Shown here: in pieces, positions 1 to 64,000 of the stretch
Layout of the letters: the number at the start of each line of letters is the position of its first letter
How positions within the stretch are numbered: position 1 is the stretch's first letter
NCBI RefSeq assembly: GCF_009834535.1
Contig: NC_045711.1
Coordinates: 35,774,001-35,838,000, forward strand
DNA: 64,000 bases
Source: Camelus ferus
Taxonomy: Eukaryota
Direction: 5' to 3'
The notes under the pieces: model-generated
What the model saw: only the letters and a program-made list of their open reading frames with translations
Database searches by the model: none
What the model was told of the DNA's origin: nothing
Made by a program: the position numbers and the translations under genes

Positions 1-408
1 TATATATGTGTCTATAGTAGAAAAGGAAGGAGAATCAGGAAAGACCATTTAAAAATATTATACCCCTTGCTAGCAACCTTCACATGCATCAAGACTAAGA
101 ACCTGAACATTTAATTAACATTAGCTATCTGAAAACTTTTCAAGAGCCCTTTTATTAGACAATTATGCTCTCAGCTTTTCTTCATCATGAGAGCTATGGT
201 CCCTTCCCACTGTGTGAACAGCTACAGGAAAAAATCAATACTGGAAGGTGATGGGCCACGTGTAAGGGAATGATACATCCTTTCTGGAAGAGCCAAAAGG
301 CTAGGTGATGACTCATCTCCATCACCTGGCTCCAGGTCTCAATTCTGGGTTCAATTCAAATTCTACTGGCCTTTGGCAAGGAACAGGGGGCTGAGGAGGA
401 GTAGGCAC

Positions 409-3800
<3,392 letters not shown>

Positions 3801-3959
3801 TGTTTAACTATTCACCTTGGGAGAGCTGGGCTGTCTTTCAGACGCCCAAGAGTGTGGTAGACATACTTGGAGGGGAAAGTGAGGAGGTAAACTTTATTGT
3901 ATTTCATTTTATGTTTTAAAGTTTCAGTTCTTAATTAGGGAAAGTCGAACATTTCAGAT

Positions 3960-4930
3960 ATTGAAACGTATTATAAAATTATAAAACTAAAACATTTTTG
4001 TCTTGGTGCAAGAATATCAGTGGAACAGAATAGAGTTCAAAAATAGACGAAGTACACAGGAAAATTTAATATGTGATAAAGCTAAGATTTCAAATCAGTG
4101 GGAAATGAACTATTTAATAAGTAATGAGTGGGACCAAAGAGCCATGTAAATGAATCTTCTACTTCACTGTTTACACCAAAAGAATTTCCAAGTTGATCAC
4201 AAATGTAAACGTCAAAAATACAATAATTAAAGGTAGTAGATGAAAGCATGAGTGAATATGAATGAATATTTTTATAATCTTGGAGTAAAGAGGGTCTGTC
4301 CAAGCATGTCATGAAAATCAGAAGCCAAAAGGAAAAGACTGAATTTTACTTCTTAGAAATTAAAACTTTCTGAGCTATCAAAAACACTAAAAATTTTTTA
4401 CGAAAGAAAAATATGGAAAATAATTGCAGCTCAGAAGACAGAAGGTAAATTTCCTTAACATACAGAAGTCTATTAAATCAGTAAAAATACAGATAGGCTG
4501 TTGATGAAATGGGCAAAGAATGAGAAAGCACCTCACACAAAAAAAATTGATTAAAAAATTAAAAAGTATTTCATTTCACTTGTAATTAATGGAAATCAAA
4601 CTTAAGCGAGGCAGCATTTCTCATTTTTGAGTTTGGTAAAGGCCAAACCAGTTGATAACATCCAGTATTGATTGAGGAGCATTTGGGTAACTGTGTGTAA
4701 ATTAGTATAATCTTTTGGGAAGTCAGTTTGGTAATGTCTATCAAAATTTTAAATGTTCGATTCTTTGATTCATAAAGTCTCTTTCTAGGAATTTTCCTAA
4801 AATTGCAAGTTATCAGATATACATGTACAAGAATGTTCATGGCTAAATTCCTTCAATAATAGGGATTGTTTAAATAAATTACCTTATTATTCATTCAGGA
4901 GATTACTACACAACCATTAAAAAGAATAAA
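3960..4930 (+). mobile_element. Ancient L1M ORF2-derived fragment
   Basis: A-rich, with L1 ORF2 motifs (tggaacagaatagag, caaatcagtgggaaa, caagaatgttcat); no intact ORF. Confidence 0.7.
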
Positions 4931-7294
4931 GCAAGGGAAAAAAAAGAATGAAATAAGTTGCTTTTTACATGGTTCGTTTGGCTACTTTGGAGAACGATCT
5001 GAAGAAGGGAAAAGATAGAAGCAGGGAGACCAGTTGGGAGGTTTTGTGTGAATTGAGGCAAGAGATGCTTGACAATTGAAATGAGAAAAGTTATAGGCAG
5101 TAAACATATGATTCCATTTGTACAAAAAATAACATGTAGTATATATTATGTGTTATGTGATATGAGATGCAGTGAGCTATGTCTTTCACTGGACCATGGG
5201 ACAGAGACTTTTGTGTCATAAAAGTTTGTGTTGTTAGGTTTTTTTTTTACGATAAGCCTATAATTCATTTACAACAAAATTAAACTTTTACAGAAAGATA
5301 ATATAACAATACAGGAAGTTAGGGCAACAGTGTCATGAAAATTACCCGTAGTCTCATCACACTATAATTTTTATTGTTTTCCATTACAATGTTTTTTCCC
5401 TATGTATTTTAACAAGGTAGTATTCATATTTGTAATCTACATATAATTTTTGTATCTTGGTTTTAAAATTTTACATTACATAATAAATATTTCCCCTGTT
5501 GTTACAGTTTTTGTGCTTGTCATTCTCATGACTGCATTACATTGCATCAAGTGCTCTACCTTACTGTGTTTCTTTGTTGCTGGAAATTTCCATTGCTTCC
5601 TGTTTTGGTGATTACAATAATGTTTCAATGAAGAGCTGACTGTTTCCTAATGGTAGAGCTTCATAATTGGGATTACTGAATTAAAAGAGTTTGGCTATTT
5701 CATGTCTCTTGATTAACATTAGCAATTATTTTCCAAAGCTGTTGTGCATAATTATATTCAGCCTCCAGTAATGTATGAGAGAGCCTGTTTCACGACGCCT
5801 TGGCCAGTATTAGGTATAATATAGTTGAAGAATGAGGGCAAAAAAATGGCACTTCCTTGTTATTTTTAGTTGACATCATTTGTTACTTGTAAATATTGAC
5901 TTGTAGTTCCTCTTTTGTGAAGTTTGTTTGTTCTTTTGCTCATTTATCTACTAGATTCTTAATATTTTTCTTAATATTTTTCATTAATTTGCATGAATGG
6001 TCTATTTAACTAAGGAGTTTTCCAGATGTGCAGATGTTTTAAATGTTTATGAAGTCAAATCTGCTTTTTCTTGATGACTTAAATTGCTCAGAAAATTGTT
6101 TCCAGTTCTAGAAGTGACTTTCTATTAGTATTTTAAATGTGTATGATCCTCCTATAATTAGTATCAGATATATTATGAGGGACTGGATTGATTTTCTCCT
6201 GGTATTGCTAATTAGAGGTAGACTTTACAACCCTTATTCCTCTTGGATCTTTCAGCTTGAGACCCCCCTCTAGAGGAGATGAGTGGAATCATCCCCAAAG
6301 AATTCTCACCTAGCCCTGTTGTAGCAGGTTCATAGTCCTAAATTTCTTCCTGTGTGGCTGCCATTAACGCCATCTCAGAAAGGCGTAGAGATGTAAAGGG
6401 CTTCTAGAGAGGTAGGACTTAACAGAGATGACAACTTTGGGTTTGGAAGTCTAGACTGCCTGGGTTCAAAACCTATCTTTGTCATTCACCAACTCTGACT
6501 TTGAGCAAGTTATTTAACCGCTCTGTACCTTGTTTTCTTATTTATAAAATGAGAATAATAGTATACATCACAGAGGGTAGTGTGATGATTAAATGAGCTA
6601 ATAATAGGAAGCACAAGGAGTAACGTCTGGCACATAATAAACTCTTTTTGTGCTCTACTGCTGCTTGGAGAATGTGTGACGGTCAGTATCTGTAGTGCCT
6701 GAGAGATTGTGCGTGGTCAGCAGCAGCATACCATAGGTCATCAATTCAACAAATATTTGAACAACATCCTGACAACACTTTTGATTTCAGACTTGTCCTC
6801 TCCCGAGTTATGAGACAATTCATTACCCTTGTTATAAGTCACCCAGTTTGTGGTACTTTGTTATAGCAGCAAAACAAAATAGTAGGTATGCTAGGGAAAA
6901 TAAAAGGAGGATGATGTGATAGAGAATAAGAGGGGGCAAGGGTGGGTGGAGTTCCTTCAACTAGGGGATTCAGGTGGGCTTCTGTCAACTACGAAACCGT
7001 CAAGTGTGTTAAGCAGACAAGAGACATGATCTTGCTGGTTTTTTAAAAAAACTGTTTACTGAAGTATAAAATACATAGAGAAAAGGACATAAATCATGAG
7101 TGTCCAGCTCAATGAATTTTCACAAATGAACACACCGGCATAACCAGCACTCAACTCCCCTCCCTCTTGCCACCATCCAGTTGCTACTCATCTCAAGGGT
7201 AAACAGTATCTTCTAACACTACAGATTAGTTCGACTGTTTTTGAATTTCATGTAAATGGACTCATACAGTATATACTTTTTGTTGTTGTTTCCT

Positions 7295-7441
7295 TTTTTT
7301 TTTTTGCTTTTTAAATTTAAATTTTGTTTTTGTTTTGGGGGGTAATTAGGTTTATTTAAATTTTTAAATGGAGATACTGGGGGCTGAACCCAGGACCTCG
7401 TGCATGCTAAGCGCATACTCTACCACTGAGCTGTCCTCCCC
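7295..7441 (-). mobile_element. tRNA-Ala-derived SINE (camelid type) nested in an old L1
   Basis: Reverse complement gives GGGAGGACAGCTCAGTGGTAGAGTATGCGCTTAGCATGCACGAGGTCCTGGGTTCAG plus the AATAAACCTAATTACC tail. Confidence 0.85.
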
Positions 7442-7759
7442 TAGTATGTACTCTTTTGTGTCTGATTTCTTTTACTCAGTATTATGTTTGTGAGATTCAT
7501 CCATCTTGTTCATCCGTTCTCAATAATGTGCAGTATTCTTTTGGGTGAATAAATTTAGTAATGTATCCTACTGTTGAGAGACTTTTGGGTAATTTCCAGT
7601 TGGGGCTATTGTGGCTAGTACTATGAACGTTCTTGTTTATGTGTTTTGGTGAATATATTTATGTGTTTCTGTTAGGTATGTTCCTAGAGATGGGATTTCT
7701 GAGACATATATATTTATTCAGCTTTAGTAGATACTGCCATAACTATGGTTGCCATATTA

Positions 7760-8660
7760 GAAGGTAATTTTGGGTGCTGAGTAGAAAATAGATGTAGGGG
7801 AGGGTGGCAAGAGTGAAAATGGAGACCAAGTACGAGTCAATTGTAAGAGTCCTGGCAAAGGATTACAATGGCTTTGACTAGGAGAACAAGTGAGGAGACG
7901 GAGAAAAAAATACAAATACGGAGTTCATTATACAGATAAAGCTGACAGGACCTACTGATGGATTGGATGTGGGAGATGAGAGAAAGACTGGACTCAGGGT
8001 TGATGGTTAGGTGTTTGGTTTGAACAGCTAGGTAGACAGTTGTGTCAGTTACTGAGACGGGGAAGAGCAGTAAAGTAACAAGTGTGCGGGAGAATCAAAA
8101 GCTTTGGTTTGCTCCCATTAAGTTTGAGATGCCAATTAGCTATCTAAGTAGAGATGTCAAATACACAGTTGGTGCTCAGTGAAGCTGTCAGGACTGGAGA
8201 TTAAAATTTAGGGCCATCAGCATACATATGGTATTTAAAGTCATGAATATGGGTAATACTTCTTAGGGAGAAGGAGCTAGCAGGGGAAATGAAGTCACCA
8301 TAGAGGCTGGAGGAAAACTGGAAGAACAGCTTGCCCTCTGTGTTTTAAAATGGGGAATGGCTAACGTGTTGAGTACCACTTAGAGGTTCGAGTAAGATGA
8401 AGAGAGGTGACTACCGGTGTCATCAACATGGAAATCATAAGTAACCTAATAAGAAGTATCTAGTCAGGATGTAGGGTGAGAAAGCCATTTTGGAGTGAAT
8501 TGGAGTAAATGGGAGATGAGGAAGTAGGTTAAGAGACAATAATATTGTTCAAGAATTCTTGCCATGAAGAGCACAGAAACTGAGAGATATTCAGAGAGGA
8601 ACCTGAGTTCAAGAGAGGGTTTTTCTCAAGATGGAAGATATTTGTTATGTTTGGAAATCA
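7760..8660 (-). mobile_element. L2 relic
   Basis: Purine-rich L2 antisense pattern (gatggattggatgtgggagatgag...ttaagtttgagatgcc). Confidence 0.65.
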
Positions 8661-8683
8661 TTCAGCAAAGAAGGGTAAATGTA

Positions 8684-8903
8684 TTCAAAATTTGTAGATA
8701 CTGACAGGCATATGTAGAATAGATAAACAAGATTATACTGTATAGCACAGGGAAATATATGCAAGATCTTGTGGTGGCTCACAGGGAAAAAATGTGACAA
8801 TCAATATATGTATGTTCATGTATAACTGAAAAATTGTGCTCTACACTGGAATTTGACACATTTTAAAATGACTATAACTCGATAAAAAATGTTAAAAAAA
8901 AAA
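8684..8903 (+). mobile_element. 5'-truncated L1 3' end (camelid-type tail) with polyA and 16-bp TSD
   Basis: AAGAAG(G/A)GTAAATGTA at 8668-8683 and 8904-8919; A-rich tail. Confidence 0.8.
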
Positions 8904-10610
8904 AAGAAGAGTAAATGTAATATAGAAAAAAGAATGAAGAATCACTGGAGCACAGACCTTGAGAAAATGAAAGGGAATGGGATCCAACACACACAAGGAA
9001 GAGTTGGTTTTTGATGGGAACAGGAGTGTTTCCTTCAATGAAAGAGAAAAGGTAGAGTCTTTACAGGTTGGCAAATGAAGTTGTCATTTTCTTCTATTTT
9101 CCCAATCAAGAATGAGCCAAGACAATAAGTTGGGGGCTGGAGGGGAGGGATATTGGAGGTTTAGGAAGATGAGAACATATGACAGTCGTTTGGAGTGTGG
9201 GAGAGGAGCCTTGTCAGGAGCATGTAGTAGGATCACAGGCAGTGTTGTGCATCCATTTGAGTCTTGTGAACTTGAATTTAAAGTGAGACCAGTCATCAGT
9301 GATCACGTTTGATTCATAAGTACCCAGGAATGCATAGAGATTGTTAAATATAGTGGTGCCCTCAGCAGTTGTTCCCTGAATAAACAAATGAGTGGACATC
9401 ACAGAATACATTTGAATAAGGGAGGAGGAAGGGAAATAAAAAAAGGAGTGTGTATGTCTTCTTACAACTTACTTGAAGAAGACGAAACTAAATTATTTGA
9501 GCACAAAGCCGTATTTCAACAACAAGCACAAACATACTACATTTTCAAGTTGAAGCTATTAATTCTGAAAGAAATGCAGGGAAATGACACACTTAAGATA
9601 GGATACAGTTAATATGGGAAAGCATTTCTGAACTTAAGTTCCAGATCAGAGTTCAAAAGTTACTAGGGATAAATGTTAACAGAAAGCTGAGGTAAATGGG
9701 GGAAAACTGTTAGATGTTAATAAGGAAGATGGGTAGTACAGGCTATGTTGTATGTGGCCTTTAATAAGTGGAAAAGGACTTTGAAAGTGGGAGGTTAACA
9801 ATATAAACTAATTATATGGTTTAAGGAGTAACCTCCTCATGATATGTGCTAATAGGTAGCTTATCTGATCATGACTACTGTTTATCTAGTGCCTGCCTTG
9901 TGTCCAGGCACTGTGCTAGTTCTTTTACCTATATGTGATTTTCAGTATTCATAAGAACCATACAAAATTACATACTATTTATTAATAATAATTAAAATTC
10001 CATTTTACAGATGAGAGAATTGAGACTCAGCATTTTAGTAATTTTCCTAAGATATCCCAGTTAGTAAAGAGCTGAGGTGGGATCTAAAGCCAGGTTTCCC
10101 TGATTCTAACAGCCATAGTCAGCCACACTTCATTTAACTGTAGTATTCCCACCATCTCCCTTGTTCTTAACACAGAGATGTGCCCAGGATAAAATGTAAG
10201 TCAGATGACCTGCCTTTGCACTTAATTCAAATTATTTCCTAACAAGCTTCCCCACCCCACTCCCACCATGCCCCCACCCTCAGCTCACTAACTAGTCTTT
10301 CAAAGCCTCTTTCCTTCCCCAAGGCATTTGCCCGTGCTGCACCCATACCTTTGAAGGCTCTTCTCACTCTTCCCAAGGTAACCCCTTTACACCCTTTAGA
10401 TTTTAGCATAATTGTCACTTCATCTGAGAGGCCTTTCTTGGCCGTTTTATCTAAAATAGACAGACCTCTGGTATTCTCTAGGTCGTTTTTTCCCTAACAT
10501 TTGTCAATCTTTGCAATTATGTTGTCAATTTACTTTCTAGTCTCTTTCTCCAGTAGTAAGTCCCATGAGACCAGAGAACTTGAGTCGTGTTTACTTTTAA
10601 CTTCCCAGAA

Positions 10611-10887
10611 CTGTGCTGTTCAAAACAGGAGCCACTAGCCACATATGGTTACTAAGTACTGCAAATATGGCTCCTCTGAATTGAGATGCGCAAGTAAGTG
10701 CAAAATTCATAATGGATTTCGAAGACTTGGTGTGAGAAAATAATGTACAAGAGCTCATTAATATTTTTTATATTAATTACATGAAGAAATGATATTTGGA
10801 TAAATTGCGTTAAATGATTAAAACTAATTTCACTTTTTAACGTGGATACCAGATTTTAACTTACGAAATGACTCATTATATTTCTAG
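10611..10887. mobile_element. MER33-like hAT relic
   Basis: agccactagccacat...gaattgagatg...ggatttcgaagactt matches the recalled MER33 consensus. Confidence 0.75.
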
Positions 10888-11149
10888 CCTCTGGGACACT
10901 GTCCCAGAGCTTGGTCCATTTTATTGAGTGAAATTACAAATGTTAAGAGACAGACAGAATGAGTGAGTTAAGAGATGCAGCCTCTGCCAATGGATACAGC
11001 ATTGTCCTGTAAGTCAGGAGTCTTGAGTTCTGGTCTTGGATTTACTGGAAACACTCACTGTGTGGCCTCGGACAAGCACTACCCGACTCAGGCATCAATT
11101 TGCCCATCCTATCAGGCAGTTGATCTCTGAGATCTCGAAGTGTATGAGA

Positions 11150-12250
11150 ATAAGCGGCTAAGTGGCAGAGAAAGGTGGGGAAGCCTGGTACAATAGGACT
11201 TCTATTTGGCTTCGCTCAAGGAGTGGAGGCAGCAGGAATCACAGAGTAGGCGCCCGGAACCCAGCGCTGGGACCGCCGGCTTCTTCAGGCCGACGTCACT
11301 GGGGCGCGACGGCGTCGTTAGCCAGGTCCCCGCTCGAAGGGGCAGCGGCTCCGAACGTCCCTTCGGTGAAGGCGAGTGCCGGTATAACAGAGAAGCAAAC
11401 AGTCCCTTGGAGGCTCACATCCCACCAAACTAACCTCCGCCGCTCTCCCTCTCACTTAAGCCTTATCTGGCACAGGAGCCGGGAGTTAAGAGCCAGACAC
11501 CGAGCGTCAAAAGCCGAACCGCAGCCCTCAACGCGCCTGCGCAGGGTACGCGCTCATCCTCGCCGGAGTCCCGGCGATTGGCTGTGACGTAACTTCCGGC
11601 GTGAGCGGCGAAAGCCGGGAGGGCGAGCGAGAGAGAGCAAGCAGGCAGCAGGCAGCAGGTAGCGGGCGGTCGGACGGGCGGTACGAAGGGAGGGAGCGAG
11701 CGAGCAGCGAGTGAGCCAGCGAGGGCAGCCGCGTCCCGAGAGCAACCGAGATTCCTCCCGTCCTTCTGACCCCCTTCCCGGAGCCCACAGCGCCTCCGGT
11801 CTCCAGCGGAACGGACACGGCCCGGCCCGGCCATGGCCTCGTTGCTGAAGGTGGATCAGGAAGTGAAGCTCAAGGTAGCAGCACCGGTCCGGCCTTCCTT
11901 ACCCCTCGCTTCTATTCCCGAGCTCTCTGATCGGTTGCCGACTCCCCGTGGCGTCTTTGTCTCCCTGGGTACACCAGCCTTGAGCTTCCGTTCAGCTCAT
12001 CCCAGCCCCCAACTCCCGGAGACGGCATCGGGGGAGAGGATGACATGGGGGTGGCCTTCTGTACCGCGTCTGATGGTGGAGAGCCCAGGGGAGACTTCTG
12101 CGGACACGTGGTGGACTCAGTGCTTTAGACCAGCAACAGCTGGAAGTCCCCCAGCCCAGCAACGTCCCAGCCTCCGGACGCTGCTACTGCCCCTGCCCTT
12201 AGCGTAGGGCCTGCCTCGTATCTTAGGCCAGGTTTGGATGGAGGTTGACA
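11150..12250. promoter_or_regulatory. CpG-island promoter of PSME3 (inverted CCAAT 11577-11581, TGACGTAA 11585-11592, ETS ACTTCCGG 11592-11599)
   Basis: CpG-rich segment surrounding the PSME3 ATG; motifs read directly. Confidence 0.8.
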
Positions 12251-15200
12251 ACGTTTATGAGCTCACGCACTCCCCGCCCCCACATCTACCTGTCTTTTGT
12301 CTATGCTCAAATTCAGACAGCTTCAGACACAGGGAGGGAGGGAGGGAGGAAAGGAAGACAGGCGGGTGCTGCCCTCAAGCCCCGCTTGCCTCCCTCTCCT
12401 GAGATGGAGAAATGGATCCTAAAAAAAATTAAGTATTTGCAGTCTGGGGGCCTCTCTGCTTCTCATTACAATTACAAAGTAAGGGAAAGACAGCTGGATT
12501 TGGGGTTCCCCATCTTGCCCTTACTTCTGTTGCCAGGTACTGACTTGCACTTACTGAATTGTTTTCTTTGTTAATTTTAGGTTGATTCTTTCAGGGAGCG
12601 GATCACAAGTGAGGTGAGTGAAATAAACATAAAAATGAGCGTTGGTTAATACTTGGGAGTTCCCCAGAGAAGAAATACCTGTAGAGACAGACTTTCCCAC
12701 AATTACTAATTCAGCTGTATTTACCCTCATCTTTAGGCAGAAGACTTGGTGGCAAATTTTTTCCCAAAGAAATTGTTAGAACTTGATAGTTTTTTGAAGG
12801 TGAGAGACCCTTTTCTTTTCCTCAAATTCCCCAATTTTTTTGGCCCTGATCTTTCTGTCAAATGGGACAAATCACGTGTTGATTGTATTTTGTTTTGTAA
12901 TGTGAAGCACTTTCATTTCTTGCCCTTCAAATGAAATACTTCTTTGTTCCTCTTGAAAAGACTAATGTTTTTGGGGTGGGCGTCTCTCTTACAGGAACCA
13001 ATCCTAAACATCCATGACCTAACTCAGATCCACTCAGACATGAATCTCCCAGTCCCTGACCCCATTCTTCTCACCAATAGCCATGATGGACTGGACGGTG
13101 TAAGTGTCCTCTATTTATCTTTGTGTTTTGAAGCAATAGGTCCTCTATTTCTTGGTCAGTTTGAACAGTTACAGAGGGAACAGTGGGATTTGGATCTGAG
13201 AATGAGGGTTCTTATAGACATTAGGACTCCGGTACACTCCCTTTAGACCCTGATTTTCATTTATAGAATGAGGTGAATATGTTAATACTACTCTGTTAGA
13301 ATGAGTTTAAAATAGAACTGATACAGGTTCCCTCAGGTTATCTGGTCTGTCCACATGGCTCTAAGCAAGGCTTTTCTCACCTGTTTCAATGTCTTGAGTC
13401 TTGTTACGGGATGAACAGTTCTTGTTGTATAACTCCAGTGCCTATCTTTGTGTATCTTTAGCACTCAGTCTTCATCAGTTATATGTCCACATTCTGTTAT
13501 AACATTGATTATACTTTTGTTTCATTGATAGAACTTGCATTTCTGGAAAGCAGAAACTGTCTTGTCTTTTCCTTGTTATCTCCAGCACCTAGCATTGTTC
13601 CTAGTAAAGAGCAGGTGCTGAACACATGTTTATTGATTGAATATTCTGTTTCTTTGCTAAACCAGCAGATTTGAATATAGTCCCTTAATTATCCTCACTC
13701 TGCATTGAATGGTTCATTTTTCCTATTGTTTATAATATCCTCCACTGCCTCTAATTGTTTAATGTGTTATATTTCTTGAAAGGTTGGTCTTCCCAACTAG
13801 AGTGTAAGTTGCTTTGTGGCAAGAACCTTTTGTTAAAGCCTTGTATGTGCTTAAGAAATAGTGCATAAGTTAATAAGACAACATATGGGGTCGAAGAACG
13901 GATTAGACTTGCTTGAAGGGTAACTTGTGATGGGGATGTCGATGCTGAGCAGGGTAATTCCTATTTGCGTCCTTAGCCCACTTACAAGAAGCGAAGGTTG
14001 GATGAATGCGAAGAGGCCTTCCAAGGTAAGAGCTATCCCCACTATCCCCCACCCTGACCTTTCCTGACTTGCAGCCCTGAGACACAGTATGGATCTTGTG
14101 TTCTCCTTGCCAGGAAGCAGGATCTAATTTTATTTCCCAGAGTTAGCATTCCCAAGTCCTCCAGTCATGGTCATTATTTAGCACTCTAAACCTAATTTTC
14201 CAATTAACGGAGGGTTTAACTTGTGTGGACTGCCAAGGGAGGGTGGTTGGCATTGGCTACACATCAGATTTTTCACAGAAGCCCCAGTTTCATGTCATTT
14301 TTTACTATTCAAAAATAGTTGGTACATTACCTCTGTAGATCATATTTTAATTTCCTTATTCTTCAGACAGACTTTTGGGATACTTCAGACACTCAAATGT
14401 TAATCTATATATTCTCCCTTTTTGATTGTTAGTGATTTATAGGTAGGGTTATGATAGATAAAAGGCAGAGGTCACAGCAACTCATAGGTCTGAGGAAGAG
14501 AGGTGGGGAGTGCTATATTCTGCTACCTGCCCCCCACCCCGAAATCATTTGACCTTCTTCACGTCCCCACAAGGAACTAAGGTGTTCGTGATGCCCAATG
14601 GGATGCTGAAAAGCAACCAGCAGCTGGTGGACATTATTGAGAAAGTGAAGCCTGAGATCCGACTGCTGATCGAGAAATGCAATACGGTAAGGCAGGGACT
14701 AGTGACCTATGGGTTGACTCCAGATAGCCTGCTTGAACTACAAAGAATGACAGATGTGGGGCTGGAGGCATGGAGTGGATGTGGAAGTTGGCAGGCTAAG
14801 TATTTTGGCTCCTGTACCCGTGGCATCTGGCCCTAGCAGCATGAATTGTATACTTCGTGGCTTCAGCAGAAAAGGCCATGGTCCTCATATATATATATAT
14901 ATTGGTCCCCTCATCCTCCAGGTCAAAATGTGGGTACAGCTCCTGATTCCTAGGATAGAAGATGGGAACAACTTTGGGGTGTCCATTCAGGTAATGTGCC
15001 TGCATTAGAAACTGTGGAAGGTTTGGGAGATAATCTCATCTCCCATGTTCTATTTTCCCTTTCTCTTTGGTCTGCTGTGCAATAACGTGAAAGTGACTTT
15101 TGACTTACTTGTTTTTTTCAGGAGGAGACAGTTGCAGAACTAAGAACTGTTGAGAGTGAAGCTGCATCTTATCTGGACCAGATTTCTAGGTAGGACTGTT

Positions 15201-15555
15201 GGGCCTGGCTCAGGAATTGGGGGCTGGTGAGGTGGTAAGCACTGCCAGGGGTCCCCTGCAGCTTCCTCCTCTTCTCTCTCCTTCCAGATATTATATTACA
15301 AGAGCCAAATTGGTTTCTAAAATAGCTAAATATCCCCATGTGGTAAGTAAGGGTTTTGTGGCCTGAGGGTGGAAGTGGTAGGGCAGGGAGGAGTGACTGT
15401 TCCTGGGAAGAGCTGTGTGGGGACAGTCAGAACACGGGGACGAGTCTTTTCTCTGCCCCTCCTCTCAGGAGGACTATCGCCGCACAGTGACAGAGATTGA
15501 TGAGAAAGAATATATCAGCCTTCGGCTCATCATATCAGAGCTAAGGAATCAATAT
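11833..15555 (+). CDS. PSME3: Proteasome activator PA28-gamma, exons 1-10 (11833-11874, 12581-12613, 12737-12799, 12995-13099, 13977-14025, 14574-14686, 14922-14990, 15122-15189, 15288-15342, 15469-15555); final coding exon falls in the N gap
   Basis: Spliced translation MASLLKVDQEVKLK/VDSFRERITSE/AEDLVANFFPKKLLELDSFLK/EPILNIHDLTQIHSDMNLPVPDPILLTNSHDGLDG/PTYKKRRLDECEEAFQ/...VKMWVQLLIPRIEDGNNFGVSIQ/...EDYRRTVTEIDEKEYISLRLIISELRNQY; 684 nt = 228 codons; all GT/AG. Confidence 0.97.
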
Positions 15556-16177
15556 GTAAGTAACCTTGGTCCCTGCCTGCAGTTACTCTGGCTTCTCTTA
15601 GTTCTGGTAATCATTTTCTTGCCACTCTGTGGGTCGAGACAGAGTGTGGTGGTAAAATGAGCGGAACAAATTCTGCCCATCAACTGAGTGTTGAGAACTA
15701 TGAGATCATTGAAGGTACCTAGGCGGGTATCTCCTTTCTTTCTACCTGGATGGGAGGGAGTGCAGTACAGTATAGGGGTGAAGGTGTGGGTGTCAGACTT
15801 AGGTTTAGAACCAACTCTACCTGTAATGTGGCTTTGGGCAAGTTTAATCTCAAACTTCAGTTTCTTCATCTCTAAAATGGAACTTAAGAGTAGCACAAAG
15901 ATTGGTTTTTAAAAATGAGTGAGATAACATATGAGGGGACCCAGTGCAATTTTTTAATGTTAAGTGCTTAATAAATGTTAATTATTAGACACTTGGGTCT
16001 GGAAGATACCCAGGTGCACTCAGATTTGGGGTATAAGAGGCAGGAAGGCAGCCACCCTTAATTCAAGTTCAGGTGAATGAGATCAGGGTTATGTGGATAA
16101 TTGCTTGGGGATTCATGGGGATGTCTCATTTCCCTAGCAAGGTAGGGGTAGAACAGATGTGTGATTCTCTGATCCTT

Positions 16178-16471
16178 NNNNNNNNNNNNNNNNNNNNNNN
16201 NNNNNNNNNNNNNNNNNNNNNNNNNNNNNNNNNNNNNNNNNNNNNNNNNNNNNNNNNNNNNNNNNNNNNNNNNNNNNNNNNNNNNNNNNNNNNNNNNNNN
16301 NNNNNNNNNNNNNNNNNNNNNNNNNNNNNNNNNNNNNNNNNNNNNNNNNNNNNNNNNNNNNNNNNNNNNNNNNNNNNNNNNNNNNNNNNNNNNNNNNNNN
16401 NNNNNNNNNNNNNNNNNNNNNNNNNNNNNNNNNNNNNNNNNNNNNNNNNNNNNNNNNNNNNNNNNNNNNNN
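16178..16471. other. Assembly gap (294 N), expected to contain the last PSME3 coding exon
   Basis: Run of N. Preceded by a pyrimidine-rich acceptor-like stretch and followed by 3'UTR-like sequence; the PSME3 C-terminal codons are found nowhere else in the window. Confidence 0.9.
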
Positions 16472-16911
16472 CCTCCCCTAACACCCCACGCCCCACCTGC
16501 CCTAATTTCTGGAAAACTCCAGGTTTGTGTGTGCAGGATGTTGGCACAAGAATACTTGTGTTTTCTCTCCCGCCTCCCTCCTGTGTCTTGGGCTTTGTGT
16601 TTTCTTCCTTTTGGTGATTAGTTGGTTAGAAGCTGAGGGAACTGGAGGGAAAGTACTAGATGTTTTGTAGGAACTGGAGCGGGGTTGGGGGGGACCAGCT
16701 CCTCTCTTCTTCATGAAAGTTTAGTGTCTCTTGCACTGTGGGACATTGGATCCTTCCTGCCACAGTTGCCCTGGTGGTCGCTTAGGGTTCCCCATCTACA
16801 TACGTTCCACCTTGACCCTGATAATGACAAGAAACACCTTAGACCTTTGGCCAAGTCTCTAGCTCCTTCAGAAGTTTTTATAATGCATTTTCACATACAC
16901 ATATATGTGTC

Positions 16912-16913
<2 letters not shown>

Positions 16914-16979
<66 letters not shown>
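16914..16979. repeat. (CA)n microsatellite in the PSME3 3'UTR region
   Basis: About 33 CA units with one TA interruption. Confidence 0.95.
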
Positions 16980-16981
<2 letters not shown>

Positions 16982-18407
16982 CCATTCAGAAGGTGATAGT
17001 TGTCCTTGTCCTCAATCCACCAGAGCCTATTGTCTCCTAATATGGTAGCCTCTTGGTGCCCGAGACTGGGGAGTTGGAGGAGAGCTGAGAGATGAGAAGC
17101 ACAGGGACTGGGGAAGCCTCCTTCCTCTGTGACTTGGGTCCTTTTGGGCGTTATTGCAAAGGCTGGTCCTCTGACTCTTGGTTGCCTCCTCCCAGGCCAG
17201 ATGTAAATTGGGTTAGGGGTGTCTGCAGCTGTGAGGACCAGATGCCGCTGCTCCCAGTGGGCTTTCTCTTTCGGAGAAATGTCTCTTGTTTGTTGTTTAT
17301 AGTATTGTGCTTCCAGGGAAAGCGGTCACTTGTGTGTGTATGTGTGTGTACACATCATGTCGTGTGTGTGTGGAAATCTTCTGGGCAAGTCAAAACCATA
17401 GAAGAGTTGCCTCCTATCTCTCAAATCTTCCAGAGATGTCACTTGTTACAGCGTTTTGGTTAACCTTCATCAATCCCCACTTTTTTATTCTACCACACAC
17501 TACTGGAGAGTCGGTATCTGTGGTCAGCTTGCCAGTGACTCTCTCAGTGTATTACTTCTGACTTCTATTCTTCCCCTGTCTCTATCTTCCAGTCCCCAAT
17601 CATATTTCCATCTGGACGCATCATTTTTACTCCCGGTGGTGTGCTGCAGAGAAGGAGTTAGGATGCTGTCTTGCCGTGAATAGTGCTCAGTAACAAGCCA
17701 AGTGCATATTAGTTGGGCAGTGCCCCTACCCACCCTCCAGACCCCTTCCAACTAAAACCCTTCCCTCCTTCCACCATGTGTTTCTCAGTTTCCCTTTTTG
17801 TTTGTTGGATTGTTCCACTGCCCCTCCTCCTCACCCTATCACCCTTGGATCATAATGTAAAATTCTTTGCCATGTCAAGAAATTATTAAAAATACAGGTA
17901 CTTTGACCTCTTTCTAAAGCTGCAGACCCTGATGCGATGCTGTGGTGGCCAGGGACGTACCCGTACTCTTGTGTGCACATTGGGACACTCACCTCCACGT
18001 AGACCTCCTGCCACCCTACTGGGTGTCTTTATACCAGTTAAGCTGTCTCTTTTCTCTGGAATGATGGGAAGACTGAGGCTTCTTCCTACCAAGAGACAAG
18101 AGTGGGTCTTTCATTTGTGTTCAGTCTGAGTTATGTGAAAGCTCTTTCCAAACCTAAGCTGCCTTCTATTCTTAAAGATCCCAGCTCCTTCCTTCCTTCC
18201 CCTGTGCTACCCATGAACTGCCAGTAGAGGCTGCTCTTGTTCCATGTGGGGAATCATCTGATTTAAGGCACACCCTGCCCCATTCTTTACCTTATACTAA
18301 TATTCCCCTCTGAGTAATGTCTTAAGTTTCTTGAGGAGATGCCAGGGACTTCTGGTTTTGGTTTTCAAATGACTTGGAGGGATGTCTAGGACCCTAGCTC
18401 CCTCTGA

Positions 18408-18413
18408 AATAAA
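18408..18413 (+). terminator. Candidate distal PSME3 polyadenylation signal AATAAA (proximal ATTAAA at 17885-17890)
   Basis: Hexamers read directly, about 1.4 and 1.9 kb after the gap and before the AOC2 promoter. Confidence 0.55.
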
Positions 18414-19303
18414 GGTTCCTTAACTTCCACCTTGCCAAGTAGCCTTCTGGTATCCGTGGTCTCTGCAAAAAAGAGATTTAGGATCTTGAACAATGGAGGA
18501 ACATCTGCTTTATTCTGTTTCAGAGCTCAGTACCAGTAGCTGACAAGTTTTGAATGCCTACCCTGTGTCAGGCTCTGTTAAGCACTTTATGTGCATGATC
18601 ACATTTAATCTTCATGCATCTCTAGGGTAGCTTTATCCCTTCTTTATAGGTGAGGACACTGAATCTCATGATAAGTAACTCTCCTCAAGTCACACAGCTT
18701 AGGGACCTGCTATTGGTGTACAAACCTGACTGCTGTGGCCAGGCCTTCACCACTTCTTTCTCACCCACTAGAAGAAGAGGCCTGAGACTGCAAATCAAAG
18801 GCTTGGCCCCAGGCAACTGGCAGACCACAGTGCTTACTGCTGAACTGGGCAGTGGATCCTGGAAATACTGGGGGGTAGCGCCTGCCAGGAGGTAGGAAAA
18901 TGGACAGTTTGAGTAGCTGCGTGAAGCACACAGGACTTGATTGGGCATCTGAGACTTGCGTTCTTTCTCAGACCTATTCTGGATGGAAGGTGGAGTTGAG
19001 TGTACATACAGATGCCCTCTAAGCTGGTATCAGTGATGGAAATCTCCAGTGGGTACTGACAGTGCTGCTGGGAGGCGTTCAGGGATAGGGGAGACTATGC
19101 ACGTGGAAGTAGTACCTGAGCCAAACCACAGAACAGAAAATTGGAGCAGAATTATATAAATCAAGGTTAGAAATTTCCTGTCCAACCCACAGGGTGGAGT
19201 TTTCTCTATTCCTATCCATCCTACTGAATATAAACCCTGATTTGATGTCAGTAACTGGAAGGAGCAACTGGTGGGACTCTCATTTCAGCTCTTAGCATTC
19301 ATC

Positions 19304-22300
19304 ATGAATCTCAAGGTAGTCCTCGTGTTCCTGGCACTGTCCCTCATTACCATCTTTGCCCTGGCCTATGTCTTGCTGACCAGCCAAGGTGGCTCCAGCC
19401 AGCCTCCCCGCTGCCCCTCTGTATCCCACAGTGCCCAGCCCTGGACACACCCTGGCCAGAGCCAGCTGTTTGCAGACCTGAGCCGAGAGGAGCTGATGGC
19501 TGTGATGAGCTTTCTGACTCAGAAGCTGGGGCCAGGCCTGGTGGACGCAGCCCAGGCCCGCCCCTTCGACAACTGTGTCTTCTCAGTGGAGCTGCAGCTG
19601 CCCCGCAAGGCTGCAGCCCTGGCCCACCTGGACAGGGGGAGCCCCCCACCTGCCCGGGAGGCACTGGCCATTGTCTTCTTTGGCGGACAACCCCAGCCCA
19701 ACGTGACTGAGCTGGTGGTGGGGCCGCTGCCACGCCCTTCTTACATGCGGGATGTGACTGTGGAGCGTCACGGGGGCCCCTTGCCCTATCATCGACGCCC
19801 TGTGCTGAGAACCGAGTCTGCCCAGATGTGGAAACATTTGAAAGAGGTGGAGCTCCCCAAGGCACCAGTCTTCCTGGCTTCTGTCTTCAACTACAGTGGC
19901 TCCACTTTGGCAGGTCTGCACGCCACCCCTCGTGGCTTACGCTCGGGGGACCGTGCTACCTGGATTGCCCTCTACCACAACATCTCAGGTGTTGGAATTT
20001 TTCTTCACCCCGTGGGGCTGGAGCTACTGCTGGACCACAGGGCCCTGGACCCTGCCCACTGGGCTGTCCAGCAGGTCTTCTATCTTGGGCACTACTATGC
20101 AGACCTGAGCCAGTTGGAATGGGAGTTTAAGGCTGGCCGGCTGGAAGTGGTTAGAGTTCCTCTACCCCTGCCAGATGGGACCTCATCCCTGCGGTCCCGG
20201 ATCTCCCCAGGTCCTCTTCCCCCTCTTCAGTTTTCACCTCAGGGCTCCCGGTACAGTGTCCAAGGGAACCTGGTGGCGTCCTCTCTCTGGACGTTTACCT
20301 TTGGCCATGGAGTGTTCAGTGGCATGAGAATATTTGATGTTCGGTTCAAGGGCGAGCGAGTGGCCTATGAAGTCAGTGTCCAGGAGTGCGTATCTATCTA
20401 TGGTGCTGATTCACCCAAGACAATGATGACCCGATACTTGGATAGCAGCTATGGACTTGGCAGTCACAGCCGGGGCTTGGTGCGGGGAGTGGACTGCCCC
20501 TACCAGTCTACCATGGTGGACATCCACATATTAGTGGGCAAAGGGGTAGTCCAGCTGCTCCCAGGGGCTGTGTGTATATTTGAGGAGGCCCAGGGACTAC
20601 CCCTCCGAAGGCACCACAATCACCTTCAGAGTCATTTCTATGGTGGTTTGGCTGGCTCGGCCCTTGTAGTCAGGTCTGTGTCCTCTGTAGGCAACTATGA
20701 CTACATTTGGGACTTTGTATTGCACCCAAATGGGGCTCTTGAAGGGCGGGTCCATGCCACAGGCTACATCAACACAGCTTTCCTGAGTGGGGGACAGGAG
20801 AGCCTTCTTTTTGGGAACCGCGTGGGGGAGCGAGTGCTGGGGGCGGTGCACACACATGCCTTCCATTTCAAGCTGGACCTGGATGTGGCAGGTGAGTGCC
20901 CAGGGGGTGAGGGTTGAGAGTTGGGGTGGGCCAGAGGGAAGGGAGACCCCCATATCGAGCCAGAATAGGAAAGCATGGCATTCCCACACAATTTAGCAAC
21001 AGCAGGGACTGATTTGCATGTATTCAGCTGCAGTCAGCCTGAGGTACTGGGCTCACTGGACATGTGGCAAAAGGTAGAGAGGGCTCCCCCCCTCCCCCCC
21101 GCCCAGGCCCCTCTGACCTGCTGCAACTGTGAAACTAAATGTAATGGCTGCGCTGGCTGCCTTGGCCTGTCTGTAGGTGGTGACCTGGCCCTGTCTGGCA
21201 CCAGTTGCAGCTGGAGCTGGGACTCCTGATTCTGAGAGTCAGTGGAGGTGGGGAGAGCAGGGGCCCGAGCGGACATGGGAAGCAGTCTGTCTAAAGAGGT
21301 TTTCAGAGTGGAAGAAATTCTGGGGCCTGAGAAAGGGAGGTGCTGGCTGGGGACTGCTCCACAGGATTTCAGACAAGCGGGGCTATGGGACAGGCCTCAT
21401 CCTCCTGGGGACCGGGTGGGGAGGGGCATCCTGTTCCTGCCAGCACATGTCATCACAGTGGGCTGTCCTGTGACATGGCAGGCACGCAATAGTCTTGCTG
21501 CAAGGGTGGAAAGGGATTTCTCAAGTAGGGTTCAAAGCACAAAGGAGACTTTCTCTTCCTGCCAGATTTTTGTGCAGGACAGAAAATTACCAAATTGGAC
21601 TATTATACCCAGAAAGAAAATTAGGAATCTACCAGGCCCTCTCCAGTTTACAGTTGTGGAAACAGGAGGGTGCATGGAGGTGGGTCAGGAAGTGACGGCC
21701 CAAGTATAATGCAATGTAACTCAGCATATTTCTTGTGAAACATTTTCATATCCTCTTTGAGTATAAAGATGGTGTGTATGTGGGGGGGGGGTGGAGGGGA
21801 GGGAGAGCTAAGAAAATAGCATGATTGAAATGCTATTTTCAATCATGCATAGTAACGATTATTCTTTGACATATTTGGAATATGACTATTTTCTGATTTG
21901 AAGATCCCCCCCCCCCCCAGCATTTTGGCATTAAACAGCCTTGTCTTGGGATGTAAAATCAAGTAACATTGGATCCCTAGAGTATGCAACAGAGGCTGGT
22001 GCTGTGGGCCAGAGATGCTGTGTCAGGCCCCTGGGCACAGGACGACGGGCAGAGGCACTGGCTTCAGTAGAGTGCCTCCCTGTGCCAGAGCCTTCTTAAG
22101 AGTTATGTTTAAAGGAACCAGTGGTCCAGACCTGCAGAGTCTAAGTGTTCCAAGGATCTCCCTGACAATTTAAAGATAAAAATCTACTTACTTATAAAAA
22201 AGTCTGAAAGTGGTCCCTGCCATATTGAAAAAAAAAATAGCAAAGTCTCAGAACGAGGAGGATTATGCAGGGCACCATGGGAGGAGATTGGGTTTTTCCA

Positions 22301-24191
22301 GCCAGCTTCTCCAAGACAAATAGCCCGTTCCTGGTTAGAAGCATGTTACTAGCCACCTGTATGTGCTTTTCTATTTATAGAGCTCAGCCACAGAACAACC
22401 TTTATTATGCCCAGTATAGAGATTCATAGAGTGAGAATCAGAGAAGCCAAGAATTGGTCCAAAGTCTACTGGGTAGACCAGTGCTAATAGAACTTTATGC
22501 AACGATGGAAATGTTCTCTGCCTGCAGTGTCCAATATGTGAGCCACTAGCCACAGGCAGCTATTGAGCACTTGAAATGTAGCTAGTGTGACTGAGGAACT
22601 GAATTAAAATTTTTTTTGGTGGGGGAGATAGTTAGGTTTATTTATTAAATAAACTGGGGAGGTACTGGGGATTAAACCCTGGACCTCGTGCATGCTTACC
22701 ACTGAGCTATATCCTCCCCCCAACCCCGGATTTTTAATTGAAATTGAAATAGCCACTTGTGACCGGTGGTAACAGTATTGGACCAGGGCACATTTGAAGA
22801 AGACAGGCTATCCCTCAAATCCAGACCTGACTCCCAGCACGAGTGCTCTCTGATGAGCTTTGTTAGGCCAGTGTAGTGGGCGTCATGGAGAAGACGAGGG
22901 ACCTGTCTCACCTGGTGTGGAACTCCTCTCCCTCCCCTCACCCTGGCAGGGCTGAAAAACTGGGTCGTAGCTGAAGACGTGGTGTTTAAACCTGTGGCAG
23001 CCCCTTGGAGTCCGGAGCACCAACTGCAGCGCCCACAGCTGACTCGGCAGGTCCTGGGAAGGGAGGATCTGACAGCTTTTCTTTTGGGGAGCCCCCTTCC
23101 CCGCTACCTTTACTTGGCTAGCAACCAGACTAATGCCTGGGGTCACCAGCGCGGGTATCGAATCCAGATCCACAGCCCCTTCGGCATACACATGCCTCTG
23201 GACAGCGACATGGAGAGGGCCCTCAGCTGGGGGAGGTGAGGAGGGCCCTGGGCACTGGGTGGTAGGGAAGGACCAGTCCCCTTCCCATCCTGGCTCTTGG
23301 AGACCCCAACTCACTACCCTTGCTCCAAACCTCATCTCAGATCCAAGTAGATATGGGGTGGGAAATGGTCTCAGACAGAAATCTGATCCAAAGGACTTCC
23401 GGGCTGATAAAGGCCCTTGGCATTTTCTGATACCACCTTCCTACAAACATTCCTGGTCAGATACCAGCTCGCGGTGACTCGGAGGAAGGAGAAGGAGTCA
23501 CAGAGCAGCAGCATCTATTACCAGAATGACATCTGGACACCCACTATGGCCTTTGCTGACTTCATCAACAATGAGACCCTCTTAGGAGAGGTTGGTAGCC
23601 CTAGGGACACAGAAGAGGGGCTCCCCTGAGCCTGGTGTCTTGGCTGCCCGGCCCCTGGCTATAGGATGGAGGGAATGGTGGGTTTCCCACCATTTGATTA
23701 GGAGCCAGGGAGCTCCCTAATGACCAGAAGGGTCATCCCTTCCCGGGGTGAGATTAGCCCTGGGACTTAGACCACCCTACGGCTTCTCAGGGATTATCAA
23801 ACCTTGGGCCTGAGGCTGGGCGGGGGTGGAAGCAGGCGGGACTGGAGGTTGGGGATTGTGGCTGAGGGGAGATTCTCTGCAAGGGTCTCACCTCCAAAGT
23901 CTCTGGCTCCTCCTCTTCCTTCAGGACCTGGTGGCTTGGGTTACAGCCAGCTTCCTGCACATCCCCCACGCTGAGGATGTCCCCAATACAGTGACTCTGG
24001 GGAACAGAGTTGGCTTCTTGCTCCGACCCTATAACTTCTTTGATGAGGACCCCTCCATCTTCTCCCCTGACAGCGTCTACTTTGAGAAGGACCAGAATGC
24101 TGGGCTCTGCAGTGTCAATCATGTGGCCTGCATCCCCCACCTGGCGTCCTGTGTCCCGGATCTGCCCCCTTTCTCTTACCAAGACTTTTAG
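19304..24191 (+). CDS. AOC2: Retina-type copper amine oxidase, 756 aa (exons 19304-20891, 22950-23235, 23461-23590, 23925-24191)
   Basis: Exons of 1588+286+130+267 = 2271 nt with open frame and GT/AG sites. N-terminal anchor [28 protein letters not shown]2-type SVGNYDY TPQ motif, catalytic Asp (RYLD), copper ligands HTH and HIPH. Confidence 0.97.
22478..22790. mobile_element. MER3 (hAT-Charlie) relic in AOC2 intron 1, split by a SINE
   Basis: aatagaacttt...tgtccaatatg..agccactagccac..tattgagcacttgaaatgt..aaatagccac..tattggac matches the recalled MER3 consensus. Confidence 0.8.
22611..22721 (-). mobile_element. tRNA-Ala-derived SINE with a short internal deletion, nested in MER3
   Basis: Same head and tail as other copies; lacks about 12 nt of the anticodon region. 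Confidence 0.8.
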
Positions 24192-24538
24192 CCCTGAGTG
24201 TGTGGTGGGACACGGAGTGGGGTGCCAAGACATGTACCATACTCTCTGTTCCCACTTCCTGCTCCCCTGACACTCCACCCTTGGGAAACAGCCTCCTATC
24301 ACATAAACCACCATATAGCCTTTTGGTTAATTCTTATTTCCAGTTCATTTTTTAAAATGATGAATTTATAGAAATGATGTTATTAAAATATTCAAGCAAA
24401 AACACCCCAAATCCTACCACTCAGAAATGGCTAGCATTCACATTTGGTGAATGTTATTCCAGACATTTCTTCATGCATGTGCATTGAAACGGAAGAATAG
24501 ATAGAATTTTGTAAAAATCGGAGGTGTGTGTAATTTAT

Positions 24539-24544
24539 AATAAA
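24539..24544 (+). terminator. Candidate AOC2 polyadenylation signal AATAAA
   Basis: First AATAAA after the AOC2 stop codon (about 350 nt downstream). Confidence 0.6.
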
Positions 24545-24707
24545 AAGTATTACAAGATTTTTACTTGAATTTCTTCTATTTTTGAAGTTTCTAGAATCTC
24601 CCAGAGAATACTAAAGACTCTGGCCAAGGAAATTAGCCATGGAGGAGTAGGGGAGGGGAACGGACCTGGCCAAGAAATGCTGCCGGGGACAATGAAGGGC
24701 TGGGAGT

Positions 24708-24717
24708 GGGGTTTTCC
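24708..24717 (+). promoter_or_regulatory. NF-kB consensus site GGGGTTTTCC about 500 bp upstream of the AOC3 ATG
   Basis: Perfect match to GGGRNWYYCC; function not shown. Confidence 0.4.
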
Positions 24718-25211
24718 TGGAAGGAAGACAAGAGTTCCAAGGTATCAGAAAAGAAACATCTGGCCCTGGGGAAGTGGGGACTGGAGGAAGAAATGGGGCT
24801 GAGGGGGATGAGGGGCTGCCTCCTTGCGGGTGGTGCATTTCTGTGCTCAGGCTGGTCAGTTGCATTATTTTGAAATCCCCTCCACCCCTTCCCCCTACCT
24901 CAGCTCTCCTCTGTTCCAACCCTGACCCAGAGAGCAGAGTCTGAATTGGAGCCTGGGAGACAAAGCCATGTAAGGTCTATGGAAATTGCTGCTACCCTGC
25001 TTCAGGCCCGCCCTCCAACCCCAGCCTGCCCCGCCCCCTCCCCAGCCTTCCCTGCTCTTCCCACCCTCAGTCTCCTTTGCGTCGGAATACTGAGAACCTC
25101 AGCCAGAGTCCAGAGCTCCCAATACAGGGGTTAAAAGAGACCTTCTTCAGCTCGCCTGAGAATACATATCTCGATTTTTGTTCAACCCTCCATCTCTATG
25201 TTCTTGGGACA

Positions 25212-28200
25212 ATGAACCAGAAGACCACCCTGGTGCTCCTCGCTCTGGCTATCATCACTATCTTTGCCTTGGTGTGTGTCTTGCTAGCTGGCAGAGGAGG
25301 AGATGGGGGTGAATCCAGCCTGCCTGCCTTCTGCCCCTCCGTATCTCCCAGTGCCCAGCCCTGGACACACCGTGGCCATAGCCAGCTGTTTGCAGACCTG
25401 AGCCGAGAAGAGCTGGCAGCTGTGATGAGATTTCTGACCCAGAAGCTGGGGCCAGGACTGGTGGACGCAGCCCAGGCCCAACCCTCAGACAACTGTGTCT
25501 TCTCAATAGAGCTGCAGCTGCCCCCCAAGGCTGCAGCCTTGGCCCACCTGGACAAGGGGAGACCCCCGCCTGCCCGGGAGGCACTGGCCATCGTCTTCTT
25601 TGGTAGACAGCTCCATCCCAACGTGACTGAGCTGGTGGTGGGACCACTGCCCCACCCCTCTTACATGCGGGATGTGACTGTGCAGCGTAATGGGGGACCC
25701 CTGCCCTATCACCGACGCCCTGTGCCCATCCGAGAGTACTTGGACATAGACCACATGATCTTCAACAGAGAGCTGCCCCAGGCTGCTGGGCTCCTCCATC
25801 ACTGCTGCTCCTACAAACGCCAAGGACAGAACCTGGTGACAATGACCACAGCCCCTCGTGGTTTACAGTCAGGGGACCGGGCCACCTGGTTTGGCCTCTA
25901 CTACAATATCTCAGGAGCTGGGTATTACCTCAATCCTGTGGGGTTGGAACTACTGGTAGACCACAAGGCTCTGGACCCCACCGGCTGGACCATCCAGAAA
26001 GTGTTCTTTCAAGGCCGCTACTATGAGAGTCTGGCCCAGCTGGAGGAAGAGTTTGAGGCTGGCCGGGTGAATGTGGTGGTGGTCCCAGACAATGGCACAG
26101 GTGCATCCTGGTCCCTGAAATCCCCGGTGCCCCGGGGTCTGTCTCCCCCTCTGCAGTTCCATCCCCAGGGTCCTCGCTTCATTGTCCAGGGGAGTCGAGT
26201 GGCCTCCTCATTGTGGACTTTCTCTTTTGGCCTTGGAGCTTTCACTGGCCCAAGGATCTTTGACATCCGCTTCCAGGGAGAACGTTTAGCTTACGAGATC
26301 AGCCTCCAGGAGGCCTTGGCCGTCTACGGTGGAAATACCCCAGCAGCAATGATGACCCGCTATATGGACGGCAGCTTTGGCATGGGCAAGTACTCCACAC
26401 CTCTGACCCGTGGGGTGGACTGCCCCTATCTGGCCACCTACGTGGACTGGCACTTCCTTCTGGAGTCCCAAGCCCCCAAGACACTACACGATGCCTTCTG
26501 TGTGTTTGAGCAGAACCAGGGCCTCCCACTGAGGCGACACCACTCATATTTTCACTCCCACTATTTTGGGGGCCTTCAGGAGACTGTGCTGATCATCAGA
26601 TCTGTGTCCACCTTGCTCAATTATGACTACGTGTGGGATATGGTCTTCCATCCCAGTGGGGCCATAGAAGTCAAATTCCATGCCACGGGCTACATCAGCT
26701 CAGCGTTCCTCTTTGGTGCTGCCCGAAGATTCGGAAACCAGGTTGGGGAGCACACGCTGGGCACCATCCACACCCACAGTGCCAACTTCAAGGTGGATCT
26801 GGATGTGGGAGGTAAGACATCCTGGCGGAGGCAAGGATTCAGAAGAGGAGCCTAAAGAGTTGTCTGCATTTGCTTTGAGTTTTATGGAGGTTTTCCAGGA
26901 AAGGAAGATCTGAGCCTGAGTGGTTTTGGAATTTCATGCTTCCTCTTTTGCTGGATGGGAGAGAGCTGGCTGCTGAATGTCACTGAGAGGTTAACTCACT
27001 GGCTGGGTGCAGCCCTGCCACCCTCTCTCCACTTGATTTCATCCGAAAATCTTGGGCAATAGCTCAGCTCAGGCAGGATCTGGGCTAAGGGTCCCTATTG
27101 CCCTCTTCCTTCCCTGGCACTTATATGGGCTTCATTTTAGCGAGGCAGACATTTGTTTTTTGGCTCATCTGTGTCTGGCCTGCAGTGCTGGTGTTTTGGA
27201 AGATCTGTTTGCTTTCTGCCGAGTCCCTGGCACATGTAGGCTAATCAGGGAATATCCCAGATTGTACGTTTCCTTGGAAGGTGTTCCCTCCTCTTCCCTG
27301 AGTTTCCCTCTGGGCACAATACATTTAAGTGTGAGGGGTAGAGTGACTGCTGTGGAACATTCCGGGTAGTTCCTGGAGTTGGTGGTCACATAGAGAGCCA
27401 AGGCTACATGATGTCTTAGAGGCCTTGTCATTTTTCACTGTCCTTCCCCACATTGAGTTAATCACCAGATTTTTTTCTGTTCTGCCTCTGAAACATCCCA
27501 AACTGCTCGCTAGACCCCACTGCCATCCCTCTGTTGAGCCAGTCCTCTCTTTGCCATTTTGACTATTCTTCCTCTCAGATTCAGGGCTCAATCTGCACCC
27601 AGAGGGACCTACCAGCCCATGCCAGCATGCTCCCTCACACACCTCCCACGTTCCCCATCACCTATGGGACCCTGTCCACAGAGGGACCTACGAAGCCCTT
27701 CCCCTCAGAGTGCAGCTCCTGCCTGCCTTTCATATTCTCCCCCAGGGCTGCATTAGCTGCACACACACCCTGCCTGGCCCTGGACACACACAGCGCCCAG
27801 GCCAGTCGGGCTGTTTTTCTTTTGCTCATGTTTTGGCCCTGCCTAGAATGCCCTGCCGTGTCATCTCTGCTGATGACATCCCCTGAGGACAGGCTGAAGC
27901 GTTGCCCAGGAAGGCCCCCACTCCTGCCTGCACCTGTGTTCCTCTAACCTTGAATCGTGAGCGTGCTCTTCTGGCACTGCAGGCCCCTCAGGGCTTTGCT
28001 CCTCTGTGGCTTCAGTGGGAGCAGGAGGGTAAGAATAAAGTTTCATTCACCTGTATGTCCCCCGCGCCGAGCACAGGCCTCTCCACTAATGGGTGTGAAC
28101 GGATGAATGAATGAAATCCTTGAAGACATATTTCACAGGTCAACAGCTTTGGCTGAAAGATGGGGGATAACTTGTCAAGACGGGAGAGAAGCAGGGGGCA

Positions 28201-30199
28201 CACTCAGTCTGGGCTTCTCTTTGGCCTCCACTCTGAAGCCAGGTGGGGGCAGAGTCCAGAGAGGGTAGGGCCACCGTATGACCAGCCCTCCCTCCCACCC
28301 TTCCCCTTCACCCACCTCCACCCAACCCTTGCAGGAGTGGAGAACTGGGTCTGGGCTGAAGATATGGCTTATGCCCCCTCGGCGGTACCCTGGAGTCCTG
28401 AGCACCAGATACAGAGAATGCAGGTGACTCGGAAGTTGCTGGAGACGGAAGACCAGGCTGCCTTCCCCCTGGGAACTGCCCCGCCTCGCTACGTGTACCT
28501 GGCCAGCAACCACAGCAACAAGTGGGGCCACCCTCGGGGCTACCGCATCCAGGTGGTCAGCTTTCCTGGGGAGCCGCTGCCCCAGGCCAGCTCCATGGAG
28601 AGAAGCCTCAGCTGGGCGAGGTGGGTGGCACGGTGTGTGTGTTTTGTGGAGTGGGAAGGGGCGGAGAATGAGAGTGAGAAGGGAGTGTTGGGAGGGGCAC
28701 TCGGGAACTCAGTTCAAATTTTATGCGAGGTGAGAGAAGAACTCAAAAAGGATTTCCTGGGTATCAAAATTCACACAGTGGATGGATACATGGCCCCCTT
28801 GGAATACTAAAGCCCAGATGGCAGAATTCTTTTCTGTTTTGGAGAGGCCATGCTGTGAAATGACAAGGGGTGAACAGGAGGACATGGAAAGATGTTGGGC
28901 AACCCATTAGGGTGGCATCAAAGTCACTGTGTGGATGAGATGGGAAAGCTGAGGTCCATGTGCTGGGCTCCCTTCCCCAATAATCAGGAGGCAGGATGGG
29001 GCTAGTGACCTGGAGGCCTGACTAGTACAACTCTAGGTACAAGCTGGCCGTGACCCAGAGGAAGGAGACAGAGCCCACCAGCACCAGCATCTTCAATCAG
29101 AATGACCCCTGGACCCCCTCTGTGGACTTCTCTGGCTTCATCAACAACGAGACTATTGCTGGAGAGGTCGGTTGACCACGTGGGGACTGAGGGAGGCGGG
29201 CAGGGGCCCAGAGATGAGCCCCGCCTTTTCCTGGGGGTCCCTGAAAGCCATCTATCTCCTCAAAGGCAGAGCTGACTCCTGCCTTCTGTGGATCCGATCA
29301 TTACCTGTTGAGGGAATCTTCCCAAGCTGGGAGTTCACTCGTACACACTGGCTGAGGCACCAGCCTCTCCTCAAGACACTACAGCCTTCTAAGTCTCAAC
29401 TTTGTGGACTTGGCCCTTTTAGGGCCCCAGGACTCAGGAGTGCTGAAAGTCACCAAGGAAGGCCACATAGCTTATATCTAAAGCTTCTTCAGTCCTGGCT
29501 TTACCACTAAAGGATTAATTTTTAAATGTCGGACTTTTCTGCTTCCCAAGCCCTGAACTTCCCTCCTCCATCCGCCTCTCAGTTAGAGTTTAGGAACTCT
29601 CTCACAGAGTTAGGGGAGAGGAGCTAAGTAGCTGGTGGGTGTCATCATTCCTCTGGGGGTGGGTAGGCTGATGGAGATGCTATGGGGAACATCAGAGATG
29701 GTGGGTGTGGGCTGGCACTGGGGGCAGGTGTGGCTCCCAATATGAAATTGACTATGCTTTGACTTCTGGGCTAGTAGGAAACATGTTTAAAGAGTTAAAA
29801 TCCTTCTGAGGGAAGGTGGGCTGGCAAGGTGAATCATTCCATACAAGGCCACTGTGGGGGAGGGGGCAGGTATGTCTTTAGCAAAGCCAGGCCTTATAAT
29901 CCTTTTTCTTCACCCCTTGCTAGGACCTGGTGGCCTGGGTGACACCTGGTTTCCTGCACATCCCGCATGCAGAGGACGTCCCCAACACGGTGACTGCAGG
30001 GAATGCCGCAGGCTTCCTCCTCAGACCCTACAACTTCTTTGACTACGACCCCTCCTTTGATTCTGCTGACTCTGTCTACTTCCGGGGGGACCAGGATGCT
30101 GGGGCCTGTGAGATCAACCCCCTGGCTTGCCTTCCCAAGGCTGATGCCTGTGCCCCCCACTTCCCTGCCTTCTCCCACGCAGGCTTCGCTCATAACTAG
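25212..30199 (+). CDS. AOC3: Membrane primary amine oxidase / VAP-1, 763 aa (exons 25212-26811, 28335-28620, 29037-29166, 29924-30199)
   Basis: 1600+286+130+276 = 2292 nt. Type II anchor [25 protein letters not shown], Asp386 (26367-26369), TPQ Tyr471 in LLNYDYVWD (26622), HTH and HIPH ligands, RGD in exon 4; residue numbering equals human AOC3. Confidence 0.97.
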
Positions 30200-30660
30200 G
30201 TGGGCCCTGGGATGAGGATTTTGACTGGGGCCCTTGGACCAGGAAGTGTGGGAGGGGAGGCAACAGGCACTGGGCAGGGCAGCCTGTGCCCTCCTCACAC
30301 CCCAAGGTCCTCTCTCTCCCATTGTCCTCCCTGCCTCCCCCTCCCTGCTGGGAGCATCCTGAGCCTGTGACACCTGACACAGGGGGCACTTGGCTTTGTG
30401 GACCCCAGACCTGCTGGGCTCCTGTCCCTGAGAGGAGAGGAACGGCCATTCGGGACCGTGGAGTGATGATGGTTAAGCTTTTCCCAGAAGACTCCTGTTT
30501 TTGGTTTTGCTTTTTGGCTGTCCCAAACCTTTTTAGGACATCCCAATTCTCTCCTAAGACTCTCCAGTCCTTCCCTTGGGAGGCAAGGAAGAAGGCTCTC
30601 TATGGGGATAGCCCCCTAGAGGCCCCAGGGCAGGGTTCCTGCCAGGCCTATAACGCCATG

Positions 30661-30666
30661 AATAAA
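30661..30666 (+). terminator. Candidate AOC3 polyadenylation signal AATAAA (second one at 31397-31402)
   Basis: Hexamers read directly downstream of the stop codon. Confidence 0.5.
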
Positions 30667-33600
30667 GCTGGAAGAGGCCCCTTGGCCCATGGTCACTCTC
30701 ATACTAGTCTTCCTTGTCTCTCTCTTCCTTCTTGCCTAACCATCTCCTGTTCCTACCTGTTCTTATATCCTGGGATTTCCCTCCCAGCCCTGAAGGGATG
30801 TTCCTCTGCCCTGATGCTCCCCTAGCCCTCATTTCTTAACTCTGGTCTCTTCTCCTGGCTCTAGGCCTGTGGAAGTCTCAATATGCAAGGTACATCTAGT
30901 TTGAGAGGACGCCTGTCTGTCTCCCTGTGTCTGGGAGCTGCCCTTACCCCCAGTCCTGGGGCAGGGTGTGTTTCCCCACAATTTTCTCTGCCCATTTGTA
31001 TAGCCCTGCCTTGCATTCTCTGGGAGAGGATGAATAGAGTCAGCAGCAACTCAACTTAGCACTTTAAGTGGATTTGTGGGTGCAGTGGTAATGTGGAGTG
31101 GTCATTTTGTGCCAGGTCTGTGTGTGACCAATGCCCTCTGTACTCTGTAACAGCCAACAAGGGAGGCTGGGTGGGCACCAATTGTGAGAAGCAGGAAGAC
31201 CCAGGAACTCCAGCCAGGGGGCCAGGGGCTGTCCAGTCACATGTGGGCATGCAAATAAGGCCAGCCTCTGGGGGAGGAGCCTCTCCCCATCACTGTCCTG
31301 GTTTGAGGCAGGGGAGGAGGGTCTGGATTAGGGATTGGTATACAAATAGAAAGAGATTGGAAACAGCAGAACCATCCTTCCCTAGAGGATTGGTTAAATA
31401 AATTCTGATACAGCCTTAACAATGCAATACTATGCAATTATAAAACTAATTACATCTCTTTATAGGGAATCATCTTCCAGTGAAAGGGGCAAGGTGCAGA
31501 ACTGTGTATAGGGCACTTCCATTTGTGTATTAGAAGGGAGGATAATACAAATATTTTCTTATAGATGCATATTCAGAAGAAACAGGTAACACAGGTTGCC
31601 TCTGGTGAGGGAAACTGGGAAGTGGGGACCAGAGAGAGAGGAGACTTAGTATTATAAATCCTTTTGTACATTTTGAATTTTGAACCATAATTTTACCTAT
31701 TCATTTATTATTATTCAGATAATAAATGGGCCCAAACAAGAACTATTTTTTTCTTTTACAGACGGGCCTTAAAAAGGGTGAGGTAGGGGAGGGTAAAGTG
31801 AGTTAAGAGATGGGCCTGGGACTCAGTTTTCTCATTTTTGAGACCCAGAGAAATGGGTGTGGCCTCTGGTAACTCCTTTGCCTTCTCTTGAGTGTATATC
31901 TCCAGGGGAAATATTAAACTTCAGTCAATCTCTCTTTTGCTCTGTCTCATGCGCTCTCTCTCTTTGTTTCTCTCAGAAGAGGGGGCAAGGGGAAGCAATG
32001 GGGAGGGGTGACTTCTGCCTGCTGGGAGCCCAGGCCAGGCTAGGAGGTGCCATGCAGGGACCAGATTTTGGATGCTTCTCAGCTTCTGCCCAGAGGGAGA
32101 TCACATCCAGGGAGAGCAGGCATCACGGAAGTTTCTGCTACCTTCTGTCCTGCCCCAAGTCCAAGTTCACTTCTGGGTCAGTGGAACAATGGATGGAGAC
32201 GAGTCAGTAAGCTGGAGAGAAACCAGGTTCCAAAGAACAGGGAAAAAGACTTCAGTAAGGAGAGAGGGCCAGGGATGGCTGGATGAATTTATAACATGGC
32301 CTGGGGTAGAAGCAAGAGTGACAGAGGACAGAAAGAGATTTAAGACAAGGAGAGACTGAAGACTGAGACAGAGGAGAAAAAGGGATGTCATGACCAACGT
32401 GGCTCTGATACTTACTTGATACTACTTCTTTCTATGACCTGAGTAGTTTACCTTCTCCATTACATGCCTTTTGTTTCCACCTCCTTCTGGCTCCTTTTTA
32501 TGGTCAGTTGCACAACAGTCAGCTGGAGGGAAAAGGAAAAAAGGAATGCTGGTGTCCACACCTCCCCCTACCCCGATTTAATAACTTGAAACTCCTTGTC
32601 TTGTAACCCATCTCCAGACCCAAGAGGGTGAGTGTTTGCAAGTGGTGAGTGTGCATGTGAATGTGTGTGAAGGCTCGCTCACAAGCCTTGATCTGAAAAA
32701 GGGACTGTGGTTATGTCTCTCTACATGTCATCATGGGGATAACACCCCTGTTCCAGGCCTCAGTGGACATGGAGATCATGAGATCGTTAGCCCTGCTGGG
32801 GTTTAGAGGGCTGCAAGTTGGACCCCCAGCCCCCTACCCCACCCACTCTCTCCCTTAGACCCCTGAGGCTGGAAGGACTGTCTGCCTCAGACTTGTGGTC
32901 AAGCGATAGGCAGGAATAGTGACCAAAGATGTCAGGTTCTAAAAGAACTGGTGTCTCCAAGGCCAGAGATCTTTAGGACTTGCCCCCATTGCCCTCCTAA
33001 GAGGAGATGGACAAGGGGCCACCCGAGGCTAGGTCAGGGGCACAGCTGGGACTTCTCCAGGAATGTAGACACGGGGAGCCCTTGTGAGGAGCACAGGATG
33101 CACTCACCTGCCTCTGCTCTCCTCCTGCAGCGCCTGGGAAAGTCTCCCTCTGCAGTGGAAGAGAAGGATTCCTACATGCATTCAACAATGATTTCCCAAG
33201 TGCCTCCTACCTGCCAGGCACCTTGGGAGGGGCTAGAGGGACAGGTAAAGGGGCAATTACACGAGGGACTTTCAGAGAGGAGGCGGGAGGTAGCAGGGGC
33301 TCCTAACCCAGACTTGAGGATGAGGAAAGGCTCCCTGAGGGACATGATGTCTAAATTGATCCTGGCAGAAGAGTAGAAGCTAGCCCCGGGAGAAGGAAGA
33401 GAATGGAGAGAAGGTTCTAAAAAGAGGAAACAGCATCTTCAAAGGCCAGGAGGTGACACAGTGGCACCATACAAGTACCTAAGTTTGTTGACAGGTGGGT
33501 GGGCTGTGAGGGGAGTCCCGAGGGGCAAACAGAGGGCAGAAGAGGCAGGTCCTTGCTGCCATGGTTGCTCTAAGGAAAACAGGGAGCCATGGAAGGATTC

Positions 33601-35957
33601 TCACCAAGGGAGTGACAGGGTCAGAGTTGCCTTTGAGGACATTCCCTCCAACCCAGGTACAATGAATAGAGTGGACAGATGGCTTAGCCACAGGGCGGTG
33701 GGTCAGAGGTGAGAAATGACGGTGGCCGGAATGCAGGGGGAGGCCGGCAGAGGACTCCCGTGGGAAATCTGGCCTGAGGAGGCCATGCTTGCAGAGAGCC
33801 GGGATCAGAACCCCACATCCAGCTGCCTCCCTCCCCACTTCCCACCTCTGCTGAGGTCACAGATGAAGTAAAGAAGGATCCCTGGCCACTGACTCTGGTT
33901 TTTCCCGCTGTGCAGCCCATGACCTCCTGAGTGGAAGAGCATTACTGTATTTAATGATCACTTACCGCCTGGGAAAGTCACTTGCTGATTAAAGTACAAT
34001 TCCACCCAACAATCAGTCCCCTTGGTAGTTAGCGTGGTGACGGCATAACTGGTTAGATGATCCTTTACACAGTGCACAGTGGGTTTGGAAAAAAGTGAAA
34101 TCCCTAAAAAAAAAAATGTGTCTGAAGCCCTCCTGACAGCTTTTTTGAATGGTTTGGCAGTGAGGATGGGCTCATTAATTCTACGGCCTCCTTACCCGTT
34201 CTAAGGGGAAACCCACCACTTCTGGCTCCTCCTAGAAAGTTCTCTTTCAGTTATCCACTCATCTCCCCGTACTTTAAATCTCTCCCTTTTGACTGGCTCT
34301 TCCTCTCAACTTTCTAAGCTTCTCCCAGGACCCTACCTCTCCTGGCCGGGGGTCTTCTCTCAGCCTGTGCCCTCCAAGGAATGTTCTTTCTACCCCTCCT
34401 GGGCTTGCTTCCTTTCCTCCCACCTCTGTCACTCCTCAATGCCCTGCCCTCCCTCTGCTGACCCACAAGCCACAGGCCCTGCTCTGACGAAGGTCACCAG
34501 TGACTCCCAGATGCAAAATCCGCAGGCCTTCCCAGCCTAGTTTCCGGACCTCTCAGTGGCATTTGACTACTCGCTTCTTAAACTCTCTCTTATCTTGACC
34601 TCCCCACATTCTGACTCCTCCTCATCTATATTTGCTGCTTCTCGGGCTCCTGTGCTGGCTCCTTGCCCTCTGCTCTGCCCACAGGTCCCCTCAGCCCCAC
34701 ACCTCAGTATTTTCCAGGACTCTGTCCCTGGCCCTCCTGTCTCCTCTCTCCAGAGGTCCTCTCTGGGTGAGCTCAGGCTCTCCTTAATTCATGACTAATA
34801 TTTGTTGTTTTGCCCAAGTCTGTATTTCTAGCCTAGAGGAACCTCTCTCCTGAACTCCTAGCCCATAGAGCCAATGGCCCTTTTTTCTGGGCATCTGTGC
34901 TGGGGTTCCCCCTGAGCACCTCAAACTCAAACTTGTTGGTTTCCCCTTTAAACTCACTGCTCTCCATGAAGGTCCAACTAGTGAGAGCCTCTTCCCACCC
35001 CAAGTCACCCAATGGGAAACCTTTGTGTCTTTGTGGTGTCATCTAAGAGGCTGTGCCCTTACTCACCCACCCACCCAATCAGGCACTGAGTCCCATCTAC
35101 TCCACCTACAACATCTGTCCAGACTCATCCTTTCCTCTGTGTCCTCAAGGCCACTCACCTCACCCTGGCCCTTTGCCTCCTGCCTGGTCTCCTCGACTCT
35201 AGTCTGTCCTATACCCAAGCCCTGCTCCGCGCCTCAGCCAGAGCCATCTCCCTAGAATGCGGATCAGAGTGGAGTGACTGGGTATACGGAGGGGGGTTCC
35301 CACTGGCTGCACATGGTCTCTAGGGCAGCAGCTCGGTTGAAGCACCACGTCCTGGGGCTCAGTCTTCAACCTGAAGGCCAGGAGTGGGCTCTGGCTCCCA
35401 GGGATAAGCTCATCTTCAACACATTCATAGAGGCTGGGGCCAGGTCTGTCCAAAGAGAAATAAGACCTAGTTAGGGGAGTAGGGTGTGTGGTCCTGTCTC
35501 CTAATTCTTCAAAAGAGACGCCTTTTCAACAAGTTTTCAGAGTGTTTGACATGATGATTGTGAAGCCCAGGATGAAATGATGTCAGAAGGAAACAATGTG
35601 ACAGTGAGACACTTAGGGAAGGTGGTCAGAGGGGGTGCCTTCTTACATCCTCATCCCCCCACCAGGCAAGGCAAAGGCTCTCCCTCCCACCACCTGATCA
35701 TTGCCCACTTCCCATCTGACAGCCTGGCATTACCCAACCAGAGCAAACATTCACGACCTTTGCTTGGTAACACTGGTCAGGACAAAAAACACTAGCCATC
35801 TTAACATTGTGTTCTTGGCTGGGAGCAAAGACCATAACTTACCAAAGGCCCAGATTCATGTTCCCAGGCTGGGAAAGCTTGCCTTGTGGCCAGGGCTGGG
35901 CCTTGACCTTAGATTCTACTCCTCCTTATTATGAAACCCAAATGGTTCATTTCAAAT

Positions 35958-36422
35958 TGAGATAGGCTGGGACCTGGGACCCTCTACCGGAGTGTCTGCT
36001 CTTGTACCTGAACAAATGTCTCTGGGAGCAACAGAATACAAAGGAACTATAAGGGCTTAAAAATAACTGCATCCATGCATGCGCACTCAGGGCAATTATG
36101 AACAATAAGATACAAAAAGGTCACAAACCAACTGCCACTTCTGAGGTGCCAGAGCAAAAGTAGGGGACTGTGCATGATGCCTGCACACAGCACCAAGGGG
36201 GTGGACAGACCACCTAAGCCACCCCTGGAACTGACCCACCAAGCCCTCCAACCCTCACCTCATTTAAGGAAACCAGTCTAACCTCCACAGAGAGCAAGCA
36301 AGGGAACCTGTCTTTTGTCTTTGCTCCCTCCTGCTGCAGCACGAGTCCCTTGCCTGAATTTCTCATCTGGTCTCTTATCGATTTCTATTGATTAAAGAGT
36401 CCAAGAACCTGGGTCAGTAACA
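35958..36422 (+). mobile_element. Solo ERV1-type LTR (465 bp) with 4-bp TSD AAAT
   Basis: Starts TGAGATAGG and ends GTCAGTAACA (TG...CA); AAAT on both flanks (35954-35957, 36423-36426); resembles cetartiodactyl ERV1 LTRs. Confidence 0.85.
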
Positions 36423-37841
36423 AAATGACCCCTTATGTTTAATTTCCATATCAAAATATAGCTGATTGCATAAATGAGCTGATATCTGGATAATCTGACC
36501 TTTCTGGTGTTGATTTACCTGGTTTAACTGGTTCCAAGATTTCTTAACTCTTTTCCTGCAATTACTACTTTGCTTAAAACACAAGGCTTCCCGACCTGCC
36601 TGCCTCCCCTCCCACCTCGCACCAAGGACACTGACCTTTTGGCCGTTCCCTGCCCATGTCAATGCTGTTTCAACTTTCTATACCTTTTCACCTCCTGTTC
36701 TCTTCAGCTGAACATCCAGTCTGTTCTCCCCCAGGCCCATGCATCTGTCTATCGTGGCTTCCTGAAGAAATGTTCCTGGACATGTCCAGGTTAGAAAGTC
36801 TTCTCCCCCAGGATCATAAAGGAAAGCATGTCCCCTCTCTGGAACCCTCAGTTTCTCTTAGTTCTGGACCTGGCTGCCCAGAAAGTGGAGGTGCTTTCGC
36901 TCTCTGCCTCTACAACATTTTGGAGGAGGGTTTCCTGGAGATGAGGGTTCTAGGCTGCTAGGTTAATTTTATAGCCAGTTTTCCAGGCACCCTGAGCTCT
37001 AACCTGACCCATCAGCCCTGCTCGAGGGATGGATGGGGGTCTCTGTTATACTGCCACCCCACCACCTACTCTGACTTCGGATTGGCTCTACCCTCCTGCC
37101 CGCGAATGCTTCCCTCCAGTGATTTAGGGTCCTCAGGGCCTCCAGTATGTTGACCTGGCTCAGCCCTTCAGCCCCCCAGCTCTTCCCAGGTGCTTTGTGT
37201 TCTCAGTAGACCTCTCAAGCCTCCCAGGGAGTGGATTCCAGTAGGATTCTGGTTGATGGGGGGTGGGTAGCAGTAGACAGTGATGAGGAGCAGAGCCTGG
37301 AGGGCATCACAAACTAGAGAGAGGAAGGAGGGAAGCAAGCTGGAGGGGTGAGCACAGGTGAGTTTTGCTTGCAGCCTTGTAGCCAGGAGAAAGATTCCAT
37401 CCAGAGGGTAGAGGAAGAGCCCAAGGACAGTCCCTTTCTGCCCCTGTCAGTTCTTCCTCTTGCTGCACTCGCTCCAGCTGTGTTAATGCCAAAGCCCACC
37501 CCTCCCCTGCTTCATTCCCAACCTTGAACTTGAGTGTTTGACTTGGAACCGGAGGACAGGCTTACATGGGCCATTGAAAGTCCAGGTTCCCACCTGAGCC
37601 CCGCCTCCCAAGCCTGGCCAGACTCCTGGCACCGTCCACTTCCACCCCCTCCCAACCCTCTGTACTTGGCTGCTTGTCTTCAATGTACCCATCATGCCTC
37701 TTTCCCAGAAAAACCACCCAGAGACCAAGCACCTCTGGAGACTGAAAGAGACATCCTGCACTCAGGTCCTGTTGGTCGATCTTTTTATCTTGCATTCTGC
37801 ATTCTGATTCAAGAGACTGAAGACAGCCAGGAGCTTCAGCT

Positions 37842-40800
37842 ATGGCCCTCTTCATTCTTTTGTGTAGTGTTCTGGTGATGGCCATGGGTGAAGGTGGTGC
37901 TGGGAGTAAGGAAGGAGTAGGGAAGGAATGTAAACCCAGCTGCCCCTCCGTATCTCCCAGTGCCCAGCAATGGACACACCATGGCCAGAGCCAGCTGTTT
38001 GCAGACCTGAGCCGAGAAGAGCTGGCAGCTGTGATGAGCTTTCTGGCCCAGAAACTGGGGCCAGACCTGGTGGACGCAGCCCAGGCCCAACCCTCGGACA
38101 ACTGTGTCTTCTCAATAGAGCTGCAGCTGCCCCCCAAGGCTGCAGCCTTGGCCCACCTGGACAAGGGGAGACCCCCGCCTGCCCGGGAGGCACTGGCCAT
38201 CGTCTTCTTTGGTAGACAGCTCCATCCCAACGTGACTGAGCTGGTGGTGGGACCACTGCCCCACCCCTCTTACATGCGGGATGTGACTGTGCAGCGTAAT
38301 GGGGGACCCCTGCCCTATCACCGACGCCCTGTGCCCATCCGAGAGTACTTGGACATAGACCACATGATCTTCAACAGAGAGCTGCCCCAGGCTGCTGGGC
38401 TTCTCCATCACTGCTGCTCCTACAAACGCCAAGAAAAGAACCTGGTGACAATGAACTCAGCCCCCCGTGGTTTGCAGTCAGGGGACCGGGCCACCTGGTT
38501 TGGCCTCTACTACAACAACTCAGGGGCTGGGTATTACCTGAACCCCTTGGGGTTGGAACTACTGGTAGACCACAAGGCTCTGGACCCCACCGGCTGGACC
38601 ATCCAGAAAGTGTTCTTTCAAGGCCGCTACTATGAGAGTCTGGCCCAGCTGGAGGAAGAGTTTGAGGCTGGCCGGGTGAATGTGGTGGTGGTCCCAGACA
38701 ATGGCACAGGTGGGTCCTGGTCCCTGAAATCCCCAGTGCCCCCGGGTCTGTCTCCCCCTCTGCAGTTCCATCCCCAGGGTCCTCGCTTCATTGTCCAGGG
38801 GAGTCGAGTGGCCTCCTCATTGTGGACTTTCTCCTTTGGCCTTGGAGTTTTCACTGGCCCAAGGATCTTTGACATCCGCTTCCGAAGGGAGAGAGTGGCC
38901 TATGAGGTCAGCCTCCAGGAGGCCTTGGCCGTCTACGGTGGAAATTCTCCTTCTGCTCTGAGAGGCCGGTATGCGGACAGCAACTTTGGCTTGGGCTACT
39001 TCTCCACACCTCTGACCCGTGGGGTGGACTGCCCCTATCTGGCCACCTACGTGGACTGGCACTTCCTTTTGGAGTCCCAAGCCCCCAAGACACTACACGA
39101 TGCCTTCTGTGTGTTTGAGCAGAACCAGGGCCTCCCACTGAGGCGACACCACTCAGATGAGACCGCCTACTATTTTGGGGGCCTTGCAGAGACAGTGCTG
39201 GTTATCAGATCTGTGTCCACCATGCTCAACTATGACTATATATGCGATTTGGTCTTCCACCCCAATGGGGCCATAGAAGTCAAAGTCCATGCCACGGGCT
39301 ATATTGGTTCATCGTTCCTCTTTGGTGCTGCCCGAAGATTTGGAAACCAGGTTGGGGAGCACACGCTGGGCACCGTCCATACTCACAGTGTCAACTTCAA
39401 GGTGGATCTTGATGTGGGAGGTAAGACATCCTGGCGGAGGCAAGGATTCCAGTAGAGGAGGATGAAGTCTTCATGCCTAGCTTTAAAATTGTCATTGAAA
39501 CCTTAAAAATGTACAAGTATATGAAGTAAATGTGAAAGTCATCGAATTCCTTCGAGATTTTCACCCTTAGATGTCTGTTCTCTCATGCTTAAGAAAATTC
39601 TTCCGTCTTTTAAAACAGTGGGTCTGCAATTCTAGAGTATATTATGGTGTTTACTATGTACAAGATAAGCTATACTGATAGGCATATTTAGATTTTTACT
39701 ATCAAATTTCAACCATACTGTACACATATATTGTCACTTCTGTTTTCTTGCATAACAACATATCACACTCATGCAAGCAAGGAATATTTACTGAATGCAT
39801 ATTTGTGCCGAGCACTGCGCTTAAACAATTTAACAAAAGAAACAACGTCCCTGCTCTCAGGAGGTTTACATTCTAATGGAGATGCAGAGAGAGCATGGAG
39901 AACTCCCAGAAAATGTGTGTGATTGAAATATTTTTACACTTAACCTCTTTGTGTCTCAGCTTAACTCAAGTATAAAAATGGTATAGGCAGCGCATTCCTC
40001 ATAAGATTGTTGTAAAGATTAATGGTGACTATTTTAAAACCTTTTGTCTTTTGAAATAACTTTAGACTTAGAGAAAAGCTGCAGAGATTATACAGAATTC
40101 CCATAAACCCTTCACCATCTCCCCCTCATATTAACGTCTCACATAACCATAGGATAATCAAAAGCAGGGAATTAATATTATTATCATACTATAAACCATA
40201 GACCTTAGGAGAATTTCATCAGTGCTTCTACTAATTTTCTTTTAGAAGATACTGGTCAATCATTTTGTAGGGTGTCTTTCAATTTGGGTTTCTCTAATAT
40301 TTTCTCATAATTAGATTGAGCTTGTGTTTTTGTTTTTGTGGTTTTTTTTTTTTTTTTTTTTTTGGCAAGAAAACCACAGAAATGATGTATCTCCTCCCTA
40401 GAGCATCATATCAAGGGTACATGATGTCCATATGTTGTCTTATCAGTGATGTTGACCTCAAGCAGTTGTTTAACGTAGTGTTTTCCAGCTTCCTTCGTCG
40501 TAAAAGTTAGTATGTTTCCATTTGCAATTAACAAATATTTGGGGGAAATTTTTGATGCTATGCAAATATACTATTTATTTTCTTCTCAAATTTCTTTTTT
40601 AAAATTTTTTAAAAATTTATTTTTAATGGAGGTGCTGGGGAATTGAACCCAGGACTTCGTGCATGCTAATTGAGCATTCTACCACTGAGCTATACCCTCC
40701 ACCCCTCTTCTCAAATTCTTGCCTGCTAATTTTAGCATCTATTGGTGGATTTTTCGATGCAACAATTATTGTTGCTGTTTCCCTCCTAGTCATTTAAATG

Positions 40801-42887
40801 TTTTCCCTTATTCTTTATACATTAATAATTGGAATTCTCCATAAGAAAGTCTTATCTCTCCTTTTCCCTCATTGTAATATATGTAATCATTTATTCATTA
40901 CTGTATAAATTCATGGATATTTTATTCTAAGGGTTAAAACCCAGTACTATTGTTTATTTTGTTCCTTAAATTGTTCCAGTTTTGGCCATTGGGAGATCCT
41001 TCAGGTTGATTTCTGTGTCCTTCTGACATGCCGCCATCCTTTTTTAAGCATTTCTTTACTTTCTGGCACCATAAGATGTTCTAAATCCATCTGGTATTTT
41101 CTCTGCTCCAGCCCTGGAATCAACCACTTCTCCAAGAATCTCTGGCTCCTTTATTGGAGAATAGTATGTAGAAGCCAAGATCTGGGTACCAGGTGTGCTC
41201 ATTATTACTGGGATGTTGCTTTTAGGCTCTTATTGGACTTAGAAAATATATGTATGTATTAGAACTAACACAACATGTCCCTCTTTATCTCTACATCTAA
41301 GCAATGGCAACTTTTCAAACACTTGGAACTGCGCCTGACACACACTGAGAAATATTAGCTATTGTTGTTGCTGTTATTATCCACATGAGCCTACTAGTGT
41401 GGATATATCAGAATGAGAACTCTTTCCCTTTAATTGTCCTCTACAAGTAGGCACTGTAGAGTGTGGACTAGGAGCAGTAATCCACAAAAGGAAACTGAGG
41501 GTTTGCTCAAACAGTCTCTGCTCTCTTTGATCCTTGGAAGGTATGGAGGGAGCTTCCAGCATGTTTTGGTTTACTGCTCTTTGGTCTCAGATCACTTAAG
41601 TTGCCTCATAATATGGAACCTAGTTGGACTCTAATAAAATCATTCAAAATTCCAAATATTCAGGCAACAGACTGTGCCTTTGGCCTTCCTCTTAATTCCT
41701 TTCCAAACCCCAAACAATAGAAAACACCTGTAAGCTCCAGCAATGTTGGGCCCAGGGTCTGCCTTTCCTTCCTTCTAGCCTGCGTGTCTGCTGTCCATGT
41801 GTGATGGGACCACTTTATGTTGGTCTCCTCTGGGTCCTGTAGAGCCAGACCAAGACCTGGGTCCCCAGCCCTGTCATGAAACTAACCAAGTGCCCTTGGT
41901 GACAAACCAGGGCACATTATTTAAATTCCCTAATTCTCAGTTATCCCATCTGTAAAATGGGAACAACTACAGTTCCTCCTTCATAAGATAGTTGTGCAAG
42001 TAGAGCATCACTACATGTAAAGTACTCAGCACCCTGCCTTGCAGAGCTTTTTCAAGTTCAACAATTGTGAGCTACCACTGTTATTATTTACATGATAAGG
42101 CAGTCTGGTGATGCCATAAGGCTTCAGATGTGAGGTGCAGACCCTTTCCTCAGGTCAGAAAGAAACTGACTCTGCACATTGCCTGCTCAACTGCTCCAAC
42201 CTCAGGTAAACCATTCTCCCTTTAGCTCCTCAGAGGGACAAAGTCACTGGAAGCCCAGTCACAAGACATCTGGGATGATTACTGGATATGATATCCGGGG
42301 GAAGACTTTCTCCAAACTCTGGATCTGGGGTATCTTGACAAGAGGGGAAGGAAGCAAGGGGCACACTCAGTCTGGACTTCTCTTTGGCCCCTCCTCAGAA
42401 GCCAGGTCGGGGCAGAGTCTAGAGGGGGTAGGGCCACCGTATGACCAGCCCTCCCTCCCACCCTTCCCCTTCACCCACCTCCACCCAACCCTTGCAGGAG
42501 TGGAGAACTGGGTCTGGGCTGAAGACACGGCTTTTGTCCCCACGGCGATACCCTGGAGTCCTGAGCACCAGATACAGAGGCTGCAGGTGACCCGGAAGTT
42601 GCTGGAGACGGAAGACCAGGCTGCCTTCCCCCTGGGAACTGCCCCGCCTCGCTACGTGTACCTGGCCAGCAACCACAGCAACAAGTGGGGCCACCCTCGG
42701 GGCTACCGCATCCAGGTGGTCAGCTTTCCTGGGGAGCCGCTGCCCCAGGCCAGCTCCATGGAGAGAGCCTTCAGCTGGGCGAGGTGGGTGGTGGGGTGCC
42801 AGAGAGGCACTGGGGGAGGCAGATTGTACAAGAGGCTCCATGTTGCTGGGAACCCAGGTTCCCCCACCTCCCGTGGGTGTGCATGCA

Positions 42888-42935
<48 letters not shown>

Positions 42936-44146
42936 CCCTGCAGCCACAATCTTAGGCCACTCAAAATGAATCCTACTGGTTGGATGGATGAATGGAGAGA
43001 TATGTGCTGAATCAGATACAACAAAATGTTCCAGGTAGAATCTAGGATGTGAGCATGTGGGTGTTTACTATTCTTTCAACTCTTCTCTATGTTTAAAATG
43101 TTTGCAATCAAGGTTGGAAGGGAAACAAAGAAGAAGAGAGGAGCACAGATCTGAGGGGGTGTCCCCTAAAATCCAAGCACATAAGATACTGAAATTGACC
43201 TAAGATGGGAATCAGGCTGTGTCTGGGCATATGCATCCATCTGGATGGACACATGAGCGACAGTCCCATCTGAAGTCTGAACAGCGGGCCAGTAGATGTT
43301 TGAGATACAGGATATTGAAGAAATGCAGGAACTTTAAGAGAGAAAGAACGGGAAGTGGACAAAGAATAATAAAGAGGTTTGATACCCTGAGACCTCTGTG
43401 CTCATTTCCCCTTCATGTCCCCACCCTAGTGCAGCTTCAGGCAGCGGGACGGGTCGATTGAACTTGGGGGTCTAATCCAAATCCCCTGCAGGTACCAGCT
43501 GGCTGTGACCCAGCGGAAGGAGGAGGAGCCCAGCAGCATCAGCATCTACAATTTGAATGACCCCTGGACCCCGACCTTGGACTTCACGGACTTCATCAAC
43601 AATGAGACCATCGCTGGGCAGGTGAGTCGAGAGGGAGGAGGTGGGGGTCAGAGGCGGACGAGGGGGAGCAAGGACGAGCCACCTCATTCTCTCCTAATCC
43701 AGAGTCCTCCAGGGGGTCTTTGGAGCCCACCAAGGAAGAAAGCATTATAATTTCACATTTTTCCTGGTCTGGTGAACTGAATCGTTCCACACAAGGCCAC
43801 TGCGAAGGAGGGGGCAGGCATGTCCTTAGCAAAGCCAGGCTTCAAAATCCTCTTTCTTCACCCCTGCTAGGACCTGGTGGCCTGGGTGACAACCGGTTTC
43901 CTGCACATCCCACATGCAGAGGACGTTCCCAATACGGTGACTGTAGGGAACGGAGTGGGCTTCTTCCTCCGGCCCTACAACTTCTTTGACCAGGACCCCT
44001 CCTTTGACTCTGCTGACTCCATCTACTTCCGGGCAGACCAGGATCCTAGGGCTTGTGAGGTCAACCCCATGGCTTGCCTCCCCAAGTATGCAGCCTGTGC
44101 CCCGGACCTCCCTGCCTTCTCCCACGGGGGCTTCTCTTACAACTAG
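37842..44146 (+). CDS. AOC4: Secreted plasma-type copper amine oxidase, 756 aa (exons 37842-39420, 42498-42783, 43492-43621, 43871-44146)
   Basis: 1579+286+130+276 = 2271 nt, open frame, GT/AG. Short hydrophobic leader [16 protein letters not shown] then [14 protein letters not shown], as in bovine serum amine oxidase. Catalytic Asp379, TMLNYDY with Tyr464, HTH and HIPH. Position between AOC3 and G6PC1 matches AOC4/AOC4P. Confidence 0.93.
40040..41270 (-). mobile_element. Old L1 (L1MB/MC-like) 3' region in AOC4 intron 1
   Basis: Characteristic L1M 3' sequence; explains the longer AOC4 intron 1 (3077 bp) versus AOC3 (1523 bp). Confidence 0.7.
40596..40700 (-). mobile_element. tRNA-Ala-derived SINE nested in an L1 in AOC4 intron 1
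   Basis: ggaggtgctgggg-aattgaacccagg...accactgagctataccctcc. Confidence 0.8.
42889..42934. repeat. (CA)23 microsatellite in AOC4 intron 2
   Basis: Read directly. Confidence 0.95.
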
Positions 44147-44459
44147 ATGGGCCCTGGAATGGGGATTTTGGCTGGGGACCCAGGACTGGGAAGTGTGGGA
44201 GGGGAGGCAATGGGCACTGGGCAGGGCAGTCTGTGCCCTCTTCTCCCTCCTCACACCCCAAGGTCCTCTCTCTCCCACTGTCCTCCCTGCCTCCCCCTCC
44301 CTACTGGGAGCATCCTGAGCCTGTGACACCTGACACAGGGGTACTTGGCTTTGTGGACCCCAGACCTGCTGGGCTCCTGTCCCTGAGAGGAGAGGAATGG
44401 CCAGCCAGGAGCCAGGAGTGATGGCCAAACTTTTACCAGAAGACTCCTGTCTTTTCTAA

Positions 44460-45420
44460 CAGTTGGTAATCTTATTTTTTAAATGAGATATAATTCCCAT
44501 AACGTAAAATTCACCCTTTTAACATGTAAAATCTAATGAGCTTGGGTATATTCATTAAGTTATGTAACCATTGCTGCTCTCTAATTCCCTAACATTTTCA
44601 TCACCCCAGAAAGAAACCCCAAAACTTGTTAGCCGTCACTGCCTATTTCCCTCTAACCCCTTCCTCGCTCTAGGCAGCCACTGACCTTTCTGTCACTGCA
44701 GATTTGCCTATATTCTGGAAATTTCATATAAATAGACTCATATGTGGTCTTTTGTGTTGGCTTCTTTCACTCAGTTTAGTGTTTTTGAGGTGCATCCATG
44801 TTGTAGAATGAATCAGGACTTTGTTCCTTTCTGGCTGAATAATATTCCATTATAATAACAGATCACATTTTGTTTTCACTGTTTGATTGTGTATAATGCT
44901 GCTACAAACATTTGTGTACAAATTTTCATATGGACGTATGCCTTCATTTCTCTTGGGTGCACACCTGGGAGTAGAATTTCTCAGTCAAATGGTAATTCTT
45001 TGTTTAACCTCTTGAGGAACTGCCAGGCTCTTCCAAAGTAACTGTACCATTTCCTTTCTTTTCTTTTCTTTTCTTTTCTTTTTGCATAACATAAACATTT
45101 TACTTAAACTTTTACACAACATACTTATACATAATGTAAAATTTTCCATTTGACCATTTTATTTAGTTTATTTTTTGTATTTAAATTCTATTCTATTTAA
45201 GTCTTTTTGAAAAAATTGAAATAGAGTTGATTTACAGTGTGCTAATTTCTGGTGTACAGCATAGTGATTCAGCCACACTATATGTATATATTCCTTTTCA
45301 TTATAGGCCATTACAATGTATTGAATAGAATTCTCTGTGCTGTACAGTAGGATCCATTCGACCATTTTTAAATGTATAGTTCAGTTACCCTAAGCATATT
45401 CAGAAGCTTTATTGGAACTC
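44460..45420 (-). mobile_element. Old L1 (L1MB-like) 3' region downstream of the AOC4 stop
   Basis: gagatataattcccataacgtaaaattcacccttt...catcaccccagaaagaaaccc pattern. Confidence 0.75.
45161..45353 (-). mobile_element. 5'-truncated L1 3' end nested in an older L1, 15-bp TSD
   Basis: CCATT(T/C)GACCATTTT at 45146-45160 and 45354-45368. Confidence 0.75.
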
Positions 45421-45502
45421 CTCAGCTCCTCTTCTACCCTGGGACTTTTTTTTTTTAAATCATTCTTTTTTTCTTTCCTTCCAGTTTTTCATGTATACTT
45501 AT

Positions 45503-45627
45503 TTGGGGGAGGGGAGGAGTAATTAGCTGTGTTTTTTTTGTTTTGTTTTTTTAAGGAGGTACTAGGGATTGAACCCAGGCCCTCATGCTTGCTAGGCAAG
45601 AACTCTACCACTGAGCTATACCCTCCC
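45503..45627 (-). mobile_element. tRNA-derived SINE downstream of AOC4
   Basis: ggaggtactagggattgaacccagg...ccactgagctataccctccc. Confidence 0.8.
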
Positions 45628-46574
45628 TTCCTGCCCTGGCTCTTGAATATGAAGGTGAGGCTTCTGGAGACCAGCTGTTCTTGGAGCCCCAGGACAGGGT
45701 CCCTACTAGGCCTGTGTCCCAGATCTTAGGAAGGTGCTTCCATCGCGACTGTCACCCTAGCTGACTCCTTCTCTCTCCTTTTTCTCTCCTTCTCCTTCCC
45801 CTCCTCTTGTTTCTTCAGCATCTACTCCCTGGTGTTTCCCTCCGAGGTCCTGGAGGGATGTCCCTGCTGCCTCAAGTCCTATAATCTGTGCCCCCCCACC
45901 ATTCCCTCAGTTTTTGTGTCCTCCTCTGTCCCTGGGCTGGGGAAGCCTTTGACATGCAGGGCACTGCGGAGCCAGGGGTGTCCACTGGGGACAAGTCTGA
46001 CCTGGTCAGGCAGCAGCCTCCTGGGCCTCACATCCCTGCTGCCCCTCTCAGGACATGGACTTTGGATGGGCATAATTAAAAACTGAGACATTTTCCAGAA
46101 AGGAGTGTAGGGGCAGGAGTATGGTGGAGAGGAGGTAGGTCTCAAAGACCAGGCTTTCTCAGGTGCCTCCTGGTTGGAGGAACTCATGTGGTGTGCAGTG
46201 TCTGCTTCTAGAACTTGCCCTATTCTGCCATTGTCATTTCTAGGAGGGGGGAGCTGTGAGGTCAGGAAGAGAGGGGGTTCCTTCTCCAGCCAGAAGCCCA
46301 CACCGCAGACCCAGCGCTAGTGGAGGACACTGAGTGGGCAGGCCCTGGCAAGAGGGGAGTTCAGGGCACAGAGATTTGAGTCCAAGTGAGCTTGTGACCA
46401 GAGGGAAACCGGGAGCTCAGACCATGTGGAAGCCTCATCATTGCCTGCAGGAACTGCCTGGACCCCAGGCTCTACCAGGTGAGCTGGAAAGGAACTAAGT
46501 TCTGGCAGAGGGACCTTCATATAAAAATGAAAAGTTGTGGGATCTACGTTCTTGATTTGAGAATATCAGTAGGA

Positions 46575-46638
46575 TAGGTGAAAAGTGCTCAGCTGAGGAA
46601 GGGGTTAGGTGAAAAGTGCTCAGCTGAGGAAGGGGTTA
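46575..46638. repeat. Perfect 31-bp tandem duplication
   Basis: TAGGTGAAAAGTGCTCAGCTGAGGAAGGGGT at 46575-46605 and 46606-46636. Confidence 0.95.
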
Positions 46639-47539
46639 AGACAGAGCTGGTCTGTTGCTGATTCTTATTTTGATTTTGCTTCACAGCTCAGTGATTGAAC
46701 TTCTCTTTACCCTCTCACTCCAGATAAATATCATATTTTGACTTTCTTGTGTTTTCTTTTTTAAAGAAATCTGGACCATGAGGGGTGTAAATACACTCAT
46801 TTTGCCCCCAAAACACAAATGCCTGGGGGATGGGGGTGGGCAAGGATGTTTCTCTCAGCTGTTCCACCTCTGCTTCTCCATATGCAAGGGTGGGGAGAGG
46901 GGACCTGGAATCTTAGGCTGATGTCTGCATGGGGGGCTCTTCTGCTGTGGCTGGCTTGCTGACTAAGGGGTGTGCAATGGGGCTCCCCACTGGGGTCAGA
47001 AGGAATAGCTCAAATCTCCCCAAGGGAGAGTGTGTAAGGTGGCCTCGTTGGAAGGCTCTCCCAGGAACATACCTTCAGCCACAAGATAGAAGCAAGCAGA
47101 CCCTGAGGAATGCAGCCCAGAGACTTCCAAAGGGTCAGAGCCACAAAGTTCAAGGGGAGCCTGGCAAGTGAGAGGGTATCTTGGGAATGTGGACCCTCCA
47201 GGACCTTTGGACCAACAGCCTTGAACACCACACTCATGCACTCAATCAGTGTGAGCTCCCTGGCCTGGCCTCTTAGTGACGCCTGCCTCCTGTCACCACC
47301 CTGACACTTGGCCTGTGCCGAAGGGTGACCGTGTTTGCTCCACTCAGGCTCTGCAGGTGGGTGCCTGTGGCTCCTGTCCCGTCCCCCTCCCAACATCTGG
47401 AGCCTGTGAAGGGAAACAGGCTGTAATGCTCCCAGTGTGGCATGAGTCTCAGATACCTTCCCACTGCAAGTTGTTTTTCTTTAACCAACTGTCAGTGTCC
47501 CTCATTAGGAAGGGCTTATCTTCCTAATTCTGGCGCACA

Positions 47540-48029
47540 TATTATCACCTTGTACTGCTTGCCACACAACAGGCCAATAAATCGAGAGACGAGTATTGGA
47601 ACAAGGAACAGCAATTTTATTTGGAAAGCCAGCAGACTGAGAAGATGGTGGACTACTGTTCCAAAGAACCATCTTCCCTGAGTTAGAATTTCGGTTTCTT
47701 TTATACTAAAAGGAGAGGGGATGTGGTTGGTTGTTGCAAACTTCTTGGTGTCAGAACCCTTTGTTCTTGCAGCTGTCCACATAGGTCAGGTCATGATGTT
47801 CCCGTAAACCTCCAACAAGGTAAGTGTTATTCTCTGTTTTGCAACTTTTTATCTCAATACTAATGCAAAAGTATTATACCTTTAAAGGTCAGAGACTTGA
47901 GAATGTTCTATCCTGTCTCTTTCAGGCTATAGGCAATATTCTTAACTTGTAGCAAAAGCAATAGAATATAAAGTTTAAAGTACAAGAAACAGATCCAATG
48001 TGGAGTCAGATCTGTTCTTCCCTATTACA
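47540..48029 (-). mobile_element. Solo ERV1-type LTR (MER41-like of cetartiodactyls; family tentative)
   Basis: Minus strand starts TGTAATAGGGAAGAACAGATCTGACTCC; TATA-like TAGTATAAAAG and AAATAAAA polyA signal in LTR order; left boundary approximate; no TSD seen. Confidence 0.75.
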
Positions 48030-48629
48030 ATGTTAAACTACTTTGTACACAAAATTGTTGCTTAGCAGAAGAAAAAGGAAATTAACACTATGATTTAAGT
48101 CATTCCTGATGTTCATAATGAAAAAAAAAACATACTCCTTGACCATAGTCCCTGGGCCAGAATATGATGGGGGACTCCCCTCACTTTCTCAACGACCCTC
48201 CAAGGAATGTGATGTTCCTCAGTCTCTCCCACTTTTCCTGTTGAAATGGAGTCGGTATGGTGGAGATGAATCTGGGCCAGCTAATTTCCATCTGCTGCCT
48301 CATTTATTCCTCACAACAACATTGAGAAGCCGATATTATTATTCCCATTTTACAGATGAGGGCACAAAGATTCACAGGGATTAGGTAACTTGCCCTAAAT
48401 TGCCTGGCTGGTAGGCAGTGGGGCTGAGATGGAACCCAGGTCTTTGTGCAGTTATACCTGACGCCTTCCCCTGCACCATTGTTCTTTTTCACTGCCTGGC
48501 CGGCTTGGTTAAAGAATTAAACAAGGTAATGCTTGAGAAGCACTTGGCATCTAATCCATGGTAAGTGACCCTCTAGGAGAAAAACTGGCACTCAGCGGAC
48601 CAGAGCAGAAATCTGCAGTTGCCTTCAAG

Positions 48630-48805
48630 CAAAGGCTCTCAACCTTGACTGGACATTGAAATCACTGGGAAGCTTGTAAAACTCCACATACTCAGCTGCA
48701 TCTCAGACCAATATAATTAGAATCTCTGGTGGTAAAGCTCAGACATTAGCAGCTTTTAAATTTCTCGCAGCTGATTCCACAATGTAACTAGGCTGAGAAA
48801 ACCCT
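48630..48805. mobile_element. MER5A-like hAT DNA transposon relic
   Basis: Similar to the recalled MER5A consensus (ttctcaaccttg...attagaatctctgg...ggctgagaa). Confidence 0.6.
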
Positions 48806-49524
48806 GGGGCAGCAGTTCAGTTCCAAGCCTGCCAGAGGAGCCTGACCAGAGAACCTTAAAAGAACTTGTCTGTCAGAAGGCGCAGAAAAGGAGTGTTAGA
48901 GAGCCTGCCTGGCAGTGACAATCCAACCACGTCTGGAGCAGAGGACCCGGCCCGAGGCCAGGACATGTCCAGCCCTGGAGGCACAATAGCCCTGTGGAAG
49001 GAGACTCCAGGCCCTCACAAACCTATCTCATGACCAACTGCTACCTCTGATTCACAGCTCCCTGGGCCAGCTTCCCACATCTCAGTCATGGAAAGAAAAT
49101 GGGCAAGTCAGTTATCACTCTTGTGTAAATGGTATATATCTACATCTTATATAAATTGCTATTCTGATAATAATTGCTTTTGCTTTGACAGCCACTGTAA
49201 ATGAAGGTTAGCCTGGTAAATTTAGATCCTCCCTAAAAGACCGCCCCCATGGGTGAGCTGATGAAACTGGTTTCTGATTTAGGCCCCCTCCCTTGGACTG
49301 CAGTGAATTCACCAGGTAACATCATGAGGTGTCCTGGGGACCTCAGCCAGACTCTCCTAACACAGTGCGCACCAGCCTCACCGCAAACTTGGCATCTAAC
49401 CTCCTAAACACAGACCCACCGTAAACAAATTCCTACCTTCCTTCCCTCCCCTCCTATAGTTTTTCCCTGGCCAACTGCCCTTTGTAAATCTTCAGCACCT
49501 CCCACTCTCTCCGGGGTATATTAG

Positions 49525-50006
49525 TGTGACCAAGCAGGACCCTGTGGGGCCTCCTAGGGTCAGACCCCTCCCCCATATCCTCTGCTGTCACTCCTCTCTG
49601 AGGTGCCCAGATAATGGTATCTCATGTATATTTCTTGAGTTTTTCAGATTCCTAAAAACACCACCAAAGAGAAGAAATTAACTACTCGATGATCGAGAAC
49701 ACGTAAGCCCCCAGACCTTCTGGCGCCTAGGGGTTGATAGTGTTGACTGCCCTGTTCCCTCAACATCAACCAATCAGGGGATTGTGCACAAGCTGATCAT
49801 GTACCCTGAGACCCGCCCCCTCCCCTACCAGCAAAGCCTTTAAATATGCTTTGCTGAAACCTTTTGGGGAGTTCAGGGTTTTCTTGAGCATGAGCCACCC
49901 CGTCCTCCTTGCTCGGCCCTGCATACCTTTCTCTGCTCCAAACTCCAACATTTCAGTCTGTTTGTCCTCATGGTGCGTCAGGCACATGAACTTGCCTTTG
50001 GCAGCA
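49525..50006 (+). mobile_element. Solo ERV1-type LTR (482 bp) with 4-bp TSD TTAG
   Basis: TGTGACC...GGCAGCA ends; TTAG at 49521-49524 and 50007-50010; internal CCAAT box and TATA-like TTTAAAT. Confidence 0.85.
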
Positions 50007-50868
50007 TTAGGTCATTCACAGACTGGGTTCAGCAGCCCCTGCCAACCTGATGCCCTGCACTCCAGACACCCCCAACAATGTGACCTTGCCTAAACAGGCC
50101 GTTACTTTCCACTCATGCCTCTGCCCATGCGCCCTCCTCCTTCCTTCCTCCGCTTCCTTCCTCGCTTCTTCACCTGGTAACTCCTTATTCGTCCTCTAAA
50201 ACCCAACTCAGATATCATCCCGTCCCACTTTCTTTGTTGGTGGCTTTGTTCTCCCTGCGCCCTTAGTGCCTTGGCAGGACTCTACAATGGAAGTTCACAT
50301 GCTGAGCTCTGGTTCATTATCCCCATGTGTCCTCCCTTCGCTCCCCAGTATAGAACCTGAGCTCCGTTTCCTGCTGGCCTTGGTGGCCTGGTGCCCAGCA
50401 TGATGTCATGGCCATTATGGATATTTAAATACATCTTTGTTGAAATTTAAACAAATGGTGACAGTTGTTATATTCGAGTAATTCTTTGTCTTGTTTAAAA
50501 AATACATTTCGCATACAGTTTCTTCTTTGACTACTTCAAAAAGGAAGATCTAAGGAAGCCTAAAGATCCTGAGTGAATGATCACCCTGGCTGCACAGGTT
50601 AAGCCGGGACACAGGGCCAGAGGCCGACAATGACATGCTGAGCCCAGGCATTTCTTTTCCAGATGAGACCAGCACTGCTGGAACCAGCAGCCCAGCCAGG
50701 GTTGCAGGAGGGAGGAGATGGGACAGAAACATTTCTAAGGAGGTGGAAGTTGTCAGGTCTGTAAACCAGTTCCCCACACTGGGCTTTCCCTGAAATCAGC
50801 AGGAGGGGCCCAGAGCCTGGTGTAGACCCAAGGGGGCATGGTGTGAGAGGGTTAGAAGCATAGACTGG

Positions 50869-50988
50869 GAGGATGGGGGTATAGCCCAGTGTAGAGCATG
50901 TGCTTAGCGTGCACAAGTTCCTAGGTTCAATCCCCAATACCTCCAGTAACAAAAAAATGAAACAACAACAATAACAACAAAAACCCAA
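50869..50988 (+). mobile_element. tRNA-Ala-derived SINE with 15-bp TSD (1 mismatch)
   Basis: AGAAGCATAGA(C/T)TGG at 50854-50868 and 50989-51003; A-rich tail. Confidence 0.85.
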
Positions 50989-51241
50989 AGAAGCATAGAT
51001 TGGACGTCAGACCCCAAAATGCTGTAGAATGTGGCATGGATGTAGGGAAGGGTATTTCGACGCAGCAAAGTAATGAGTTAAAGTTTCCCACATTCTGCAG
51101 TGTGGTATAGGGTTTTATAGTGTGGTTTCTGGAGCCAGAGTGCTGGGGTTTGGATCTGGCAAGTGTGACCTTGGGCAAGTTATTTAACTTCTCTGTGCCT
51201 CACTTTCCTTACCTGTAACATGGGAACAGTAATAAAATCTA

Positions 51242-51443
51242 GTGGGGGAGGTATCAGCCAGTGGCTGAATGCGTGCCTAGCATGCATGAGGCCCTGGGTT
51301 CAATCCCCAGTACCTCCTTTAAAAAAAAAAAAAAAAAAAGTAAATAAACCTAATTACCTCTTCCCCCCAAAATAATTTTTTTAAAAAAGATCTTGTGTAC
51401 TTAAAAAAAAACAACCCTAATTACACCCCCCCCAAAAAATTAA
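51242..51443 (+). mobile_element. tRNA-Ala-derived SINE with duplicated tail, inserted in a MIR
   Basis: TSD AGTAAT(A/G)AAATCTA at 51228-51241 and 51444-51457; the CCTAATTAC..CCCCCCAAAA tail motif occurs twice. Confidence 0.85.
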
Positions 51444-51569
51444 AGTAATGAAATCTACCTTAGGATTTTTATGAGGATTACATGAATTAATCCAAGATGA
51501 GTTCTTGGCATATAGTAAATGGTTGATGAATGCTAGCTATGATTTACTATTTTATTAACCAGCATCTGC

Positions 51570-52100
51570 TGGGTGTTTCAGTTACTGCATAACAAACCAC
51601 CCTGGAAAATAGTAGTTGAAAACAACAAACCATTTTATTTGCTTATTATTCTGTAGTCCAGCCCTCTGGGCTGGGGTGATTTGGGGAGTTCTGCTGGAGT
51701 TGCCTGGGATCACTCATGTGGCTGAAGCTACCCGGCAGATAGACTGGGGCTGGATGGTCTAAGATGGCCTCACTCACACATCTGGAGCTGGGGCTGGCTG
51801 TCCAACAGCCACGTGTTACAGCAGCATGTCTCCAGCAGGCCACCCTGGACTTCTCCCCTTTGTGGTCCAGAGTTCCAACTGAAGCCCAAAGACAACAAGC
51901 CCTAGTGAGTGAATGCTTTTCAAACCTCTTCTTACAACATATCTGCTGATGTCCCATTGGCCAAGGCACAAGGCCAACCCCAGATTCAAATGATGGAGAC
52001 ATAAACTTCATGTCTTGACAGGAAGAGAAACAAAGTCACAGTGCAAAGGGGTGTGCATGAGCTGTGGGAAGAACCACTGCAGCCATCTAAACAAGCTATC
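51570..52100. mobile_element. MLT1-type MaLR LTR relic
   Basis: Typical MLT1 motifs (actgcataacaaaccacc..., aagatggcctcactcac, cccattggccaag); boundaries approximate. Confidence 0.7.
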
Positions 52101-52279
52101 ATACTGGCACCAGACATGCAAGCAGAACTCTCTTCTAAGGTTGGAAGGGATGCTTTCTTGGCCCTCAGGGCTTAAGGTAGCAGGAAAAGAGTTAAGGTAT
52201 ATGCAAAACAACTGTAATGCAAGGTGTGCACATGCTAAGTGTCTAAAGATAGGAAGGGTTAAGTGCTAGGGGAGTTCAG

Positions 52280-53170
52280 GTCAGACTGATCCTTTGTAGC
52301 TGATGAAGGATGGGCATCAGCGGATTTGGGAAGGCTTTCTTAGCTTGGCCTCGAAGTATGTTTAGAATCTGGAGATGGATGAAATGATATTCTAGGTGGA
52401 GGGAAGAGCAAAGTTAGGCAAACTAAGGCATGTTTGGAAAATCCAAGAGCATTAGTATCACTGGAATGGAGGGATCCATGAAGGGGAGCTGTAAGACAAG
52501 GTTGGAAAGATAATTTGGGGTCTGATAGGGGATAAGCTTGAGTTTGAACTTCATTCTGAAGGCAATGGAGAGCCATTGGTTGTCTTTTGGGTGATAAGTG
52601 AAAAGAACTGCATTGTAAGAATTCTCCTTTGTCAGTGGTCTGTAGGATGGCTTGGGCTGGGGAATGAGAAGGGGAGTAGGCGATCATTAGGTAATGAAGC
52701 GACTAACAGGACTAAGCAGAGGGATTGACGAGCGGCCACCAGAATAGAAAGTCAAACAAGAATCAGAATCGGATGATGAGGCATCAAGGATGACTCAAAG
52801 GTTGCCAGGCTCAGTGCCTCTAAGATGGCAGAGGAAGAAGAGATGCATTTACAAAGTAGAGAAGTCTGGAGGAAGAACAGGTCTGGAAGGAACTCATAGA
52901 TTTGGGGAATGTATGAGAAGGTCAGGTGGTATCCAAACAGGGTCCATCATCATGCTGATGGTGGGAGGTGGAAGAGGACAAAGGATGGTGGAGCCTGCTG
53001 GAGCAACATCGAACACAGTGAGCATGAGCATTTCAAGGCAGTTACCTGTCAAAAGTGTCAGATGTGGCCAAAGATGAAGGAAGAAGGAGGATGAGAAAAA
53101 GCCAACTAGCAGATCTGACAACACGAAGGTCATGGTGACTTCCTAGTAGAGCAAAGGAGGCTGAAGTTGC
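52280..53170 (-). mobile_element. L2 relic
   Basis: ggcaatggagagccatt...gaggcatcaaggatgactc pattern. Confidence 0.65.
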
Positions 53171-56100
53171 ACAAAGTTGAGGAGGGAGCCACCTGCCTCC
53201 CGCCCTCTGGAATTCAAGGTTGGAGAGATCCCCTGGACTTACATGACCCTGGCACCTCCTTCCTTCCCCATCAAACTTACTAAAGTGAAGAAAACCTTAA
53301 AATCTTAAAAATAAAACAAGCCTTTCCTTTTCATCCCAAAGGAGGGAGGCACACTAGGCTCTCCTTGCCCTTCTTCCTCTTTCTCCCACCCACTGGCTGG
53401 AGACCAGGCACTGTCAGGACTCGTGTCCAGGGAGACAGGCGTTGGCGGGACAGACAACTGTTCATTTCCTAACAGAGCCCTGCTGTGTTTTCATAGCTCA
53501 GAATAGTTCCTTGGCCCTCTGCAGGCCTGGCGGGGGTGAAGGGGGGTGGGGAAACCTCACTGTTTGTTTTCATGACAATTCTGGGCCTCACCTCTTCCTC
53601 TTTCTCTGCATCACGGTCCTCATTTGGGAACTCTCAGAGGGGGTAAGGTGTGGGTTCAGAGGGTCCAAGACTACTAATTTCCTAATTATGTCCCCTAACT
53701 GGGCTCCGGAAGAGGGAAGGACTAATAACTGACTGTACAACATGGGTGTTTTGGTTGGGATGAAAATTCTGAAAATTAAAGAAAGAGTTGATTAAAGGAC
53801 TACAGGGCAGAGCTGGAGGAGAAAAACAGTAGGGAGAAGAGAAGAGGGTGGAAGGGATGACCCCCCTCCCCCCATCTGGATGCAGCTGAATGTCAGGCTC
53901 TAGCAGGGCACTGACTTTCACTCGAGAATTGTTGGGGGGCTTCTCTGACTCCCAGTGCACCCCCAGGCCTCAGCGGGGTCCCCGTAGCACTGATGTTTGA
54001 CTGACTCCACTAATTTTTCAAACTCTGGAATTTTTTTTTTTAACCATGAGAATTCATTACTTTTGAAAATATTTTTATTAAAAAGATATGAACACATTTG
54101 TGTTTTCCTTCTGGTGATAATGAATCATTTACTTCTGTTAGATCACTTAGAGTCAGGCACCCCATCACTGGAGCTAGTTTCAAAGGAGCACCAAAAATTC
54201 AGAGAATGTTAACATGGAAAGGCAGGTGAGGGTCATGGAGTCTCATTTTACAGTTGACAAAAGTAAAACCAAGAGAATTCTATTGACTGAGCCAAGGTCA
54301 CACAGCTCTTTAATTTTCCTACTTATGTTTTCCTTTTAATCCTAGTGATGGCAGTAGGGGAGGGACAGTCTCCTAGGGTGCCTGTTGGAAGCTTGAGGAT
54401 TTTTCTGAGTCTTCTAAGGAAAACCAAAAGGCTCTTTCTTCCTCACACCCACTGCTCACCCACCAACCTCCATCTCACTCCATTCCCCATCAGCCTAAGC
54501 TAGGACTGAGCAATTGATGACGCCTTAACTTCCTCCACTCCTTCTTTAGTTGGTCCCGTTTCTTCCAAAGAATCCATGAGTTTAAGTGAAGAGGAGCGGC
54601 AGGTTGGGGCTGGATCCTTAACTTGAGTCACTTCTGGTCTCTCCTCAGCCAGCCCCTCTGTCTCTGGAGTGCAGACCAGAACGAAGAAGAAAATGAGTTT
54701 TTTCCAAATAGCCTCAACCACTTTTTTGGAGGCTTCCTTCCCTTGCCTCTGCCTCTGCCATGCACCATCAACAAAGTTGGATGGCAGGAAGGATCGAATC
54801 TGACAGCAAGAATGCTTCCTAGCTGCTAGGGTGGTTTGGCACTGCCAAAGGATGGATGGAGAATGGAAGAAGTGTCTACCATCTGTTGTGAGGGAATGGG
54901 TTGACCATTTGTAAAAACAGGATAATCTCTGGAGGGAAAAACAGCTTCTTTGGGGAAGGGGCTAAGGAAGAGGGAGGAGAGGAAGAAGATGGTCAGTCTG
55001 TGCCTCCTATAAAGGCTCCGATGATTTATTTGACTTTTGTAGAGGGCAGCCGGGGGTGACAGGAGGAAAGTATTGAGCTGGGAATTCTTAACTGTTTACA
55101 ATGAAGCAAATGCCCTCCAATATTTTTCTGTGAACAAAATGTCCAGCCCATCCTGACACACGTGCCATGCTCCCCCAACCTAGTCAATAAATGCACAGTT
55201 CAAGGTCCTGCACTTGAACTTTCTCACCACGCTGGAGATAAGTCAGCCATTTTCACTGGCTAACAATGATTAATCCACCTCTCCCTCCACCTCTTTTTAC
55301 CAACATGTTTTTGTAAAAAATGATCTGGGTCACTCCCATCAAAGGTGAAAGCAGTTGATTCAGCCAATTTCTGTCTACCTCTAAACAATTCCCCCACTGA
55401 TCACTTGGTAGGAAAAAAAAAAACCCAAAAAATAAATTAAAAAAAAATAAAACCATATATCTTGCAGTTTGGGCTGTAACCCTTCAGAGAAATTCACGCT
55501 GCTGCTCAGACAAAGCACTGGATTGAAGCTGGGTTTGGCATCCCCGCTACCATGTGTAGACAAGACCCACTCTAGGGATCACAGCTGAGCAGAAAGGGAG
55601 CTCCTCTCTTAATAGAACCCAGAACCCCAGCCAGAACAGAGGATTTGGCTACAGGTAAAGTCACAATTTCTTTTTGGTAATAAATGCAATTTGGGGATGA
55701 GGGGTGCGGTAAATTGGGCTCCTTCCCCTCCTTGCTTTCCCGTCAGCCAAGAAGCTCGTCTGAGTGAATGAGTCAACCTTGCTCTGGGAGAAGCAGCTGC
55801 CGGCTAACACTAGAACCAGCTGTACTTATTTAACAGCAGACTGGACTGTACTTTCTGGCAACTTGCCTTCATGTTCTTCCCAAACCAAGATTCCCCAAGC
55901 CTCTGGATTTATTTGTGGAGAAAGTGCCTAGGAGTGCCTGGCTAATGTGCCTAGTGAAGAGGGACTCGTAAAATTTTCCATCTTCATTGATTCCTAGACT
56001 TAGCTGTCATTTTCCTGAGAGGACATAAGTCTTGAGTCATTTCCACCGAGGACAAAATAATAGGGAGTTCACTGATATTTGTATAAATGGATTCAGTTTC

Positions 56101-58199
56101 CATCAGAAGGTCCCCCAGTTGACCTAGTTAATTAAGTAAATGTCTGGCTTCCCTGCCCCACGAGAGGACGTGAAGATCCCAGAGGACATTTAACTTTGAA
56201 TTCCCCAGAGAGCCAGGTGTGGCACTTTGTTCAGGAAATGTTTGTTGAATTAAACTGGAGAACTTCTTGAAAGGAAAGATTGACAGAATTGGAGGGAGCT
56301 GATGGAATCCCCTCTCTGGAGATAGTTCTTTGCATGAGTGAATTCTCACCAAAACCTCTCACAACTCAAATGTTTCTGCCACAGTATTCCCCACAAATAT
56401 CCACAAGCCCTTTGAGGATCAGAGAACTCCACAATTTCTCCCTTCAGTCAGCATTCTGGCAGGCTCGTCCTGTGGAGCCTCACCTCTTTCTGCACATGAT
56501 AAAAATTTGCTGGAAGCAGCAGGGAGGGGCTGGAAGTTAGAAAGGTGGAGACAGGCTAGTAGTCCCATGATGTAGGCAATTGCTCTGACCAAGAGAGTCC
56601 CCCTGCCTGGCGGGCATCCCAGAGGGACTCCCCCACTGCCCTGTGTACCCAGAATAGGATATCAGCTCCATCATGACTCCTTATCACCACGAGCATTCTC
56701 CCTGAGATTCCTCCAAAAGATAGGGCTCTCCACTGGCTGCCCATGTGCTGAGCACATGATGGAACTCTGCCCAACTCAGACACTGTGGCTCCTAGCAGCC
56801 TGGTGGAGACCCAGACAGCAGCGTTTGACTATTTTGTCAGAGGATCAGTCCTATCTGCCCTTGACTCACTCAGACTATAGAAACTCCAGTTTCCAGGGAT
56901 CACCATCATCATTACTCAACACTTTCTACGAAGACTTATCTGGATAGAGGGAAGGGGTCATCTCTTCTGCAGGGCCAATACCAGGCAATACCAAACACCC
57001 TCCCTCCCAACACTGTAAGTACACATGTCATTTGCAGCCCACCGACGGCCACCACTACCACCACCACCACCACCATTTTCCTGGCTCTCCAGACTAGGGG
57101 TGGCAGAATAGGGTTGCTTGGACCAGCGGAACAGTGTGCTGAAGGGCAGCTGGATTCTGCTTGAGAAGGGTAGGAGCTCAGGGGGGTGGGGAGGAGACTC
57201 CAGATCCTACCTCCTGGATGAGGTTTTAATCATTTCCAGCATGGAATGTGGTCAACCTTTGCTACTGACTCATTTGCTCTGAGTTTCTTTTCCCTGTCCC
57301 CAAACTACCCCTTACAAAGCAATAATGATTTACTCATGGGGAACTCAAGTGGGTTTTAAAAAGTTTTATTCCCACTGGCTCTTATCCTTGAAAATGCATC
57401 AGTTCATCACCTGAGTCAACCCCTGCCCCCCTCCCAGTCCTAGGTCACCTGAGTGTGAGGTTTGTGTCTCTGTGCAGCTGCAGGATGGTTTCTGCTCATG
57501 GAGGTGAGCAGGCATCATTGTTTCCCATAACTTGGTGTTTGTTATTTTATTCCTTGTCTACATCCATGGCTATCATAACACTGTATTGACTTCCTCGTCC
57601 TTATATGTATATTTCCATGTCTATGTATCTCTGTTCTTTCTAGCTCTCTCTCTCTCTATCAATCTTTCTAAGTACAAATGAAAGAAAGCTCAAAATACAG
57701 AAGCCCTTTCCAGAGTCCCCAGTTCCCAGTTTGCTGGTGTTTTTATTTAGAACCATATATTCATCATACTGTTTTTTATGAACATTTATTCACTCTGTTG
57801 CTTAAACTTATGTTAAAACCCAAAGGTGCTAACTTTAAGGACATTAAATGAATTAATCAGTGCATTCAAAGATGATTATTTTCTGACCCTAAGAGATATG
57901 GATCCAGTACTAGGAAAAGGGCTTGATCTCCCAGATCAGAGGCATTTCCTAGACCCTAATGCAGTTCAGAAAGGCTCAGCAAGATGACAGTTTCCAGTAC
58001 AATAGAACTTAACTATATTTTAAAATCCATAATTTACAAGTTGAATAGCTAGAGCACCAAGACTTTTCTTTGTCCTCAAATAAGTGCAGTTGCAGACATG
58101 GGAAATCAGGCATCTTTGCAAGAACCATGGCAGATTTAGACTCTGCCTTGTGTCTCTGGCTGGGTTTCAGAGCCAGGAGGGCAGTCCCTTGCCCTGTCA

Positions 58200-58440
58200 A
58201 GCAGTAATGCCAAAGTTAATAATTGGCCGTGCCAGCCCATGGCTGATCAGGCTGTTCTCGTGTGCCTGTTTTCTATTTTACGTAAATCATGCTGAACATG
58301 TTTGCATCAACCTCCTGGTGATGCACCTTTGATCAATAGATTTTAGACAAAAGTGGTTTTTGAGTCCAAAGATCAGGGCTGGGTTGACCTGCAGACTGGA
58401 TACAGGGTGTATAAAACAGAGGCAAGGCGCAGGCTGATAG
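58200..58440 (+). promoter_or_regulatory. G6PC1: G6PC1 proximal promoter: HNF1 58215-58227, IRS/GRE region 58244-58280, CRE1 TTACGTAA 58278-58285, FoxA TGTTTGC 58299-58305, CRE2 TTGCATCA 58302-58309, HNF6 ATCAATA 58332-58338, HNF4 DR1 58363-58375, TATA 58410-58416, TSS about 58437
   Basis: Motifs read directly, in the order described for the human and mouse G6Pase promoter. Confidence 0.85.
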
Positions 58441-58506
58441 CAGAGCAGTCACCACCAAGTCTGAAAAAACTGCCAAGGCACAGCTGAAGGCTTCCTGAAG
58501 GGCTAG

Positions 58507-63617
<5,111 letters not shown>

Positions 63618-64000
63618 TAATTGGGACAAAATCCCAGCATTCTCACTGTGTTCTGTGTATAATCAATGCTGTTAGCATTTCAGTGAGTTGAAAGCCAAAG
63701 GTGGGCGATTTGAAATGACTCATTTCTATAGGAGAGCTACACCAAGTCTACACCATTAACTGTGTTCCAGAGAAGTTGCAATACTTCAAATTAACTTACC
63801 CAATTGAATTAGTTCTCCATCTCCGATATTTTTACATTAATGATTTCTTACTCATCTTCAATTGAAAGTAGCCCCCAGTTTAGTTGTAAAAGAATCCACC
63901 AAATTTAACAAATTAACACAATGTCCTTGGAAAGCTCTTTACTAAAATACATTTGCAAACTTAATAGATACCCACAGCTGGTCTTTGTTACAGGTTCTGA

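Follow-up and report, generated by a model that had tools for sequence, protein, structure and literature searches.

The red and green opsin genes of primates, OPN1LW and OPN1MW, are tandem paralogues that are homogenised by gene conversion and keep distinct codons for spectral tuning. The amine oxidase genes AOC3 and AOC4 are likewise tandem paralogues on the same strand, in which conversion wipes out divergence at silent sites and flanks and a few function-defining codons survive as islands, a survival attributed to selection. Unlike in the opsins, the protected sites of AOC3 and AOC4 line the substrate channel of an enzyme and include a loop island of 40 codons, a third gene (AOC2) takes part over 375 bases, and the pattern recurs independently in many placental orders.

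The reference AOC4 enzyme is bovine serum amine oxidase (BSAO, PDB 1TU5/2PNC), which is secreted. It resembles camel AOC4 in having no anchor and in carrying Asn212, Tyr393-Phe394 and Met468. However, residues 376-391 of BSAO are AOC3-like (TPAAMLTRYMD), and here the AOC4 proteins of camel, pig, yak (yak-787), horse, elephant and primates keep a different stretch of ten residues. Therefore, BSAO is a conversion mosaic and atypical of the family. The conversion process is of textbook kind and apparently it has not been described before for AOC3 and AOC4, since gene conversion is not mentioned in connection with these genes in the relevant literature, including PMC7144023 and PMC12058724.

Gene content of the camel AOC cluster

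The window, that is the whole 64,000-nucleotide stretch of DNA analysed, contains the AOC2-AOC3-AOC4 tandem cluster of Camelus ferus/bactrianus, and all three genes are intact (Table 1). The starts of AOC3 and AOC4 are 12.6 kb apart. All the residues encoded by exon 1 of AOC3 were identical to those of protein P0123 (Camelus ferus/bactrianus AOC3) and all those encoded by exon 1 of AOC4 to those of P0001; in both cases mismatches appeared only in the 3' intron read-through of the translated range. AOC3 exon 1 ends exactly at position 26811. As camel AOC3 residues 1-538 and the human AOC3 chain 1pu4_A align without gaps, human numbering (Asp386, Thr212, Leu468) is valid for camel AOC3.

Table 1. 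Features of the camel AOC cluster, in coordinates of the window.
Feature	Position	Strand	Partner	Description
AOC2 gene	19304..24191	+		First member of the cluster, 4 coding exons; tblastn with bovine AOC2 P0116, 93-95% identity in four blocks
AOC2 segment	19411..19785	+	AOC3 25331-25705	Three-gene homogenisation in other lineages
AOC3 gene	25212..30199	+		N-terminal membrane anchor MNQKTT...; splice sites read from sequence
AOC3 exons	25212-26811; from 28335; ~29032-29166; CDS end ~30199	+		Exons 1, 2, 3 and 4
Exon-1 homology block	25331..26850	+	AOC4 37940-39460	93.7% identity overall (self-BLAST)
Conversion tract 1	25488..25792	+	38097-38401	0/305 mismatches
Small island	25793..25938	+		Residues 194-243; includes codon 212 (25845-25847)
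Conversion tract 2	25939..26103	+	38548-38712	0/165 mismatches
Further conversion tract	26135..26238	+		1 mismatch (26225)
Asp386 island	26275..26392	+	38884-39001	Codons 355-394; catalytic Asp386 codon 26367-26369
Conversion tract 3	26393..26546	+	39002-39155	1/154 mismatches (at 26460)
Arm I tip	26547..26561	+		Codons 446-450; YFHSH in AOC3, DETAY in AOC4; camelid-specific divergence
Codon 468	26613..26615	+		X1 of T/S-X1-X2-N-Y-D; Leu in AOC3, Met in AOC4 (26613 T>A)
Camelus-lineage conversion	28274..28633	+	~42438-42796	AOC4 into AOC3; exon 2 and upstream intron flank
AOC4 gene	37842..44146	+		Annotated 'primary amine oxidase, liver isozyme'; signal peptide in place of anchor
AOC4 exons	37842-39420; ~42498-42787; ~43490-43621; ~43871-44146	+		Exon 1 and further exons

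The X1 residue of the T/S-X1-X2-N-Y-D motif is reportedly Leu in AOC3 and Met in AOC4. This motif reads STMLNYDY in camel AOC4, so that X1 is Met and X2 is Leu, and the position of human AOC3 Thr212 is occupied by Asn; camel AOC3 carries Leu at X1, Leu at X2 and Thr212. Both genes (Met/Leu/Asn and Leu/Leu/Thr) agree with the residues reported for X1. A classification of the family by X1 and X2 is attributed to Lopes de Carvalho et al. (2019) in PMC12058724. Both genes also agree with the rule for residue 212, Asn in AOC4 and Thr in human AOC3, which PMC7144023 quotes from the same work. In addition, an N-terminal sequence of 16 residues replaces the anchor in camel AOC4, AOC4 being described as a protein without membrane anchor (PMC3382800), and the gene lies downstream of AOC3. 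By motif, Asn212, anchor loss and position, the gene at 37842-44146 is predicted to belong to the AOC4 (serum/plasma amine oxidase) subfamily.

Mosaic structure of exon 1

When exon 1 of AOC3 and AOC4 was compared at a fixed offset of +12609, nearly identical tracts were found to alternate with divergent islands. The mismatch counts of tracts 1 to 3, as well as those of 26276-26392 (31/117) and 26547-26811 (35/265), reproduced the figures of a first-pass annotation of this DNA, and all the peptide contrasts that it had quoted (SYFHSHY/SDETAYY, GQNLVTMTT/EKNLVTMNS, LLNYDY/MLNYDY and the Asp386 region) were present. With the addition of 26275, the Asp386 island holds 32 mismatches in 118 bases; its AOC4 signature, 17 residues followed by [HY]F, is common to placental orders. 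At codon 212, AOC3 reads ACx, for Thr, and AOC4 reads AAx, for Asn, owing to the single change 25846 C>A. The three tracts are maximal, a mismatch standing directly on either side of each (25487/25793, 25938/26104 and 26392/26547), and the longest difference-free run comprised 69 sites (25496-25791; p<=5e-5 by permutation of the 513 sites variable among 12 sequences). Outside the exons AOC3 and AOC4 cannot be aligned, the flanks, introns and spacer showing about 50% mismatch in a four-way gene alignment, and exons 3-4 are 13-16% divergent. The same mosaic was seen in dromedary (tracts 2/305, 0/165 and 2/154; islands 31/117 and 34/265) and in alpaca (1, 0 and 1 mismatches in the tracts; 31 and 32 in the islands), and the island boundaries are common to camel and alpaca.

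Homogenised tracts and ancient islands

Silent sites of the tracts are homogenised within each species. The tracts provided about 726 coding bases, over which dS between the paralogues was 0.017 in camel. As the tract and island partitions were defined on the camel pair, the statistics of this pair are partly circular. The values for alpaca (0.011), warthog (0.005) and donkey (0.031), like the protein-level tests, are free from this circularity. Orthologue dS in the tracts was 0.21-0.32. In the Asp386 island, paralogue dS was 0.5-1.05, above that of orthologues. Alpaca AOC3 was represented by isoform X4 and bovine AOC4 by the zebu 787-aa gene; the cattle copy located directly after AOC3 (L003, 22894-24414) was rejected as AOC4 reference, having an LFNYDY motif, odd substitutions and no gene called.

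Adjacent segments of one gene gave conflicting and well-supported trees, both with nucleotides and, repeated, with proteins. The tract tree grouped the sequences by species (camel AOC3 with AOC4, 98; camelids, 100; donkey, 100; warthog, 100; bovines, 94), and enforcing AOC4 monophyly on the tracts cost 454 lnL and was rejected (AU p=3e-5). In the tree of island 26239-26392 the AOC4 copies of camel, alpaca, zebu, warthog and donkey formed a 98% clade, and enforcing species clustering cost 117 lnL and was also rejected (AU p=8e-9). With 29 proteins, the hare, gundi and sirenian copies likewise paired within lineage in the tract tree (98-100), and the island tree united the AOC4 copies, among them those of elephant, dugong, hare, loris, macaque and tupaia, with 98% support. 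The AOC4 island signature itself is common to camel, elephant, hare and macaque. The AOC3-AOC4 duplication predates the placental radiation. The pair carries the sequence marks expected of interlocus gene conversion, or concerted evolution, and the ongoing homogenisation of the scaffold proposed by the first-pass annotation was borne out: the tract trees follow the species and not the orthologues, silent sites are homogenised, and species-specific substitutions are found in both paralogues.

Recency and direction of conversion

Between camel and alpaca, 6-7 substitutions are carried by both paralogues of one species. In the tracts there were 0 fixed paralogue differences and 6 sites shared within species, against 71 and 1, respectively, in the islands (Fisher p=2.7e-8); the chance of six parallel hits is P=6.5e-10. 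The shared sites are 25496 and 25726 in tract 1, 25983 and 26026 in tract 2, and 26174 and 26182 in the tract at 26135..26238. As both paralogues carry species-specific substitutions, conversion went on after the camel/alpaca split, and site 26174 changed in both paralogues even after the split from dromedary.

Conversion between AOC3 and AOC4 runs in both directions. AOC3 was copied into AOC4 in dromedary at 25909 and 26104-5. The opposite direction was observed in the Camelus lineage at 28274..28633, where at about 35 sites camel AOC3 equals camel AOC4 and alpaca AOC4 and differs from alpaca AOC3; the latter keeps the outgroup state at 28324, 28396, 28475-6, 28483 and 28553. This conversion is patchy, with AOC3 states retained at 28363-28379, 28418, 28604-28607 and 28629-28631. 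In addition, the AOC2 segment at 19411..19785 is at 10% distance from AOC3 in camel, against 38-39% downstream, and the AOC2-AOC3 distance in this segment is smaller still in warthog (1.9%), cow (4.3%) and donkey (5.1%); in its tree AOC2 joins AOC3/4 by species (support 99/88/81). GC3 was only 0.03-0.09 higher in the tracts, with the same trend in AOC2, and therefore no clear signature of biased conversion was obtained.

Residues spared and overwritten

The differences 25846 C>A (T212N) and 26613 T>A (L468M) were both present in the six lineage pairs examined. In warthog, T212N lies inside an 833-bp homogenised stretch with only 4 differences, the nearest others being 22 and 133 bp away; a difference standing almost alone in homogenised DNA points to selection and not to a homology barrier. 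Across the orthologue sets, the diagnostic sites are 212, 363, 378, 380, 391, 393, 394 and 468. When the channel was mapped with the human AOC3 residues named in one review (PMC7144023), 6 of these 17 residues (212, 394, 446-448 and 468) were divergent between AOC3 and AOC4 (Fisher p=0.003), in agreement with the earlier suggestion that the divergent codons lie at the active-site channel. According to the same review, Asp446, Leu447 and Tyr448 of Arm I reach the channel of the partner monomer (PMC7144023).

The earlier proposal that conversion spares the pocket codons stands, with refinements. The ancient marks of AOC4 common across mammals are limited to T212N, the 378-394 loop and L468M, and G205E/Q206K and DETAYY at the arm tip occur in camelids only. 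Moreover, other lineages show that the codons are not always spared: in pig AOC3 models Met468 stands in an exon 1 otherwise of AOC3 type, bovid BSAO keeps N212, YF393-394 and M468 but is AOC3-like at 380-391, half of the loop being overwritten, and a gundi AOC4-like copy without anchor has T212 and the AOC3 loop. Therefore, some overwrites have been tolerated.

Omega of the islands within each orthologue set was 0.09-0.33, and island dN/dS between paralogues was 0.14-0.36. The latter values indicate that the islands are old divergence which has been preserved; recent positive selection is not supported by them, nor by the signature of the Asp386 loop, which is ancient.

Origin of the pattern

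Very probably, the pattern results from recurrent conversion in both directions between AOC3 and AOC4 after a pre-placental duplication, with the channel-codon islands kept mostly by purifying selection. Non-allelic (interlocus) conversion copies pieces of sequence that range from tens to a few hundred bases in length, presumably by double-strand-break repair with the paralogue as template, and resets the divergence of the affected parts of exons 1 and 2 to near zero. Overwriting the codons that define AOC4, i.e., Asn212, the 378-394 loop by catalytic Asp386 including [His/Tyr]393-Phe394, and Met468, would alter the active-site channel; such alleles would mostly be purged by purifying selection, for which reason these codons would persist as islands. 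The divergence of the Asp386 island, 20-26%, probably also suppresses heteroduplex formation, sharpening its borders.

It could also be argued that the islands persist for mechanical reasons only, heteroduplex rejection blocking conversion in an already diverged segment with no selection on substrate specificity being required. The divergence of the Asp386 island and its sharp borders near 26275 and 26392 in camel, warthog, donkey and cattle are in line with this, as is the tolerance of the overwrites that did happen (pig M468 and the BSAO loop). However, T212N and L468M are single-base differences amid homogenised sequence, where one mismatch is unable to block conversion, and they survive in the six lineage pairs and across placental orders; in addition, purifying selection acts on every island when the orthologues of a set are compared with one another. 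We consider this explanation unlikely. The survival of single-base islands within homogenised DNA is the best support for selection, which, rather than mechanics alone, would guard the islands, and these may set substrate preference. The first-pass idea of selection keeping two different substrate pockets is favoured to the same extent, on the same basis.

Another reading is that AOC3 was duplicated recently and separately in each lineage and that the pockets then diverged fast and convergently, which would agree with full-length trees in which AOC3 and AOC4 separate 'in a species-specific manner' (PMC12058724). However, this is highly improbable, as it is contradicted by the unalignable introns and intergenic spacer, by the divergence of exons 3-4, by the island dS between paralogues and by the island trees of nucleotides and proteins, which join AOC4 copies across orders and for which the AU test rejects species clustering. 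In addition, gene order and spacing are alike in camel, alpaca and dromedary, and AOC4 also follows AOC3 in donkey and warthog. Finally, assembly collapse, conceivable in principle where a single assembly shows 305 and 165 bases without a mismatch, and extreme purifying selection reaching the silent sites of the scaffold have a negligible probability, since independent assemblies of four other species (dromedary, alpaca, warthog and donkey) show the same mosaic, which discards a mis-assembly, and the silent rate of the tracts between species is normal.

Implications

We find it somewhat more probable than its contrary that conversion among AOC2, AOC3 and AOC4 across placentals explains why published trees cannot separate AOC3 from AOC4, and that natural mosaics narrow the determinants of serum oxidase specificity to about four positions (212, 393, 394 and 468). 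Full-length trees follow the species, yet a few active-site residues classify AOC3 and AOC4 cleanly, and conversion would give the mechanistic reason of this puzzle, which the literature on amine oxidases has raised. For annotation, whole-gene trees or percent identity would mis-assign AOC3 and AOC4, and the island codons would be preferable. Bovine plasma AOC4 is widely used in inhibitor screens as a stand-in for human VAP-1 (PMC12914920), and the un-homogenised residues are the likely source of inhibitor differences between species and isozymes. If this reading is true, the camelid, pig, BSAO and gundi copies, each of which keeps or loses different islands, would constitute an evolutionary chimeragenesis experiment, and these natural recombinants would provide a short list of swaps with which to probe what sets a serum polyamine-oxidising enzyme apart from membrane VAP-1.

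Gene cluster and extent of homology

Three intact copper amine oxidase genes (AOC2, AOC3 and AOC4) were found on the same strand, flanked by PSME3 and G6PC1. The Camelus ferus/bactrianus proteins P0123 (AOC3) and P0001 (AOC4) agreed with every residue encoded by the respective exon 1, mismatches being confined to the intron read-through that closes the translated ranges. Residues 1–538 of camel AOC3 aligned without gaps to human AOC3 (1pu4_A) and, as a consequence, human residue numbers are valid for it. The N-terminus is the membrane anchor MNQKTT... in AOC3 and, in AOC4, a signal-peptide-like sequence, [10 protein letters not shown]... The 5′ leader of AOC4 (37790–37870, compared with 25200–25290) holds a fossil AOC3 start (ATG to AAG), and the AOC4 start codon aligned opposite an ATC within the AOC3 anchor; therefore, the AOC4 signal peptide is a truncated anchor. 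Self-comparison and gene alignment gave no AOC3/AOC4 alignment in the introns and spacer other than the tabulated homology regions. The identity of exon 4 and its 3′ UTR is about that of laurasiatherian orthologues, hinting at older conversion there.

Features of the AOC cluster and of its AOC3/AOC4 mosaic
Feature	Position	Details
Run of 294 N	16178–16471	upstream of AOC2
AOC2	19304–24191	
AOC2 segment	19411–19785	aligned to AOC3 25331–25705 and AOC4 37940–38314
AOC3 CDS	25212–30199	exon 1, 25212–26811
AOC4 CDS	37842–44146	exon 1, 37842–39420
Homology, exon 1	25331–26850	exon 1 without its anchor/signal portion, extending about 40 bases into the intron
Homology, exon 2		exon 2 plus about 170 bases of upstream intron
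Homology, exons 3 and 4		83–87% identity
Exon 4 and some 300 bases of 3′ UTR	29830–30502 (AOC3); 43778–44455 (AOC4)	86.7% identical
Tracts (all)		735 bases; fixed paralogue differences, 0; shared-within-species sites, 6
Islands (all)		620 bases; fixed paralogue differences, 71; shared-within-species sites, 1
Shared-within-species sites	25496, 25726, 25841, 25983, 26026, 26174, 26182	camel vs alpaca

Exon-1 mosaic

The first-pass annotation had described exon 1 as near-identical AOC3/AOC4 tracts separated by divergent islands. This was borne out, and all its counts were reproduced at an offset of 12609. The tracts (25488–25792, 25939–26103 and 26393–26546) mismatched at 0/305, 0/165 and 1/154 bases and the islands (26276–26392 and 26547–26811) at 31/117 and 35/265, with the quoted peptides present in the camel translations. 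The tracts are maximal, and the longest difference-free run of the camel pair covered 69 sites (25496–25791; permutation p≤5e-5, on the 513 variable sites of a 12-sequence alignment). An assembly artefact was ruled out by the same mosaic in independent loci: dromedary (2/305, 0/165 and 2/154 in tracts; 31/117 and 34/265 in islands), alpaca (1, 0 and 1 vs 31 and 32 mismatches), warthog and donkey.

Within species, paralogue dS in the tracts (scored over about 726 bases) was 0.017 in camel, 0.011 in alpaca, 0.005 in warthog and 0.031 in donkey. Orthologue dS between species was 0.21–0.32, a normal silent rate which rules out silent-site constraint as the cause of the identity. At island 26239–26392, orthologue dS (0.28–0.40) was lower than paralogue dS (0.50–1.05), with dN/dS of 0.14–0.36.

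The tract tree grouped sequences by species or lineage (camel AOC3 and AOC4, 98; camelids, 100; donkey, 100; warthog, 100; bovines, 94); because tracts and islands were delimited on the camel pair, its own grouping follows in part from that choice, those of other lineages not. The island tree placed AOC4 of camel, alpaca, zebu (787-aa gene), warthog and donkey in a 98% clade. Under the AU test, a monophyletic AOC4 was rejected for the tracts (delta lnL 454, p=3e-5), as was grouping by species for the island (delta lnL 117, p=8e-9). With 29 proteins, the tract tree also paired hare, gundi and sirenian copies within lineages (98–100), and the island tree gave a 98% AOC4 clade with elephant, dugong, hare, loris, macaque and tupaia among its members. 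Both trees indicate that the duplication is older than the placental radiation and that homogenisation is recurrent across many lineages.

AOC2 is homogenised too, over the opening 375 bases of the exon-1 block. The AOC2–AOC3 distance in this segment was lowest in warthog (1.9%; cow, 4.3%; donkey, 5.1%; camel, 10.4%), and just downstream it was 38–39% in every species, with a sharp break at about 25706–25725. In the tree of this segment AOC2 joined AOC3/4 by species, camelids being the exception.

Direction and timing of conversion

Camel and alpaca have about 70 fixed paralogue differences in common, all in islands, and the tracts have six to seven sites where the same species-specific base occurs in both paralogues (tracts vs islands, Fisher p=2.7e-8; chance of six parallel hits, P=6.5e-10). 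At 26174 both paralogues changed within Camelus, after the split from dromedary, and dromedary AOC4 gained AOC3 states at 25909 and 26104–26105. In exon 2 (28274–28633), camel AOC3 equals both AOC4 copies at about 35 sites, at several of which alpaca AOC3 holds the outgroup state; the direction is therefore AOC4 to AOC3, and the alignment shows patchy conversion in the Camelus stem. Taken from these sequences, AOC3/AOC4 conversion appears ongoing and in both directions.

Island residues, probable selection and exceptions

Across mammals, AOC4 is marked by N212, the 376–394 loop [17 protein letters not shown][H/Y]F and M468 (camel, alpaca, pig, yak-787, donkey, dugong, elephant, hare, loris, macaque and tupaia), the AOC3 counterparts being T212, AAM(L/M)TRY(M/I)DGSFGMGKY and L468. 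Of the divergences listed by the first-pass annotation, G205E/Q206K and the arm-tip DETAYY are camelid-specific and not ancient. The pocket and channel of human AOC3 include Tyr176, Thr210, Met211, Thr212, Tyr384, Asp386, Phe389, Tyr394, Leu468 and Leu469, together with three Arm I residues of the partner monomer (Asp446, Leu447 and Tyr448), and serum amine oxidase has Asn at the Thr212 position (PMC7144023). Camel AOC3 and AOC4 differ at 6 of 17 named residues (212, 394, 446, 447, 448 and 468), an enrichment among the 47 exon-1 differences (Fisher p=0.003).

Divergence of the Asp386 island is sufficient to impede heteroduplex formation, and such mechanics may contribute to its persistence. 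Two single-base differences, 25846 C>A (T212N) and 26613 T>A (L468M), recur in 6/6 within-lineage pairs, and in warthog T212N lies within 833 bases (25443–26276) with just four differences. As one mismatch is unable to block conversion, purifying selection against converted alleles seems the better explanation for these single-base islands.

The proposed homogenisation with sparing of channel codons is supported, with refinements, but not as a strict rule. Many pig AOC3 models (P0032 and related) carry M468; bovid bovine serum amine oxidase (BSAO; bison P0016) keeps N212, YF393-394 and M468 with an AOC3-like 380–391; and the anchor-less gundi copy P0054 has T212 and the AOC3 loop, having lost N212 and the AOC4 loop. 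All other clear AOC4-type copies keep N212, [H/Y]393-F394 and M468, except one hare model (L468). Judged by their residues, the pig, BSAO and gundi copies are natural recombinants, which break the published classification rule. Pig models mixing exon-3 states may be AOC3–AOC4 annotation read-through. In the warthog locus (L005), the annotated AOC3 range (10001–33823, 24 kb) engulfs AOC4, probably through read-through or chimeric transcript models favoured by conversion-driven similarity. Just downstream of Bos taurus AOC3 (L003, 22894–24414) there is an open exon-1 copy with no annotated gene, motif TLFNYDY (Phe at X2) and odd substitutions, e.g., Cys for Arg; this may be a paralogue that is decaying or has escaped annotation.

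AOC3 and AOC4 have been reported as one combined clade, with the two separating species by species (PMC12058724), and the X1/X2 and residue-212 rules are cited in PMC12058724 and PMC7144023. In a full-text search with AOC3/AOC4, 'gene conversion' and 'concerted evolution' were absent from the amine-oxidase papers retrieved, the sole 'gene conversion' matches being two reviews on pseudogenes in cancer; there may be a prior mention elsewhere. Gene conversion between paralogues is a classical process, the nearest analogue being the red/green opsin pair. The conversion mosaic explains the AOC3/AOC4 classification problem and would yield a short list of candidate specificity residues.

Follow-up and report, generated by a model that had tools for sequence, protein, structure and literature searches.

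G6PC1 catalyses the last step of hepatic and renal glucose release, and its IRS1-IRS2 unit is a textbook insulin target acting via FOXO1. IRS1 is reportedly a high-affinity and IRS2 a low-affinity site for FOXO1, both being needed for full repression by insulin, and a GRE is said to overlap IRS1. The closest known system to the camel sequence considered here is the insulin response unit of human and mouse G6PC1 (region B, with IRS1-IRS3 as FOXO1/FKHR sites; O'Brien laboratory), which belongs to the same gene, occupies the same position between the HNF1 site and the CRE, and carries the three T-rich motifs in the same order, with IRS3 and the flanking elements identical to the letter. The camel unit differs from it in that (i) IRS1 reads TGTTCTC in place of TGTTTTT, by which the forkhead core is broken, (ii) the IRS2 run is one T short, so that IRS2 abuts IRS3, and (iii) the proximal promoter is devoid of the 7-mer T(G/A)TTT(T/G)(G/T). 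The TGTTTTT form of IRS1, which the original prediction had given for human and mouse, agrees with the printed human IRE probe (-189/-157, GCTGTTTTTGTGTGCCTGTTTTTCTATTTTAC; PMC6274985) and with two mouse ChIP primers that include GCTGTTTTTGTGTGCC (PMC8563733, PMC4403943).

The glucocorticoid response unit of G6PC1 is a further point of comparison. In mouse this unit contains three GREs together with accessory sites for HNF1, HNF4, FOXA/FOXO and CREB, HNF1 being an accessory factor and element of both the insulin and the glucocorticoid response units and CREB being listed among the accessory factors (PMC12795704), and the GR ChIP amplicon used in mouse hepatocytes spans -215/-111 (PMC8555985). 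Seen against this unit (Vander Kooi 2005, as summarised in PMC12795704), a camel 15-mer at 58244-58258 lies inside the GR-bound -215/-111 region and has the layout of inverted hexamers with a 3-bp spacer; on the right, camel shows a perfect TGTTCT half-site where the other sequences have TGTTTT. The composite units of PCK1 and IGFBP1 share with this arrangement the architecture of an insulin-inhibited forkhead site that is accessory to nearby GR sites (PMC517930, PMC12795704). In those two genes the forkhead and GR sites stand side by side, whereas in camel G6PC1 a single base converts the sequence of a forkhead site into that of a GR half-site.

The G6PC1 locus and its core promoter

The window, i.e., the whole stretch of 64,000 nucleotides of Camelus ferus DNA that was analysed and to which all positions refer, contains a gene starting at 58516 that was identified as G6PC1 from its exon 1 ORF and from the match of exons 2-4 to bovine G6PC1, the alignment of the bovine gene to the window giving four matched exons. 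The coding part of exon 1 (58516..58746, + strand; ATG at 58516) comprises 77 codons and its peptide ends in ...LVFKW. The reading frame meets a TGA codon right at the splice donor (AAG TGG followed by TGA; 58516-58749), and exon 1 is therefore called as a 77-aa 'gene' or free-standing protein on many host-derived metagenome and Logan contigs. This exon-1 'protein' is a handy handle for mammalian promoters, and it also populates big sequence collections with spurious 'proteins'. Promoters for comparison were drawn from public contigs carrying the exon-1 ORF and from annotated genomes, and were labelled by the match of the exon-1 peptide to named proteins. The comparison set consisted of the 12 non-camel sequences in a 14-sequence alignment.

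The core promoter of camel G6PC1 extends from the HNF1 site (GTTAATAATTGGC; 58215..58227, + strand), whose core GTTAAT does not vary among the 14 aligned sequences, to the TATA box (TATAAAA; 58410..58416, + strand), which was read from the sequence and is conserved in the alignment. Between them lie, all on the + strand, IRS1 (58253..58259; derived TGTTCTC, ancestral TGTTTTT, with the forkhead core broken at 58257), IRS2 (58267..58273; TGTTTTC, with an intact T(G/A)TTTT core), IRS3 (58274..58280; TATTTTA), which directly abuts IRS2, and the CRE (TTACGTAA; 58278..58285), which is invariant in the alignment. The transcription start site presumably lies near 58437, a position that we take from homology with the 5' end of the human mRNA. 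Counted from the G6PC1 start site, the region 58244-58280 is some 180 bp upstream (within about 160-200 bp); it falls in the interval from the HNF1 site to the CRE and is taken to be the camel form of the proximal unit through which G6PC1 responds to insulin and glucocorticoids.

Two features of this promoter were recorded in addition. Its most conserved part is found at about 58292-58393, where the sequence is nearly identical from camel to murid, and the core promoter at 58215-58417 has been unusually conservative in the camel lineage, with three events per 203 bp versus an average of about nine crude events in each of the other sequences (n = 12). Farther upstream of G6PC1 the window holds three tandem copper amine oxidase genes of four coding exons each (19300-44150). 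The most diverged copy occupies about 19.3-24.2 kb; AOC3 follows at about 25.2-30.8 kb, and the third gene, AOC4 ('liver isozyme'), takes up 37.8-44.1 kb. The AOC4 ORF is 99% identical to the Camelus ferus 'liver isozyme' and 97% identical to the alpaca protein, which marks the animal as a Camelus and bears out the camelid supposed in the original prediction. An alpaca locus (L034, AOC4 with a 10-kb flank; CM108735.1 of assembly GCA_048564905.1, low-coordinate end at 47,134,364) aligns collinearly with window 27.9-54.0 kb (about 97% identity) and stops some 4 kb before the promoter, which would be expected 4.1-4.3 kb past that end, near 47.130 Mb.

The camel allele and its fixation in Camelus

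The original prediction had described a promoter in which IRS1 has lost its run of T, has become a perfect half-site for the glucocorticoid receptor, and is followed by a shortened IRS2. The letters at 58244-58280 bear this out, reading TGATCA, GGC, TGTTCTC, GTGTGCC, TGTTTTC and TATTTTA in succession. The TGTTCTC at 58253-58259 is derived, the T-run of IRS1 having been lost, and the hexamer so created, TGTTCT, is a perfect half-site. The camel IRS2 has 4 T (58269-58272) where each of the 12 comparison sequences has a T in an extra column (12/12), so that IRS2 is indeed one base shorter and abuts IRS3.

Over the 203-bp block 58215-58417, which takes in everything from the HNF1 site to the TATA box, exactly three events are restricted to the camel lineage, namely the substitutions 58257 T>C and 58259 T>C and the loss of one T from the IRS2 run, and all of them fall within 58253-58275. 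The remaining differences between camel and the majority in this block are states common to pig or other clades. The substitution at 58257 (+ strand) puts the C into TGTTCT and, on the opposite strand, disrupts the AAA core of the forkhead consensus RYAAAYA; the alignment has T at this column in 11 of the 12 other sequences and C only in the perissodactyl L017. At 58259 (+ strand) the change is A>G at the R position, which leaves the forkhead consensus satisfied and makes a CpG; here again 11 of the 12 others have T, and C occurs only in the rhinoceros (L019). IRS2 retains TGTTTT in camel but lies 1 bp nearer to IRS3 and the CRE.

Fixation was assessed with five Logan contigs and with sequence-word matches in 14 runs. 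The five independent contigs (L009-L013, from five runs) carry the camel exon-1 peptide and have the same promoter letters; one of them, L009, represents a divergent haplotype (99.67% identity, 7/2118 bases differing) and yet has the same allele. All sampled words of 57900-58800 were contained in 14 DNA runs with three organism labels from several studies. The identical letters in these contigs and runs imply that the allele is real and that, within this sample, it has become fixed in Camelus. Since one of the three events alters the length of a homopolymer, a common error type, an assembly or sequencing artefact, or a variant private to the reference animal, might be considered. The agreement of five contigs from five runs, including the haplotype that differs at 7/2118 bases, and of 14 DNA runs under three labels effectively refutes this explanation, to which we assign a negligible probability. 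The camel allele is a genuine, derived and fixed cis-regulatory variant of a well-known element, and its sequence, its polarity and its fixation in Camelus are what the data show.

The look-up of the camel exon-1 peptide returned Camelus contigs only. No camelid G6PC1 was found in the peptide-cluster listings, and no alpaca run occurred among the DNA runs with camel sequence words. Two candidate peptides for alpaca or llama were rejected, one of them belonging to a perissodactyl. Scans of metagenomes with two promoter patterns gave 0 matches each.

Forkhead and glucocorticoid receptor sites

Forkhead proteins recognise RYAAAYA (PMC8034652). The opposite strand of IRS1 reads AAAAACA in the ancestral state versus GAGAACA in camel, where the AAA core is lost; it is the change at 58257 only that violates RYAAAYA, since 58259 T>C leaves an R at position 1. 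Forkhead proteins also tolerate variant sites such as AHAACA (PMC8501956), and residual binding to AGAACA may therefore occur, although the camel IRS1 misfits this secondary motif as well by having a G where the motif calls for H. The core T(G/A)TTTT is present in IRS2 (TGTTTT) and IRS3 (TATTTT), whereas the camel IRS1 (TGTTCT) fails it. With the stricter 7-mer T(G/A)TTT(T/G)(G/T) no compensating site was found in camel within 700 bp upstream of the ATG; the same 700-bp region holds two such sites in pig, two in cattle and two in the rhinoceros, one of the latter in the IRS unit. The camel change probably weakens the binding of FOXO1 and other forkhead proteins at IRS1, and if the affinity reported for IRS1 is right, the camel would have lost its best FOXO1 site.

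The GRE-like inverted repeat at 58244..58258 (+ strand; TGATCAggcTGTTCT) has two inverted hexamers separated by a 3-bp spacer, as in the elements of class I steroid receptors. Its right half is perfect and its left half agrees with the consensus at 4/6 positions, a T standing at a conserved-A position. The substitution 58257 T>C yields TGATCAnnnTGTTCT, which matches the GRE consensus at 10/12 positions. The 10/12 match of 58244-58258 to AGAACAnnnTGTTCT had been put forward in the original prediction and was confirmed as a count, but such matches are no rarer than chance in the window: 7 with at most two mismatches to AGAACAnnnTGTTCT were found versus 4.2 ± 2.1 expected, and 13/100 shuffles reached 7. 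With a frequency at chance level, the GRE-like match carries weight only through its location. TCAGGC (58247-58252) is invariant in the other taxa, and the new TGTTCT half-site stands 3 bp from TGATCA. The change at 58257 may raise the affinity of GR for this candidate half-site.

A different sequence has been used under the name 'G6Pase GRE' as a gel-shift probe (mouse ...CTGTCAAGCAGTGTGCCCAAGTTAAT...; PMC3310817). It maps just upstream of the HNF1 site, at window 58189-58214, and where its right half has GTGTGC, camel reads GTAATG and other non-murids GCAATG or GC-ATG; the probe element looks specific to murids. The probe was rejected as the GRE overlapping IRS1, being a different, upstream element that is not conserved in camel.

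The explanation that we prefer, and consider rather probable, is that the three events on the camel lineage hit the tandem forkhead sites, leaving much weaker FOXO1 binding at IRS1 and maybe a stronger GR half-site, and that they amount to modest turnover. On the lineage to Camelus, 58257 T>C, 58259 T>C and the T loss in IRS2 would have struck the tandem forkhead sites, the first of them stripping from IRS1 the TTT/AAA core that is read by FOXO1 and FOXA. FOXO1 binding at IRS1, the high-affinity site of the mouse promoter, would be much weaker, and insulin/FOXO control would be left to the intact core of IRS2, the low-affinity site. The same change at 58257, through the perfect TGTTCT 3 bp from TGATCA, may lift the affinity for the glucocorticoid receptor. 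These effects on binding are predictions from the sequence, and the net effect on transcription is probably that of a modest site turnover in a redundant unit rather than of a proven physiological switch.

IRS1 turnover in mammals and the glycaemia of camels

IRS1 reads TGTTTTT in pig (L005-L008), Bos taurus (L014), beluga (L018), red fox (L030), a murid (L031) and the mammal L001, as well as in the Bos-like and other ruminant contigs L020-L029 with the exception of L027. In agreement with the original prediction, the same TGTTCTC was found in none of the normoglycaemic ungulates compared (pig, cattle, other ruminants, rhinoceros); the camel allele is also absent from beluga, fox, murid and human. 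The IRS1 change is, as judged from these alignments, camel-specific among the animals compared. Changes of other kinds do occur at the site. The black rhinoceros (L019) has TGTTTTC. In L017 (311-388; Logan contig SRR12437607_1239813) IRS1 is CGTTCCT, with IRS2, IRS3 and the CRE intact; this sequence is 91% identical to Diceros over 1.1 kb and is for that reason taken to be from a non-rhinoceros perissodactyl, probably an equid. CGTTCCT is predicted to be more harmful to the forkhead site than the camel form TGTTCTC. L027 (Logan contig SRR12529179_265840) comes from a ruminant sharing about 96% identity with Bos; it has TGCTTTT, in which the core is broken at position 3, and CGATCA in place of TGATCA. 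In L015 the forkhead match is improved by TGTTTGT (reverse complement ACAAACA), and the IRS2-IRS3 junction is likewise shortened.

The variants of L017, L027, rhinoceros and L015 resemble that of the camel in being lineage-specific at the same 7 bp while IRS3 and the CRE are fixed, both of the latter showing no variation across the compared taxa. None of these variants gives TGTTCT, so none gains a GR half-site. The changes inferred in other taxa number 6 in the 7 columns of IRS1 versus 0 in IRS3, and of the three sites IRS1 is the most changeable. The independent losses of the IRS1 core in L017 and L027 mean that such a loss is not peculiar to a hyperglycaemic lineage and that the site is dispensable in some normal mammals.

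These observations bear on the possibility that the camel events represent neutral turnover with no measurable regulatory effect, an explanation that we rate as plausible but distinctly less probable than the one preferred above. According to it, IRS1 is weakly constrained and redundant, with IRS2, IRS3, HNF1, the CRE and distal sites doing the regulation; the adjacent T>C pair would be one multinucleotide event or the outcome of GC-biased fixation, and the T loss would be homopolymer slippage. The independent core losses in L017 and L027, the further variants in rhinoceros and L015, the 6 events in 7 columns of IRS1 and the shortened IRS2-IRS3 junction of L015 are all in line with it, as is the fact that both substitutions are weak-to-strong and 2 bp apart. 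It accounts less readily for the position of the camel events, all three of which lie in the IRS1-IRS2 span of a strongly constrained 203-bp block, given that this span is only averagely variable in other taxa (13.5% of events in 11.6% of columns). The crude event count for the other 12 sequences was 111 over 207 columns, with 15 in the 24 IRS1-IRS2 columns, from which the chance of finding all three camel events in IRS1-IRS2 has a crude P of 0.0025. This value rises to about 0.02-0.16, weakening the clustering, because the span was chosen post hoc and because the two T>C changes, 2 bp apart, are possibly one event. The clustering was accordingly rejected as proof of selection, since it fails to convince once the post hoc choice is corrected for and the T>C pair is treated as probably non-independent. 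A fully neutral history also sits uneasily with mutagenesis of the mouse promoter, in which IRS1 and IRS2 were reportedly both required for the insulin response to be complete. Relaxed constraint on a redundant IRS1 would fit the pattern at least as well as adaptation.

To our knowledge, the glucose trait of camels has so far been discussed only through fast-evolving coding genes, and our literature search found no paper on the camel G6PC1 promoter. Camels have a blood glucose of 6-8 mmol/l, roughly twice that of ruminants, and are insulin resistant (PMC3514880). One could suppose that in stem camels or stem Camelus a single base turned a high-affinity FOXO1 site into a GR half-site, by which an insulin-repressible G6PC1 would have become driven by stress hormones and would contribute to high, insulin-insensitive glucose. 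Such an adaptive rewiring, which is the reading of the original prediction, would accord with the camel's 6-8 mmol/l glucose and insulin resistance (PMC3514880), with a derived allele that has reached fixation in Camelus and is lacking in pig, cattle and the other artiodactyls compared, with the fact that every camel-lineage change in the core promoter strikes the forkhead sites, and with the gain of a perfect GR half-site. We nevertheless consider it improbable. The camelid promoters compared are all of Camelus, whereas alpaca and llama share the physiology, a perissodactyl and a ruminant have similar or worse damage to IRS1, and the evidence for selection is weak after correction. Moreover, FOXO1 is an activator and an accessory factor of the glucocorticoid response (PMC12795704), so its loss could lower G6PC1 output rather than raise it, and the sequence does not allow the direction of the net effect to be predicted. 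Parallel losses of IRS1 in other ungulates further weaken the glycaemia hypothesis, which is a reasonable one, but the link between the IRS1 change and camelid glycaemia is speculation.

With modest turnover of the tandem forkhead sites as the preferred reading, the fixed and derived loss of the IRS1 forkhead core is a concrete and cheaply testable cis-regulatory candidate. The camel allele can be seen as a natural experiment on how much IRS1 matters. Of equal importance, the loss of the IRS1 core in other ungulates suggests that not every mammal needs the high-affinity site as defined in rodents.
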